Positions 1 through 64,000 of a DNA stretch of 64,000 nt are shown in pieces. Source of the DNA: a virus. A program made the position numbers and the translations under genes. Position 1 is the stretch's first letter. Every line of letters starts with the position of its first letter. A model generated the notes under the pieces. The model saw only the letters and a program-made list of their open reading frames with translations, had not been told where the DNA came from and did no database searches. The stretch lies in the IMG/VR virus record IMGVR_UViG_3300005663_000033, positions 1-64,000 of that record; one strand, given 5' to 3'.

Positions 1-850
1 CCTCATTTCCTTTCGAATCTTTTTCATTCATACCCCCTACACCCCCTTCCAATAATTTGTCCAATTTAGCATTCACAAATTTATTCGCCGCAACTTTAAT
101 CACCGATTCAGGATTCGCAGGTTCATCAACAAACCCCTGCGCACCAAAAATAATATCTTTCAAAACTCTGCCGATTTTGTATCCTTGATATTCACCACAG
201 CCACCATAAATTCTCAAATGCTTTGTAAGAAAAGCAGTAGATTCATTGCGCTCAATAAGTTTAGTTTCACCTGTTGTTGAATCAATTAAGCCATAACCAA
301 AGTCTGGAAACCAAGCTTCCATTGATACAAACATCTCACCAGCTTTGGCTTTGGTGATAATTTCATCGATTCGCTCAGATAGCTCGGGAAACGCTCGATA
401 CAAAACACCAGCCACCTCAATGTCAAATTCGGCTGGAGGAGATTCATCTTTAAGCACTGCAATTTCATCGCCAGATTTGTCCAATACCCTTGTCTGAACA
501 ATGTGACCTAAAATCTTGTCAGCTTGGTGATTATCATTCATCGGTTTATGTAATGGCGACGACTTTGCCTTCCAAACTTCATAGGGTGTAAAAATATCGT
601 CGTTCAAATTCCAACCCGTACTAACAAGAATAGCAACGACAAGTGCTAAATCCGGTTGTTCCCGACCGAGAAGCTCTTCCACAGTTTGAACAGTAGAAGT
701 GGTCTTCACAAGATCAGCAACAGACATGCCATCGAAATATTTTTCGATATCGCCAACCTGAACCTGTGCTGTAACAAATGCAGTCGAACTTCCAGCTTTA
801 TTCGTCTGAAATTCTATACCAGCTTCTTTCTCAGCTTTATAAATGCGCAC
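1..850 (-). CDS. Prohead protease-like head maturation protein, partial (runs off the window start)
   Basis: Not in the ORF track; translated by hand from GTG at 850 with a GGAGG RBS: MRIYKAEKEAG...VSTGWNLNDDIF...HKPMNDNH...ILGHI...VSMEAW...GFVDEPANPES. The His/Ser pattern and V-x-x-PA-x-P motif resemble phage prohead proteases; lies downstream of the portal. Confidence 0.6.
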   Translation of the reverse strand, partial: MRIYKAEKEAGIEFQTNKAGSSTAFVTAQVQVGDIEKYFDGMSVADLVKTTSTVQTVEELLGREQPDLALVVAILVSTGWNLNDDIFTPYEVWKAKSSPLHKPMNDNHQADKILGHIVQTRVLDKSGDEIAVLKDESPPAEFDIEVAGVLYRAFPELSERIDEIITKAKAGEMFVSMEAWFPDFGYGLIDSTTGETKLIERNESTAFLTKHLRIYGGCGEYQGYKIGRVLKDIIFGAQGFVDEPANPESVIKVAANKFVNAKLDKLLEGGVGGMNEKDSKGNE

Positions 851-870
851 CAAAGCCTCCCATCGTATGT

Positions 871-880
871 TTTATACACA
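871..880 (-). promoter_or_regulatory. Putative late promoter, (G/T)GTGTATAA class
   Basis: TGTGTATAAA just upstream of the RBS of the protease-like gene; six positioned copies of the motif in the window. Confidence 0.55.
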
Positions 881-936
881 ACCATAGATTAAAAGTATAC
901 TCAATCATATAAAATAAAAGACCGTTCACCAACATA

Positions 937-1275
937 CTACCTTGGATTACGCCCTTGCTTTATAAAATCAATTGTATCGGCCCGTGCCTTTTTATCGTCA
1001 TGAACAGCCTTGGATGCGAATCCATCTTCATTAAGCTCAGAATGGGCTTCTGTAGCAAGTTCTTCTGGAGAAGGAAGATAAAAATGCCGCCTTTCCTTCA
1101 TCCCATGACCATCGACATTTTCAATAGTATAGCCAAAATTTATCTCAAATTCGTCTACCGTATCAAACTTCAAATATTTACTTATATTGAATTCATCACT
1201 TGGAACCAAAACACCATTTATTGTTAAAATTGCTAGTCTAGTATCCGTATCCAACGAAACATTCACAATTGCCAT
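937..1275 (-). CDS. Hypothetical protein (head module)
   Basis: 112-aa ORF with AAGGGG RBS between portal and protease-like gene. Confidence 0.7.
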   Translation of the reverse strand: MAIVNVSLDTDTRLAILTINGVLVPSDEFNISKYLKFDTVDEFEINFGYTIENVDGHGMKERRHFYLPSPEELATEAHSELNEDGFASKAVHDDKKARADTIDFIKQGRNPR

Positions 1276-1368
1276 ATCATTTCCCCCTTAAGTTCAAACC
1301 CTTGTTTACAAACACACATATCACGGCGATCAAATTCAAAACATGGTTACTCCACCATATCTAATCCC

Positions 1369-3504
1369 CTAATTGTTCGGCAACATGTTGGCCCACGCTA
1401 AAGTAGTCAATATTCGACGCTCCTTGGTAGTGGGTGTCTTTTGTGTAGATGCTGTGAAATTTACCATAAGATCACAGAAATGATCCTCCATAAGACGAGC
1501 ACCTTTCCCTGCCGTATTCAGTCTTCCAGCTATGAGTTCCTTCGTCACTTTATCATCAGGACGCAAGACAGACAAGATACCACGCTTGGTTCTATCCAAT
1601 TCGGTTCTCTGAGATTTGGTTAGAGATCGCATATTCTTTACTTTATGTTGCTTTAAATAAGGATCATCAATCAATTGATCAATTTTATCCAAAAACCCAT
1701 CAGCTACTATATGTAAAACAGATTGAGTTCTAGGCGTCCGTTCGTTCCTTGGTCCCGTATCTTTAGTTGACGGTGGTCGTCCTGGTGGATTATTGCCCTC
1801 ATCTTTTGGTTGATCCCCGCTTGGGTTGTCACCGCCGCCGTTATCGTCACGACTGTCGTTCCCATTTCCATTTAGTCGCTGCTTGACCTTTTCTAGCTTA
1901 ATATCTAGTTCGTTTTGTTTTTCCATGATAGAGAATGGGCGGTTATATGGATTTGATTTTTCTAACAAACCAGGTTCATCATCTCTAGTTTTTTGCTCAG
2001 ATTTCAGTCTTTCAAGTTCTATCATATAATTTACTCCGAATACCTCCGTAGCTTTTTCGGATGAAATAATACCACGATCGAGCAATTGGATTATCAACTG
2101 CTTCTCTGCTGCTTCGTCTCGCAACGACATAATACCAAAGCTAATTGCAGGAATCTTTTTGAAGCCCATTGCATCAGCTACTAGACGTAATTCTCCCTCC
2201 ATCCAGCGAATAGCACGACTGCGCACATATTCTAAGCGTTCAACCAAAGTTTTTAGCTGAACAAAAGCTGATTGAGCATTACGTGTTCCAAGGTCTGATC
2301 CGCCGATAAGGGAATCTGGAATACCAAGACCACGAACAATGTCACTATTAACACCTATATATTTTTCTGCTCCGAGAATCTTATCCGTAGGGGGATATTC
2401 TATTTGTAGATCAATCATATCATCCCACACAAGGTCCATAACCCCGCCACCGGTATTGTCTTCAAGAATTCCGATTAGTCTATCTACCAAGGCTGGTGCA
2501 GGAAGAATGTGTTGATCAGATTTGCCTAATTTCCACAGACGAATCACATTGATAACACCATCAAGCGCAGCCATATCTGCTAATCGCATTTTTTCTTTGA
2601 ACATTACATCTTCAAGAACGCCATATAGAAACGGTGTGCCCCAATCTTCCCAATCATCTTTTTTGTAATAGTCTACATATATTTTGTCCATATCTAAACC
2701 TACTAACCTGCTACCGTTCTTAGCTGCCCTAACAACCTCTGGTGGAAGTTTTCTAATGTGTTCCTTCTCTGCTTTTGTTTTAGGATTTCTAATGGCATTG
2801 GATAAAGATTGTGGGAGACGCATTCCGAGTGCATCTGAACCAAAAAATCTGCCTACTTCTCCACCAATTTTCTCAACTGTCACTGGAGAAAGAAATATAT
2901 ATCTCCATGGAATCTCATTCCGATTGGTTTTCTTCTTTGTTGTCTTAATTTTTTCTGGTGGATCATCAACTTTTGTTTCGTCGACATGGTCTATACCGAC
3001 TACGCCGCCCTTTGTCATTTCTTTTGCGACAGGTTTAGTAATAAGTGCATTTTTGCGACGAACAATCACGTTTGCGTCTCGCATTAACAATTTCATAAAA
3101 TCATGGGCTCTACCTTGTAGATCAACCTTCACAGCCCATTTTCTATAAAATCGCTCTTGGGTTTTGGTGGTGTGTTGCAGTTCCAGCCCCTCTGCTGCAA
3201 AATCCGTCATCAAATCAATAATGTTGCGAACCATACCAATTTTTCTATAAATAGCCTGACAAGCCATAATAATCTCGGAGTGTTTTGTGGGAAGTTTGTC
3301 ACTCGGACGTTGGGCCTCATAATCATGGCGATTATGTCCAGCACGAAGACTAACATCGGTTGCTATAGTACGATGAGCAATTCCATGTGTAATATGACAT
3401 ATTTCTGGAAGAGTATGATTAGAAATATTTTTTGAACTATTGGTGTAAAAACAATTATTTGTCAGAGTTTTTGGTTTATTGGTACTGGGTTTCTTTTTTG
3501 CCAT
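1369..3504 (-). CDS. Portal protein (probable)
   Basis: Large ORF directly after the terminase; likely start MAKKK at 3504 (GGAGG RBS); portal-like segments (IYRKIGMVRNIIDLMTDFA, WGTPFL, LGIPDSLIGG, GIISSEKATE) and a Gly/Pro/Asp-rich tail. Confidence 0.75.
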   Translation of the reverse strand: MAKKKPSTNKPKTLTNNCFYTNSSKNISNHTLPEICHITHGIAHRTIATDVSLRAGHNRHDYEAQRPSDKLPTKHSEIIMACQAIYRKIGMVRNIIDLMTDFAAEGLELQHTTKTQERFYRKWAVKVDLQGRAHDFMKLLMRDANVIVRRKNALITKPVAKEMTKGGVVGIDHVDETKVDDPPEKIKTTKKKTNRNEIPWRYIFLSPVTVEKIGGEVGRFFGSDALGMRLPQSLSNAIRNPKTKAEKEHIRKLPPEVVRAAKNGSRLVGLDMDKIYVDYYKKDDWEDWGTPFLYGVLEDVMFKEKMRLADMAALDGVINVIRLWKLGKSDQHILPAPALVDRLIGILEDNTGGGVMDLVWDDMIDLQIEYPPTDKILGAEKYIGVNSDIVRGLGIPDSLIGGSDLGTRNAQSAFVQLKTLVERLEYVRSRAIRWMEGELRLVADAMGFKKIPAISFGIMSLRDEAAEKQLIIQLLDRGIISSEKATEVFGVNYMIELERLKSEQKTRDDEPGLLEKSNPYNRPFSIMEKQNELDIKLEKVKQRLNGNGNDSRDDNGGGDNPSGDQPKDEGNNPPGRPPSTKDTGPRNERTPRTQSVLHIVADGFLDKIDQLIDDPYLKQHKVKNMRSLTKSQRTELDRTKRGILSVLRPDDKVTKELIAGRLNTAGKGARLMEDHFCDLMVNFTASTQKTPTTKERRILTTLAWANMLPNN

Positions 3505-3554
3505 TTCGCCCTCCAAAAAATCAATACCATTGCAATACAATTACGGTCACACTA

Positions 3555-3564
3555 ATTATACACC
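3555..3564 (-). promoter_or_regulatory. Putative late promoter GGTGTATAAT
   Basis: Intergenic between terminase and portal, oriented toward the portal. Confidence 0.6.
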
Positions 3565-3571
3565 ATCGACT

Positions 3572-6500
3572 TTAGATTCTTCTACCTCTTTTGATAGCTC
3601 TGAAAGTATATCCTTGGCGAGCAGCATTAGCATTTTTCATCCCACCAACACCCGATCCGCGATACATAACCTCATCTTTACCAGGTTTTTCTCTTTTATT
3701 TATATTCCCGGCTACATCCTCGTAATCAATATTTTCATCTGGAGCTATATCTGTATCATAGATATACTTGTGAGACAACAAAAGAGCCGTATAGCGATCT
3801 TTGCGAAGTCTACCCTTTCTACTACGACCCTCAACAGCACCCGGCCGAACTACCTGCGGAGTGTCAAATCTCTCTTTTCCTGTTGGGGTTTCACTCATCT
3901 GAATAGTGCAAAGTTCATTCTTTAATTCTTCAAGATTAAATACATTTTCTTCATAAGTATCAAAAATAACCCCCATAGTCTTTTCGGCTTCGATGGCAGA
4001 ATACATTTTTACACTATCAAAAGCTGGAAATAATAAAGTGCGAGTTTCCAAACTTTTGTGTAAGGCAATATTAGCTTGCTGATTTGATTCATTACTTTGT
4101 GCAATGAGATGTAAAATGTGGCGTCCATCAGTCTCTCCATCGGTGTGTTTCGGATCATCAATATCTATGACTTCATATATGGGAAAATCTCCTTCATCTA
4201 TGTTAAGTAATTTTTTGTTTCGGAGCAATTCAGCTACAGCGTATCCACCGCCTTGACTATCCATTTCTATCCGAACCGGACCAAACAATCGAACAATTTC
4301 ACGAATTCGTGAACAGCAGTAGGCGTAATAATCATCATCGGTTACTAATCCCCGCTTCTTACGTTTTATGAATTCCTTTTTGTTAACAGACCAACAGTAA
4401 ACTACTCGATAATGGTTGGACCAAACTTCAGTTACTGTTATGGCTAAGTTATCTCGCTCGGCAGCGGGATCAACACCCATTACATATTTAGGCCCCTTAA
4501 TTCCCCTCATTGATGGAGTAAATGTTACCGCACCGTCCGGTGTCTCAATTGGTTTATTTGGCCCAACAGTACATCCTTCTATTAAACTACGTGGATAAAA
4601 TCCATCAGAATCCTTTACAAAAATAGCACCATATTCCATAAGATAAATATTACGAGGTAAAGTTGCTTTAGCATGTGCTAATTGTCTTAAATCTAATAGA
4701 CCTTCTGGGAGATGGGTATGTGGAATTCGAATAATAGAATAATCTTTATAATTGAAGCTATCTGGAACAAGATTATCCCCTCCAAAAATCTGAGCAACTT
4801 TCTCCGGATCACCCTTACTGCGAATAATACCTTGCCACATATCATGTTTTTTAGAAAAATGGTTAAATGCATAATAAGCAGTACCAGAATATATAATCTG
4901 GTTGCCATGCATCTTACCATCATCGATAATTAATTTTTTCTTGATATCTGCCGGTAAGTCCATCTTTGCAAGCTGTTTATCAAAAGCAATCTTTTTCGCT
5001 TCTTCAACGGGAGTTTTGGAAGTAGCTGCAAAACCACGAACAACTACATCAAAAACATCTTCTGGAATTGATGCGAATTCATCTGCGATAACAACATTTG
5101 CCCTAAACCCACGAATTTTTGTATTGTGGCTGTGGAATCCATTGGCACAATACTCGTGACCATCTGGAACATGCACATCGAAAGTTACGCATTCATCATC
5201 TTCTATAGATACAATCTCATCATAATAAGTATCTGGATCAACAAGACGACGAATAGAGTTGATACGGGGATCATCGATATGTCCATATACTCTTAGGAAA
5301 TTCTCGACCAATGGTCTACTAGCTGATTTCTTAACTTTTAATCTTCCAACACAAACTGATACACAGTTACCAGTTCCATGTTTGGCTCTATGACTTTCGG
5401 AGATATCAATCATGTCATCCAAAACGTTGGGGATTGAGTCGCCTTGATCCATCCATCGCTTCTTCTTTTCAATTCCTGCAAGAAGTTTATCTTGTTTTCT
5501 TTTCAATCTAAACCCAATTTTAGTAGCAAATGTAGCTACGTCTCTTCCTGTTATAGATAATTCATAACACTCTTCCCATTTTTCATTACGTTTTCTGGAT
5601 TTTACATGAGCAACAATACCATAATGAAGTAGGATATATTGAAGTTGTCTAACAAGTTCTTTACTAGTGTTGTGGAAAGTTATTCCTATTTGAGTACCCC
5701 CGCGTTCTGTCGTAACCTGAACAGTACCATCTGTGTCGAACAGACCGGAGATAAATGCTGATGTTACATTACGTGGAGATTTAAGAATGGTGGATGGAAA
5801 TTGCTTGTCTTTGGTTTTAAGATGGTCTGTATCTATTCCAAATTTTTCAAATAAATTATCCCTTTGTGGCTTGCTGGATAATATCCAGTGCATTGGATCT
5901 GATGGTATTTGTCTTATTGGAACCAAGTTGCGAACAGCAAGAGCCAATTCTTCGTCTTGTGTAGCAAAGCCAATCCTCCCCGGAACCGTATAACTTCCAT
6001 CTCCAGCTAATAAGCCGAGAGCATATGCTTCGTCTTGTGATACTCCGGAATTCCCATCGTGCCACCTAAGAGAACGATCTATGAGGACCCTATCCCCAAG
6101 TTTCATCTCATCCATTCTTACCCATACAATCTTTTGATTTCTAACAATCTTTAGTTTGTGGTTATTAGTGGCGTTGAATTCGAATCCATGATGTGTTTTT
6201 ATTTTTTTAGTTTTTGATTTTCCATTACAATAGGACTCATCACTTAGTCTAAATTTGCCATTACCCCAAATTTCCTTATATCTTTTTACGGTAGTTTTAT
6301 TTGTTTGTCCAGAAACTTGGTCGTCGGATATTCTTCCAAACCCATTTTTGTATGTTACACAAGTTAAAGTGTCACTGCAACCGTCTCCCATTGGCAGCGC
6401 ATAGATAATACTGTCTCCAATAGTAAAATAGCAGAGGTCCACATTCTGTCTTGGGCCAGCTTTCTTCCCTTTACCAACAATACCCCTAAGCATTGGAGAA

Positions 6501-6940
6501 TCACTCCACATAGTATCTATGTAATTGAATACCAACCTGGCTTGACGTAAGCCAGCGCCAACGATCACAACTTTTGTACCAGGATCAAGCAAAGCCCGAA
6601 GAACTGAATATACAGCAAGCATGTAGGATTTACTACCACCACGACAAGCAATAAGCATCGGGAAAGGAGTATTCCACATCATCTGAAGTGTGGCAATTTG
6701 AATTGGAAATAAATCTATACCGAGAATAACCTTGGCCGTCCATCCAATATAATCAATATCTAACATTTTGCTTAAAACAACTTCATTCAATGGATTTTTT
6801 GATTGCTTTAAGTCAGTAAAGATATGTCGATCTATAGTAGGTACACGATCACGGAATGGAAACAGATGTCCATACTTTCCTTGCGCACCATATAATAATT
6901 CATCAAGAGCAATCTTAGTCTTACTGTCCATAGATAACAT
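3572..6940 (-). CDS. terL: Terminase large subunit, intein-containing
   Basis: Q motif (LFPIQ), Walker A-like ACRGGSKS, KIRG..VVIADEF Walker B, motif III-like YSGT, RNase H-like MGVDPA and C-terminal KDRYTA; next to the portal. Confidence 0.9.
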   Translation of the reverse strand: MLSMDSKTKIALDELLYGAQGKYGHLFPFRDRVPTIDRHIFTDLKQSKNPLNEVVLSKMLDIDYIGWTAKVILGIDLFPIQIATLQMMWNTPFPMLIACRGGSKSYMLAVYSVLRALLDPGTKVVIVGAGLRQARLVFNYIDTMWSDSPMLRGIVGKGKKAGPRQNVDLCYFTIGDSIIYALPMGDGCSDTLTCVTYKNGFGRISDDQVSGQTNKTTVKRYKEIWGNGKFRLSDESYCNGKSKTKKIKTHHGFEFNATNNHKLKIVRNQKIVWVRMDEMKLGDRVLIDRSLRWHDGNSGVSQDEAYALGLLAGDGSYTVPGRIGFATQDEELALAVRNLVPIRQIPSDPMHWILSSKPQRDNLFEKFGIDTDHLKTKDKQFPSTILKSPRNVTSAFISGLFDTDGTVQVTTERGGTQIGITFHNTSKELVRQLQYILLHYGIVAHVKSRKRNEKWEECYELSITGRDVATFATKIGFRLKRKQDKLLAGIEKKKRWMDQGDSIPNVLDDMIDISESHRAKHGTGNCVSVCVGRLKVKKSASRPLVENFLRVYGHIDDPRINSIRRLVDPDTYYDEIVSIEDDECVTFDVHVPDGHEYCANGFHSHNTKIRGFRANVVIADEFASIPEDVFDVVVRGFAATSKTPVEEAKKIAFDKQLAKMDLPADIKKKLIIDDGKMHGNQIIYSGTAYYAFNHFSKKHDMWQGIIRSKGDPEKVAQIFGGDNLVPDSFNYKDYSIIRIPHTHLPEGLLDLRQLAHAKATLPRNIYLMEYGAIFVKDSDGFYPRSLIEGCTVGPNKPIETPDGAVTFTPSMRGIKGPKYVMGVDPAAERDNLAITVTEVWSNHYRVVYCWSVNKKEFIKRKKRGLVTDDDYYAYCCSRIREIVRLFGPVRIEMDSQGGGYAVAELLRNKKLLNIDEGDFPIYEVIDIDDPKHTDGETDGRHILHLIAQSNESNQQANIALHKSLETRTLLFPAFDSVKMYSAIEAEKTMGVIFDTYEENVFNLEELKNELCTIQMSETPTGKERFDTPQVVRPGAVEGRSRKGRLRKDRYTALLLSHKYIYDTDIAPDENIDYEDVAGNINKREKPGKDEVMYRGSGVGGMKNANAARQGYTFRAIKRGRRI
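5123..6379 (-). mobile_element. Intein with LAGLIDADG homing endonuclease in terminase (419 aa)
   Basis: Junctions PMGDG|CSDTL ... ANGFHSHN|TKIRG; block B TNNH; AYALGLLAGDG and FISGLFDTDG. Confidence 0.92.
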
Positions 6941-6975
6941 CCATATCAGACCACGTCCTAAATCTTCTAGTCATT

Positions 6976-7521
6976 CTAGAAACCAAAACAATCCCCTTCG
7001 GATTTTCCTTTAGGTTCTTGATAAATCCATCGATCTTTTTCAACCCTAACTACTTCTTCACAAATCATCTGAGCTATTTTGCGACCACAAGCTCCTGCTG
7101 GAATAAGGTGTACGCCATATTTAATTGATAAATGCATTAACCATCGCACTAATGACTTACCGGGTACTCCTTTGGTAAATTGAGGTGGAGATAATTCCAT
7201 AATATCTGGTGTAAATGATGACTCAATGATAATATACGGATATTTCATAGTGGACATGCGCTCCATCTCAGCCTCAAATGCCGATCGTTTTTTACTTCCG
7301 TAATTACCCCAAAGCTCCGCAAAATCGGCCTTGCGCTCAATAGCTAAAATATCGGTGTAACCTACAAGGCTATAATCCCCAGTCTGAAGAGTATCTATGA
7401 TCATACCTTCACATCTGGGGGGACGGCGATCTGGCACGTGCGCACTAAAGGTCCACCCGTAACCTTCTTGTTCTCTCGTATCACGAATTACTGTGTATGT
7501 CGGCAAAATTAAACGGGGCAT
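6976..7521 (-). CDS. ERCC4/XPF-type nuclease (possible resolvase)
   Basis: DTREQ, GDY, IERK and IIIE motifs. Confidence 0.85.
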   Translation of the reverse strand: MPRLILPTYTVIRDTREQEGYGWTFSAHVPDRRPPRCEGMIIDTLQTGDYSLVGYTDILAIERKADFAELWGNYGSKKRSAFEAEMERMSTMKYPYIIIESSFTPDIMELSPPQFTKGVPGKSLVRWLMHLSIKYGVHLIPAGACGRKIAQMICEEVVRVEKDRWIYQEPKGKSEGDCFGF

Positions 7522-10500
7522 TCAACCAACGCCTTGTAATCGCTCTGAATCATTCGATCAATTAGTTCACCGAAACAAATAGTTGACTCCCATCCTAAAA
7601 CTGTTTTTGCCTTACTAGGATCAGCATGAAGCAGATTAACATCTACCGGACGATAAAATGCAGGATCAATAATTACATAGTCACTATAATCTAGTCCAAT
7701 AGAATCAAATGCCAATTGTAGAAATTCTTTTACAGTATGAGTCTCGCCAGACCCCAATACATAGTCATCGGCTTTCGAGTGTTGCATCATCAACCACATA
7801 CCACGAACCATGTCTTCAGCATGTGACCAATCTCTTTTAGCTTCGATATTGCCCAAAGCCAATGGAAGAACATCAACATCTATACGAGGAAATCCACTGT
7901 TAACATCCATCCAATTCTGAAGCATTGCAACATATTTTGTGATCTTACGAGTAACAAAAGCCTCACCCCTACGTTCACTATTATGAACATGAGACATCCC
8001 AACACCACAATTAAACGTTCCAGATTCCGTTTCAATATCCAAAACATAATCTTCTCTTGGCAATTCAATTATTTTTGTTACTTCATTAGTCAATCTACGT
8101 AGATGTAGTCCCTTGCCAGTATCGTTCGGCGAATGAAAATTTACGTGATATGTCAATACATCTCTGTTAAAATATGTGTTAATATTAAAAGATTGTCCAG
8201 TTAATTGATTAATTATATAAATCAGACCAGAAGCTAAAATGGACGAATTAGTTTTAAAACTCTGATATAAATATGTGCATCTTGTAACTGGACTCTTCAG
8301 CCCGTCACATTGATAATATGCATCAATAAAATCTTTCCATACTTTGCTGAGATTCAAAATAATAGATGGAACTCTTTTCTTATTTCCAGAATATATCAAA
8401 TTTCTTAATTTAACTCTTTGTTCCTTATTTATTCCTCCAAGATATAGTTGTGTAGATTTCCCTCCAAAACCAGATTCACAACAATAAGTTCTGTGTGTAC
8501 CATTATATATAGTTTTCCACAAATATGCTACACGATCTCTAATGTTCTTATCATTATTCGTAAATTGAACTTGGCGATCAATTGACACATATCCATCACC
8601 GACAAGATATCCTAATAATTCAGCAAATTCTGGAGTGAGATTTTCTGATATGATTATTGTATCGGATGTCTCTCGTGGCATTGTTTCAACTAGCGACACC
8701 AAAGACCCTTTCTTCAAATGATCAACTCTAATATCTTGCCCATTTTCATCTAATGCTTTATGATGAGCCGTTGCATTAAAAGAACCACCGCGAGAATTAA
8801 TACAAATCATCCGATGATCACTGTTTTGCTCATCTGTTTTTGTGACTGTCGTCCACTTGATTTTTGTCCAACCATCCTGATCCCAGATATAAGTATCACG
8901 TGTCTCAAATGTCTGTGGCTTATTCGTTTCTGTATCAAAATTATGTAAATCACCTGCGGGAATAATATCTATCATACCATGTCGTTTGATGAATATCGGT
9001 GTATTAGTAGAAATGCATTCGTGGTTAAATAGAATACCCGCACAGGCGAAAATACCGTATGCTCGACGATATAAACCAACAAGTTGATGTGCGTATAGCT
9101 TGGCAACAGCGTATGGCGAATTGGGTACCATAGGTGTTGTTTCACATTGAGGAGCGATATCCGTTTCTCCAAAAAGTTCTGATGTTGAATTCCCCGAAAA
9201 GGCCAGTTTTCCCTTTCTGGAAATCAAAAAATTATGATTATCTTCCATAGACAAACACCAAACCTTACCCCTATATGGAACACGGCTTATGTTTTTTGTA
9301 TAAAGTTTATTTGTGGATTTTCCCGCAATGGTAAATGCATAACTTTTACTAGGAGTAACATCATGTCCACATATTTGTGTCACATTCGGCGTAGCATAAT
9401 TGTATGAACAATTTTTTCCTACATTTGCGCATAATCTAATAAAATCAACAGCTAGTTGATCTGATGTTGTTGTAAAATATTGTGTAACACCACCCCCTCT
9501 TCGATAACCGTCACTGTCTATTAATCCCTCAAATACTCGCTGTTGTAAACTTATCGGTATGGAAAAAACAAAATCTGGAATACTTTTGTATTTACATTTT
9601 GTTCCACACAAACGGAATACAGATGCTAAAGCCGAACAGGATAATTCTATTGTAATATCTTTGGCCCTAAAATCTAATCCAAGTTTATTGAGACATTTCA
9701 GTAATTTATTCCTTGCTTTATCTGGTTCTGGAACAGCAAAAAGAATATAGCTACTTTTACCACCAGACTCAATATCGCGATCCATATTTTCTGCAACAAA
9801 TTTACCATCAAAACTTTTGTTTCTAGTTGTCCCCATCTTTCCACTAAGAGTATTTCTAACGAATTTAACTTTTCTTTTACTAGAGGAAGCAAAATAACCA
9901 TCCCCAATATACAAACCAAGAAGATAATAGAAACATTCGGCATTTATTTCGTCAATTAAATTAACAGAACAATTATCTGCAAAATTATTGTTCGCTAGTT
10001 CTGATAACTTAACGGTTGATACATAACTCTCTGAAAAATGATTTGATGTCATAGGAATAGAATATTTACTAGTTCGACTATAGGGAAACAGTGACGCCAC
10101 ATTACTAGCTTGTTCCCTAACAATACATCCATCATCATTCCTCAACAGAACACTATGATTAGGTGTAACTAGCTGGTTGATCCTTCTACCCTTTAATGAA
10201 ACCATCTTCCCATCGTAGTCATATATCAGTTTTTTAACCACCCGTTTTATTTCAACGCACCCAGTCGATTCATTAAGTGTGTAAACACGATCACCAACAC
10301 AAATCTTGTCATATGATTTAATTCCATCAACAGTAACCACCTTTGTCTCCGTGTCATGGCAGGCTTGATAAAATTTGCTATGTGGTGAAGACTGACGAAT
10401 CGATTCTAGCATATTAAGTGGACCCACTGCATTAATTTGACACGTAGTGATAGGCTGATCAAACGAAACACCAACATGACTCATCGCAGCCAAATTATAA

Positions 10501-10733
10501 ATTTCATCGGGTTGAATTCCTGAAATCAATCGGTGCATACATGAAAAATCCGTAATATCCCCTTCAACTAACTTAAAGTTAGGATGATTCTGAAAATGAA
10601 CAATTCTTTCAGTAGTATTAACGGATGACCGACGAATCAATCCATAAACCCTATAGTCTTTCTCCAACAACAATTCTGATAGATAACTACCATCCTGCCC
10701 AGTCGTACCTGTTATTAGTGCAATCTTATCCAT
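7509..10733 (-). CDS. gmd: GDP-mannose 4,6-dehydratase with two inteins
   Basis: Spliced 337-aa extein: ALITGTTGQDGSYL, YNLAAMSHV, FYQA|STSELFG, SPYAVAK, GILFNHE|SERRG..FVTRKI, LGNIEAKRDW. Confidence 0.95.
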   Translation of the reverse strand: MDKIALITGTTGQDGSYLSELLLEKDYRVYGLIRRSSVNTTERIVHFQNHPNFKLVEGDITDFSCMHRLISGIQPDEIYNLAAMSHVGVSFDQPITTCQINAVGPLNMLESIRQSSPHSKFYQACHDTETKVVTVDGIKSYDKICVGDRVYTLNESTGCVEIKRVVKKLIYDYDGKMVSLKGRRINQLVTPNHSVLLRNDDGCIVREQASNVASLFPYSRTSKYSIPMTSNHFSESYVSTVKLSELANNNFADNCSVNLIDEINAECFYYLLGLYIGDGYFASSSKRKVKFVRNTLSGKMGTTRNKSFDGKFVAENMDRDIESGGKSSYILFAVPEPDKARNKLLKCLNKLGLDFRAKDITIELSCSALASVFRLCGTKCKYKSIPDFVFSIPISLQQRVFEGLIDSDGYRRGGGVTQYFTTTSDQLAVDFIRLCANVGKNCSYNYATPNVTQICGHDVTPSKSYAFTIAGKSTNKLYTKNISRVPYRGKVWCLSMEDNHNFLISRKGKLAFSGNSTSELFGETDIAPQCETTPMVPNSPYAVAKLYAHQLVGLYRRAYGIFACAGILFNHECISTNTPIFIKRHGMIDIIPAGDLHNFDTETNKPQTFETRDTYIWDQDGWTKIKWTTVTKTDEQNSDHRMICINSRGGSFNATAHHKALDENGQDIRVDHLKKGSLVSLVETMPRETSDTIIISENLTPEFAELLGYLVGDGYVSIDRQVQFTNNDKNIRDRVAYLWKTIYNGTHRTYCCESGFGGKSTQLYLGGINKEQRVKLRNLIYSGNKKRVPSIILNLSKVWKDFIDAYYQCDGLKSPVTRCTYLYQSFKTNSSILASGLIYIINQLTGQSFNINTYFNRDVLTYHVNFHSPNDTGKGLHLRRLTNEVTKIIELPREDYVLDIETESGTFNCGVGMSHVHNSERRGEAFVTRKITKYVAMLQNWMDVNSGFPRIDVDVLPLALGNIEAKRDWSHAEDMVRGMWLMMQHSKADDYVLGSGETHTVKEFLQLAFDSIGLDYSDYVIIDPAFYRPVDVNLLHADPSKAKTVLGWESTICFGELIDRMIQSDYKALVECPV
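7980..9017 (-). mobile_element. Intein 2 in gmd (346 aa, LAGLIDADG)
   Basis: FNHE|CISTNT ... MSHVHN|SERRG; ATAHH block B; LLGYLVGDG and FIDAYYQCDG. Confidence 0.9.
9189..10361 (-). mobile_element. Intein 1 in gmd (391 aa, LAGLIDADG)
   Basis: FYQA|CHDTET ... KLAFSGN|STSE; VTPNH block B; LLGLYIGDG and FEGLIDSDG; ends GN rather than HN. Confidence 0.9.
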
Positions 10734-10983
10734 TTTTCTTTACACCTTCCTTTCTGTGAAAATCAACAATATTTTGGACATCTGTGGATAGTTCTTCAGT
10801 CTTAGCATTACTATCATAAACTGTAAGACCATCTACATCATTAATACAACAATTTTTGTATTTCTTGTTGCTACCACACAAACAAAGCCAATTTCTACCC
10901 CACCTCGTTCGCTTACGATTAATCGGCATTGTGACACCCCGAAGTCGTTTTTGCAAATTCAGTGCTTTTGTATTTTTTGTCAT
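10726..10983 (-). CDS. SEC-C motif small protein
   Basis: GRNWLCLCGSNKKYKNCC; likely start MTKNTK at 10983. Confidence 0.75.
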   Translation of the reverse strand: MTKNTKALNLQKRLRGVTMPINRKRTRWGRNWLCLCGSNKKYKNCCINDVDGLTVYDSNAKTEELSTDVQNIVDFHRKEGVKKNG

Positions 10984-11654
10984 CTTGTTTTCCTCTTCTT
11001 GACAGAAGTTGTTAATGCTTTTTCTACTGACCAACCATATAAATGAAGTCTTGCCCACAAAGTACTTCTTTTAATATCACATTCACTAGCCCAATCAACT
11101 ATACATTGAGTTTTCCCTTTGTGAGTAATTAGATGATTATTGCGTCGATTTCTGCTATTTATTCTAGCAGTAACCCATCTGCAATTTTCTTTGTAATATC
11201 CTTTGTTATTATTTATACGATCGATTTGACGTTGACTTGGCGATTCACCCATATCTTTTAAGAAATTCAGAAAATTTCTCCAACGCTTACAAACTCTTAT
11301 TCCTCGACCACCATAATTATGATATGCTAGACAACTACGGTCACCACATCTTCGAATCATATTGCTCCATGAAACATAGGTTGTAGATTGCTTTCCCCTA
11401 CCCCCATGACCATGTTTTGTTGACCGTTGTTTTGTTTTTTCTATTCTTAAACATCCACAACTTCTAGTTGTATTATTCTTAAGGTTACTACTCGTAACAG
11501 TTACCTCTTTACCACAAATACATCTACACAACCAACAAATATGCCCACCTTTGCGAACACTTGAGTGTCGGATAACAACTAATCTTTCAAATTTTTTATT
11601 GGTCAAATCCGTCAATTTGCTCAAATTACACTTTTCCGACGACTTGTTCCCCAT
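10980..11654 (-). CDS. HNH homing endonuclease (phage type)
   Basis: WLCRCICG, SCGC, NYGGRGIRVCKRW, IDRINNNKGY..NCRW; likely start MGNK at 11654. Confidence 0.85.
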   Translation of the reverse strand: MGNKSSEKCNLSKLTDLTNKKFERLVVIRHSSVRKGGHICWLCRCICGKEVTVTSSNLKNNTTRSCGCLRIEKTKQRSTKHGHGGRGKQSTTYVSWSNMIRRCGDRSCLAYHNYGGRGIRVCKRWRNFLNFLKDMGESPSQRQIDRINNNKGYYKENCRWVTARINSRNRRNNHLITHKGKTQCIVDWASECDIKRSTLWARLHLYGWSVEKALTTSVKKRKTR

Positions 11655-12735
11655 AAGGTACACTCCTTTCCTCAGCACTCAACATAGCATTCATTTTCCA
11701 GCAGTGTTGTATAGCTGCTCTTTGTCCATTAGTTTCCATCTCATCACCAAGTCCAAGTAGTCCCATAGCATTGAATAAATCCGCCAAACGATTAAAGTAC
11801 GTATGTCGATGAGCCACATACTCTACACTGGCTTTTATCTTGTCAAAACGCTGTGACTGATCTTCTATCAGACCAATAACTTTATTCATAAAATCAGTTG
11901 TGCTGGTAGCTATTACACAATGTGATCCAAGATATTTAGCAACCATAGGATTATCAGATACCTGAATACCACCACAAAGTGGAATCATAAATGATCTTTC
12001 ATTGATACACGCCTGAAGACCAATTTGTCTTTCCGTGTGGACATTCGGGCATACCTTGGCAGTTGCATAGACATGAGCTAATTTGGTGATGTCGCCAATC
12101 AATGGACCATTATAATTAAGACCAGCAAGTTGCCAAATCTTGTCACCAAATGCCTGATAGGAATAACCAAGTAAATCGAGCCGTTTGAACAATGGTTCAA
12201 TCAGTTTCTTCATGATACCCTGTCTGTGATTAAAGTTAGCAACCATTGCAACATCAGTTAGTGTTGAACATGTCTTGGGTAATGCTTTAACAATATTCCC
12301 AGCCGCTGGTATATGTACAATCTCGATATCATTGTTTTTCCACCCACACATGTATTCGGACCATACGTTTGGCTGCAAACGGGTGTGAACTATAACATTT
12401 TGAATTTTTTTGATCAAATCTGGCTCATCATCATGAGCAAATTCATAAGGCCCATCAATCGTTATATTAGCTGGGTTCAAGGGCAAAGCCTCAACAGCAA
12501 CTGTTACCTTATTGTCGTTAATAACCTGAATAGGTAATTGCCTCATACCATATCTGGAGTGAGTCATAATAAATTGAATTCCATGTTCCTCAATCCATTC
12601 GCGACAACATAATTTATACTTGGGGTCTCCAACATACACTTTCCAACCAAGATATCGCAAAGCATCAACATATCCCTGTTGTATCATCTGAGATGTCGCA
12701 CCGGGACGTGAAATATATAAAGCACTTTTATTCAT
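11626..12735 (-). CDS. Glycosyltransferase (CgeB / Glyco_trans_1_2-like)
   Basis: C-terminal YATAKVCPNVH...INERSF..PLCGG.QVSD...HTYFNR pattern; near gmd. Confidence 0.75.
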   Translation of the reverse strand: MNKSALYISRPGATSQMIQQGYVDALRYLGWKVYVGDPKYKLCCREWIEEHGIQFIMTHSRYGMRQLPIQVINDNKVTVAVEALPLNPANITIDGPYEFAHDDEPDLIKKIQNVIVHTRLQPNVWSEYMCGWKNNDIEIVHIPAAGNIVKALPKTCSTLTDVAMVANFNHRQGIMKKLIEPLFKRLDLLGYSYQAFGDKIWQLAGLNYNGPLIGDITKLAHVYATAKVCPNVHTERQIGLQACINERSFMIPLCGGIQVSDNPMVAKYLGSHCVIATSTTDFMNKVIGLIEDQSQRFDKIKASVEYVAHRHTYFNRLADLFNAMGLLGLGDEMETNGQRAAIQHCWKMNAMLSAEERSVPYGEQVVGKV

Positions 12736-13648
12736 ATTCCTCTTCTCCAAAATCAGTCTCAGCATCCATAATAACGGGTTCTATACTACCGTCGGGAAAT
12801 TTAATTGGTTTACGAAATTCATTCTTGATATCATTAGAAGCCAATTTTGTTAATTCTGCAAATCTTCCCTGTCTATCTCTTTCATTTTGCGAATGCTGTA
12901 ACTTGCTCACTAATTCAAAAAACGTTGCTTTGCCACCCTTAAGTTCTTCTATACGATCTTTACGAGTAGCACATAAACTACTATATATTTTCTGTCTTTC
13001 TTTTACGAGAGCATCATAGCGATCATTGATGGTTTTGAGATATCGATACTTATCATCCAATTGTCTTTGTTGTAAAATACGAAATTTAATTGTATCCTTA
13101 TTTTCATCATCAGCCTTCGGATTAGCAATGAACCATACTTGTAACTCATCAATTTGCCGTTGTAGTGATTTTTTCATAATAAGCTGTTGATCTATCAGAA
13201 TCCTGTGTTTCAAAAAATCATCGACTTGCATGAACTCACTAATAACAATATCTTCAAATTGACAACACAAAAGTCCAAAATCCTCCATGTATACAGAAAC
13301 TTCTTCTGATTCAAATTGTTTATTTATAGTTCTGTATAGATGAGTCTTTTTAAGTTGATTTCTAAACCAATTGGCTTTTTCGGAATCGGTAAGCCCATAT
13401 GGCAATGCTTCCAACATGGGGGTATCTATCATATCTGTATCCGTTGGTTTACCGGATTTCTTTTTCACCCCCATGGCCCTACGTCTACGACGAATCGTAT
13501 CTATCGTCCATTTATATCCACATTCTTTTATTAATCGTTGTTGAGTACTCTCGTCGGATAAATTTTGCTTAATACAATCGATAAGAATTTTCAACGCCTT
13601 GGAGTTAGAGGATAATCTCTTGTTTTTAGCCTCCGACATCATCATCAC
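12728..13648 (-). CDS. Hypothetical coiled-coil protein (possible terminase small subunit)
   Basis: Basic N-terminal segment and long coiled coil in the packaging operon; TerS identity is positional inference only. Confidence 0.5.
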   Translation of the reverse strand: MMMMSEAKNKRLSSNSKALKILIDCIKQNLSDESTQQRLIKECGYKWTIDTIRRRRRAMGVKKKSGKPTDTDMIDTPMLEALPYGLTDSEKANWFRNQLKKTHLYRTINKQFESEEVSVYMEDFGLLCCQFEDIVISEFMQVDDFLKHRILIDQQLIMKKSLQRQIDELQVWFIANPKADDENKDTIKFRILQQRQLDDKYRYLKTINDRYDALVKERQKIYSSLCATRKDRIEELKGGKATFFELVSKLQHSQNERDRQGRFAELTKLASNDIKNEFRKPIKFPDGSIEPVIMDAETDFGEEEYE

Positions 13649-14177
13649 CCCTTGAAATCAAAATCTCGGCAACTTTTTGTCTTATCTCTTCAACCAATGT
13701 ACGACAAACCTTATTATTACAAATTAATTCTTCAAATGGCTCACTAAGATTTTCCGGCAATCGTTGTCGAATATAAAGTAAAGTTTCACTACACATAATA
13801 TATTCAGCCGGATCAACATTAGTTGATGCAGAACACAAAAACACGCCCTTCTCTCCAATATCTCCATCAAGTGGTAAAGCATTTACTAAATTCATTCTAG
13901 TACGAGCAAGACCAGAAGTGGGTATGTCTGAACCTGGACGAAAATATCTGTCTCTCTTTAGATTCTTGAGACGATTAGTAACATGTCGGACAAGATAATT
14001 TTCGATTGGTCCTATCTTTGGATCATATCTCTCTAAAGCTTCTAGGCACATGCACCAAACCTCTTGATAAACATCTGTTTTCTCATAATATGCAAATGAA
14101 CCATTGGCACTACGAGACTTGGCTAATCGCCCAATAATAGGACCGGCTTCGTCGAGAATTTCCTGACTAACTGTCAT
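13626..14177 (-). CDS. Sigma factor-like protein (region 2 present, region 4 apparently reduced)
   Basis: DVYQEVWCMCLEALERYDP..GPIENYLVRHVTNRLKNLKR resembles sigma70 region 2. Confidence 0.7.
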   Translation of the reverse strand: MTVSQEILDEAGPIIGRLAKSRSANGSFAYYEKTDVYQEVWCMCLEALERYDPKIGPIENYLVRHVTNRLKNLKRDRYFRPGSDIPTSGLARTRMNLVNALPLDGDIGEKGVFLCSASTNVDPAEYIMCSETLLYIRQRLPENLSEPFEELICNNKVCRTLVEEIRQKVAEILISRGDDDVGG

Positions 14178-14358
14178 CCTCTGTACCCTTTTCCATTTCT
14201 TTCTTAATTATTTGTTCACCAACATCCGGTTCCGGATCAGGAATAGCCAGATCATCAATAGCATTGGCATTCGCTTTCTCTGTTCCACGGGTCACCAAAC
14301 GACATTCGACCTTAGTTTTCTTGTCACTCATTTCTATCACCCTCAAAATTATACACAA
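14167..14358 (-). CDS. Hypothetical small protein
   Basis: Overlaps the start of the sigma-like gene; likely true start MSDKK after a GAGG RBS. Confidence 0.55.
   Translation of the reverse strand: MCIILRVIEMSDKKTKVECRLVTRGTEKANANAIDDLAIPDPEPDVGEQIIKKEMEKGTEDDS
14348..14357 (-). promoter_or_regulatory. Putative late promoter TGTGTATAAT
   Basis: Head of the sigma/packaging operon. Confidence 0.55.
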
Positions 14359-14451
14359 TAACGTTTTTTATTTAACGTCCGATAAAAACATCCCTCCATA
14401 TATATAGGGAGGACATTTTCGCGAAAACGTTCCATTTTTTTTAATTTTTTC

Positions 14452-14482
14452 TGGAACATACCCCCTAGTTGTACGTATAATA
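14452..14482 (+). promoter_or_regulatory. ECF-sigma-type promoter TGGAAC-N16-CGTATAATA
   Basis: One of six copies with identical 16-nt spacing; upstream of the methylase operon. Confidence 0.7.
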
Positions 14483-14527
14483 GAGTGTGGAAAGGTTTGT
14501 GGCAAAACAAAACGCGGAGTCCTATAG

Positions 14528-15241
14528 ATGATCAAGCTGATACACGGCAAATTTGAGTTAATTCCTGTTTCTACCATCGAGAAGGTGGATTTGATTATTT
14601 GCGACCCCCCAGATAACATCGGTCTCAAATATGATGGATTTAAAGATCGACAGTCAACAGAAGAATATGAAGCTAACATTCTGCTCTGGTTAAGTATAAC
14701 GGCTGGTTTGACTGATGGACCTATCTTTTTTACGTTCAATGAAAAATGGACTAAAATTGTAGAAAACGCCATCGAATCCGTTGGTATCCCACTAATTCAA
14801 AGATTGCAGTGGTACTATACATTTGGGCAAGACCAAACAGGAAGGGGTAAATACGGATTATGCTATCGTCCAGTATATTGGCTCAACTCGGATTTCGTTC
14901 GACCAGAGCAGATTAAAGTGCCCAGCGCCAGGCAAACAAAATACAACGACAAGAGAGCCGCGAAGGGTGGTAAGATGCCCCATAACGTATGGGAATTCCC
15001 CCGTGTTTGCGGCACGTTCAAAGAAAGAAGAAAATGGATACCAACTCAGTTACCCGAATCCCTCGTAGAGCGTATCATCCAAGGCCACTGCCGTCCACAT
15101 GGTCGTGTGCTCGATCCATTTATCGGAAGCGGCACAACTGCGATAGTGTGTCAGCGGCTAGGATTAAACTGTGTCGGAATCGAAGTAAGTGAACCGATTA
15201 TCCAAAAAACAGCGGAACATTTAGGAGTAGGTTATGAGTAA
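14528..15241 (+). CDS. DNA N4/N6 methyltransferase (beta class) with atypical DPPD motif
   Basis: LIICDPPDN, NVWEF, PTQLP, VLDPFIGSGTT, GIEVS. Confidence 0.85.
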   Translation: MIKLIHGKFELIPVSTIEKVDLIICDPPDNIGLKYDGFKDRQSTEEYEANILLWLSITAGLTDGPIFFTFNEKWTKIVENAIESVGIPLIQRLQWYYTFGQDQTGRGKYGLCYRPVYWLNSDFVRPEQIKVPSARQTKYNDKRAAKGGKMPHNVWEFPRVCGTFKERRKWIPTQLPESLVERIIQGHCRPHGRVLDPFIGSGTTAIVCQRLGLNCVGIEVSEPIIQKTAEHLGVGYE

Positions 15242-16007
15242 CGACATCTGTTTGACGAAAGAATACGCCAGGGATGGATTTGTCCCTACCGACCTACAAT
15301 GGCAGATAGATAAAATAGCAGAGGATTTCACTCTCTATGACTTGTTTCGTTTGGTTTATCAGGCGGATATAATAGTTCCAGGCATATGCGCAACACTTGG
15401 AATGCCGGAATTCACCGCCTTTTGGGATCAAATAAATCTAGAAAGAGACCCGGATGATGAAAAAGACCTCGAATATTTGGAACTTTATTGGCGTTGTGAT
15501 TATGATACTCGCGTTGTGAAAAAAGGTGGTAAACCAACAGACCAGAAAAACCACGGAGATATTCTTGATAACGACAAAAATTATTGGGACGATCCTAAGA
15601 TTGGTGAAATGTCTAATTTAATGGGCTTCCATGGAATCGGTCCACTTTGTCCACTGGCACATACCTGCTCTCATGAGTGTGGAGATGATTGCAAAAAGGA
15701 AGATTCTGGATATGCAATCGAATTCACCTCGGTCAACAACCTCCAACACCTCCCTATTCGTGTCTCGCCCAAAGTTTCATTCCATCCCCCGTTTGTCGAA
15801 TCTGACCGAGATTTTCATCGTACCGGGTTTGAATTAACAATACAACCCACACTCTGGTGCTTCATTACTAGTATCTTCTGGGAACTTACATTCGTAGGAT
15901 ACACACCAGATGAAGTAGCGGATAAGTCGCAAGAATTTCATGATAGAGTGGATGAAGCTAAGGATCATATGAAAAAACTAATAGAGGATAATCCAAATGA
16001 CGATTGA
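15234..16007 (+). CDS. Hypothetical protein
   Basis: 257 aa, AGGAG RBS, overlaps the methylase end. Confidence 0.7.
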   Translation: MSNDICLTKEYARDGFVPTDLQWQIDKIAEDFTLYDLFRLVYQADIIVPGICATLGMPEFTAFWDQINLERDPDDEKDLEYLELYWRCDYDTRVVKKGGKPTDQKNHGDILDNDKNYWDDPKIGEMSNLMGFHGIGPLCPLAHTCSHECGDDCKKEDSGYAIEFTSVNNLQHLPIRVSPKVSFHPPFVESDRDFHRTGFELTIQPTLWCFITSIFWELTFVGYTPDEVADKSQEFHDRVDEAKDHMKKLIEDNPNDD

Positions 16008-16271
16008 ACCTGACACGTTTCAACAGATTCGTCAGCTATCTCCAGAAGATATATTGGAATTGGTCGATACGGTTAGCCGTGCTGCTCTGCTTAATAACTC
16101 TTTGACTATTTCTCCACAAGATAAATTTAAAATTGCGTATACGATGATAACCCATGCGTACACAATGTTAGAACAATGTGGATATGAAATAGAAACAACA
16201 ATAACCAATTCAAAACATGGAGGAGTGGAATATAAAACGGGCATGGACAATGATAATGTGGGGGAAATTTT

Positions 16272-16613
16272 GTGAATAAAGAAACGGTTATAAAATTGCT
16301 TAAAAAATGGGATGCTACAATTGATATTGGAGAACAGGTATCCAAGATGAAGGCCCAAAAGAATGTTGGTGGTCTTATGGGGCGAATACAAAGGACTGTT
16401 GGACGACCGGTAATCTTCGATACACAAACACTTGATGACCAAAAGATTATTCAAAACTCTTTATGTAAGGAACTACCACAATGGAGCGATGTTATTCGTA
16501 GTCAACCGGAGATAATGGATGGATTTAAATGGACTCGGGGTGATTTTATCGAATTATATTTCGGTCATTTTCGCATGGTTGTCGAAAAGATTCGAAAAAT
16601 CATCGATAAATAG
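16272..16613 (+). CDS. Hypothetical protein
   Basis: 113-aa ORF coupled to 15997..16275 in the same operon. Confidence 0.6.
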   Translation: MNKETVIKLLKKWDATIDIGEQVSKMKAQKNVGGLMGRIQRTVGRPVIFDTQTLDDQKIIQNSLCKELPQWSDVIRSQPEIMDGFKWTRGDFIELYFGHFRMVVEKIRKIIDK

Positions 16614-16857
16614 GCTACTGTGTGATACTTGTGGAAAATCTCAGTCTATGGATGGAATGCGACAAATATTTGGAGGTATACAAATATGTGACCAATGTAT
16701 CGACAAAATTTTGTCGTTGCATGTCGTATCAAATCCAATAAAAACATTGTGTCCATTCTGTTATGGTAAAGAGGGTAATGCGAAAAAATGTCAATACTGT
16801 GAAATAAAATACATTCAGGAAAGTGGTGACGGTGGCGAGTAAAACAGGTGGAAAGTA

Positions 16858-17562
16858 ATGAGTAATTATTCACGAGAAGATATTGATAGATGGTTTGACT
16901 TCTCCTATCTGCCGTCTCAAAGAATGATCCATGTCGGATCACATGATGCCGAAATGATGGATGGAGAAGGAGAATCGGGCACAGATTGTCAAATGGCTGA
17001 ATTTTTTATTAAGGCCATTACTCACTTAAATCGCATTTCTAGCAAACCTATATTCGTTCATATGAATAATCTTGGGGGTGATTGGTTTCATGGTATGGCT
17101 GTGTACGACGCTATCAGAGCTTCTATAGCACATGTTTATGGTATTTGCTGGGGATATGCAATGTCGATGGGATCGATCATCATTCAAGCATGTGATTCAA
17201 GGATAGTTGCTCCCCATTGTACTTTTATGATTCATGATGGATTCGATAACTTGAGCGGTACATGTAAATCTGTTGAAGCATGGGCAAAATTTGCTACTAA
17301 ATCACGACAACAAATGTATGAAATCTATCTTGGCAGAATGAAAGCTGCAAAACCTCGCATTACAATAGGGAAGATTGAAGAATTATGTTCGCACGATACC
17401 ATCTTTACCGCAGAAGATGCTGTCCGTCAAGGACTAGCAGATTGGATTCTCGCGACTCTAGATGATCCATATAAATATTACGCCACAGAAACTCCGACCT
17501 CTAAATGGCAACCAACTATGAAACTAGGTAAACACGAAGTAGAAGAAGAGGAAACCGAGTAA
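16858..17562 (+). CDS. ClpP-like serine protease
   Basis: MNNLGGDWFHGMAVYDAI, AMSMGSII (Ser), FMIHDG (His), HDTIFTAEDAVRQGLAD (Asp). Confidence 0.85.
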   Translation: MSNYSREDIDRWFDFSYLPSQRMIHVGSHDAEMMDGEGESGTDCQMAEFFIKAITHLNRISSKPIFVHMNNLGGDWFHGMAVYDAIRASIAHVYGICWGYAMSMGSIIIQACDSRIVAPHCTFMIHDGFDNLSGTCKSVEAWAKFATKSRQQMYEIYLGRMKAAKPRITIGKIEELCSHDTIFTAEDAVRQGLADWILATLDDPYKYYATETPTSKWQPTMKLGKHEVEEEETE

Positions 17563-18134
17563 TGAACTTACGTGAATATCAGGAAAAGGCCCGAAGTACT
17601 GCAATCTACCTCGACATAGACGGTAGTAAGATGATATATCCTGCTCTGGGCATTGTGGGTGAATGTGGTGAAATAACTGAGAAAATCAAAAAGCTTATCC
17701 GCGACGATAATTGGGAAATGAAACCTGATCGGGCAAATGCTATTGCAAAGGAACTTGGTGATTGTTGTTGGTATCTTGCGAACATATGTTGTGACACCAA
17801 TCATGATTTAATTATGATGCACGAAATGCGAGGAGCTTTTATCTTCCATCAAATCCGTGGTCTCAATTGGTTTCAACTAGTACTACATATGAATCGCCAC
17901 GCAATTGCACTCGCAACCGCTCTCGAAAACTGGTACTACAAACATGATTGCCGACTAAATGAAACGGAAAGGTATGTAGAGATACCTAACGATTTATCCC
18001 ATATTATAACATGTATTGAAGAAATCGCCCATCGATGCAATTGGACATTAGAAGATATTTGTGTTGCAAATATAGAAAAGCTTTTAAAACGTAAACAGAT
18101 GGGAACACTGAAAGGTGAAGGAGATAATAGGTAA
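17562..18134 (+). CDS. MazG-like NTP pyrophosphohydrolase
   Basis: EYQEKARST, LGIVGECGEITEKIKK, KELGDCCWY, NIEKL..R...LKGEGDNR; internal degenerate second repeat. Confidence 0.85.
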   Translation: MNLREYQEKARSTAIYLDIDGSKMIYPALGIVGECGEITEKIKKLIRDDNWEMKPDRANAIAKELGDCCWYLANICCDTNHDLIMMHEMRGAFIFHQIRGLNWFQLVLHMNRHAIALATALENWYYKHDCRLNETERYVEIPNDLSHIITCIEEIAHRCNWTLEDICVANIEKLLKRKQMGTLKGEGDNR

Positions 18135-18144
18135 CTGATTAATT

Positions 18145-18154
18145 GGTGTATAAT
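18145..18154 (+). promoter_or_regulatory. Putative late promoter GGTGTATAAT
   Basis: Intergenic, upstream of the Nudix gene. Confidence 0.55.
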
Positions 18155-18192
18155 CATATTGGTATTCCCTAACAAAAGAAAGGGTAATCACA

Positions 18193-18642
18193 ATGACCGA
18201 AGTGACGTGGATAGTTTTGCGGAAAAATGACCGATTTTTACTCGCTCAACGATCACTAACTGATCATGCGAGCGGAACTTGGGTTTTCCCAGGTGGAAAG
18301 ATTGATCCAGAAGACAAAACATCCATTGATGCAGCCAATAGGGAATTAAAAAAAGAAGTTGGACTCGAAGGAAAACGGTTACGTAAGCTATTCCATATAT
18401 GCCTGGACAATTATAGCATCCAGGTTTTTTTCTGCGACCAATGGCATGGAGAATTGAAACCGGCATGCGAAGACATAATCGGGGTAGGATGGTTTACTTG
18501 GGAAGAAATGTATACACTCGGTCAAAGCCTTGCTCCGTTTGTCAATGATAGTTTATTATATCTGTCGTATATGATACAACATTATGATCATCACCCAAAT
18601 GAGTGGAAAGAACAGTGGGAAAAATGTGATGACAATGGCTAA
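18193..18642 (+). CDS. Nudix hydrolase
   Basis: WVFPGGKIDPED....AANRELKKEVG (Nudix box with one E-to-K change). Confidence 0.85.
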   Translation: MTEVTWIVLRKNDRFLLAQRSLTDHASGTWVFPGGKIDPEDKTSIDAANRELKKEVGLEGKRLRKLFHICLDNYSIQVFFCDQWHGELKPACEDIIGVGWFTWEEMYTLGQSLAPFVNDSLLYLSYMIQHYDHHPNEWKEQWEKCDDNG

Positions 18643-18907
18643 AATATCCAAGCCGGAACTCATGCAGTTATTTGAGAACATGTTGTGGGCAAATTCTCCT
18701 AAAGATTGGATATTACAAAGCACATATTTCCACGAAACTTTGTTTGTTTCTATGATTATAAAAACATCGGATAATAATAAAAACCAAAAAATACGACGCA
18801 ATTTCAATTTAAAAACTATCAGTGATCGATCTGAAGACCTGTGGGGTCTTGCTTCTGATTGTATAGATGAAATGAAAAATGATATCAAAAAATAACTGGA
18901 GTGTAAT

Positions 18908-19276
18908 ATGATCACTCGCCATAATGATCGCAAACAATTGATTGATTTTCTAATTAATAGATGGCAATCAATAACTGGTTTCGCCGCTCTAGAAAAGGTA
19001 CATAACGCATCGTGTCGTTTTGCAAAAGAAAATGGTATGCCTCCCCCTCAAGAACCCATTATTACGATACCACAAGCCTGTCATCAAATCGAGGTTATTA
19101 AACATCGCATTATCGAAATTTTACCAGAAGTAGGTTTCATAGATTACGACTATGAAGCTCCAGCACCTCTAAATCCCAATGATTTTGTGGAAGTGTTTAT
19201 CGCCGATCATTATCAGTGTATTTCTAAAGTAAAAGCAGTTATCAAGAAAATGCAGATCGATGAATCAAGAAAATGA
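18908..19276 (+). CDS. Hypothetical protein
   Basis: 122 aa, GGAG RBS. Confidence 0.6.
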   Translation: MITRHNDRKQLIDFLINRWQSITGFAALEKVHNASCRFAKENGMPPPQEPIITIPQACHQIEVIKHRIIEILPEVGFIDYDYEAPAPLNPNDFVEVFIADHYQCISKVKAVIKKMQIDESRK

Positions 19277-20180
19277 ATTAAAAAGCAAATTGGAAAAACC
19301 AGACCTTCTCATTATGGCTGGGTCTCGCTTATATGGCACTGATACGCTCAACAGTGATTACGACTACCGTGGTTTTATAGTACCCCCATTTGAATACCTG
19401 GCAGGTCTTAACAATTTTGAACATCATATTCTCAGAGAACCAGATACTGTTATATACTCCATCAAACGATTCTTTGAACTATTAATACTTGGTGATCCAA
19501 CAGCCTACGAAATTTTGTTCGCCCCAGAAACAAATATCATAGAGCGCAGCGATATAGGCGGAATTGTTCTTCGTAATCGGTCATTATTCGCCTGTAAACG
19601 TTTCACTCGTCGCATTAGTGGATACGCACAATCTGAATGGCAAAAGGTAACCGGCACACAACTCGTCCCGATCAAACGTACACCCAACGAAGACGAAATA
19701 ATCGAGGATATTCGCCAGATATTCCATCCACAAAAAGAAGAGATGGATGAAATCATTCGCTTGTTATTCATAAAACGCCAGAGAGAAACCCGACCCGCAA
19801 GACGCAAACTAGGAGCGAAGCGTAAGGCCCAAATCGAACGCCATGGCTATTGTACGTCTAGCGCCTGCCACACCATACGTCTGCTTGGACAATTGATAGA
19901 ATTGATGCAGACTGGCAAGATGACATTCCCAAGTCAACAAGTAAAGAATCTGGCTATGATCAAACGTGGTGAACTACCACTTAAAAGAGTGTCTGAGATG
20001 TACAAAGACTTACAAGCACAATCTACTATTGCGGCAGAAACAACCAATCTCCCCAAAAATGCTCCCATCAAACAAATACAAACTCTGTACCATGAGATAG
20101 TGGCCCACTCGATCGATATTGATCAACGAGCCAAAAATTATAGCCAAAGCTATAAGGACCGTTGGGAAAGGTGGCAATGA
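19260..20180 (+). CDS. Pol-beta superfamily nucleotidyltransferase
   Basis: GSRLYGTDTLNSDYDYRG (GS..D-x-D), GDPTAYEILF, HTIRLL. Confidence 0.85.
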   Translation: MNQENELKSKLEKPDLLIMAGSRLYGTDTLNSDYDYRGFIVPPFEYLAGLNNFEHHILREPDTVIYSIKRFFELLILGDPTAYEILFAPETNIIERSDIGGIVLRNRSLFACKRFTRRISGYAQSEWQKVTGTQLVPIKRTPNEDEIIEDIRQIFHPQKEEMDEIIRLLFIKRQRETRPARRKLGAKRKAQIERHGYCTSSACHTIRLLGQLIELMQTGKMTFPSQQVKNLAMIKRGELPLKRVSEMYKDLQAQSTIAAETTNLPKNAPIKQIQTLYHEIVAHSIDIDQRAKNYSQSYKDRWERWQ

Positions 20181-20181
20181 T

Positions 20182-21246
20182 ATGCCCAAACTCATTAATC
20201 TAATAGGAAAAAGATTCGGAAGACTAACTGTAATTAAACGAGCCGAAAAGGATAAATGGGGAAGCTATAAGTGGTTGTGTTTATGTGATTGTGGCGAAAA
20301 AACTATGGTAATTGGTTCTAGTCTAAAGAAAAACAGAACTAAAAGTTGCGGATGTCTATTAAAAGAAAAAACCCAACAAAGATTTACTAAACATAATCAT
20401 ACCAAAAATGGAAAAAATTCTAGAACCTACAACTCGTGGGTTAACATGACTAGACGATGTGTCGATCCAAACAAAGAAGGATATGAATACTATGGTGCTC
20501 GTGGAATTAAAGTTTGTGAACGATGGTCGAAATTCCAAAATTTTTTGGACGATATGAGAGAATGTCCTCCAGAATATTCCATCGACAGAATTAATAATGA
20601 TAAAGGTTACTACAAAGAAAACTGCCGGTGGGCTACTAGAAAAGAACAAGCCAGAAACAAAAATAATAATCACATAGAAACATATAATGGAAAGAGTCAG
20701 TGCATAGCTGCCTGGGCAGAAGAAACCGGAATATGCGAAGAGACTATTATCGCACGTCTCAATCGCGGATTACCATTGAAAAATGTTTTAACAACACCAA
20801 TCAAAATCCTTAAATCACAGAGTGCATTTGTTGAATGTTCAAAATGTCACCAAATATTCGCCAAAGATATAAAACGTATTAAACAAACCAAAAAAATGGG
20901 AAAACAACATGCTTGTAGTCGTAAATGCGCCTCTGCTATAGTAAATGATCAACGACGATGTGAACCAAGTACCCCTACCGCTATTAGCGTAAGAAAAGAC
21001 AAAGAGAAATTCCCAGAGAAAAATCTTGCCCGCTCCCTCGTGCGTCGGGCTATAAAATCAGGTAAAATAATCCCATTGGAAGAATGTGAGTTCTGTGGAT
21101 CAGACCTAAGTGTTGATGGTCATCATCCAGATCATTCTAGACCATTTCTTTTACTGTATCTCTGTAAAAATTGTCATCACCAAGCAGACTCCGATCCCGA
21201 CAAATGGGAAAATCTGGCTACGGACTATTCGGGGTGTATAATATGA
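20182..21246 (+). CDS. HNH endonuclease with two HNH-type modules
   Basis: N-half like the 10980 HNH (YYGARGIKVCERW, SIDRINND..NCRW); C-half CSKC..CSRKC and CEFC..GHHPDH..LCKNCH. Confidence 0.8.
   Translation: MPKLINLIGKRFGRLTVIKRAEKDKWGSYKWLCLCDCGEKTMVIGSSLKKNRTKSCGCLLKEKTQQRFTKHNHTKNGKNSRTYNSWVNMTRRCVDPNKEGYEYYGARGIKVCERWSKFQNFLDDMRECPPEYSIDRINNDKGYYKENCRWATRKEQARNKNNNHIETYNGKSQCIAAWAEETGICEETIIARLNRGLPLKNVLTTPIKILKSQSAFVECSKCHQIFAKDIKRIKQTKKMGKQHACSRKCASAIVNDQRRCEPSTPTAISVRKDKEKFPEKNLARSLVRRAIKSGKIIPLEECEFCGSDLSVDGHHPDHSRPFLLLYLCKNCHHQADSDPDKWENLATDYSGCII
21233..21242 (+). promoter_or_regulatory. Putative late promoter GGTGTATAAT
   Basis: Just upstream of the AAGGAGGT RBS of the amidase gene. 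Confidence 0.55.
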
Positions 21247-21265
21247 TAGCCGAAAAGGAGGTAAA

Positions 21266-21859
21266 ATGAAAGAGACAATTGGATTTAAGCTAAAGAAATG
21301 GATTTTCCGTTTTATCGGAGACATCAAATGGGCCGGTATGCTACATCCATTTTGGTTCGTTATCAATGCCACCACATTCAGGTTGAAAGGTAAGCATTAT
21401 CGTGATGTCGAGCAAATAATCCAGCCAGGAGACATACTAATTAGACGGTTTGAGGGTTATGTTGATAAATTCTTACTGCCTGGCTGGTGGAACCATGCTG
21501 GAGTGTATGTGGGCGAAATTGACGGGCAAGACAACAAAGTTGTGCACGCTATCAGCGACGGAATCGTAGTAGATGATCTAATAGACTTCATGCGGACTGA
21601 TCATATGATTGTTCTACGAGCACCAGAAAAGTACTGCGACGAAGCGATCAAAAGAGCTAAAACGGTCATAGGCCGTGATTATGATTTTGCTTTTGAATTT
21701 GGTGACAGTTTGAGATTCAGTTGCACTGAACTTGTTAATTACTGTTTTGGGGGTATTGTCAGAGGCAAGAAAAGATTCGGACGTTTTACCATAGTGGCTG
21801 ATGATATTGTAAACACTCCCGTATTAAATGTTATTTGGGATTCAAGAAAGAATAAGTAA
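21266..21859 (+). CDS. Permuted papain-like amidase (YiiX/YebB-like)
   Basis: QPGDIL, WNHAGVY, VVHA, GRDYDF, FSCTELV (His before Cys). Confidence 0.85.
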   Translation: MKETIGFKLKKWIFRFIGDIKWAGMLHPFWFVINATTFRLKGKHYRDVEQIIQPGDILIRRFEGYVDKFLLPGWWNHAGVYVGEIDGQDNKVVHAISDGIVVDDLIDFMRTDHMIVLRAPEKYCDEAIKRAKTVIGRDYDFAFEFGDSLRFSCTELVNYCFGGIVRGKKRFGRFTIVADDIVNTPVLNVIWDSRKNK

Positions 21860-21987
21860 ATCACAAAGGTGAGATGTGATGAAAAAATTATGGATCAGTC
21901 TTGGCATTCTTGCCTTCATTTTTGTGTGTATAGGATTTGGTGACAAAAAACGTTTACATTATTTTTATGAAATCTATATCACCCCTA

Positions 21988-22431
21988 TCATCGAGTCGGT
22001 TCAAATGAATCCAGATCACATTCGTGCGGATTAAATTGACGGGTTTTACCTGTTTGATATGGTAAGCGATATTCACTAAGACTTAGGGGTTCAAGATCAA
22101 AGTCGGTATTATTCTCGTTCGGTACTACCTCAACAGCCTCTTTCCCACAAGCAAATGCAGAAAAGGCTTCCATATTCGCACCAAGCGAATCCTTCCATCC
22201 TGGGAGTAAAACTATCTTCCGACACTGATTTATAACTGCGTTAAGATCAACCGTCATACATTGGGCAAATGATAGTTTGAGATAACCGTCGTGTTCGGAT
22301 GGGCTCCACACAGTAAAACCTTTGGTCCTAAGAATATGCGCTACCATCGCAAACATAGCTTTATTGAGGTTTTTGTAACCACGCATCGGCCCGCCGACAT
22401 AAAAGTCGTATTTTTTCTTTATACCAAACAC
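21988..22431 (-). CDS. DUF4406 / nucleoside deoxyribosyltransferase-like protein
   Basis: YVGGPMRG..N...F, VWSPSE, LLPGWKDSLGANME. Confidence 0.75.
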   Translation of the reverse strand: MFGIKKKYDFYVGGPMRGYKNLNKAMFAMVAHILRTKGFTVWSPSEHDGYLKLSFAQCMTVDLNAVINQCRKIVLLPGWKDSLGANMEAFSAFACGKEAVEVVPNENNTDFDLEPLSLSEYRLPYQTGKTRQFNPHECDLDSFEPTR

Positions 22432-22823
22432 TTAATGCCTCTCAATCAAATAACATCTAACAGTGTTCCATCTTCATTTCTAAGAATATGTGTAGATAAA
22501 TCGTCAACACCATGTTGCAAACATAATCGAGCACATCTTTTTCTACAGGCATCCCAGATAAATTGATATTGATTTGATATTCGTAAAAAATTTACCGAAC
22601 CCACACCATCACGTAAAAGCTCATGACAATACTCATCAAACTCTAAATCAAGCGTTTGTAATTTTCGAGTCACAATATTCCTTTCATTCTCTTACTGTAG
22701 AGGGCTATTTTACTGGCAAGACGCAAAATGAGATTTTAGGACGAATTGTCCGTAAATCACGGACAGGAGTGACATCGCCGCTTAATTTAGATGTCCCTCC
22801 GTTTGTTTCAATCCTCTATCCAT

Positions 22824-24029
22824 CTACGCCACCGGTTCGGGTGTTAAAACTTCTCCATCCTCAAGAATTACGGAACATTCCTTCCCCTTACTCACCCTTT
22901 CAATCCAAATTTGGGCATCAGCCTTATCAGCCATTTTTGCAATCACAGTCAAGCTCTTGGAATCTAAAAGCGAACCTTCTCTAATCAATAAAATACGAAG
23001 CTTAGGATTCATGGCCAAACCCATCGCCACAGATATCTTGATTCTTTGAGCAGAAGAACATTGAACAAAAGGAATATCTTCAAAAGTCACACCATCATCG
23101 TCGATAGCTAGCCCTTCAATCGGAAACTTTGCCTTGGCTAAAGATTTAGCCTTCTCACCAACGATCTCCGTCATTTGATCACTTAGAGACTTTGATTGAC
23201 TCCTTAGCTTCCCTAAATCATAATCAGCCGAAGTATAGACCTTGTTCTCTCGCACCTGAGTATTAACGATCTCTGCCTTTGACATTTCAGAACGAATTGT
23301 TTTGACATCAATTTCTTCCATATCGCTAAGGGCTTTTTGTCTATCCTTAATACTCTTTTTTAGAGCTGCAACACGCTTCGTCAACCCATCTAGTTCGTCA
23401 GATTCGTCGTCCAATTCACGAAGAGCAGTCTCCACCTTATTATTGTGCTCAACCGCCTTGGTATACTTTTCACTAAGTTCCTGAACAGACACTTCTTTGT
23501 CTGGCACATCCTTGTGACAAATCATGCTGTCAAGGTTAGCCTTCAATTCCTTACCACGACGATTTACTATCGCTCTCTCGTCGAACAGCTTCTTGTGTTG
23601 AGCATTGAGTTTATCAAAATCTAATCCAACTAGTTTCTTGAGAACTTCAGACTGCTTCTTGGTATCCATCTTGGAAAACTCTAGCGGATCAAAAGTCAAT
23701 GCACCAACCAACTTATCCAACATAGCCTGGGGAGATGCGAATGTCGCACCTTCCTTATTCTTTACAGTCAGGTTAGTTCCTTTTGCTGTAAAGGTGCGAG
23801 TTACTAAGATATCGCCAAGGTCCAAAACGACACGGGCCTTTTTCTGTCCTGCTCTAATAGGCTTTATTGGAATAGAACTAGCGCCATTGAGAGCGTATTC
23901 AATCGAATCCAAGACACAGGTCTTACCTGCTGCATTGTCTCCACCAATTACAACTAATGAGCCATCTGGCTTAATATTAACTACCTTCAGATGTTTGACA
24001 TTCTCAGCTTCTAGTGCTACTATTTTCAT
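22824..24029 (-). CDS. SMC/SbcC-like ATPase
   Basis: LEAENVK, GDNAAGKT Walker A, coiled coil, SSAQ signature, LIREGSLLD; likely start MKIVAL at 24029. Confidence 0.85.
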   Translation of the reverse strand: MKIVALEAENVKHLKVVNIKPDGSLVVIGGDNAAGKTCVLDSIEYALNGASSIPIKPIRAGQKKARVVLDLGDILVTRTFTAKGTNLTVKNKEGATFASPQAMLDKLVGALTFDPLEFSKMDTKKQSEVLKKLVGLDFDKLNAQHKKLFDERAIVNRRGKELKANLDSMICHKDVPDKEVSVQELSEKYTKAVEHNNKVETALRELDDESDELDGLTKRVAALKKSIKDRQKALSDMEEIDVKTIRSEMSKAEIVNTQVRENKVYTSADYDLGKLRSQSKSLSDQMTEIVGEKAKSLAKAKFPIEGLAIDDDGVTFEDIPFVQCSSAQRIKISVAMGLAMNPKLRILLIREGSLLDSKSLTVIAKMADKADAQIWIERVSKGKECSVILEDGEVLTPEPVA

Positions 24030-26257
24030 ACAATTACTCCCCAGGAACACGCGGACATATGGTTCTTAGTCCGGGCTTAGTCCATACAATTGGTTGTAAC
24101 AATCTATCAAACAACTGTTTGTGGCCAATGGCACCACATCTAGGACACCAGTATAGTTCCACATCGCCACCAGTAAGGGAATCTGGTGAAAATGTTTCGC
24201 CAACTGGCCCAGATTTTTTGTGCCTACACTTGAACATCGATATCAATCAGAGAAATTTCATCAATCAAAAACGCAACTGGACGACTTTTTTGTGGCCGAC
24301 CACGCCCAAATGTAACTCCAACAGAGGTGGGTACCCCGTCTTCCGAAGAATTCAACTTAGTAACCGTCGCAGTCTTCCCAACAACCTTCGGACACACATC
24401 ACACTTTGTAACTCGAACCTTATCACCAATCTTCATTTTACACCTTCTCTTTCTTTAGTTCAATAATATGAACACGAAAACACAAAAGCAACCAACCAAA
24501 CCCGAATCCATATCGGGCATTACCCTTACCCATAAATCGTGGTTTCCACCACACCGGCTTTCCATATCCACACCACGCAGCTAGTGCCCAGTTACCACGC
24601 CACAGAATGGCAACATAGCCTGTTTCACCCTGTCGTCTATGTCTAAATCTAAACCCAGACCTATTCATATATTACCAACCCTTCAAAGCCTTAATCGCCC
24701 TGGCTATAGAAATCACTCGATCAGCAGCTATACCACGCTGCGCCTTGCTTACACCATAACCGATAGTGTGACTTCCACTTACGGTATTCCTATTGATGGG
24801 AACAGTTGCTTTCATCTGATTTTCTAGCTCAACAAAAGCTTCGTTTAATTGACCCAATAGCTCAGAGTTGCCGATCTTCCCCTTTTCCTCGTATACTGGT
24901 CCTTTTCTCGCTGCCACTATATCCTCTTCTCCCTTTGGTGTCTTGCTAATTCAACAATCGCCTCACAATTCGGCAACTTAAAGCTATGATTACAAACGTC
25001 GCATTGTATTTCAGTTTCACATCCAGAAAGAACCATCGGCTTCATTTGTTCTGGAGTAAGATTATGTCTCTGGGAACAAATACGACAAGTCTCGAAGTTC
25101 ATCATTTATCTATCCTATTCTATGATTGAATGTCTCAACGTCGGCGGTCACTTTGTGTCGTATATTGTGAACGTATGATACTTCGTCAGACTTCTTCTTC
25201 AGGCAGTCATCGCAAATTAAAATTTGAAGAAACGGGTCTTCCCCACGAAGCTTATCGGGAATAGGGTCGAATACCGTTGATCCAAAATTACCCGGAGCAC
25301 GAAACCAAACACCATCGTATACGGGACTCAAAATTGTAGGATCATTAAAATGGGATTCGGTCTCTAAGACCTTGCCGCAACAAAAACACTTACACATTAG
25401 TACAACTCCCCCTTGGCGCTTGAGCCGAATGCGTAAAGATTCCTTTTTCTTCAAGACCATATTGTTCAGCTAATTTCCGACAATCACTCGTAAAATTTCT
25501 CCCGCATTCAGCACACAGATCACCTATAAAAAATATTTTATTGCATACATTATAGTAATAATCCACAGATTGAAGTGGTGTCGAATTGTTCGTAGCCATT
25601 GTTTTATCGCCACATTTATCACATTCAGTTTTTGTGCTCATTAGTTGTCCTCCAACCAAATCTCATGACGACCTGGTCCTATTTTCTTTCCCTTGATATC
25701 TGCCCGCTGACCGTTTCGAAACACCCACGATCCATGCCGATCAAGAATCTCTTGATACTGCTTGGTGCTCACTACCTGCCGATAACAACTTATCGTCCAA
25801 TGATTACGGTGCAAATCAGTCATCATTTTGATTCCAAAAATTTTTCGGATAAACTGATCCAAAATCTGGTTTATTCATCTTGATTTCAATCGGAGGAATT
25901 TTTCCTGTATAAAGAACAGCACCCACGGACAACAAAGTAAACAGCCATCCAAACAAACAGATTTTCAGACAAAATCTCAGAAAACATATCTTTCTTTGAT
26001 ATCTATCTATTAGTTCTTGTATCGTTTCCAACATCAAACTACTCTATCTCAACAATATGCTTCTTATTTTGTTTCTCTTTATCATATTCGTACCCCATAG
26101 CTGTCTCCGTTAAAAAAACAACAGCGTAAAGATACCAGCCAGCAAAATACAGATACAACCACCGCAAATCAATATGAGAAAATATCCAAAAACAAATTCT
26201 GAATATTCGTGATGTTTCATACTGCGAAGCTCCGAGAGCAGCCCTCGGCTGCTATCT

Positions 26258-26288
26258 TATTATACGTCTAACTCCCCACCTTGTTTCA
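26258..26288 (-). promoter_or_regulatory. ECF-type promoter TGAAAC-N16-CGTATAATA followed by leader hairpin
   Basis: Reverse strand: gTGAAACaaggtggggagttagaCGTATAATA. Confidence 0.75.
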
Positions 26289-26620
26289 CACAAATTCGAA
26301 TTATTTTTTTGATGTTTATGGGACGTTCTGTTCATAACCACCACCACCTATAAAAACAACCCGATCTCTTGCATTTTCCACACGCAAAACACCAATAGTC
26401 ATAGATAGGATCATTAGAACAGTGAATCCAACTATGCAAACCAATAAAACAAAAGAATCGTTGCATTATTTCACTTCCACAAATTTCACTTTAAATCATC
26501 ATCCCCAGTATATTCGATAATTGTAGTCTTAGGTACTGGAATTCCAAAAGGAATACGTGGAAACCACCAAGAAAGTCTATTTTTATTGTGAGGGTTTGTT
26601 CTTTCTGCAAACATTATGCG

Positions 26621-27048
26621 TCATCCTATTCCTTTTTTTAAATCCACAATAACTTGTTCAATATAATCTCTTAGCCATTCTTTAGTCTCAACATGATTCA
26701 CTAAAATATTTAACGAATCTACCCCACCCCATGATTCAAGCATCCCAATTGCTGCATCTCGCACCTCCTGATCAGCATGTTTCAATCCATAACTGGCAAG
26801 TTTTATTCCATGTTGACCAACAATTTTATAGGGTTGACGACCTACGCAGCGAAGAATTCCAGCATGAATAGATGGATGACGACGTTCGATCAAAAAACAT
26901 AATAACTTGACAGATATCATTGTATCGGTACACCAACAGCCTGTATTTCATCACTAATAATTTTCTCGGCTGGGTGGAAACATCCATCCTCAATTGATTC
27001 GTTTACAAAAGAAGCAAGAATGTCTTGGTGAAAAAAGGTTTTCTTCAT
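26621..27048 (-). pseudogene. HEAT-repeat-like protein, apparently split at ~26920
   Basis: Frame 1 MKKTFF..EDGCFHPAEKII..PIQ* (27048-26917) overlaps (ATGA) frame 2 with the HEAT-like GLKHADQEVRDAAIGMLESWGG..WLRDY. Could also be two coupled genes. Confidence 0.4.
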
Positions 27049-28833
27049 TTTTTTTATCCCATCATAATTACAAATATCCCTGCGAACACAACTGTGACTA
27101 TAATAAAAAAAGACAAGAATATTATATTACCTACCCGAGTAGCGGGAAAATCATCTCCCTTAACCTCATCTGGTTCGTCAATAAGATCACTGATCAATAT
27201 GTCTTCTTCACTAATATATTTCCCACACTTGGAGCACATTATTCTTTCTGTAGTAGATTGACAATCTGAACATACATATTTACGACCCATACTAAACCCC
27301 CTTCTCCATTGCATCGACAATAGCCTCACGAACCGTAGGCTTAGTCCCAGGCAGGTTAGTTTCATGCAATCTCAAACCACGACCACAACTCGAATCTCGA
27401 CAAATCCATCCTTTCCCATACCCCCTCATATTCTTGTCTAGCCAATCCAATATTTCTTTATCCGACGGGCTTTCCTCATTATCCAACTTATGAACACAAA
27501 CATTAGATGATAATCTAAGTCCAGATATTACCCTTTCTATCTCATCCAACATTTCCTTTTTAGTATCGAATTGTCTTTCATTCTTGGATTTCTCTCCAGC
27601 AATCCATAATTCTATAACGTATTTACCATCCTTGGTTCTTAAAACCAATTCAGTCAATTTCATTATACTTCCCCTTTCTAATCACAATTTGTTTTTCGTG
27701 CCATTCGACAGCTTCTTTACAAGCAAGATTAACCATTCGTTTTTGCTCTTTTGGAGATACAGTCTCAATACCAAATAATAGTTTGGCTAAAAGTTCTTTA
27801 ATGGATGATGGGATTTTACTTTCATTATTGTCCTTTAACAAAACTACGCCGTCTGACTTCTACTTTATGCCATTCCCAGATACCGCCAGGAGATTTAGTT
27901 GCCACACGCTCCTTACCATTTACGTCAAGCACCTTGGCATATTTACCCAGATCATGATTAAAACCAAGATCCTCTACAACTTTATATTTTTTACTTCCTA
28001 TTGTTATCATTCTATTTCCCCTATCCAATCACAATTTGGACACCTATGCTCATGATCGAAGTGAACTCCCTTCCTGCGATGCACCCTACGTTGACAACGA
28101 GGACACAGAGGCTTTCCATAATGGCCTGGATGTGTGCTTACATTTAGGGGATGTGGTGGAGGAGGTGGAGGAGGGTTTTCATCACCCACCTTATTATTCT
28201 CAAATCCACTCACTAAACTACAAGTTGAACAACGATATGCATCATTAAAACCACACGTCCTTATAGTTGTAACATCGCCTCCACAACTCGGACACGACCT
28301 TTCTCTTCCTAGCTTAATTATCGCTTTGTCTAGAATTTTGGCGCGTTGTTCGCAAGCTTCATTCATCACGTCATAAGGTAGAGAATCTATATCACCACTA
28401 ACTTCCCAACGAACATTACAATTTTCCCTATATGCCCGCAAAATACGAAGTGGATATTCATCATCTGGCGTAGCATCTACATGTAAAATAGATTCCTGTG
28501 TGTATTTTTGTTTATCACCTTTACCCATATTACTTCCCCCTACAATTATTTCCATTAACAATATCGTCTACGTCATCACGAATTCTCTTCTTGTCCGCAT
28601 CGGTCAAAATCTTACATTTAAGTGGGCAAACAACCATTTTCTCGGTATCGGGAGGTGTATGTTCTACCCAGAAATAAAAACACTCTCCTTCTCTGAGTGC
28701 AACCTTGTGCAAAGTAAAAAGGTCAACAGGAAGGTCTGTCAGAAACTCTTCATAATCATACTCAGAGTCGAAGAGTGATACCCTCACGTTCTCCCCATTG
28801 ATTTCTCGAATGACACCATCAAATTCGTCAATT

Positions 28834-29316
28834 TTAATCATGTTCACAACACCTACATTTCGCAACAGAAGTAAATAATTGAATCTCTCCAGTACCATTA
28901 CAATCGGGGCAAGACACCAAAGTGGCGGGGGTTGATCTCTTCATTATCTCAAAGCTCTTTCTGTATAACCAACATACTTCTTTATCACCTCCTGGACGAG
29001 TCCAAATACGATCTGATTGATCAAAATCTGTTTTATCTGATGGGCACTTTACGACGACACGTTCTTCTCCAAGTGATGTTGGAAGAGATGAATTGGTTAC
29101 GATAATCTTGTCTCCTATTTTGGCCAGGGTATCCGATGACTCTATAATTTTGAAATCATTGTTTTCTAGATAGATTACATATCCATCACCATGTACAAAT
29201 CTTACATATGATTGAGATTTACAATCACGTACTGTTTCAACCACAAATTTGAACCATATACCAAGATGGCCTGTGGGATGTGTTATGAGGATTGTATCTC
29301 CTGGTTTTGCTTTCAT
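28834..29316 (-). CDS. Tandem SH3-like 'K.KPGD' family protein with C-terminal Zn ribbon
   Basis: Two repeats (KAKPGDTILI.., AKIGDKIIV..VVKCP..IW..FEIMKR), then CPDCNGTG; paralogous to 44921 and 45753. Confidence 0.6.
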   Translation of the reverse strand: MKAKPGDTILITHPTGHLGIWFKFVVETVRDCKSQSYVRFVHGDGYVIYLENNDFKIIESSDTLAKIGDKIIVTNSSLPTSLGEERVVVKCPSDKTDFDQSDRIWTRPGGDKEVCWLYRKSFEIMKRSTPATLVSCPDCNGTGEIQLFTSVAKCRCCEHD

Positions 29317-29872
29317 TTTTAAAATCCAAAGAAATCTGCCATGGCGGCATCCCTCTTGGCATTCACCTGTTGTTCCCAATCACCACTCACTACTTTGTTC
29401 GTCTTGCCAATTTTCCTTTCAATAACATCATTAGGATTTTCCCAGTCTAATACATGAATCTTGGGATCGTCAGCCCAATGCCTTTCTGACACAACTATCG
29501 CATGCGTATCTTTACAGTCTTCCTTTTCGCCAAAATAAGTCTCTACATAATCCCAGTCTATGTGAAATCCTTTTCTCGATGGCCAACATACTATCGTTGG
29601 AAGTCTGGCAGGTAAGAGGCTGTCTACTCCATCATTTCGCAATCCTTTAAAATGAATAGTAAAAGTTCTGGGATCAGTTATCGGTGGATTATTTATTGCG
29701 GAAAGATTATCTTTAATTATGCCGCCGAAGACATAAGCCATGAAATTAAGACCATGGTAGGTTGAAAGAATTAATGCATAACGCTCACCAATAATTAATT
29801 CGTCAGCTTCTAGGATTTGGTATGGATGTCTTACTTTGCGAGTCATAGCTTTACTCTGTATGGCTACATTAT

Positions 29873-30007
29873 TTACTCTATATCGTAAGCCCGCCAGTCG
29901 GGCTTCCGCCTATTACACCAATGACAGTATTTCGGTTTCGGTGTCCAGTTCTTAGGAAACCAATCATGAAAACCTAACCAACACAAAATCCGTCTGAACC
30001 TTGTCAT
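29873..30007 (-). CDS. DUF1660-like mini Zn-binding protein
   Basis: Hand-translated MTRFRRILCWLGFHDW...YCHWCNRRK; GGAGG RBS. Confidence 0.6.
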   Translation of the reverse strand: MTRFRRILCWLGFHDWFPKNWTPKPKYCHWCNRRKPDWRAYDIE

Positions 30008-30111
30008 TACTCCTCCCACCAATTGTCAACCTTCCTACAATCCCTACACCGCCGCCACCCTATATAGCGGTCCCATCTATGAAACCCCAGCCAACATAAA
30101 AATCGTCTCAT
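30007..30111 (-). CDS. DUF1660-like mini Zn-binding protein (tandem paralog)
   Basis: Hand-translated MRRFLCWLGFHRWDRYIGWRRCRDCRKVD; GGAG RBS. Confidence 0.6.
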   Translation of the reverse strand: MRRFLCWLGFHRWDRYIGWRRCRDCRKVDNWWEE

Positions 30112-30947
30112 ATTTTATTCTCCAAAAATTTTCATATCTCGTTATTTTTTCTACCTTAAATCCTTATAGTTGCATGATGATCTAATTATACGTCCATTGT
30201 TATCTACTTCTATTTTGAATTCTATGACATTCTCACCCAAGGCTTGTTTGAATTCTTCCATTTCATCGTCTGCTGATTTTTGTGCCTCTTCTCTTGTTCC
30301 AAAAAAATGAGGAATAGCACTACCATCACCACCATCTTCTAAATGCAGCCAACCCGTAATATTCATTTCTTTTCCTTCACCCCAAAGGCTTTATGGACAA
30401 TCTCCATTGAGATGTTCGCTTCGAGGTTCTTTCTTACAATGTGGACAGAGGCCTTTCGTCAATTCATCTAGACGATTGGCACATTCCCTCACCCTCTCGT
30501 ACGACTTTGCTCTACATACGCCAAGACACCTTCTACAAGTTACGTCCTTAATATGGGGACTTAAATCAGCCTTATCAACTTCGGAACAGCTAAGTCCACA
30601 CTGTGAATGTCCGAGTTGTTCTGCCCTTGTCACTAGAAGTAAATGTATCATCTTCGAGTTCTCCATTTCGTTTTCCGTTTCCCTATGTTTAAGGTTACGC
30701 TGTACTTCACCCTCACCTTCACACTGAAAACAATCACAATAAAACGGATCGCCTAGCCACCCGCTACCTTCGCACCTTGGGCAGTCTACCTTCTCGTTAG
30801 ACGGCATAGTGGGGACACCTCTTTGTCGGCGTGTAGTGAAGCGGTTCCTTGCAGTAGGGGCACATCTTCACCAATCTTCCCTTCTTGTCAAGGGCCATCT
30901 TTGCTGTTGCTGTTGTCACAACTACCTTCTCGTTCGCCATTGTTCTA

Positions 30948-31229
30948 TTACTTTTCTCCGTCCATTTTGTGGTCATAATTTTCTAGTTCAAATTCATAAG
31001 CATAAAAATGTTTATGTTGTGATGATTTTATAAGGTATCTAGGATATCTGGATGAATCACCTATATATGGGGCTGAGTACCACTGCATAATCATTCCTGT
31101 AGAATTGTCAATTTTTAATCTAACGATATCTCCAATTTTAAATTTAGGATAAACCTTTTCACGTTTTTCGCACCCCGCCAAAATTCCAATACTTAAAGCG
31201 AAACTCAATAGCATAAAGTTCTTTATCAT
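30948..31229 (-). CDS. Putative lipoprotein
   Basis: Signal peptide with lipobox ILAG|C, then KFKIGDIV SH3-like body. Confidence 0.6.
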   Translation of the reverse strand: MIKNFMLLSFALSIGILAGCEKREKVYPKFKIGDIVRLKIDNSTGMIMQWYSAPYIGDSSRYPRYLIKSSQHKHFYAYEFELENYDHKMDGEK

Positions 31230-32249
31230 TTTTGTATCTTCCTAAGTATGTATCTCCCGCCTCGATAGAATCCAATGCTATATGCAACGACTGAAACGCA
31301 AGCAATTACGAAACCTAAAAGGATGAATTGTTCCATTACTTTTTTCTTTTTGCAAGACACAAAAGTGTAATTACATAGTGCGTAGCTCTTGGGAACATCC
31401 TTGGATGTTACCTTAGAGTCCCATTCCAGGTCCCTTAAATCGATCACAGATAAAGAATACAATAGCGATAACAACTACAATACAAATTACCCATTCCAAC
31501 ATAATCCTATCTCCTAAGAACGTTTTTCATGATTTATATACCATATTCTGGCAAAAAGAATCACAATCAAAAGCAAAATTCCATAACTAGCCAAAGATAG
31601 GCTGAATGGCATAATCATAGTGGGGAAACATGCTAGAGGAGCCATCACAAGGAGAAATGTAGAAAATCTCTTTGCACCTTTAAGGTTGTCGTACCATCTA
31701 TTTAGTTTTATCCAACCTTTTGTCATTTTCGTACCTTTCTGAGCGCATATTTGCCACCGTGCCAGAACCCAATAACGTATGAAACAATTACCAAAAACCA
31801 AGTTATTACGATATATAGTTCCCATCCCATCATTTTTCCCTTTGTGAAAATTAAAGCTTATAGCCGTCTAATTCTATTCCATTTCGCTCAGCAAATTCTA
31901 GAGCGTTTTTGATGGCATCTTCGCGTGTTTTGAAACCAGTGTGACCATAGTCATAACAATGCGATCTAAACTCAACGAAATACATTTCTTGTTCTTTTAT
32001 GTTGTCGTCATTCAAATCATCTATACTGATTTTTGATGCAATGGTTGTTATCTTCCAGTGAAAAATGTTTTTGTGCTTTTGGACACCTCCTCAAAACCAT
32101 CTCTAGGCTTATACAGGGTAGACGATTGACGAGATTCTTTAATCGCCAAATTAGCCGAATTGCAAATGGTTACATTTGTATCTTTCTTACACATCTCATA
32201 GTCTCCAAAAAAGTGCGAAGCTCACGGTGGCAGCGCTTTGCTGACACCT

Positions 32250-32280
32250 TATTATACGTTCAACTATCCCCTCTGTTTCA
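32250..32280 (-). promoter_or_regulatory. ECF-type promoter TGAAAC-N16-CGTATAATA followed by leader hairpin
   Basis: Reverse strand: TGAAACagaggggatagttgaaCGTATAATAaggtgtcagc. Confidence 0.75.
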
Positions 32281-32307
32281 AGAAAATTCGATTTATTTCA
32301 ATTCACA

Positions 32308-32787
32308 TTATGGGACATGTTTTCTTAGTTTTGTTTTTCCATTTACAAGGCAAGATATCGCTGGCTGCGAAACGCCGAATTGTCTAGCTAAAGAAATTTG
32401 TGTGGTCCCGTTCCTGTGAAGCTTTATTATCATTGTTTGTTCTTTTAGCGTCAAATGGTGGTAACTAGCCCCAGGTCTCTTGTCTCCATACGATCCCCAA
32501 TCGAGGTATCTTTGCGACCGTAATCGACGTGGCTGTTGTCCCCTGGCCTTTCTTATACAAAGTGGTAGTTCCTCGCAGCACAGGCCCTTAAAAGCCGCAC
32601 AGACGAGTCTCTGAGTTAGTTTCTTCTTCGCGGAAGACCCCGTGTATGTATATTGAAAACCATCATGATGTATCACCGGATTAATTACGCGCCATCTACC
32701 AAAGAACTTACGCCAAATACGGCCTTTCCTGTCGGCAAAATATAATGGATGATCCGGTATTTGTTTTCTATCAATTCGTTTGGTCAT
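32308..32787 (-). CDS. NUMOD4/HNH-derived protein with C-terminal HTH (nuclease probably degenerate)
   Basis: KQIPDHPLY.ADRKGRIW, RLVCAAFKG, TQISLARQFGVSQPAISCLVNGK; canonical H-N-H residues not evident. Confidence 0.6.
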   Translation of the reverse strand: MTKRIDRKQIPDHPLYFADRKGRIWRKFFGRWRVINPVIHHDGFQYTYTGSSAKKKLTQRLVCAAFKGLCCEELPLCIRKARGQQPRRLRSQRYLDWGSYGDKRPGASYHHLTLKEQTMIIKLHRNGTTQISLARQFGVSQPAISCLVNGKTKLRKHVP

Positions 32788-33107
32788 ATTTTATTCCAAG
32801 ATGCAAGACACAAAAGTAGGGATTAGAAGTCTACCGGATTACTAGCATTCTTTGGTGACCATCTAAGAACGCATCCGTTTTGACCAGGGGCAGGGCAGCA
32901 ATGTACAATCCCAAAACAATCGACCACACGATGTGTGGTGCCTCTCAGAGACAAAAATAATTCTCTTGGACGATCAATGCGGTATACCCGTCCATTAAAA
33001 TCGTATTCTCGCCATGCTTCTGACTTCAGTGAATATCGAGTCATCACTTCATCTCTCCTGTTAATGTATCGTGCAAGGCACTCGGGAGCAGACTTGTTCT
33101 GCTACCG

Positions 33108-33138
33108 TATTATACGTCTAACTCATGCCTGTGTTTCA
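33108..33138 (-). promoter_or_regulatory. ECF-type promoter TGAAAC-N16-CGTATAATA, first promoter of the left arm
   Basis: Reverse strand: TGAAACacaggcatgagttagaCGTATAATA. Confidence 0.75.
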
Positions 33139-33504
33139 CCTCTCTTCGATTTTTTTCATCTTTTTTGTCGTCCTATAAAGCGATTGATACAGGCGTTCAG
33201 AAAGGGGCACCCCCTTGTTTAATAAGGCGGGGGACTAGGTGAGAAGGAGTGTATGCGTTTTCTTGTAGGGCATGGATTTTTGGAGCCTAGTATGCCTAAA
33301 CCCCCGGCGGTTATCGGACCTAGCCGAGTTATCGGACCATCCTATATTACCGGCCCACCCCTTAGCCCAGATTTATCGGACCATCTCAGCTAGACATGTT
33401 ATCGGACTATCTTGCATGACATGCAAGGGGAGGTTATCGGACCTATCCTCCTCGCACCCGAACCCTCTTGAGTTATCGGACCAAAAGTTTTTCTTCTCGA
33501 TTTC

Positions 33505-33533
33505 TTGCCTTCGCGCCGATTGTATCCTAGAAT
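33505..33533 (+). promoter_or_regulatory. sigma70-like early promoter TTGCCT-N17-TAGAAT
   Basis: 17-nt spacing, T-rich upstream, followed by a GGAG RBS and ATG 33578. Confidence 0.6.
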
Positions 33534-33577
33534 ATATATGACATGACAACGCACACGACAAACAACGGAGAAAAAAG

Positions 33578-33691
33578 ATGAAACTACTTATCGGACTAAC
33601 GCTTACTGGAATCATCGGCTCTTGTGTTATCGGACTACTCATCAACGCCTACTCCTGGATTGAAGCATCGCTTCATTCAGTAGGCCTTTAA
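33578..33691 (+). CDS. Small membrane peptide (37 aa)
   Basis: MKLLIGLTLTGIIGSCVIGLLINAYSWIEASLHSVGL; GGAG RBS. Confidence 0.55.
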   Translation: MKLLIGLTLTGIIGSCVIGLLINAYSWIEASLHSVGL

Positions 33692-33702
33692 GGGAGAGAA
33701 TC

Positions 33703-33792
33703 ATGGCGACTATTATTATCGGATGTGCGGCAATGGTGGTTATCGGAGCGGTATGGTTGTGGTCTGTATTATCAGACCTTGAGGGGCTATAA
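33703..33792 (+). CDS. Small membrane peptide (29 aa)
   Basis: MATIIIGCAAMVVIGAVWLWSVLSDLEGL; GGGAG RBS. Confidence 0.5.
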   Translation: MATIIIGCAAMVVIGAVWLWSVLSDLEGL

Positions 33793-33794
33793 CA

Positions 33795-34052
33795 ATGGAC
33801 AAGACACTGGTGAAATATCGGACACTAGGCAGCAAATTTAACAGTTACGCTGTAGTACCTACCCTGTTCTTATCGGGCCTACTCGATTGGCTGAAGTTAT
33901 CGGAATGTGCGACGATCATCTCTACGACCGATAACTATCAGCGGATTCTCCGACAATCTGAGTTATCAGACCTAGCCGCTCCTGAATCATGGCCGAGTTA
34001 TGGGCAGTGTAAAGGTTACATTCTCGCTGTAGACATGCTGGAGTGCCGATAA
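33795..34052 (+). CDS. Hypothetical protein within the motif field
   Basis: 85 aa, GAGGGG RBS. Confidence 0.55.
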   Translation: MDKTLVKYRTLGSKFNSYAVVPTLFLSGLLDWLKLSECATIISTTDNYQRILRQSELSDLAAPESWPSYGQCKGYILAVDMLECR

Positions 34053-34287
34053 TGTTTGGACAAGCTAAACTTGAAATACCCACAAGCGGTAATATCGGAC
34101 CTTCCTGTACCACCGGATTATCAGACCAACTAGCTATGACTATCGGACGTACAGCAGCACGCACGTTATCGGAACAAGATGGGTATGTTGTAGTGACACT
34201 TGAATCAGGATCGGTTCGTGTTATCGGCTATAATACGATCCACGACAAACTCGTTATCGGACGTTTAACCATTTAAGGAGCGATAAG

Positions 34288-34644
34288 ATGAGAAACAGAG
34301 TTATCGGACAAACAGGCACGGTGGTGTTATCGGACGATTCGATCTTCCGTAGTAGATCACACAAACGGACCTTGCGCTACCAGTACCTAAAAGTACAGCA
34401 CGGCTGGATTGCGTGGATTTGCGGACCTTTCCATTCTCGGACCTACGGGGTTTGTAGTTTTGGGACCAGAAGAAGGTCGGCTAAAGCAGCACTTGCAACT
34501 CGCCTCGCAAACGATTATCGGTACTTAGGCAATCTAATGTTCTCGGACGTTGATGGGTCCGATACTGTAGGCAAGACCGATGCGCAGTTATTGGACGAAA
34601 CGACGATCAATCATCCGATAATGAGCGAATTGCTAGGCGTGTAG
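34288..34644 (+). CDS. Hypothetical protein within the motif field
   Basis: 118 aa, AAGGAG RBS. Confidence 0.6.
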   Translation: MRNRVIGQTGTVVLSDDSIFRSRSHKRTLRYQYLKVQHGWIAWICGPFHSRTYGVCSFGTRRRSAKAALATRLANDYRYLGNLMFSDVDGSDTVGKTDAQLLDETTINHPIMSELLGV

Positions 34645-35176
34645 TTATGGGGCGCGAAACCGTTTTCTGGATTAAAACCATACTGTACGCAGGTCTTATA
34701 ACTGTGGCAATGTGGTAAAGATTATGGGACCGGCGACATGCGCAATCGTTGGTCCTATAACTTTGCGCCGACCTTTGTGTTATGGGACGTTGAGCCGTGA
34801 GCGATTATCGGGCCTAAGTATAAACTAGTTTACCCTGTGTGTATTGTCCCATAATACATCGGTTTATGGCGCAAAAACGCCATTTCTTATCGGAAATCAC
34901 TTATAAGACGACTTTTTTATCGGAAAGGGTAGATAACTTCGCGGTTTTTAGCTTTTTCATGGTTATTGGACCCCATATTAGGACTAGCATAACCTGTATT
35001 ACAGGACTTTCCGATAATATCGTGGATTTTGAACAAATAACAGGGTTTTTATAGGCAAACGACCGATATGTGATCTCAAAAAGCGGACTTTGTTACAATT
35101 GCAGATTATCGGTCTAAGTGCGATAATATCGTGGATTAGGGTCTCTAGGCGCGGAAAAGTTTTTTCGGATTATACC

Positions 35177-35205
35177 TTGACGGCGTATATAACTAAGCCT
35201 ATAGT
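35177..35205 (+). promoter_or_regulatory. Strong sigma70-like promoter TTGACG-N17-TATAGT
   Basis: Near-consensus -35/-10 with 17-nt spacer at the start of the structured non-coding region. Confidence 0.7.
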
Positions 35206-35299
35206 ATTATGTAAGAAGAAAAAAGAGAAGCAAAAAACGGACCTTTAGGGGTTTACCTAATGAAGTCGTAAACGAAAAACGGACGAATGATTGTGGTTA

Positions 35300-35560
35300 G
35301 GTATCTCCGGCATTGACACAATAGGCCGTCGTGTCAAGTGCTCTACGTGGCGTATGTACCGCACGGGGAATTGTAGGGAGCGCTACCGATAGTTCCCGGG
35401 GGTATCTAACCGTTGTCATTCCGATGACCCGCAAGGGTCTGATAATAAGTGACCGGCGCAACGTCGGTCCGAATAAGGGTTTCAGTACGTTACTACTTGT
35501 CCGTCCCATAACGGGACGGAGTAGTCTCGGGCATGGGACGGGCGATAACCTTGCAAGGGG
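35300..35560 (+). ncRNA. Structured 5' leader or ncRNA
   Basis: Consecutive hairpins (GCATTGACAC/GTGTCAAGTGC; GACCC-GCAA-GGGTC; GGCGCAACGTC; TGTCCGTCCCAT/ATGGGACGGGCG) with G-U pairs and GNRA loops. Confidence 0.5.
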
Positions 35561-35567
35561 AATCGTT

Positions 35568-35879
35568 ATGTCTAACAGTGCCACTGGAACGATTGTCGAG
35601 TTTGAGTCTGCGACTTTCAAGACCAACGCCGCGATTTATCGGGCGAACAAACGCATGGTCGACGCCGCTAGTCGATACGACAGTGTCGATGACGCAAAGG
35701 CCGGTCTTGATGCAGCGTGGAAAGTTCTTGAAGCTCAGGTTGAAAATGGGTCGGGTTACACTCCCGATTCCAAGCTGGGCTTTGGGTCCGACAATGCCAC
35801 CGTGATTGCCGAGAGTCTGCTCGGTCGTCGCAACAGTGTCGGCGCAACTCGTAAGTCGTTCAACGATCTGGGCAGGTAG
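35568..35879 (+). CDS. Hypothetical 103-aa early protein
   Basis: MSNSATG.. after an AAGGGG RBS; the upstream extension in the ORF track lies in the hairpin region. Confidence 0.7.
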   Translation: MSNSATGTIVEFESATFKTNAAIYRANKRMVDAASRYDSVDDAKAGLDAAWKVLEAQVENGSGYTPDSKLGFGSDNATVIAESLLGRRNSVGATRKSFNDLGR

Positions 35880-35889
35880 AGTGTCTGAC

Positions 35890-37270
35890 GCACCGCGCCT
35901 CTAGCGAAGATAGTCTTGTATAGGCTATGTTTATAGGCCGTTAGGGGCGCGTAACGATGGACATTCTGACTTAAAGTCAGGATTGAATCGCTTGGTAGGG
36001 TAGCACCCTATCGTTATAGGTCCACTATCTAGGATCAGCGGTTCCCATAACCAACCATAGCGGGAGGTCCGATACGCATCGGGTATTCCCGGAAGAGGTT
36101 GGGTAGTAGTCCGATAGTCGCCGTAGTAGGGTCTATAAGCGCGCAGGACGTGCGCTAATGGGTCTCAACCGGAGTCAACGGTTATCGGTCGAACTCCAGT
36201 CTTGAGAAGCGACAAAACGTAGAGTCCAGAATGTGGGCTCAGTCTACGCCCGTAGTACGTGGACGGGATAAGTGACGGATCGTCTACACGATTCCTTGTA
36301 TGTCTGGCAAAGGGTCTTGGTACAGCGCCGAGGCAGCTAGACAGAAAAGGGTAGGTCGTGTTAATCATTTTACGGTCCTTCATGGTAATACGTCTATCGT
36401 TTTGGGGTAGGCTTTCTTTTTGTCGTGGGATAGGCATTTCCAAGGGCAAGTCCTGTAAACTCCGTCACAACAATTTCTTTCGCAAGGGTCTCTCGGGGTA
36501 TTGCTGATAGTTCGAGGGGTCTGAGGTTAGAATGTGGCGCGGTTCACGATCTTGTCGGTTAAGTCTTAGATTGGCACGCAACGGGTATTGTGTGTCCAGT
36601 CTCTGTTACTATTTTGCTGAACGACACGACACGACGGACGGGTTGAATAAACTGGTTCATTGCACTGGCGCAACAGTCTCGGCTCGATTAGTCGTTAAAA
36701 TAAGGATACTAGAAACTGTCCTGGGAAAACGGATAGCCAGATTTCATCTGCCAGGGCATTATCCGCAAAAAGCAGTGGTAGGACCTACGGGTCGGGAAGT
36801 CGTGACGATGGGCTGCATAGTCGTCAGTCACGATGGACAAGTTAGGTGGGTTGGCTTGTCAACTTTTTTGATGGCATATCATTATGGGCTGTGGAGTTAG
36901 CAAAGGGAATAATATGCTGGAAGTTAATCCCTGTAGGGATGCATCTTGAGTTGTCTAGCGCAAGACAATGATTGAGCTTATGGCATATCCCGGCGGGTGA
37001 AAGACGAATCTCTCTTTGTAGGTATCGCTAAAACTACAGGGGTACGATTCGTGGAAAGTCCTCCGATCTAATAGACGGGGGAGGTATTTATGAAGCCACA
37101 CTTGGCGCTACAGCCTGTAATGATGTGTCATCATTCGTGGCGCGTTGTCGAGAGATGGCGCGTCGCATTTGTTTATGGGCGAAGGCAATCCTCGTTGTCG
37201 TGTCCCGGAGGCGGAGCGCGGAGGTTAGAGGTAAACCAGCCGTATAACGCCACGCCATAGATGGGATGGG
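35890..37270 (+). ncRNA. Putative large structured ncRNA(s)
   Basis: ~1.4 kb with no convincing RBS-led ORF; many stems with G-U pairs (35894-35906/35939-35951; long-range 36272-36279/36461-36468; 36800-36833; 37004-37051). Confidence 0.5.
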
Positions 37271-37281
37271 TTCCACAAGGA

Positions 37282-37360
37282 AAGCCAGTAGCTCAATTGG
37301 TAGAGTAACTCCAGCCCATGGGCTCGGGGTAGGTTGTGGGTTCGAGTCCCACCTGGCTTT
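37282..37360 (+). tRNA. tRNA-like RNA with a 13-nt self-complementary 'anticodon loop'
   Basis: Acceptor AAGCCAG/CTGGCTT, D arm GCTCAATTGGTAGAGT, stem ACTCC/GGGGT around AGCCCATGGGCTC, T arm GTGGG-TTCGAGT-CCCAC. Confidence 0.75.
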
Positions 37361-38554
37361 TTAGGGAGGGCAATAGTGGGAGTTGGATTTTGCAGCCCAA
37401 CAGCGCCGGATTCGGTGGGGTTTCCGGTACACTTTTTCTTTAGGAGATTGCGATGCTGTTGATAATCAATGACACCGATCCGGTCAGCGAAAAGCACCTA
37501 TCCTGGAATATAAAAAGAACGGTAGGCGAGCGTTCGAATGTTCTTAGTTTGTATGAAATAGTCGAAGTCACATACAAACACCCAGACGCCGATGAATTGA
37601 CAATTCAGGTTATAGAGTCAAAACTGATAGACTCGGCCTGCGTACTGTCAAGCAAGGCGGCTTTGTGGATTTTGTTAGAGGCTGCATTTACGGCTATCAG
37701 CACAGACCGGGTGATAGCTTAGACAAGAGGAATTCCGATACACTTTTTCTTGTAGGGGAAATAAAATGACAGTAAAAAAACTCATCGTGGAACTTCAAAA
37801 GCATCCGGACCACTACAAGGTAGGAATTTACTGCTACGCTTGCGGCGAGGAAGGCAAGACAGAGGTTATTGAAGCAGAATCTTCATTATTTGACGGGAAT
37901 GAAGGTATAGTCACGATCTCAACCTTCTAGCCCAGTCATCACCCCAAAACAACTCCTTTTTCGTAGGGGAAAACTGTGATGGTTCAACCCGCTATCATGT
38001 TGGCCACAGTCCTTTTAGCTCTCATTGCGATCGTCGCAATGTTTGTAACCGTGGGCAGTATTTTATACTTGTTGTGGAAAGGACGCAAAGGATAGGTTAT
38101 CGCCCCACATCTACTAATCACCCTCTCCAAGAAACTATCCGGGATTTTTTATGAACTTTCCGGGGTTTTCTGATTAGTCCAGGTACTTCAGGGGTCATTA
38201 GAACGTTTGCATATTTATGCAAGTGTATTACTATGCCTTTGAACCAGGTGCCTGCCAAAAACGCAGCTAACCCTTCGCCCACGCTCTTTCTTACTATTAA
38301 GGTGTTTGCTCTATAGGGGGAGTAGTTGGTAAAACGGTACAAAAACACGCCTTACGTGGTCAAAAACACGGTTGCGAAGCACTGCGAGTCGGTCGTCGGG
38401 TCTAAGCCAGTTTGGCCTGTATCTGTTTCTATATACGATTTTGTAGGCTAAATGGGACATATAGCGAGTGGTGGGACGGAATGGTATACAGGGCGCTAGG
38501 TACGAAATTTGTATCTGATTTCTTGAATCTTGTAGGCTAACGTCCTGTTATCAA

Positions 38555-41500
38555 AAGGGGTACAAAATGTTTTCAGGGTGTGAATTGAATGAATGCGGCC
38601 ACACTCCGGATGGATTACGAGTGCGGGCTATTACGGATGCGATGGGCGCTCAGGTGGTAGTGACCAACGATCTGGAGCCGGACAAAGACAGTCTATTAAC
38701 CAAGCCGCTAGAGAACCATAAAACGGCAATAGTGCTGGGGGAATCAGTAGCTAGAAATGGCATCTCCGTATACGAGGGATGGAGAGGGCCAATCGGGACA
38801 GTATTCGAATTCGTCGAAGTGATGGCTCACGACTATTTGAGAAAACGAAACGGCCACACGAAATAAAGTGACGATGATTATCGTCCTTTGTTTAAGGGGT
38901 ACGAAAAATGGATTTACTTGGTGGTGATCCGAAACTTGAAGACGCGGTAGAAAAATTACTGGCGGAAGCAACCCGTCGCGGAGACGAATGGCGAGCGATA
39001 GCCGCAGGAATAGAAGCTCAACACGAACGGGAAAGAAAACAACTCGCCCGAACTCACGCTAGCCAGTTGACCAATCGCTATATAGAGTGGAAGAAGCAAA
39101 CCTGAAGGGGATGCAAAATGCTCATAGAAACTCTCGTTTTAGGCGTCCAAACGACCCCTGATAGGGTAATCAAAAAGTCGCTATGGATGGCCGAACAATG
39201 GGCAAGAAAGAGTGTGTGGTCGTGGAGTGTGTGTTTCCAGGATACAACTTACGACGGAACCCCGGTAAACTACCCAACTGGACATGCGAGAATAACCGTT
39301 CGGTATTTCTCAACATTAAAAGAGGGTCTCGTAAGACGTATTCGCTAACGTCCTGTTATCAGAAGAGGTACAGAAATGAGAAACTTTCGCGTATTCATGA
39401 AGGCGATGCTTATTAAGGGTCATTGGAAGTATTCTGGCAAGACAAATAAGTTAATAACCAATGGTCAGAGAATGTGGTTAGCATTCAGCATGTTGATAGC
39501 TTCGTTGGTCACACTGGCAACTTTCGGTAGGATCACGTGTTGGGCTGATATTTTCATGGGTCTGAAATATGCCTCTGATACCAAAAAGGGGAATTGCAAT
39601 TACTTTCGTAGGTGGCCAAATTGGTTCTTTTGGGTAGTAATCGCCTGGGCTATCGTAGTGATCGTCCTGAATAGATAAAGGGAAACAGGGGTACAAAATG
39701 TTCTGTAGGGTGGGGATACCATGGACACGACAGAGTTAAAGGTGATCGCTGCGGCACAAAAGGAATTCCTGGAGGCTGGTTATCAATGGCAAGAAAACAT
39801 CTATAACGACGGGTTGGACGACAACTGTTTTGTGAACATGACTAAATCAACCGATCCATGCGCTTTCGGTGTCGGATATCCAGAACCAGAAGACACGGTT
39901 GGTTGGGGTCGCTTTCCCAGGGTGGTCGCGTTACATTTTAGCGGTAATCTTCCGGCCATTATGGACGCCATAGACACTGTTCTGCCAGTAAAAAAGGGGG
40001 GTACAAAATGAACCAACTGGAAATATCTCTAAAACAAAATGGATTTCATGAAATTGAATTGCATGGTCCTACTGCGACTCACGAACACGCATCTTCCATG
40101 TTCCAAATACGAATAAGGGCTGCTTCTGGATTGACACTTTATTTCGTGAATGCGTTCTTCTATAGAAAAATGCAACCACATCTAAAAGATATGATCGAAT
40201 TTGAGGTTCGCTTATATCCATCGATGAACAGCAGATACTGGATCACCTTAGAATTCCATGGGTGTGATCAAGAATTAGATATAGATACGGCTATGGAATT
40301 CTTCCGTCATGCCTACAGCAGTCTGTGGTGTAAGCCAGACCCGCATAACCAATAGTGGCGACGGGAGGGGTACGAAATGACAATTTCAATCCCGGAAAGT
40401 GAAATGATAGAAGATACTGTTATTTGCACAGCGTGCGGTGGCGACTGTTGTAAAAAATGCTCCGGTGCATATCATCCAGATGACTTAAAGCCAGTCACAG
40501 TAGATTCTCTTGCCAGTAGATTTGCCGATGGTATCTATGCAATCGATTGGTGGGAAGGTGACGTTCGCCCCGGCAAAGACGAATGGCCAATCTCTCTGTT
40601 TATTCGTCCCGCCCACGTTGGGATTACGAAGTTACACGATCCTTCGTGGGGTGGCGTCTGTATTCATTGGAATGCTACGAATGGGTGTTGCTTTGAATTG
40701 CATCACAGACCAAAAACCTGCCGTGAGCTTGTTCCCAAGGATAATGGCAATTGCATCGGTCCGTTTAATAAAGAGGAAGCTGCGATGGCGTGGGTACCAT
40801 ATCAGCAAAAAATAGAAAAAGCGGCGGTAATTGCCAGACAGCAAAGGTAAGGCATTGCGACAAGAAGGGGTACAAAATGACTGTGAAGTTGATGTACGAA
40901 GCTGCTATAGAAGCGATAGAACATGTCGGTCAGACAAACTGGTCTGGCAGGGTAGAGGCTGCTAAAGTGTGGCTTAAAAGGATTTTGGACGGCAAGACAG
41001 ACAAGAGTCTGGATCAGATTCAAAAGGAAATCAACGAGAATTGAGGTATAAAATGGCAAATGATCTTGGCTTCTTGGAGCCATTGGCGGTTGGTTGGAAC
41101 GATCGAGGACTCGGACACGGAGACTATGGTGTAGTCGATGCGTCTGGAAAACTGATTGCCGAGATCGCAACAGGGCGATACGATCACGCCCTTCTTTTCG
41201 CTACTGCGCCGAAGCTGTTGGAGGGATGTAAGAAAGCGTTGACTTGCAATCTCAATTCAGATGTCCGAGCCCTAATCCAAAACGCTGTTGATGAGATGAT
41301 TCTTCAACAATTCAAATTAAAGCCACCTGGCGAAAAATAGAGAGGCGCAGGGATAATGAACCAATTGGAAGCACTGAGTAGCAAACGCTGGATTACCGTA
41401 GAATTACACGGGTATGACAAGAAATCAGATGTATATGGGGTGATGGGGCTTCATGAACGGCTAAGGAGTTTTTCCGTCATACCTATCATAACCTGTGACG

Positions 41501-42055
41501 AAAAGACATAAAAGGAGGATGAAACATGGTGGTAACAATGTTGTGCAATTACGGAAAACTGAAGATCAATCGTCGATACAAAGCCATAGACGAGGGACTA
41601 GATTGGGTAAAGATAGGGAATTTGTTTGTTTCCAAGGAATTCGTTATTGTGCCGATGAGTTGAATTTTGAAGTTGCTAGATAAAGAAGGTAGGCATGTTG
41701 TGAGAATAGAAAATTGGAGCGTCGTGTCTTTTTGTCACCATCCATACTCAGCGCCGGAGACTTGCCAGCTATCATTACATGGCTGCGTTTTTGGCCATCC
41801 CAGGTTTGAAGATGGGACACCTATAACAACGTCGCCAATAATAAGTGTGGACGGCGCAGGTCACATTTTAACCAGAAGCGGAAGCGATTACTTTCTGGGT
41901 AAAGTCGATCCACTCTACGAACGAGCATTCCCAGAAGCGCAAAATAGACTCCTAAATAGTCTCCGTCAATAGCTGCGAGAATTTGCTAAAAGTACCCGTC
42001 TATATAAGACCTCGTGGCGCGAATCAATTGTCTCTTCAAAAGGAGTACAAAATGC
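38555..42055 (+). repeat. Repeated start-associated motif (A/G)GGGGTAC(A/G)AAATG
   Basis: Precedes ATGs at about 38567, 38908, 39118, 39376, 39698, 40008, 40377, 40877, 41053, 42052; a longer repeat GCTAACGTCCTGTTATCA sits at ~38537 and ~39344. Confidence 0.8.
40377..40850 (+). CDS. YkgJ/FliB-like cysteine-cluster protein
   Basis: CTACGGDCC...CIHW....C.....RPKTCR. Confidence 0.7.
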   Translation: MTISIPESEMIEDTVICTACGGDCCKKCSGAYHPDDLKPVTVDSLASRFADGIYAIDWWEGDVRPGKDEWPISLFIRPAHVGITKLHDPSWGGVCIHWNATNGCCFELHHRPKTCRELVPKDNGNCIGPFNKEEAAMAWVPYQQKIEKAAVIARQQR

Positions 42056-42660
42056 TAACACCATCTATAGGAACCTTTGTAAAAATCATTGACGGTAGAA
42101 TCGGTGTGATCGTAGGCAACGAACACAGCGGTGGGGTATTCCGTGGGCACTGCAATGTGTGGTTTGGGATGTGGTCCGCAATTACAGGAGACAGACGAAC
42201 CTGTCAGAGTCTCTATTGTAGGGGTGACACGCCGCGCACAGAACATTTGCTGGTGACTGATGATTGGACAGTAGTCGAAACGCCCGTCGGTTGTATTATC
42301 CTGTAAACATCTCGCTAAAGAATCTTAGCTCTAAGGGGCAAGACGATGAAGGTGTGGTTGATAATAACTGCGGCAATATGGCTGGCGTATGGAATAGCCG
42401 TATTTGTCACAGCAAGAGGGCTTAAGGTGGGCTATGAGGTCTACAAGATACAGAACACATCTGATTGGTCTGGCCAAAAACCTACCGTAATCATAACTGA
42501 AAATGACCCAGGTTGGGAAGAAGCACATGCGCGATGGTTAGATATGAAAAACCCAACCGATAGTCCTGAGTGGAAAAAAGGTGTTATTGCTATCACAAAA
42601 AGAAAAGAAGGTCCGACAAGTGGTTAATGTTGCCCAAGACAACACCAGGAGGATTGAGTT

Positions 42661-43143
42661 ATGAACGTAAGAGACTTTGAGTGTAGGTCATATGAGCAGG
42701 CGGTGGAGTTGCTCGGGGACAAGGACCGACTGACGGTAGGTAACAATACCATGTTGTCACGCGATTCCGTCGACTTTAGCGTAAATGTCGTATTGCACGG
42801 GCAAGACATCGTTTGGTTCCATAGAGACGGACGGGTCGTACTTGATTCTTGTGGGTATCGGACGGAACCCACAAAGGAACGGATCAATAGGTGCCTGCCT
42901 ACTCCTTGGCAATTATGCCAATCTAAAGGGGTGTGGGCCTTGTGGAGATGGGACTTGGAACAGGAGGTGCCGTTTGTGGATGGTATGACAGTACCGGGGA
43001 CGGGGCCGAGCGTGAATCCCCACAATGAAGCACAGGATACGGGAACGAATCTCTGCTCTGAATGTCGCGTGGAGGAACACGACCAGTGTCCTATGACTCC
43101 AGGATGCTCTTGCTGTGCCAATACAGCATTAGAGGGGGAGTGA
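42661..43143 (+). CDS. Conserved phage hypothetical (paralog of 62591..63331)
   Basis: NNT..V.LH...V....DG...L...G.RT..TK.R.N..LP is shared with 62591. Confidence 0.65.
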   Translation: MNVRDFECRSYEQAVELLGDKDRLTVGNNTMLSRDSVDFSVNVVLHGQDIVWFHRDGRVVLDSCGYRTEPTKERINRCLPTPWQLCQSKGVWALWRWDLEQEVPFVDGMTVPGTGPSVNPHNEAQDTGTNLCSECRVEEHDQCPMTPGCSCCANTALEGE

Positions 43144-44920
43144 GGTGCTGTGATGGCAAGGGTTTTCTGGGACTGGGTGTCTTATCAATCCGGGTTAAGA
43201 GGAGATACTTGGGAGGAGTTTTGGAGGTTAATAGCCAGAGTCCGACGAATGATGCCGAAAGACCACATTGATGATGCATAAACGCAACGTCCAATGCTGC
43301 CATAGTGGCAGGGAAGAGAGGGTTGAATTATGGACATAGAGAAAGAAAACGTTTTAGTAACGATTGTGGCAGCGATCCTACTGGGTGGTGACCTCGCAGG
43401 AGGAACTACGAACGTGATGAGTCTAGATAACAAGAAGTGGGCTATCAAGGACGCCGAAGAACTTGTAACGCTAGTCAGAAACAGACAGAGCTAGGCTACC
43501 GTAGTAGCAGGGAAGTGAGGGTTTAGGTTGTGAAGATTGTAATGACTGACAAACAGGCGATCAAACTGGCAATCTTGAGTCGTCGAACGGACGAAGGGAT
43601 TGACCTAGAAACCTGGACTAACGACGGCCTTGGCCTCGGTGATGATTGGATCACCGGCGAATATTGCGGAATGACGATGGGAATCGGACCAGAGGGTGAT
43701 TCACACACTTAGGCCCGACAAGAGAAATGAAGGGGCAGCGTGGCAAGAAGTCCCTGGCGCATCAATGCCCGATACCTCGATGTGGGTGGCATGATGTTAT
43801 TGTCGGGGATTTCTTACTTCGCTGTTTGTGTCTCCTGGGGAGAGGTCACTAAGATGGTTTGGAGACTGCTGTCTCAGTGACCCTCCCCTTTTTGAGAGGA
43901 AAATCATGTCAAACCTTTTTATCGGATTTTGTATCGGGTGGACCACTGTATCAGCGGGTGTCCTCTTTATACGTTGGATTTTAAGGAGATTGAAATGACT
44001 TTTCATGCAGGACGTGAATGTCAGTTGATTCCCATGTCTGAAGGTGGACAAGTGCGTTTTGATATCATGTCCGATGGAGAACATGTGGGTGGCATTAGAT
44101 TCTGCTTTGATTTAAAAGAGTGGGAAATACACTTGAACCAACATGTCAAAGTCACCTACTACTTCGTGTGCAAAATATGGGACTGTCTTCTTCCAAGTAA
44201 GTAGCGGGAGATAGAACAACATGAAAATCAAAGTTGAGTTTGACACGGGCAATGCTGCGTTCTGTGATTTTGATTATGAAGTACGTCGAGTATTTGAGCA
44301 GGCGGCGAAGAAGGTGCCCTCGATGCATATAAATGACACGTCACTTCCGTTGTTCGACAGCAATGGAAACAAGATAGGGCTAGTGTGGCTGGAGTAATAA
44401 CAATGCGCGAAGCAATGGGTGAATCTAGTCGTGAGTTGTTGGATAGGCTCCATAAGCGACTAGAGGCGGAAGAAAAAGAGCGGCACAAGAAGTTCAAAGA
44501 AGTAATGACAGGGCAACAGGACGAAGACCAGGATTTTGATTCTGATTACTGTTTAGATTGTTGTTCTTGTCCCTGTCATTTCGGAGGATATGACGGAGAA
44601 GGAACTTGCAAGCAACCATGTAATGAATGCGATTGTGAGGAGTAAGGCTGCACGCCGTCCCCCTGTCTGTATCTAGTTTACCCACTGTGTATCTAAGGAG
44701 ATAAAAGATGACAGGTTGGTGGTACAAGCGATTTCAGATTTCACTGAACTCGCCGGATGGAAACTCTGGTAGAACCCTAGTCTTCGTCTTGCGACCAAGA
44801 AAGAACCCGTACGGAGGGATTAAGCTGTGGTCGTGGCACAAAGGTGACTATCGGAAGTTAGAGCGATTTTTCAACAATCGTGGAGTCTATGCATCCTGGT
44901 AAAATGAGAAGGAGTTTAGA

Positions 44921-45191
44921 ATGGTAGAACGTAAACCAAAACCTGGGGATACAATAAAAATAATCCTCCCTGGAAACCACAATGGAGAAGTTCACACTGT
45001 AGTTGAGCACCCAAGAGGCGAAAACAATTCGAATTCAAATATGGTGTGGATTAAACGTCTACTCAATCCACCAACTTGGCTATACCCAGGAGATTGTGAA
45101 ATAGTAGAACTAGCAACTCGTCATAAATCTACAGTGAATAATAGTGTGGATGTGGATTAGTTTCTTAGGAAACAAACGGACGACAATCTTG
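44921..45191 (+). pseudogene. 'K.KPGD' family gene with a premature TAG at 45158-45160
   Basis: Continuation DVD*FLRKQTDDNLAHAFGG aligns with DVDKQLKNQMNKNLNDVFG of 45753..46031. Confidence 0.55.
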
Positions 45192-45752
45192 CTCACGCCT
45201 TTGGCGGATAGGAGGTAAAATGGAATCATACATCCGAGTAGAGCACGATAAAAGATTTTTTGGTGGCGTTTACAAGGGCGTTGGATATTTCTCTTTTGTC
45301 AAATTGATACATGTGAACAGTCTGGGTAGTGTTGAAGCGGCATTCAAAGCTACAACGGGTATCGAGCCCATCCATATAGTCCGCTACTCGGAAGACGATC
45401 TGTATAACGACAAAGGGGAGTTGATAAAAAGTTGACTATGCTGTGTTGATGATGAGTGTCGCAAACGTATGTGACGGGGTGGCAATAGCCACAATAGCCG
45501 ATTAGGGTGGGCTTTCGGCTGGGAAATGGGGATGTTATATTTGGAGGTAAATCATGTCAATATGGAGTGGGATAGTTTGTGAAACGGTAACGCGTACTTG
45601 TCGGTACTGGGTAGAAGCTGACAGCAAAAACGAGGCGGCATCCAAGTTAGAAAACGGCGAGACAACAGAAGAAGAAACATTGTCGTCTGGGGAAGTAATC
45701 GATCGTACTGTCGAAGGCGATCCGTTTCTTTCTTGCGACCGTGAGATGTAGA

Positions 45753-46031
45753 ATGAACAACAAAAAAGCAAAACCTGGTGACATGGTTATCCTAATATCT
45801 CCCAAGGGATTTGAAGGCCAAGAGTTTCTTGTCGTGACTTGCCCAGAAAAATACAAAAAAAACAGATTTACCGCCAACAAAGTCTGGATTGACATGGGTA
45901 GTCGCGTATGTCACCTAGGGGATACCGAATGGGAAATTGTAAAGCGAGGCACGGGGACTGTTTTGGAAGATGATGTAGATAAGCAATTAAAGAATCAGAT
46001 GAATAAAAACCTCAACGACGTCTTTGGTTAG
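45753..46031 (+). CDS. 'K.KPGD' SH3-like family protein
   Basis: KAKPGDMVIL..VVTCP..VW..WEIVKR. Confidence 0.65.
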   Translation: MNNKKAKPGDMVILISPKGFEGQEFLVVTCPEKYKKNRFTANKVWIDMGSRVCHLGDTEWEIVKRGTGTVLEDDVDKQLKNQMNKNLNDVFG

Positions 46032-46040
46032 GGGAGTAAA

Positions 46041-46457
46041 ATGGTACAAGTCCATGTTTCAAACAGGAATGAAATCGTTGATTTGATCGCAGACTTGGAT
46101 GGGACAATTGCTATCATATCTGTCACTGATCCAGATGAACCAACTGCCTTCCTGGGGTCTTATGAAAACCGTAATGATTTTGTCCTTCGACTTCAGTTTC
46201 ACGACCTGGATAAAATTTGGCCACAACTAAAAGAGGTAACATATTTCGACAACATCATGGCCGCTTCAATCATTCAGTTCGTCCACAAAAACAAACATGT
46301 CAATCACATAATTGTCCATTGCGAAGCTGGTGTATCAAGAAGTCCGGCTATTGCTGCGGTGATATGTGAGCATTTCGACATTCAACACACATTTTTTAAA
46401 AGATACCAGCCCAACAAAATGGTATTCTCAGTACTAAAAACGATGTTCGAACTTTAA
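46041..46457 (+). CDS. Protein tyrosine/dual-specificity phosphatase-like
   Basis: IISVTDP, LQFHD, VHCEAGVSRSPAIA (CX5R), PN. Confidence 0.85.
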   Translation: MVQVHVSNRNEIVDLIADLDGTIAIISVTDPDEPTAFLGSYENRNDFVLRLQFHDLDKIWPQLKEVTYFDNIMAASIIQFVHKNKHVNHIIVHCEAGVSRSPAIAAVICEHFDIQHTFFKRYQPNKMVFSVLKTMFEL

Positions 46458-47029
46458 TCACAGGGGAATAAACGTGCAAACAAAACCTTGCAAGTGTTGC
46501 GAAGACAAAAAATCTGGCGCGAGTGGTGGTGCAGTTGGGTATGGATTCAATCGTCTAGAGGGAGAAGCAAGGAAGTGGGCTACAGAAAACCAATTCGCCA
46601 GGTCTGAGCATTGTATTCCGGTAAAAGGTGGTACCCGTTTCTGCGGGCCTGATTGGCAAAAAATCAAATGCGGCGATGGTCGCATGGGGTTCTCAACACG
46701 GCGCAAAGGACAAAACGAAGTCCATATAGTGGTGGGGCTAGACGGAGAATTTAAGAAGAGGAGTGGGACGCTGGTCAGGCCGAGGTCTGCGAGGGCGTCT
46801 GCTAGTCGTTGGGCTCGTAGGGTTGACGGGAGTAAATGTGGTTTAGTATCATCTGAGGTGATTGTGGTGGCTCAACGTGATCCTATAGTGGTGGCTCAGG
46901 CAGAAAAAGCGTATAAGCAAATGGTACGGAAAGAAAAGTTCCGTGGAATCAACCACAATAAGGCACGAAGGGCTGCAAAACGAAATCGCAGGGCACAACT
47001 AAGAATGGTAGCATGAAGGGGCGTGTGCT

Positions 47030-47284
47030 ATGATGACCAAGGAAAAGTTTGACGAAACGATGGGGACAATTGCCAATTCTATCAAAGAACTACCAGAAGA
47101 AGTTCAGCCTGGATTGATGGAGATTTTACGAGAGACGGCTGGTCGTCACGAACAAATCCTTGAAAGTTGTAGGAGATCACGGGAGGGGGTGAAGGCTCTT
47201 GTTGAGGCTCAGGCTGAGTTGAGTTTGAGGATGAAGTATATTTTGTTTGATCTAGAATGTCTCCATAGAGAACTTGAAAGGTAA
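47030..47284 (+). CDS. Small coiled-coil protein, KY..FDLE family (copy 1)
   Basis: ET..RHEQI...LSLRMKYILFDLECLHRE; paralog at 59446. Confidence 0.65.
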   Translation: MMTKEKFDETMGTIANSIKELPEEVQPGLMEILRETAGRHEQILESCRRSREGVKALVEAQAELSLRMKYILFDLECLHRELER

Positions 47285-47896
47285 AAACAATGACGGAATC
47301 TAACAATAAAAAGCGAGGACACGGGCCGATCGTCCACAAGGTTTTTAACGACAGAGGTCTTCATCTTGAACGAGTCCATCTGGATTCTTTGGGTAGCAAT
47401 CTCAACCATGGTAGACCTGTCGTAATCGGCCAAGGTGAAAACGGAGAAGATATTTCCGTAAAGATTGGTCAAAAATGCCCAAGATGTAAAATGCGTGTGC
47501 GCGGTTTTAATCATGCAAATGGCGCACACCATAAGGGAACAGTCGTAAGGCATTCCCATTAGAATTTCACATCGCGTAATTTTTGATGTTGCAACTGCGT
47601 GGTTTCTTTTGGTAAACAGAGAAGGGAAAGTGTAATGGATATGAAACTAAATCGAGAGTTTCTGTATGTTCACAGCAACAACGAGGAAAACAAGATCAGC
47701 GATTCTATGCGGTCAACCCTCTCGAAAGCCTGTGGCTGTGCGGTTACTGAGTACGCAGGAACTGTCACGATTGCTTGCCAAAGTCTCTGCGGATTGGGAC
47801 AACTACTGGCGGTAATAGCCATCGTCGATAACGAGGGACCTGACCTTCGGTTCTGTGGGTCGTTGCAGAAGGCGATTGTAAAGTTCATCGGCTAAT

Positions 47897-48162
47897 AGGT
47901 TGTGTTGTGTTCCTAATGGGCGCGGTCGCAGTGGTAGGCTATGACAGGCTTCGAGCGACGGGAAGGGTTGGTACTAGTCAACTCTACGCCCAGATCGCCT
48001 TAGAACGAGACCGGAAACCTACACACAACACTTTTTGTAACCAAGAAGCTTGGTTACTGTCATGTTGGCTAAGAGTTAATGGGTGGTAGCCGTATCCAGG
48101 CCCTTCGGGGCTACTGAACTCGTGCGCACCCCATTTGGAAGTGTACTTAGTCAGCATGGCCA
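47897..48162 (+). ncRNA. Putative pair of structured RNAs
   Basis: Multibranch fold closed by GTTGTGT/ACACAAC (47899-48029); 15-bp stem with 3 G-U pairs (48059-48073/48146-48160) enclosing GGCCC-TTCG-GGGCT. Confidence 0.55.
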
Positions 48163-48289
48163 AATATCCCTTGGGTGGTGGTATGATCATAGAAATGAGA
48201 CAGAATGGCTAAAACGTCCATACCCCGATTTTAGTCAAGATTTCATTTCGTCCAAGGGATATCTGGCTGTGCTGATAAAGGGAGAAAAA

Positions 48290-48626
48290 AAATGAGCCTA
48301 GCTTCGTGGAAGAAAGAGTTTTATCGAACACCAGCCAATAGGGTGTCCAAGGGATGGGCGATGAGGCATTCTATCGACAAGTGGACGGGGTTGTTGTGTC
48401 GAAACAGAAGAAAACACAAGGTCAATCTAGACGAAGGAGTTTTGTATGATAACAATAACGACAGTCAACAATTAGGTATTGATCGTCATTCGTGTGCTCT
48501 GTGCCATCATCACCAAAAGAATGGTTGCACAACATGCCCCGTAAAAAGAACTGGTAAGACATGTCATACCACATATTGGGATATGGTCAACGACAAAAAA
48601 GTGGCTCCGATGATCCGTTTGTTGAA
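48290..48626 (+). repeat. 337-bp direct repeat, copy 1 (Cys/His-rich gene 48292..48654)
   Basis: Identical by eye to 61614..61950. Confidence 0.9.
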
Positions 48627-48657
48627 GAAAGCGCAGGCGATCAAGAGAGGATAAGTA

Positions 48658-49317
48658 ATGAGCACAAGAACGTTAGTCAGCATTGATTTGGACTGGCTCA
48701 ATAGTGCAAAACACCCGATACGCCAATTGAGAGAGTTGTTGCATCATATTCCGCGAGATACCCCGGCAATTATAACTATCGAACACCACGAGTTTCTCCC
48801 ACAATTGCACAAATGGGTAAAGTCGGGAAAAGTCAAAACACCATTCAATATCCTAAATATCGACGAACACCACGACTACTACCGGAACTGCCCTCCATTC
48901 CATCCAGAAGGAACAGATAATAATTGTGGCAACTGGGGGTATCGTATACCAACCAAGTGGTATGACAGATATACTTGGGTTAACACTGTTGATTCTGATC
49001 TTTGGCACGATTGGACTTACGCACAAGAGTGGTTGGATAACCATGGCATAAAACATTCTGTTAGGGGTAATCATCGTTTGTCTAGACTGAGTACAGAATT
49101 CGTTGCTGCTATCTTTTGTGTCTCGCCCGATTTTCTCGGTGAAGATATGCTAGACCTTGCACCCAAAGCGGTTGGTATCATTGCGTGCCATTTCAAAATA
49201 GCCAGAGCGCCAGAAATAATCAGTGATGATGTCGGTAACTATGATGGACTTCTTCGAAGAAGTGTTTCTGGGTGGAGAATGGCCGCTCGGCCCAAGAGTG
49301 CAAAACTCGCCTGCTAA
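48658..49317 (+). CDS. UPF0489-like (arginase/deacetylase-fold) metalloprotein
   Basis: SIDLDW, EHHE, NIDEHHD, NCGNW, CVSPDF. Confidence 0.65.
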   Translation: MSTRTLVSIDLDWLNSAKHPIRQLRELLHHIPRDTPAIITIEHHEFLPQLHKWVKSGKVKTPFNILNIDEHHDYYRNCPPFHPEGTDNNCGNWGYRIPTKWYDRYTWVNTVDSDLWHDWTYAQEWLDNHGIKHSVRGNHRLSRLSTEFVAAIFCVSPDFLGEDMLDLAPKAVGIIACHFKIARAPEIISDDVGNYDGLLRRSVSGWRMAARPKSAKLAC

Positions 49318-49973
49318 GGAGGATAAATTATGGGATTTTACATGATCTGTGTCGATGGTGGTGAGTGTATTATTGTGCGAGCTGATACTGCCGAGGAGGC
49401 AGGGCGCAAAGCGCGAATCAGATTCCCAAATGCAAAGTCTTTTAGACTGAAGGGGGATCGTGTTAACAATCTCGGTCCATTAGTTCCATCTACCATTGAG
49501 TAAAAGTTCTTTATTGCGGGGATAAAATGGAGCGTCAAAAAAAATTCTGTCCGGAATTGCACCGGAAGTTGAACTCATTGGTTAATCGTTGTGGTGGCGA
49601 CGAGAATTTTGTAGCTCTAATGGATGAGTGGCCTAGAACAATCAAAGAATTGATCTATGGCTCTGAAGAACTAATGATCCGGTTCAGACTTTTAGAACTT
49701 ATCCCAGACCAACCCTATGATTATGAATCATCTGTGGGGATGGACTAGTAAAACAAGGGACGACAAATGTCTGTGGGACCGGACACAATCTTAGAGGCAA
49801 CTCTCAAAGATATAAGAGAAGTAGCCGCATCCTTTTAATTGCATCTCTTTTTGTGTCATCGAATGGACACTAACCTGGAGCTTTAGGGTTAACGACCTAG
49901 GAACAGTTTAGCTCCTCATATCTCGTGGGTGAAGCGAGATTTTTCTTTTCAGAAAAATCAGTTAGCCACAAAA

Positions 49974-50046
49974 GCCCCTGTCGTCTAGTGGACTAGGATA
50001 GCTGTTTTTCAGGCAGCGGACCGGAGTTCGAATCTCCGCAGGGGTA
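49974..50046 (+). tRNA. tRNA-Glu(TTC)
   Basis: GCCCCTG/CAGGGGT acceptor, GCTGT-TTTTCAG-GCAGC anticodon arm, GTTCGAATC T loop; no encoded CCA. Confidence 0.9.
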
Positions 50047-51009
50047 TTAAGAGGTCGAGACGACCTCATGGGATGGTACCAGGAAAGTGGGGTAATCAAT
50101 GATTCCTTCATCAGAGATAGAGAATGTAAGAACAATTGGGTCAACACTCTTCTTCGAGTATCATTGCGAAGAATCACATTTATCATCTGATGCTGATCTT
50201 TGGTACCGATCTCATCAAGAAGTCGAAGTAATAGAATTTTCCCCTAATGACGGATTTGACGTACCAACTCTGGAAGAGAGATGTGAGATTGGATGTCCGA
50301 TTATGTATCAAGTAAAATTCAACGACGGATTTGTTGGAGGCGTATTTGAGGACGAACTGTTGGATAGCGAAGACGAATACTTCCGCCCCGACCCACTGAA
50401 ACCACCAAAAGAGGGTGTCAAATAAAAAAGGAACTTACACAATGACAACTAGGCTGACGGCGGAAGAGCGGATACATAACACAACCAGCTTCCGTGTTGA
50501 TGGCACGCACGTTGGTCGCTGCGTGATAGCGTGCGATGATGCATTAGTCGCCATCCGCGACGCCGAGCGGAATGTGTATGAGGAGTGCAAGCCCTGTTTA
50601 AGGCATGACGCCGAGTGTCTTGTTTACTTGCCGGAAGACGATATGGCTCGTCATTGCGACTGCGGCCTCGACGACATTCGCCGCCGCTGGGAGGCCGAGC
50701 AGGAGAAACCTGCGGAAGAGGAGACGCGATGAGTGAGGTAGAATGTCTTCGGTGCAAAAAGATGACCAACCCGGACCGTGATTGTGTTGCATATGGTCAC
50801 ACATGCAAAGGATGTGGCTTAGTGACGAAACAATGCCCAAAATGCAAGAATTGGGTACTTAGCAATGAATTCTACTGGCCACCATACGGCAGTCCCTATT
50901 GCGGCAAATACTGCCAGTCCTGCCGTGCTCCCATGGAGAAAGAGCGAAGCCGAGTAGGGACTAAAGCTAAGGATTGAATGCAACAGAACCATTCACTCAG
51001 GAATGAATA

Positions 51010-51082
51010 GGGTTGGTAGCTCAGTTGGTAGAGCAACGGCCTTTTAAGCCGTAGGCCGTGGGTTCGAGTCCCACCCGACCCA
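51010..51082 (+). tRNA. tRNA-Lys(TTT)
   Basis: GGGTTGG/CCGACCC acceptor, ACGGC-CTTTTAA-GCCGT, GTTCGAGTC; no encoded CCA. Confidence 0.92.
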
Positions 51083-51134
51083 ATAAATTCGTAATGATTC
51101 CCATTGATGCCTGCGCGAATAATGAAGGAGACTA

Positions 51135-51446
51135 GTGGTGGATTCATTACCCAAAAGAATAAGGGACCTAGTATTAGAATATGGTATGCATCCATATGAC
51201 ATAAATTGTGGATGGTGTGAAGATTTTGCAAATACCGTCGCGGATGAATTCGAAGGAGCCCGTGCGGAATGGGGGAATAAAGCTGAATCCCTATTCGAAC
51301 AAGGGCATAAACCCTATCTTCACTGCTATATTGTCTACGAAGGTGCGTATTACGACTCCGAAGAGCCCGAAGGCGTGGATAGCCCCGTGAAATTGCCATT
51401 ATACTATCGTCAAAAATGGCGGGCTACCAACTGCAATGTGATCTAG
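51135..51446 (+). CDS. Small protein with a possible Cys-His-Asp triad
   Basis: NCGWCEDFA...HCYIVYEGAYYDSE. Confidence 0.45.
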   Translation: MVDSLPKRIRDLVLEYGMHPYDINCGWCEDFANTVADEFEGARAEWGNKAESLFEQGHKPYLHCYIVYEGAYYDSEEPEGVDSPVKLPLYYRQKWRATNCNVI

Positions 51447-52193
51447 TAACCCAAACCAATTTTACCTGTATGGAGAAAAAACATGGAAAAGCATACGAAT
51501 GAACCAGAAGTAACAGTGGGCGAAACTGTTTTTGTCTTGACAAAAGATGAAGTTACTGAGGCCGTATTTGTCTTCGCAGTCGGCAGAGAACCAACGGGTG
51601 GTGAGATGAAGCGACTTAATTTCTACGTATGCGAACGTCGTGGACAAAGTGAACAACCTTGGAGACTCGAACTCTGTTTCAAAGATCACCCTCCTACTAT
51701 CGTTCCCAATAAGGGGGTGCAACCGTGAGAATAACAGAGGAAGAAGCTAGACATGCTGGCGAGTTAACACGTAAAATCGACCGCTGGACAGACGAAGACC
51801 TTGCTCTTATCATCAAAACGGATAAGCTGGTAATAGCTTATTTAGAAGGCAAAGGACAAGGGTGGCAATTGGCGTTATCGCCCTTGTGGAAAGAATTGAA
51901 CGTTTTTAAAAGTTTTGTCGTCGCCAGAAAACGAGATCGCGAGGAAAATGCGAGAAAATCATGATAGTCTATCAAATAATAGCTAAAGGCCATTCGGCAA
52001 ACTTCGGAGGTAGACTCCAGGCAATCGTATCGAAAGAACTCTACACATCTCCTCCCGGAGACGAAGAAAAGGAAAGATTCCTAAAGAAGTGCATCAAATG
52101 CGAGGGAGCAGCAGACCTAAAGAGTCTTGATCCGGATAACGTAATAACAATTATCGTAGTGCCTTACGAACTAATAGATAACGGAGGATTACT

Positions 52194-52760
52194 GTGAACG
52201 CAGCCGAGAGATCAAGACATCTGGCGCACAGGAGGCTCGAAGAGTATGTGTCCGGTGGACATCGTCCAGAACGGACACTTGTAATTATTGATATGCAGAC
52301 TGATTTTTACGATAAAGATGAGATAATTCCCAACATTTGTTCACTAATCCAGTACGCCAGACAGAAAATATGGGCGATTATCGTTGTTGAATATGAAGGG
52401 CGCGGTAACACAGACGACGCGATTATTCAAGCTCTCGATGAATATCCACACAAGGAAACTGTATATAAACAGGGAATGGATGGAGGCAAAAAGGTATTGG
52501 ATTGTATTAATAGTCACCCATCATGGCCGTTAGATCTTTTAGTTTGCGGTATTTATGGCCACGCATGTGTACCCGAAACCGTATCTGGGTTATTCAAATC
52601 GAGTGATTTAGTGGAAATTAGCGTGGTAACCGATGCGGTATTCAAATACTACTATCCACAGACTAAAATGGACGAACACGATCGACATCCAGAATGGATG
52701 ATAACCATGAAGAATGTTCTAATTGACGAGGAGAGTGAAGTTGCGTCCCACACAGAATAG
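52194..52760 (+). CDS. Isochorismatase/nicotinamidase-family cysteine hydrolase
   Basis: LVIIDMQ (Asp), VYKQ (Lys), CGIYGHACVPETV (Cys), VVTDA. Confidence 0.8.
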   Translation: MNAAERSRHLAHRRLEEYVSGGHRPERTLVIIDMQTDFYDKDEIIPNICSLIQYARQKIWAIIVVEYEGRGNTDDAIIQALDEYPHKETVYKQGMDGGKKVLDCINSHPSWPLDLLVCGIYGHACVPETVSGLFKSSDLVEISVVTDAVFKYYYPQTKMDEHDRHPEWMITMKNVLIDEESEVASHTE

Positions 52761-53777
52761 ATATTGGAGAAACTATAATGGCCTTAATAAACCTATTAGG
52801 TATTCGCCCAACAGCGTGGTCTGTTTTATATGGGCTTCAAGCCTACAATGACTGGAAAGGATATGAATTTTCCGCCTGGTATAACGGGCGCGAATGCAGC
52901 ATTTGTATGCACAAAACCCTGGGTAAAAATAAAACTCTGTGTATAGTGTTTGGTGAACCAAGACGTACGGATGGTGTTTTTGTGGATTCGTGGATATGTG
53001 TGTTGAATAATTTTATGAATCCACCAACACTAAAAGACTACACAGAACAAGCCTACGAAGACAGACATTGGTTTACAACAATAGACGGGGCCATAACCTA
53101 TATTCTTGGTCTTGCGAAACAAAATAGTGAGTAAATATCCAACCAAGGAGAATACTGATCCGAATAAAACGTGGAAAATCAAAAGGAGTTTGAACGATGA
53201 ACGACACGGACAGAAGCCAGTGGGTTGATAATGACGAAGGTCTTTATAATTTATGGAAGTCCTCCGGGATGAATAAGAGGGCGTGGATCAAAGCTAATAG
53301 GGCAATGATTGACGAAGTGACTAACAATGTGACAAGTTCTCGGAAACCGGCTCACTACCTAGAATATGGTGAATAAGGTATAAAGAAGGAGATTGATAAT
53401 GTACCAAGGCCAACCAAGTCCTGAGCATAAGTTGTTCGCAGCGTACCACCATCACGAGTATGGCTCAACGCAGTGGGTATTTTGGTCAAATGTGTTCCCG
53501 ACAGAATCACAAGTGGTCACGGCGCTCGGCATCATGTTTGAACCAGAACTTGATGAATTTATCGATATTGAAGAAATAGATCAAATTCACACGGTAGAGC
53601 TTTCGTAACTTTTAATGAAAAAGAAAGGGGCTAACGTGAATAGTGAAATCCAGTCTAAAGGAACAATCATTAGTGCAAAGATGCTGATTTCAGATGGGCA
53701 GATGAGGATATGAAAGAGTAAGCGGTGTGTAGCCGCTATAAGAAGGGCAATTAAGCCCCATTTTAAGGAGATCAAAG

Positions 53778-54008
53778 ATGATCAATGTTACGTTGGGAAC
53801 GAATAGTGGAGCTGGACTCCCATGCCGCATTCCTATCGTCGAGGGCACGACGCTTGAAAAGTTCCTCGAAGTGTCGTTTGATGGTGATGTTAATGATTTT
53901 ACCATCCGAGTCCGTTGTAATGGTACGAGCGTTGAAGCGCACAGCGACTACGTTCTCCAGGATGGAGATAGAATCTCATTAGCACCCATTAAAGTAGATG
54001 GGTCGTGA
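53778..54008 (+). CDS. Ubiquitin-like (beta-grasp, ThiS/MoaD-like) protein
   Basis: 76 aa; GTTL..FL, IRVRCNG, DYVLQDGDRISLAPIKVDGS; Gly at the penultimate position; AAGGAG RBS. Confidence 0.85.
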   Translation: MINVTLGTNSGAGLPCRIPIVEGTTLEKFLEVSFDGDVNDFTIRVRCNGTSVEAHSDYVLQDGDRISLAPIKVDGS

Positions 54009-54026
54009 TGCTGTAGCCGTACGATC

Positions 54027-54060
54027 TGGGGTGGGGGTGTGTCCCCCACCCCTTTTTATT
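54027..54060 (+). terminator. Intrinsic terminator/attenuator between Ubl and E2
   Basis: GGGGTGGGGG-TGTG-TCCCCCACCCC followed by TTTTTATT. Confidence 0.75.
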
Positions 54061-54074
54061 TCTGGGAATTCACT

Positions 54075-62594: not shown

Positions 62595-63331
62595 TAACTC
62601 ACGATGAAGCAAAATCGAAATTCAAAAAGTGTAGGAACAAAGAACGCGGTTACAAGTTAGCAAACAACACCAGAATTCAGGAGCGTGGACATGCTTTTGC
62701 CGTCCGACTCCACAAGACTGATGTGGTGATGATTCGTCCTGACGGAACATATCGTCTCAATACTGGTGGGTGGCGCACTGTTACAACTAAAAACCGAATG
62801 AATATGGTACTGCCCGACTCCTGTTGTGTCTCGCAAATAAATGGCCTTTGGTTTGTAGGACCTGAGAATACACCCTATTCCGACAGAATGTTGATAGGAT
62901 CAGACGGGAAGGCTATCGGAGCTAAACATCTTGGAGATTTGCCGAAAATCAAACGAATAGTAGATCGTCGCATAAGCCAGTTTATAAAACTGCTAACAAA
63001 ATTCTGTCAAGGAAGAGATATGGGGACATGGGATAGCTACGGAAAGCGCACCGTTCCACATAACAGCAATAAGACTCATTTGAGAAAATTATGGATTACA
63101 GCAAGACAAACTGTGTCGATTGACATTGATGACGGATTCAGATTAGTCCATCTCGCTACTCTAGCTCGTGGTCATTGTAATCCAAAGTTTGTTTGGGACA
63201 ACATGATTCAAATAGCATGTTCCAATGATAGAGAGTCTCACTTTATTGTCGACAACCTCAGATCATTTATGAGGACACGAAAGCCGTTTATTGCGGAAAT
63301 GATCTCTAAAAAGGAACTCGAACTATGTTAG
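62591..63331 (+). CDS. Conserved phage hypothetical (paralog of 42661..43143)
   Basis: ANNT..VRLHKTDVV..DG..L.TGGWRTVTTKNRMN. Confidence 0.65.
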   Translation: MITHDEAKSKFKKCRNKERGYKLANNTRIQERGHAFAVRLHKTDVVMIRPDGTYRLNTGGWRTVTTKNRMNMVLPDSCCVSQINGLWFVGPENTPYSDRMLIGSDGKAIGAKHLGDLPKIKRIVDRRISQFIKLLTKFCQGRDMGTWDSYGKRTVPHNSNKTHLRKLWITARQTVSIDIDDGFRLVHLATLARGHCNPKFVWDNMIQIACSNDRESHFIVDNLRSFMRTRKPFIAEMISKKELELC

Positions 63332-63914
63332 AAGAACCTATGGATAGAAACTTCGCTATTTTCAATATCAAAGATGAAGATAGACAGAGAGCGGATGCTG
63401 GTTTTCTTAGACGATTTGGCCAGGAAGTCTTCGATAGAGAAATTTCTCCAATCCATAAAGCTGGAATTATGTCTGTTTTCCATAATCCACCAAATAAGTG
63501 GACCACATGGTATGTGGAAACAGTTGCGTTTTTAGTCAACGAGAGACGGTAGGGCACAAATATGGAACAGTGTGCTTTTCCACGGTGCAAAAATCTATCT
63601 GATTATGAGTATATCGGACGAGATATTTGCGAAATTCACTGGGGACTGCTTTGTGAGGCGGATAGCAAGACAGAAAAAGGATTATTGAAAAAGATCGGCC
63701 TAGTCAGAAATTCTAAAGGGTCTGTAGTTCCGATAAAAAGGAAAGGCGATGAAAAAGATTGATTGGAAAAGTATTTGGGAAGATTTTGATACATGGATGA
63801 TTAATCATCATCCTGGACGAATGACCCCATCTCTGGTAAAACAACAGTGTAAAATACAAAGACTTATCAACGCCCAGGTCCGAGAAATCGTACAAAAGAA
63901 AATCTAGATTTTTG

Positions 63915-63945
63915 TGGAACAAATTGCTTAGTTGGACGTATAATA
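63915..63945 (+). promoter_or_regulatory. ECF-type promoter TGGAAC-N16-CGTATAATA
   Basis: Sixth copy with the same spacing and the spacer AGTT.GA. Confidence 0.7.
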
Positions 63946-64000
63946 AGGTAGGAGATTCTAGCGACAGTGCGTAGGGGGTGAGAATACAACATGAACAAAC

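Follow-up and report, generated by a model that had tools for sequence, protein, structure and literature searches.

A polar field of dif-arm words around a core-like site in a marine-sediment phage, a candidate loading field for a Xer-family recombinase

In the early region of an uncultured phage, about 45 copies of the 9-base word TTATCGGAC are spread over about 3 kb, and their prevailing orientation switches at one dif-like core (34982-35007). The field is probably read by a Xer-family recombinase. The complete proposal, namely that a field of Xer-family arms surrounds the core at 34982-35007 and serves recombination, is put forward tentatively, at somewhat less than even confidence; strand exchange as the purpose of the field is, taken by itself, doubtful. 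A first-pass annotation made from the sequence had described a polar array for protein loading, situated at the strand switch and under selection as DNA. Our analysis supports this description and places the array at the skew minimum as well; the link to a recombinase, the core-like site in the middle of the field and the switch of orientation around it had been missed.

Extent of the field and its place in the genome

The DNA analyzed here, hereafter the window, comprises positions 1-64000 of a 113,443-bp record of an uncultured virus from marine sediment (IMGVR_UViG_3300005663_000033, estimated to be 68% complete), the phage genome size being about 165 kb. The stretch is present in four marine-sediment sequencing runs, in each as assembled contigs, and none of the runs listed for it is of RNA. 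A similarity search found no near match to this phage among cultured phages and the sole match of its portal protein was a remote Clostridium phage, indicating that the phage has no cultured relative or host to which it could be assigned. Its relatives were found by scanning IMG/VR for nearby copies of the word, with three or more consecutive direct copies as the stricter pattern. At least 12 records, referred to as group A, bear a field along with the 118-aa and 103-aa genes described below; their complete genomes are 160-180 kb, and every genome contains a single field, which coincides with the strand switch and the minimum of the skew.

Exact TTATCGGAC occurs 12 times in the 64-kb window, where 0.5 would be expected; 11 copies lie on the + strand within 33311-34335 and the twelfth on the − strand at 14377-14385. 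When up to one mismatch was allowed, the window gave 65 matches compared to 14.1 expected, 39 of them within 33311-35135 (32 + and 7 −). Counting over the record confirmed that the word is concentrated, with 47 of the 73 copies of the 113-kb record (one mismatch at most) falling in 33.0-36.3 kb, so that the field extends about 1 kb past the right edge given at first. Within 33311-35135, exact TTATCGGA was found 17 times on + and twice on −, in agreement with the approximately 17 + copies and additional reverse copies reported there. The lone copy at 14377-14385, which had also been pointed out, does exist and lies beside a DNA methyltransferase gene (14528-15241), but nothing marks it as more than a chance occurrence.

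The non-coding head of the field (33311-33481, +) holds six exact TTATCGGAC, all on + and spaced 18-44 bp. Throughout the field the spacing of copies is irregular, with modes only at 24-27 and 33-36 bp and no 3-base periodicity (R = 0.06), and both the spacers and the positions of the copies vary among co-occurring strains. Helical phasing of the copies was considered and rejected as not robust, the best period varying from genome to genome. In one related contig (G224, L567:5-199), the field head consists of eight 23-bp units in regular tandem, all of them containing the word, and the contig begins within this tandem.

The field starts abruptly at 33311, as had been claimed, at the switch from leftward to rightward genes, where GC content steps from 0.39 to 0.47 and cumulative GC skew has its minimum; the skew check gave the same coincidence of minimum and field in three to four relatives. 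This location would suit a replication origin with iterons or a centromere for partition, and both kinds of locus had been suggested here. We regard such a function as very unlikely: skew in group-A genomes tracks transcription direction, the copies are irregularly spaced, unlike iterons, and most of them lie inside genes. The origin finds no initiator gene beside the field, the neighbours being small unknown genes and an HNH remnant, and the centromere-like locus is likewise left without support, as no match to ParA (PF13614) was found in five group-A genomes.

The position of the field on assembled contigs brings up a genome-end signal, recognized by terminase or an ejection-control protein: the field might belong to a long terminal repeat, mark where packaging starts or be the segment injected first. 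The distance between field and contig end is 0-8 kb in 6/6 near-complete relatives, and in a T7-like phage the field lies 1.1-2.9 kb from a true 428-bp terminal repeat (96.7% identical) and adjoins the terminase gene. In addition, one sequencing run gave a contig spanning 32706-38390 at a depth of 12.7, compared to 6.5 and 7.1 for its neighbours, which could reflect a terminal repeat or a strain mixture. However, this two-fold step was absent from another, deeper run, contig breaks are expected anyway near a repeat-rich and strain-variable region, and the contigs of two relatives are circular assemblies with overlaps of 127 bp and 226 bp. In the present phage the terminase gene is 26 kb from the field, and a genome end would leave the dif arm and the core unexplained. 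We therefore consider it improbable that the field is such a signal; it could nevertheless be compatible with the recombinase proposal, and both may hold.

Several features of the surroundings were recorded. A tRNA-Gly(ccc) gene of 81 nt, unusually long, lies at 37281-37361 (ARAGORN; 50 bits with the Rfam tRNA model), and Rfam gave no other match over 32-39 kb. Between the field genes and this tRNA, about 1.4 kb (35880-37280), located 3′ of the conserved promoter-like site at 35177-35205, contains no credible ORF; blocks such as gaccgatatgtgatctcaaaaagcggac are kept in relatives with no match in Rfam, and the segment is possibly a non-coding RNA or a piece of the control region of the field. 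Two very long ORFs (3572-6940 and 7509-10733, 1122 and 1074 aa) show matches to terminase or nucleotide enzymes split by HNH or endonuclease-like segments, which suggests insertions of inteins or homing endonucleases. Outside the window, at 77484-78932 of the record, a BrxL-like Lon-type ATPase is encoded (PF13337, 4.5e-104), whose normal home is in BREX defence systems.

Small genes beneath the field

The copies cross six small ORFs, in which they are read as IG, LSD/LSE or YR, i.e. in all three frames. Five of these ORFs lie within 33311-35135, just as originally described, and the 103-aa gene beyond it is the sixth. The first two, all six being on the + strand, encode hydrophobic peptides of 37 aa (33578-33691, two exact copies read LIG and VIG) and 29 aa (33703-33792, three copies read IIG, VIG and LSD). 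They are followed by an 85-aa gene (33795-34052, five copies, homologues in two related phages), a 77-aa gene (34043-34276, five copies, a homologue in one related phage) and the 118-aa gene (34288-34644, seven copies, present in at least nine related records). Since homologues in related phages were found for three of the five ORFs within 33311-35135, these three are real genes. The 103-aa gene (35568-35879) is present in at least ten related records and contains a conserved − copy, which is GTCCGACAA here and GTCCGATAA in G002. On its 5′ side, at 35483-35520, a hairpin actacttgtccgtcc / gggacggagtagt with a motif-like loop was seen in four related genomes.

In the 118-aa gene, several copies sit at identical alignment columns across all orthologues, so the coding of one Leu-Ser-Asp site could be compared. 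Leu-Ser-Asp is expected to be coded as TTATCGGAC in 0.6% of cases, and outside the fields it was so coded once in 56 occurrences. At this site, on the other hand, TTATCGGAC was used in 4/4 orthologues that keep Leu-Ser-Asp; in the fifth orthologue (G004) the tripeptide has been lost. Selection is thus acting on the DNA of the field, with the word superimposed on the genes, and the codon usage bears out the view taken earlier that the DNA rather than the protein is selected.

Two gene products had been proposed as binders of the word. The one encoded at 12728-13648 has no family match. The other, encoded at 32308-32787, has a CENP-B-type HTH, yet it aligns to an intact HNH/NUMOD endonuclease of a relative and was rejected as the binder: this 159-aa protein is a decayed relative of an HNH/NUMOD homing endonuclease in which only the HTH is left, present in this genome and one relative only.

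The dif-type arm, the core-like site and candidate readers

The word was identified by a full-text literature search with the 9-mer. Its reverse complement, GTCCGATAA, is the left (XerC-side) dif arm in Anaeromyxobacter and Myxococcus of the Myxococcales (PMC2731167), and TCCGATAA makes up each arm of the 23-bp site belonging to IntA, a tyrosine recombinase of R. etli. The earlier suggestion of a host DNA-binding protein that reads the word comes close, as the word is the XerC-type arm of dif.

In Planctomycetota, GTCCGATAA-N6-TTATGTWAA, with one mismatch allowed, was found in 28/201 genomes, nearly always once (for example L419:1501-1524), and the reversed control gave zero matches in the same 201 genomes. 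This provides a candidate dif for Planctomycetota, for which a prediction effort in 2011 failed (PMC3025954); the site is a candidate because in six complete chromosomes GC skew does not switch in the 20 kb to its left or right. The word occurs at background frequency in three Planctomycetota chromosomes, without clusters around the dif-like site, and neither runs of three direct copies nor prophage copies were found in the 201 genomes. A pair of direct copies exactly 20 bp apart was seen in three Planctomycetota chromosomes (G016:460700-460946, lying between a PAP2 gene and an ankyrin-repeat gene, G155:1869562-1869590 and G191:1884865-1884893), possibly a small host regulatory site.

Among the bacterial loci returned by the search, none had a field, and the word stood directly 5′ of genes for Xer-like proteins or integron integrases. 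The single Xer-like gene of a Poribacteria genome (G020) is preceded by a palindromic full site and two extra arms. Elsewhere in that genome, palindromic GTCCGATAA-N6-TTATCGGAC sites are set in rows at intervals of 0.45-2 kb (L555, L557 and L558), which look like cassettes bounded by Xer-type sites.

Within the phage field the copies are solitary arms with unrelated flanks, each without a partner arm; no palindromic pairs of the word at 5-9 bp were found in the fields, and no ATAA at 6-8 bp upstream of the copies. The sole exception is at 34982-35007 (+), where GACTAGCATAA-cctgta-TTACAGGAC has the arm-spacer-arm arrangement of a dif-type site (two inverted arms of about 11 bp, 6-8 bp apart; here 6 bp). 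Of the two arms, TTACAGGAC is a variant copy of the word with two mismatches, and its partner GACTAGCATAA is a clade-specific arm. Both the architecture of this core and its place between the 118-aa and 103-aa genes are kept in six genomes (this one, G001, G002, G003, G221 and G223); the core was not found in G004 or in several fragmentary relatives.

The orientation of copies switches at the core. The upstream arm of the field (33311-34971) runs on + towards the core with about 31-32 + and 5-6 − copies (one mismatch at most), and the downstream arm (35009-36190) runs on − back towards it with 7 − and 3 + copies; the comparison of the two sides, 32 +/6 − against 3 +/7 −, gave p = 0.002. The same switch was observed in 6/6 genomes (p = 0.03 to 1e-5) and in the pooled counts (288 +/56 − upstream, 17 +/39 − downstream, p = 2e-15), showing that both flanks of the field point at the core.

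Fields are not confined to group A. Runs of at least three consecutive direct copies were found in 72 IMG/VR stretches for the word itself, compared to 80 stretches for the one-base variant TTATGGGAC, nearly all of which were single pairs; the variant served as the better control, since the scan with the reversed word was confounded by collagen-like coding repeats. Unrelated clades with genomes of 40-98 kb, one of them with a T7-type terminase, have smaller fields of mixed orientation in non-coding clusters, so that analogous fields, whose presence in related phages had been proposed as a check, were found in group A and beyond it. GC content among field-bearing contigs ranges from 0.30 to 0.65; the base preceding the word is a purine in all groups, and the word is extended to TTATCGGAC-S-T in one clade.

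A candidate for the protein that reads the field is encoded in the record outside the window. At 80958-81845 there is one Xer-like tyrosine recombinase of 296 aa (PF00589, 2.8e-42), which scored 224 and 219 bits with the XerD and XerC models, under their equivalog cut-offs, and is 32-35% identical to Planctomycetota Xer paralogues. It has the complete catalytic set of R, K, H-x-x-R, H and Y. The gene is 46 kb from the field among nucleotide-metabolism genes, its neighbours being ThyX, ClpP, a sigma-factor-like gene and ribonucleotide reductase. One Xer-like gene was found in each of the five group-A relatives that are at least 96% complete, and also in G002, and none in five complete genomes of other field-bearing clades. 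In the recombinase-free clades, CATAA and an exact copy are separated by exactly 6 bp in 9 of 773 contexts versus 0.75 expected, with no other offset prominent apart from those of inverted copies. CATAA at this distance corresponds to a XerD-type arm (TTATGT...) opposite a XerC-type arm, and such a XerD-type core is present once per genome in 4/4 genomes of one recombinase-free clade; a single site of this type is found in many of the recombinase-free phages that have fields. Clades lacking an enzyme thus combine the word with the universal XerD arm, whereas in the clade that encodes one the partner of the word is a clade-specific arm.

Alternatively, the copies might be operators for a non-Xer transcription factor of the phage that times or shuts early genes, with the match to dif being coincidental. 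The field spans the early gene block and promoter-like sites, namely TTGCCT-17-TAGAAT at 33505-33533 (+), a consensus match only, ahead of the first small gene, and TTGACG-17-TATAGT at 35177-35205 (+), which is kept in G000, G001 and G002. A back-to-back pair, TTATCGGTC-taa-GTGCGATAA (35106-35126), conserved in G002, precedes the latter site by about 50 bp, and the field encodes two conserved proteins without known function, those of 118 aa and 103 aa. Nevertheless, the 118-aa protein has no confident fold (poor AlphaFold model, pLDDT 43.5, with uninformative Atlas matches), and no protein family common to all field-bearing clades was found. Moreover, XerD-type partner arms at a spacer of 6 bp and the adjacency of the word to Xer-like genes in bacteria are unexpected if the match to dif is coincidental. 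An operator function of this kind appears quite unlikely.

In the recombinase proposal, the phage enzyme, and possibly host XerC as well, would load as monomers on the approximately 45 arms. Because their flanks are unrelated and partner arms are absent, the arms are not exchangeable with each other, and their role would accordingly be accessory, namely to gather the recombinase at the core and set its orientation. Strand exchange at the core could then take place between two genome copies or two copies of a terminal repeat, by which the phage DNA would be cyclised or monomerised, a job that may be likened to that of Cre/lox or the Tn4430 internal resolution site (IRS) on a far larger scale. 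That the enzyme keeps its catalytic residues and that the core is conserved speak in favour of real strand exchange at this site.

Several observations count against this proposal. The word arm of the core carries two mismatches here and no core was found in G004, and 45-100 irregular, strain-shifting arms do not resemble a topological filter of fixed geometry. A lytic-type phage that packages from concatemers has little use for monomerisation; in addition, no ParA was found in five group-A genomes and no prophage copy in the 201 Planctomycetota genomes, and the recombinase gene is distant. The pair at 35106-35126, upstream of a promoter, looks more like an operator. Considering the number of arms, their irregular spacing, their turnover among strains and the lytic gene content, an additive, non-recombinational role fits better.

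In such a role, a Xer-family protein would bind the arms without recombination and might act as a polar roadblock, as an unloader of translocases or SMC, or as a sink for host XerC. We consider this somewhat unlikely. For many irregular copies that are individually conserved, an additive role is suitable, and binding without recombination is consistent with the polarity of the field and with the occurrence of fields in recombinase-free phages. There are also precedents: FtsK is arrested at XerCD-dif (PMC2800217), and XerD at dif-like XDS unloads Smc-ScpAB, whose movement is blocked by an artificial XDS array (Karaboja 2021, as cited in PMC10945525 and PMC11840125). On the other hand, known XDS employ the XerD arm and not the XerC type, host-type chromosomes show no word clusters around the dif-like site, and the phage enzyme retains every catalytic residue, which would be needless for mere binding. 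A Xer-dependent swivel at solitary arms is conceivable, site-dependent DNA relaxation by XerC and XerD being on record.

It is also possible, and in our estimation unlikely, that Xer serves here as an architectural protein of the phage, with dozens of monomers pointing one way on each side of a dif-like core and forming a polar barrier or guide. If so, host SMC, SMC-like defence complexes, FtsK or the packaging motor would be stopped, unloaded or steered, and the field would be a miniature, self-contained KOPS/XDS/dif terminus that has repeatedly evolved in unrelated tailed phages.

Comparison with known systems

Xer/dif is among the most conserved DNA-protein systems of bacteria, and its only form in phages is, to our knowledge, one integration site in filamentous and satellite elements. 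Group A, with at least 12 large phages, and several unrelated clades spend kilobases of early-region DNA on solitary Xer arms. As the constraint on coding sequence is a cost, the word must matter early in infection or at the genome ends. If the binding by Xer-family proteins is true, the fields would represent a testable case of recombinase used in bulk, whether to provide an accessory architecture, to hold up DNA motors or to soak up a host protein. In full-text literature searches we found no paper that describes solitary Xer arms arrayed in phages.

The closest resemblance in sequence is to dif of XerC/XerD, with which the field shares a 9-11 base arm (of the myxobacterial XerC side), a core of two arms separated by 6 bp and a Xer-family recombinase at hand. 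Unlike dif, the arms here are solitary, number about 45 over 3 kb and run through genes of a phage, and the arm paired with the word in the core is clade-specific instead of the XerD arm. In the IRS of Tn4430, the TnpI core IR1-IR2 is accompanied by the accessory arms DR1-DR2 (PMC2847244), so that extra motifs for one tyrosine recombinase adjoin a core as accessory sequences, as they do here. That region, however, has two accessory motifs within 116 bp, in fixed geometry and on one side, whereas the phage has dozens, irregularly placed on both sides; the field is accordingly not a compact accessory region of fixed geometry such as those of cer/psi or the Tn4430 IRS.

The XDS of B. subtilis (Karaboja 2021, as cited in PMC11840125 and PMC10945525) are XerD-only Xer sites working without recombination, where arrays outdo single sites, and the field may resemble them in this respect; they differ from it in that XDS are located at the chromosome terminus, while the phage field is in the early region and has a XerC-type arm. 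With KOPS, which guide FtsK (PMC2800217), the field shares a short polar word converging from both directions on a dif-type site, but in the phage it is the arm of the recombinase that forms this word, at about a hundred-fold greater density. A Xer- or Cre-type site carried by a phage is also known from the attP of CTX-phi and TLC-phi and from Cre/lox of P1, and the recombinase-free clades, in which the XerC arm is good and the XerD arm weak, resemble the CTX-phi/TLC-phi elements. Those phages have one or two full sites and no field of arms. Group A further differs from elements exploiting host Xer in having its own enzyme, encoded far from the site, and it does not match an IMEX, which would lack a recombinase of its own and have copies integrated at the host dif.

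What the first reader, a model, noticed from the sequence alone, without database searches (positions are those of the whole stretch)
35890..37270. ~1.4 kb of hairpin-dense non-coding sequence: candidate large phage ncRNA
Seen: in an otherwise gene-packed genome this stretch has no convincing RBS-led ORF but carries back-to-back stems with G-U pairs favouring the + strand. Examples: 13-bp 35894/35951; CTGACT-TAA-AGTCAG; CGGGA..TCCCG; AGCGCGC..GTGCGCT; TGTCTGGC..GCTAGACA; long-range GTGACGGA/TCCGTCAC enclosing ~180 nt; 36800-36833; 37004-37051. It lies downstream of a near-consensus sigma70 promoter and ends at a tRNA-like element. Established: large ornate ncRNAs (GOLLD, ROOL) occur in phages, often next to tRNAs. 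Inference: a new large structured early RNA or a set of sRNAs.
Basis: partly seen in the sequence, partly recalled or inferred. Interest (0 to 1): 0.72.

Follow-up and report, generated by a model that had tools for sequence, protein, structure and literature searches.

The report
New giant folded RNA in sediment phages
About two thirds of the flagged stretch is a real, roughly 950-nucleotide, intricately folded non-coding RNA. It always follows the same small protein gene in large marine-sediment phages and matches no described RNA family, so it looks like a new class of giant phage RNA whose job is unknown.

Summary
The finding is real, but its limits differ from those given. Window 35880-36872 (+) is a conserved structured RNA. 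It has a core of about 890 nt (35881-36765), a small UACG hairpin, a local hairpin and an intrinsic terminator.

- **Conservation:** it recurs directly after the stop codon of a conserved 103-aa gene (35568-35879) in about 40 distinct viral and metagenome loci.
- **Structure:** a consensus fold of 253 pairs in 43 helices is kept in 88.5% of cells, against 36-42% when partners are slid. Of these pairs, 165 show compensatory double changes. In rows not used to derive the fold, 83.8% of cells are paired.
- **Strand:** G-U pairs outnumber A-C by 7 to 1. The folding z-score is -6.6 on the + strand and -2.0 on the - strand.
- **Not coding:** there is no codon periodicity and no open frame.
- **Tertiary contact:** a kissing loop (CUGGC with GCCAG) covaries.
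- **Known families:** no Rfam family matches, GOLLD, ROOL and OLE included.
- **Transcription unit:** a strongly conserved promoter (35177-35205) and a conserved terminator (36836-36872) frame leader, gene and RNA as one unit.
- **The rest:** 36873-37280 is not part of this RNA and is barely conserved. The tRNA-like element lies 410 nt beyond the terminator.

The function is unknown. My best guess is a folded RNA that works with the adjacent protein. This scan has already reported the same RNA class on another phage genome (e1-5678238).

The parts
35177..35205 (+). Conserved sigma70-type promoter (TTGACG-17-TATAGT) with an A/T-rich upstream tract; likely start of the transcription unit
   Evidence: Consensus scan gives 10 of 12 matches. 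Both hexamers and the first ~40 transcribed bases align in about 20 relatives. The conserved upstream block ends at about 35250.
35212..35567 (+). Long leader of the 103-aa gene; its last ~150 nt are conserved
Evidence: nhmmer block 35415-35567 is found in over 25 relatives.
35568..35879 (+). Conserved 103-aa all-helical protein gene of unknown family ('ORF103'), always directly upstream of the RNA
   Evidence: 115 homologues and 70 clusters at 50% identity. Codon-position variability is 0.19/0.16/0.42. The AlphaFold2 model has pLDDT 90 and five helices. There is no Pfam, PHROG or PDB match.
35881..36091 (+). RNA 5' domain: P1 (with a variable-length insert in hairpin P1a), P2, the P3 three-way element, the conserved single strand CCCAUAACCAAU, and hairpin P4
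   Evidence: Helices 2-10 are 85-94% paired, and 31 of their 59 pairs show double changes. P1 starts 2 nt after the stop codon.
36095..36240 (+). Central domain: long-range P5 enclosing a GGGUCU:GGGUCU helix and the GCGC-AGGAC-GUGC hairpin, then P6 and P7
   Evidence: Helices 11-18 (74-100% paired). All 7 pairs of helix 18 show double changes.
36241..36413 (+). Domain P8: a 173-nt irregular arm closed by AGUCUACGCC/GGGGUAGGCU
Evidence: Helices 19-26. Helix 22 has 10 of 12 pairs with double changes.
36421..36631 (+). Domain P9: a 210-nt arm closed by UGUCGUG/CACGACA, with a second GGUCU:GGGUC module
   Evidence: Helices 27-35. Closing helix 27 is 97.6% paired, with 5 of 7 pairs showing double changes.
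36632..36765 (+). Hairpin arms P10 and P11, whose loops CUGGC (36665-36669) and GCCAG (36736-36740) form a kissing interaction
   Evidence: Helices 37-43. The loop-loop pair covaries to CUAGC/GCUAG in L011, L035, L032, L031 and L046, at two places on a tree.
36782..36835 (+). Small conserved GACC-UACG-GGUC hairpin followed by GGGAA, then a locally stable hairpin that is not conserved
   Evidence: The motif recurs in L007, L041, L005, L011 and L013 with an A-U to G-C change. Fold.
36836..36872 (+). Intrinsic terminator: stem, conserved loop GGUGGGUU, then a U-run; 3' end of the unit
   Evidence: Terminator scan. A hairpin with the same loop, a covarying stem and a U-run lies 60-185 nt (mostly 90-100) after the core in at least 11 relatives. 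The same hairpin type recurs at 37405-37435.
36873..37280 (+). Remainder of the flagged stretch: hairpin-rich and poorly conserved; not part of the RNA family
   Evidence: nhmmer finds only weak matches in L013, L011 and L022. A 38-nt block (37093-37130) is shared, but L013 has no ATG there, so the 56-aa ORF 37090-37260 is not conserved.
37282..37360 (+). tRNA-like element with an extended anticodon arm; a neighbour, not part of the RNA
   Evidence: Rfam tRNA model scores 50.2 bits, with a 15-nt stretch where the model has 9 positions. ARAGORN calls tRNA-Gly(ccc), 81 nt. The fold shows a 9-bp anticodon arm with a 4-nt loop.

Best explanation
Window 35880-36872 encodes a new class of very large structured non-coding RNA. 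It has a core of about 890 nt, a small hairpin and a terminator, giving about 0.95-1.0 kb in all.

I infer that it is transcribed on the + strand as the 3' part of one early unit: a conserved sigma70-type promoter (35177-35205), a 350-nt leader, the 103-aa gene, the RNA starting 2 nt after the stop codon, and a conserved intrinsic terminator.

Shown here:
- The RNA folds into about 43 helices, arranged as a 5' domain, a central domain, two long arms of about 170-210 nt, and two terminal hairpins joined by a kissing loop.
- It is under strong selection for this fold.
- It is tied to the 103-aa gene across deep divergence.

Inferred: the RNA acts as a folded molecule in its own right rather than as a message or a DNA site. 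Most likely it forms a ribonucleoprotein with the helical protein encoded just upstream, as OLE RNA does with its neighbouring Oap proteins. It would serve early in infection as a scaffold or decoy.

My odds:
- functional structured RNA: 0.95
- one transcription unit with the gene: 0.65
- works together with the 103-aa protein: 0.35-0.4
- forms GOLLD/ROOL-type homo-oligomers: 0.15
- ribozyme: 0.1

The overall confidence of 0.6 covers the statement as a whole. It is high for 'new structured RNA in this frame' and moderate to low for the partner mechanism.
For: **Conservation**
- nhmmer finds the RNA directly after the 103-aa gene in every fetched locus that has sequence downstream and a protein at least 52% identical, at 200-1000 bits.
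- It is also found in L318, where the protein is only 41% identical.
- Distant homologues L050, L051 and L053 are followed by 900-970 nt with the same folding signature (z -6.2 to -7.7), and L051 also shows recognisable motifs.

**Structure**
- 253 pairs are 88.5% kept, against 36-42% for slid partners. 165 pairs have double changes, against 79-90 for slid partners. 0 of 500 shuffles reach the observed values.
- Held-out rows are 83.8% paired, against 36-42%.
- The kissing loop covaries.

**Strand and RNA nature**
- G-U makes up 17.8% of paired cells and A-C 2.4%.
- z is -6.6 on the + strand and -2.0 on the - strand. Coding controls give z of about +0.3 to +1.1.

**Not coding**
-.

**Transcription unit**
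- The promoter is conserved base for base in about 20 relatives.
- The terminator has a conserved loop and covarying stems.
- No + strand promoter-like site lies between the promoter and the RNA.

**No known family**
-.
Against: - There is no expression data. No RNA run holds the sequence, so the transcript, its ends and any processing are all inferred.
- Nothing shows that the protein binds RNA. It is not basic (13 K/R against 13 D/E by my count), has no known RNA-binding domain, and has no structural match.
- Synteny alone could reflect shared regulation rather than a complex.
- The consensus fold was derived from the same alignment on which most of the counts were made. Some helices are weak (73-80% paired), and the most divergent subgroup (L002, L048, L039) fits it at only 61-64%.
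- Loci were fetched through the protein, so an RNA without the gene could have been missed. One pattern scan found none.
Confidence: 0.6

Rival explanations
1. It is a giant structured 3' untranslated region acting only in cis. It would stabilise the message for the 103-aa protein or control its translation or termination, with no role as a free RNA.
For: - The RNA starts 2 nt after the stop codon in the window and within about 10 nt in relatives.
- No separate promoter is seen.
- The gene and the RNA are always together.
Against: - 43 conserved helices, conserved single-stranded motifs and a covarying kissing loop over about 900 nt are far more than 3' stabilisers need.
- In L318 the RNA is far better conserved (537 bits) than the protein (41% identity).
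Confidence: 0.2
2. It is an RNA-only homo-oligomeric assembly (a nanocage or similar) like GOLLD and ROOL. The conserved loop motifs would act as contacts between molecules, and the neighbouring protein would be irrelevant.
For: - Its size, ornate fold, phage origin and frequent tRNA or tRNA-like neighbours resemble GOLLD and ROOL (PMC12286853).
- The covarying CUGGC/GCCAG loop pair could form in trans, as quaternary kissing loops do in ROOL (PMC12286853).
- The GGGUCU motifs are repeated and nearly invariant.
Against: - No sequence or structure match to GOLLD or ROOL.
- The kissing loops sit on adjacent hairpins and can equally well pair within one molecule.
- GOLLD and ROOL have no fixed protein-gene partner, whereas this RNA does.
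Confidence: 0.15
3. It is a DNA-level element next to the strand-switch and box array, for example an origin, a primer transcript for replication (ColE1 RNA II style), or a binding field for the protein that reads the GTCCGATAA boxes.
For: - It lies about 700 nt downstream of a dense field of GTCCGATAA boxes, beside the strand switch and the GC-skew minimum.
- Three one-mismatch boxes sit inside the RNA gene.
Against: - Covariation keeps RNA pairs with 7 times more G-U than A-C, which is meaningless for duplex DNA.
- Folding is strongly strand-asymmetric.
- A simple primer would not need 43 conserved helices.
Confidence: 0.05
4. It is a divergent member of a known catalytic or large RNA class that the covariance models missed: a group I or II intron, RNase P RNA, or an rRNA fragment.
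For: Its size and complexity are in the range of ribozymes. A GGGAAGUCCG stretch recalls RNase P CR-I; this is from my memory only.
Against: - No Rfam match even at E <= 10 with permissive filters, and none in 18 relatives at gathering scores.
- The upstream gene ends at a conserved stop codon, and no downstream exon is conserved. There is therefore no interrupted gene for an intron.
Confidence: 0.05

Closest known systems
GOLLD RNA (Rfam RF01998)
   Same: A very large (over 800 nt), ornate, covariation-supported RNA of phages and prophages, often near tRNA genes, and of unknown function (PMC12286853). Here tRNA or tRNA-like genes lie 0-1.5 kb downstream in the window and in L007, L047, L046, L013 and L002.
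   Different: - No match to the GOLLD model at any threshold tried.
- Different architecture.
- Always fused behind a specific 103-aa protein gene within one promoter-to-terminator unit.
- Sits at the head of the early region rather than inside a tRNA island.
ROOL RNA (Rfam RF03087)
   Same: A large phage-borne RNA with pseudoknots and kissing loops supported by covariation. No function is known (PMC12286853, PMC5737381).
   Different: - About 580 nt, against about 930 nt here.
- No model match.
- No protein partner is known for ROOL, whereas this RNA has a fixed protein-gene neighbour.
OLE RNA and its Oap protein partners (Rfam RF01071)
   Same: A large ornate RNA whose dedicated protein partner is encoded next to it and which works as a ribonucleoprotein (PMC12286853, PMC11332333). 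That is the arrangement I propose here.
   Different: - OLE is about 600 nt, cellular (Bacillota) and membrane-associated.
- No model match.
- Binding of the 103-aa protein to this RNA is untested.
Candidate structured RNAs from the IMG/VR-wide screen (Fremin et al. 2023, PMC10690425)
   Same: The same data source and the same covariation-based logic. Fragments of this RNA may be among its 8,495 phage candidates.
   Different: That catalogue holds motifs of 30-151 nt only, so it cannot describe a 0.9-kb RNA as one unit. I could not check its tables for overlap.

Membership tests
GOLLD (RF01998) | Match to the family covariance model at or above the gathering score | tested here: not met
   No match in the window at gathering scores or at E <= 10 over 34600-37500. 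None in 18 relatives at gathering scores.
GOLLD (RF01998) | Phage or prophage location, often beside tRNA genes | tested here: met
   The window is an IMG/VR viral contig with portal and terminase genes. tRNA or tRNA-like genes lie downstream in the window and in five relatives. This is context only and does not establish membership.
ROOL (RF03087) | Match to the family covariance model | tested here: not met
   no match.
OLE (RF01071) | Match to the family covariance model; oapA-type neighbour gene | tested here: not met
   No Rfam match. The neighbouring protein has no Pfam family.
Group I / group II introns (RF00028, RF00029 and related) | Catalytic-core match, and insertion in a gene with conserved flanking exons | tested here: not met
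   No Rfam match at E <= 10. The upstream protein ends at the same residue in 40 aligned homologues. Downstream genes are not conserved.
Large structured ncRNA (generic: conserved fold shown by covariation, non-coding) | Compensatory base changes well above controls, no coding signal, strand-specific fold | tested here: met
Intrinsic (Rho-independent) terminator, for 36836-36872 | G+C-containing hairpin directly followed by a U-run, with conserved position | tested here: met
   Scan hit. The fold gives -11.4 kcal/mol and is followed by AACUUUUUU. Relatives have an equivalent hairpin with covarying stems. Termination itself was not measured.
tRNA (RF00005), for 37282-37360 | Cloverleaf match plus a 7-nt anticodon loop | tested here: not met
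   The cloverleaf scores 50.2 bits. However, the anticodon region forms a 9-bp arm with a 4-nt loop. It is tRNA-like and not a decoding tRNA.

The most novel reading that the evidence does not exclude
The 103-aa orphan helical protein and the ~0.93-kb RNA form a dedicated phage ribonucleoprotein particle encoded 'protein first, RNA second' on a single early transcript. The protein could then load onto the RNA emerging just behind its own stop codon. This would be a new kind of viral RNP machine or cage used for host takeover.
Probability: 0.3. Interest if true: 0.88.

Novelty: new variant of a known kind. Interest (0 to 1): 0.78.

Why it matters
Only a handful of bacterial and phage RNAs approach this size and complexity: rRNAs, RNase P, group II introns, OLE, GOLLD, ROOL and raiA. 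Several of those recently proved to build unprecedented RNA-only cages, and their functions are still unknown.

This RNA adds a class of about 0.95 kb with an unusually clear genetic frame:
- a conserved early promoter,
- a fixed small protein gene directly in front,
- a conserved terminator,
- a covarying kissing loop.

That frame makes it directly testable. One can co-express the RNA and the protein, probe binding, and image by cryo-EM. It also offers a rare case in which a giant phage RNA comes with a candidate protein partner. It may show what large phages of sediment bacteria do in the first minutes of infection.

Tried and rejected
- **Alternative genetic codes and coding on either strand:** rejected. 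No frame is open in any homologue, even with TGA, TAG or TAA reassigned, and there is no 3-base periodicity.
- **Phage GenBank collection:** blastn found no match.
- **Public sequencing runs:** no RNA holder is listed. Only marine-sediment DNA runs hold the stretch, so expression could not be examined and read laying was not used.
- **Loose pattern scan:** AGCGGG..GGTATNCCCGGA in viral and genome contigs gave chance hits only. Just L091, which is the L007 contig, was real.
- **CsrA-type sponge idea:** GGA is not enriched, 17 observed against 17.6 expected.
59.5% paired, so not conserved.
- **Protein function:**
  - No Pfam, PHROG, PDB-sequence, Foldseek, VIA-align or ESM Atlas lead.
  - A profile search reached FIVAR-repeat surface proteins with the N-terminal half. 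I take this as a shared three-helix repeat pattern, not a functional lead.
  - A helix-hairpin-helix-like GFGSDNAxVIA motif is my recollection only and was not detected by Pfam.
- **Other pseudoknots:** a scan gave many short G-U-rich candidates that I do not trust. One is possibly real: GUUAU 36013-17 with AUAAC 36047-51.
- **Covariance model:** I did not build one, because nhmmer already recovered all relatives.

Full report
**What the window is.** The window is the first 64 kb of a 113-kb IMG/VR viral contig. It carries portal-like and terminase-like genes, and public runs that hold the sequence are marine-sediment metagenomes. The flagged stretch lies just after a strand switch, within a run of small + strand genes.

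**Checking the observation.**
- No ORF of note lies in 35880-37280.
- As RNA, the whole 1.4 kb folds to -543 kcal/mol on the + strand and -384 on the - strand.
- For 35880-36872 the + strand z-score against dinucleotide shuffles is -6.6 (-379 against -321 +/- 8.8), and the - strand gives -2.0.
- For 36873-37280 the z-scores are -5.0 and -3.5.
- Four coding stretches of the same length give z +0.3 to +1.1.

The stretch is therefore hairpin-dense beyond chance, and the first kilobase is so in a strand-specific way.

**Relatives.**
- The gene just upstream (35568-35879, 103 aa) has 115 homologues in metagenomes and 70 clusters at 50% identity.
- Fetching their loci from viral and metagenome contigs and searching with nhmmer gave a clear result. 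Window 35880 to about 36770, and to about 36870 in subsets, is conserved at the DNA level directly after the gene's stop codon. This holds in every locus that has downstream sequence and a protein at least 52% identical. That amounts to about 40 distinct loci, at 200-1000 bits, mostly on contigs from large phages of 113-181 kb.
- A pattern scan independent of the protein found two true copies, both again behind the gene. In one of them (L318) the protein is only 41% identical while the RNA scores 537 bits.
- Still more distant protein homologues (L050, L051, L053) are followed by 900-970 nt with the same folding signature (z -6.2 to -7.7).
- L051 shows the recognisable landmarks: an AGUGU start, a GC-rich first hairpin, paired GGGUCU motifs and GUUAUCGG. 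I take these loci to be a divergent subfamily.
- Beyond about 36870 the window matches only L013, L011 and L022, and weakly.

**It is a structured RNA, not a gene or a DNA site.**
- An RNAalifold consensus computed on 17 full-length rows of alignment A3 has 253 pairs in 43 helices.
- On all 32 rows, 88.5% of cells are standard pairs, against 36-42% when the 3' partners are slid by 1-3 columns.
- 165 pairs carry double (compensatory) changes, against 79-90 in the slid controls. The covariation score is 0.259 against about 0.06. None of 500 column shuffles reaches the observed values.
- The fold was derived from part of the same alignment, so I checked the 15 rows not used to derive it. They are 83.8% paired, against 36-42% when slid. 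Rows 75-85% identical to their nearest training row reach 85-92%.
- The divergent L002 group fits at only 61-64%, partly because of misalignment.
- Among paired cells, G-U is 17.8% and A-C 2.4%, so the + strand is the RNA.
- Column variability has no 3-base period (0.236/0.235/0.250), whereas the upstream gene shows 0.19/0.16/0.42.
- No homologue has an open frame, even with one stop codon reassigned.

**Anatomy in window coordinates.**
- P1 starts 2 nt after the TAG stop codon and encloses hairpin P1a (35894/35951), which carries a variable-length insert.
- P2, a three-way P3 and the invariant single strand CCCAUAACCAAU follow.
- P4 (36061-36091) comes next.
- A central domain (36095-36240) is closed by a long-range helix. 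It contains a helix made of two GGGUCU strands.
- Two long arms follow: 36241-36413 and 36421-36631.
- Two hairpin arms, P10 and P11 (36632-36765), end the core.
- The P10 loop CUGGC and the P11 loop GCCAG are complementary. They change together to CUAGC/GCUAG in five relatives, at two places on a tree. This is a kissing loop, within one molecule or between molecules.
- GGGUCU is over-represented.
- A small GACC-UACG-GGUC hairpin (36782-36794) is shared by several relatives.

Most of the listed stems are confirmed. The long-range GTGACGGA/TCCGTCAC helix is not: it is 59.5% paired, and both of its strands have better-supported partners.

**Transcription unit.**
- The promoter-like site TTGACG-17-TATAGT at 35177-35205 is conserved almost base for base in about 20 relatives. 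The conservation includes an A/T-rich upstream tract and the first transcribed bases.
- No + strand promoter-like site lies between it and the RNA.
- At 36836-36872 a hairpin with the loop GGUGGGUU is followed by AACUUUUUU.
- Relatives have a hairpin with the same loop, different but complementary stems and a U-run, 60-185 nt (mostly 90-100) after the core.
- The same hairpin type ends the next unit at 37405-37435.

I therefore read promoter, 350-nt leader, 103-aa gene, RNA and terminator as one early unit of about 1.66 kb. This is inference, because no RNA data exist.

**The remaining 400 nt.** Region 36873-37280 is not part of the family. It holds local hairpins. It also has a 38-nt block (37093-37130) shared with L013 and L011. 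The 56-aa ORF with a good Shine-Dalgarno sequence is not conserved, because L013 lacks the ATG. The tRNA-like element at 37282-37360 has intact acceptor, D and T arms, but its anticodon arm is 9 bp with a 4-nt loop. It is a neighbour of the RNA, not its end.

**Comparison with known families.**
- Rfam 15 gives nothing but tRNA hits. This holds for the window at gathering scores, for 34600-37500 at E <= 10, and for 18 relatives at gathering scores.
- The RNA is therefore not GOLLD, ROOL, OLE, a group I or II intron, RNase P RNA or any other catalogued family.
- It resembles GOLLD and ROOL in kind: large, ornate, phage-borne, often near tRNA genes, with covarying kissing loops and unknown function (PMC12286853, PMC5737381).
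- It resembles OLE in having a protein gene fixed beside it.
- The IMG/VR-wide screen for structured RNAs reports motifs of 30-151 nt only (PMC10690425).
- An earlier report of this scan (e1-5678238) described a roughly 900-nt new giant RNA in ~160-kb uncultivated phages that shares short words with this stretch. I take it to be the same class seen on another genome, and my results agree with it.

**Mechanism.**
- Shown: the fold, the strand, the non-coding nature, the conserved frame of promoter and terminator, and the fixed pairing with the 103-aa gene over deep divergence.
- Inferred: the RNA works as a folded molecule, most plausibly together with that protein.
- The protein is confidently predicted as a five-helix protein (pLDDT 90). 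It has no relative of known function and no obvious RNA-binding character, so this link rests on synteny alone.
- Rivals are a purely cis-acting 3' region, an RNA-only oligomer of the GOLLD/ROOL type, a replication or DNA-level role next to the GTCCGATAA box field, and a missed known ribozyme. I give each its odds in the report sections.

**Verdict.** This is a genuine new class of giant phage RNA. Its limits are shorter than the finding stated and its genetic context is more defined than the finding stated. Its function is unknown. I rate interest high, somewhat tempered because the scan has already met this class and because large ornate phage RNAs of unknown function are a known phenomenon.

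Noticed in passing
window 33311-35126, and 36067, 36109, 36182: GTCCGATAA/TTATCGGAC boxes: 65 hits with at most 1 mismatch, against 14.5 expected. They are dense and mostly one-way between 33311 and 35126. Three one-mismatch copies sit inside the RNA gene, where they form parts of helices P4 and P5. In relatives the consensus has the exact box in P4. Earlier reports on other genomes read such boxes as Xer/dif half-sites.
   Followed up: partly
window 37282-37360; L046 1789-1907; L013 6599-6694; L047 5171-5240: tRNA-like genes with abnormal anticodon regions or large inserts (79-119 nt) recur downstream of the RNA in several relatives. In L007 a tRNA-Asp, and in L047 a tRNA-like gene, follow the RNA within a few bases. 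There is also a weak YrlA (Y RNA-like) hit at 37306-37426 (19.5 bits, E 0.9).
   Followed up: partly
window 36836-36872 and 37405-37435; L002 about 8110-8150: This phage group uses a stereotyped terminator: a hairpin whose loop reads GGUGGG(G/U)U, followed by ACUUUUU. The stems covary between relatives.
   Followed up: partly
window 37093-37130: A 38-nt block (AAGCCACACUUGGCG..CCUGUAAUGAUGUGUCAU) is conserved with L013 and L011, although the ORF that starts there in the window is not. It could be a small RNA or a regulatory site.
   Followed up: no
window 34288-34644 and 34740-35250: The 118-aa gene upstream and about 500 nt of the following ORF-free region (box field plus promoter) are conserved in 15-25 relatives. 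The conserved module is therefore 118-aa gene, box field and promoter, leader, 103-aa gene, RNA. Genes downstream of the RNA are not conserved.
   Followed up: partly
L050 2354-3300; L051 4313-5285; L053 1771-2679: Distant homologues of the 103-aa protein (39-50% identity) are followed by 900-970 nt that fold with z -6.2 to -7.7. For L050 and L051 the signal is on the + strand only. This is probably a second, divergent subfamily of the RNA.
   Followed up: partly
proteins P0164, P0184 (profile search with A2): The N-terminal half of the 103-aa protein family matches the repeats of FIVAR-domain surface proteins in a whole-library profile search (E 1e-13 and 7e-4, summed over repeats). Pfam does not call FIVAR in the phage protein itself.
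   Followed up: partly
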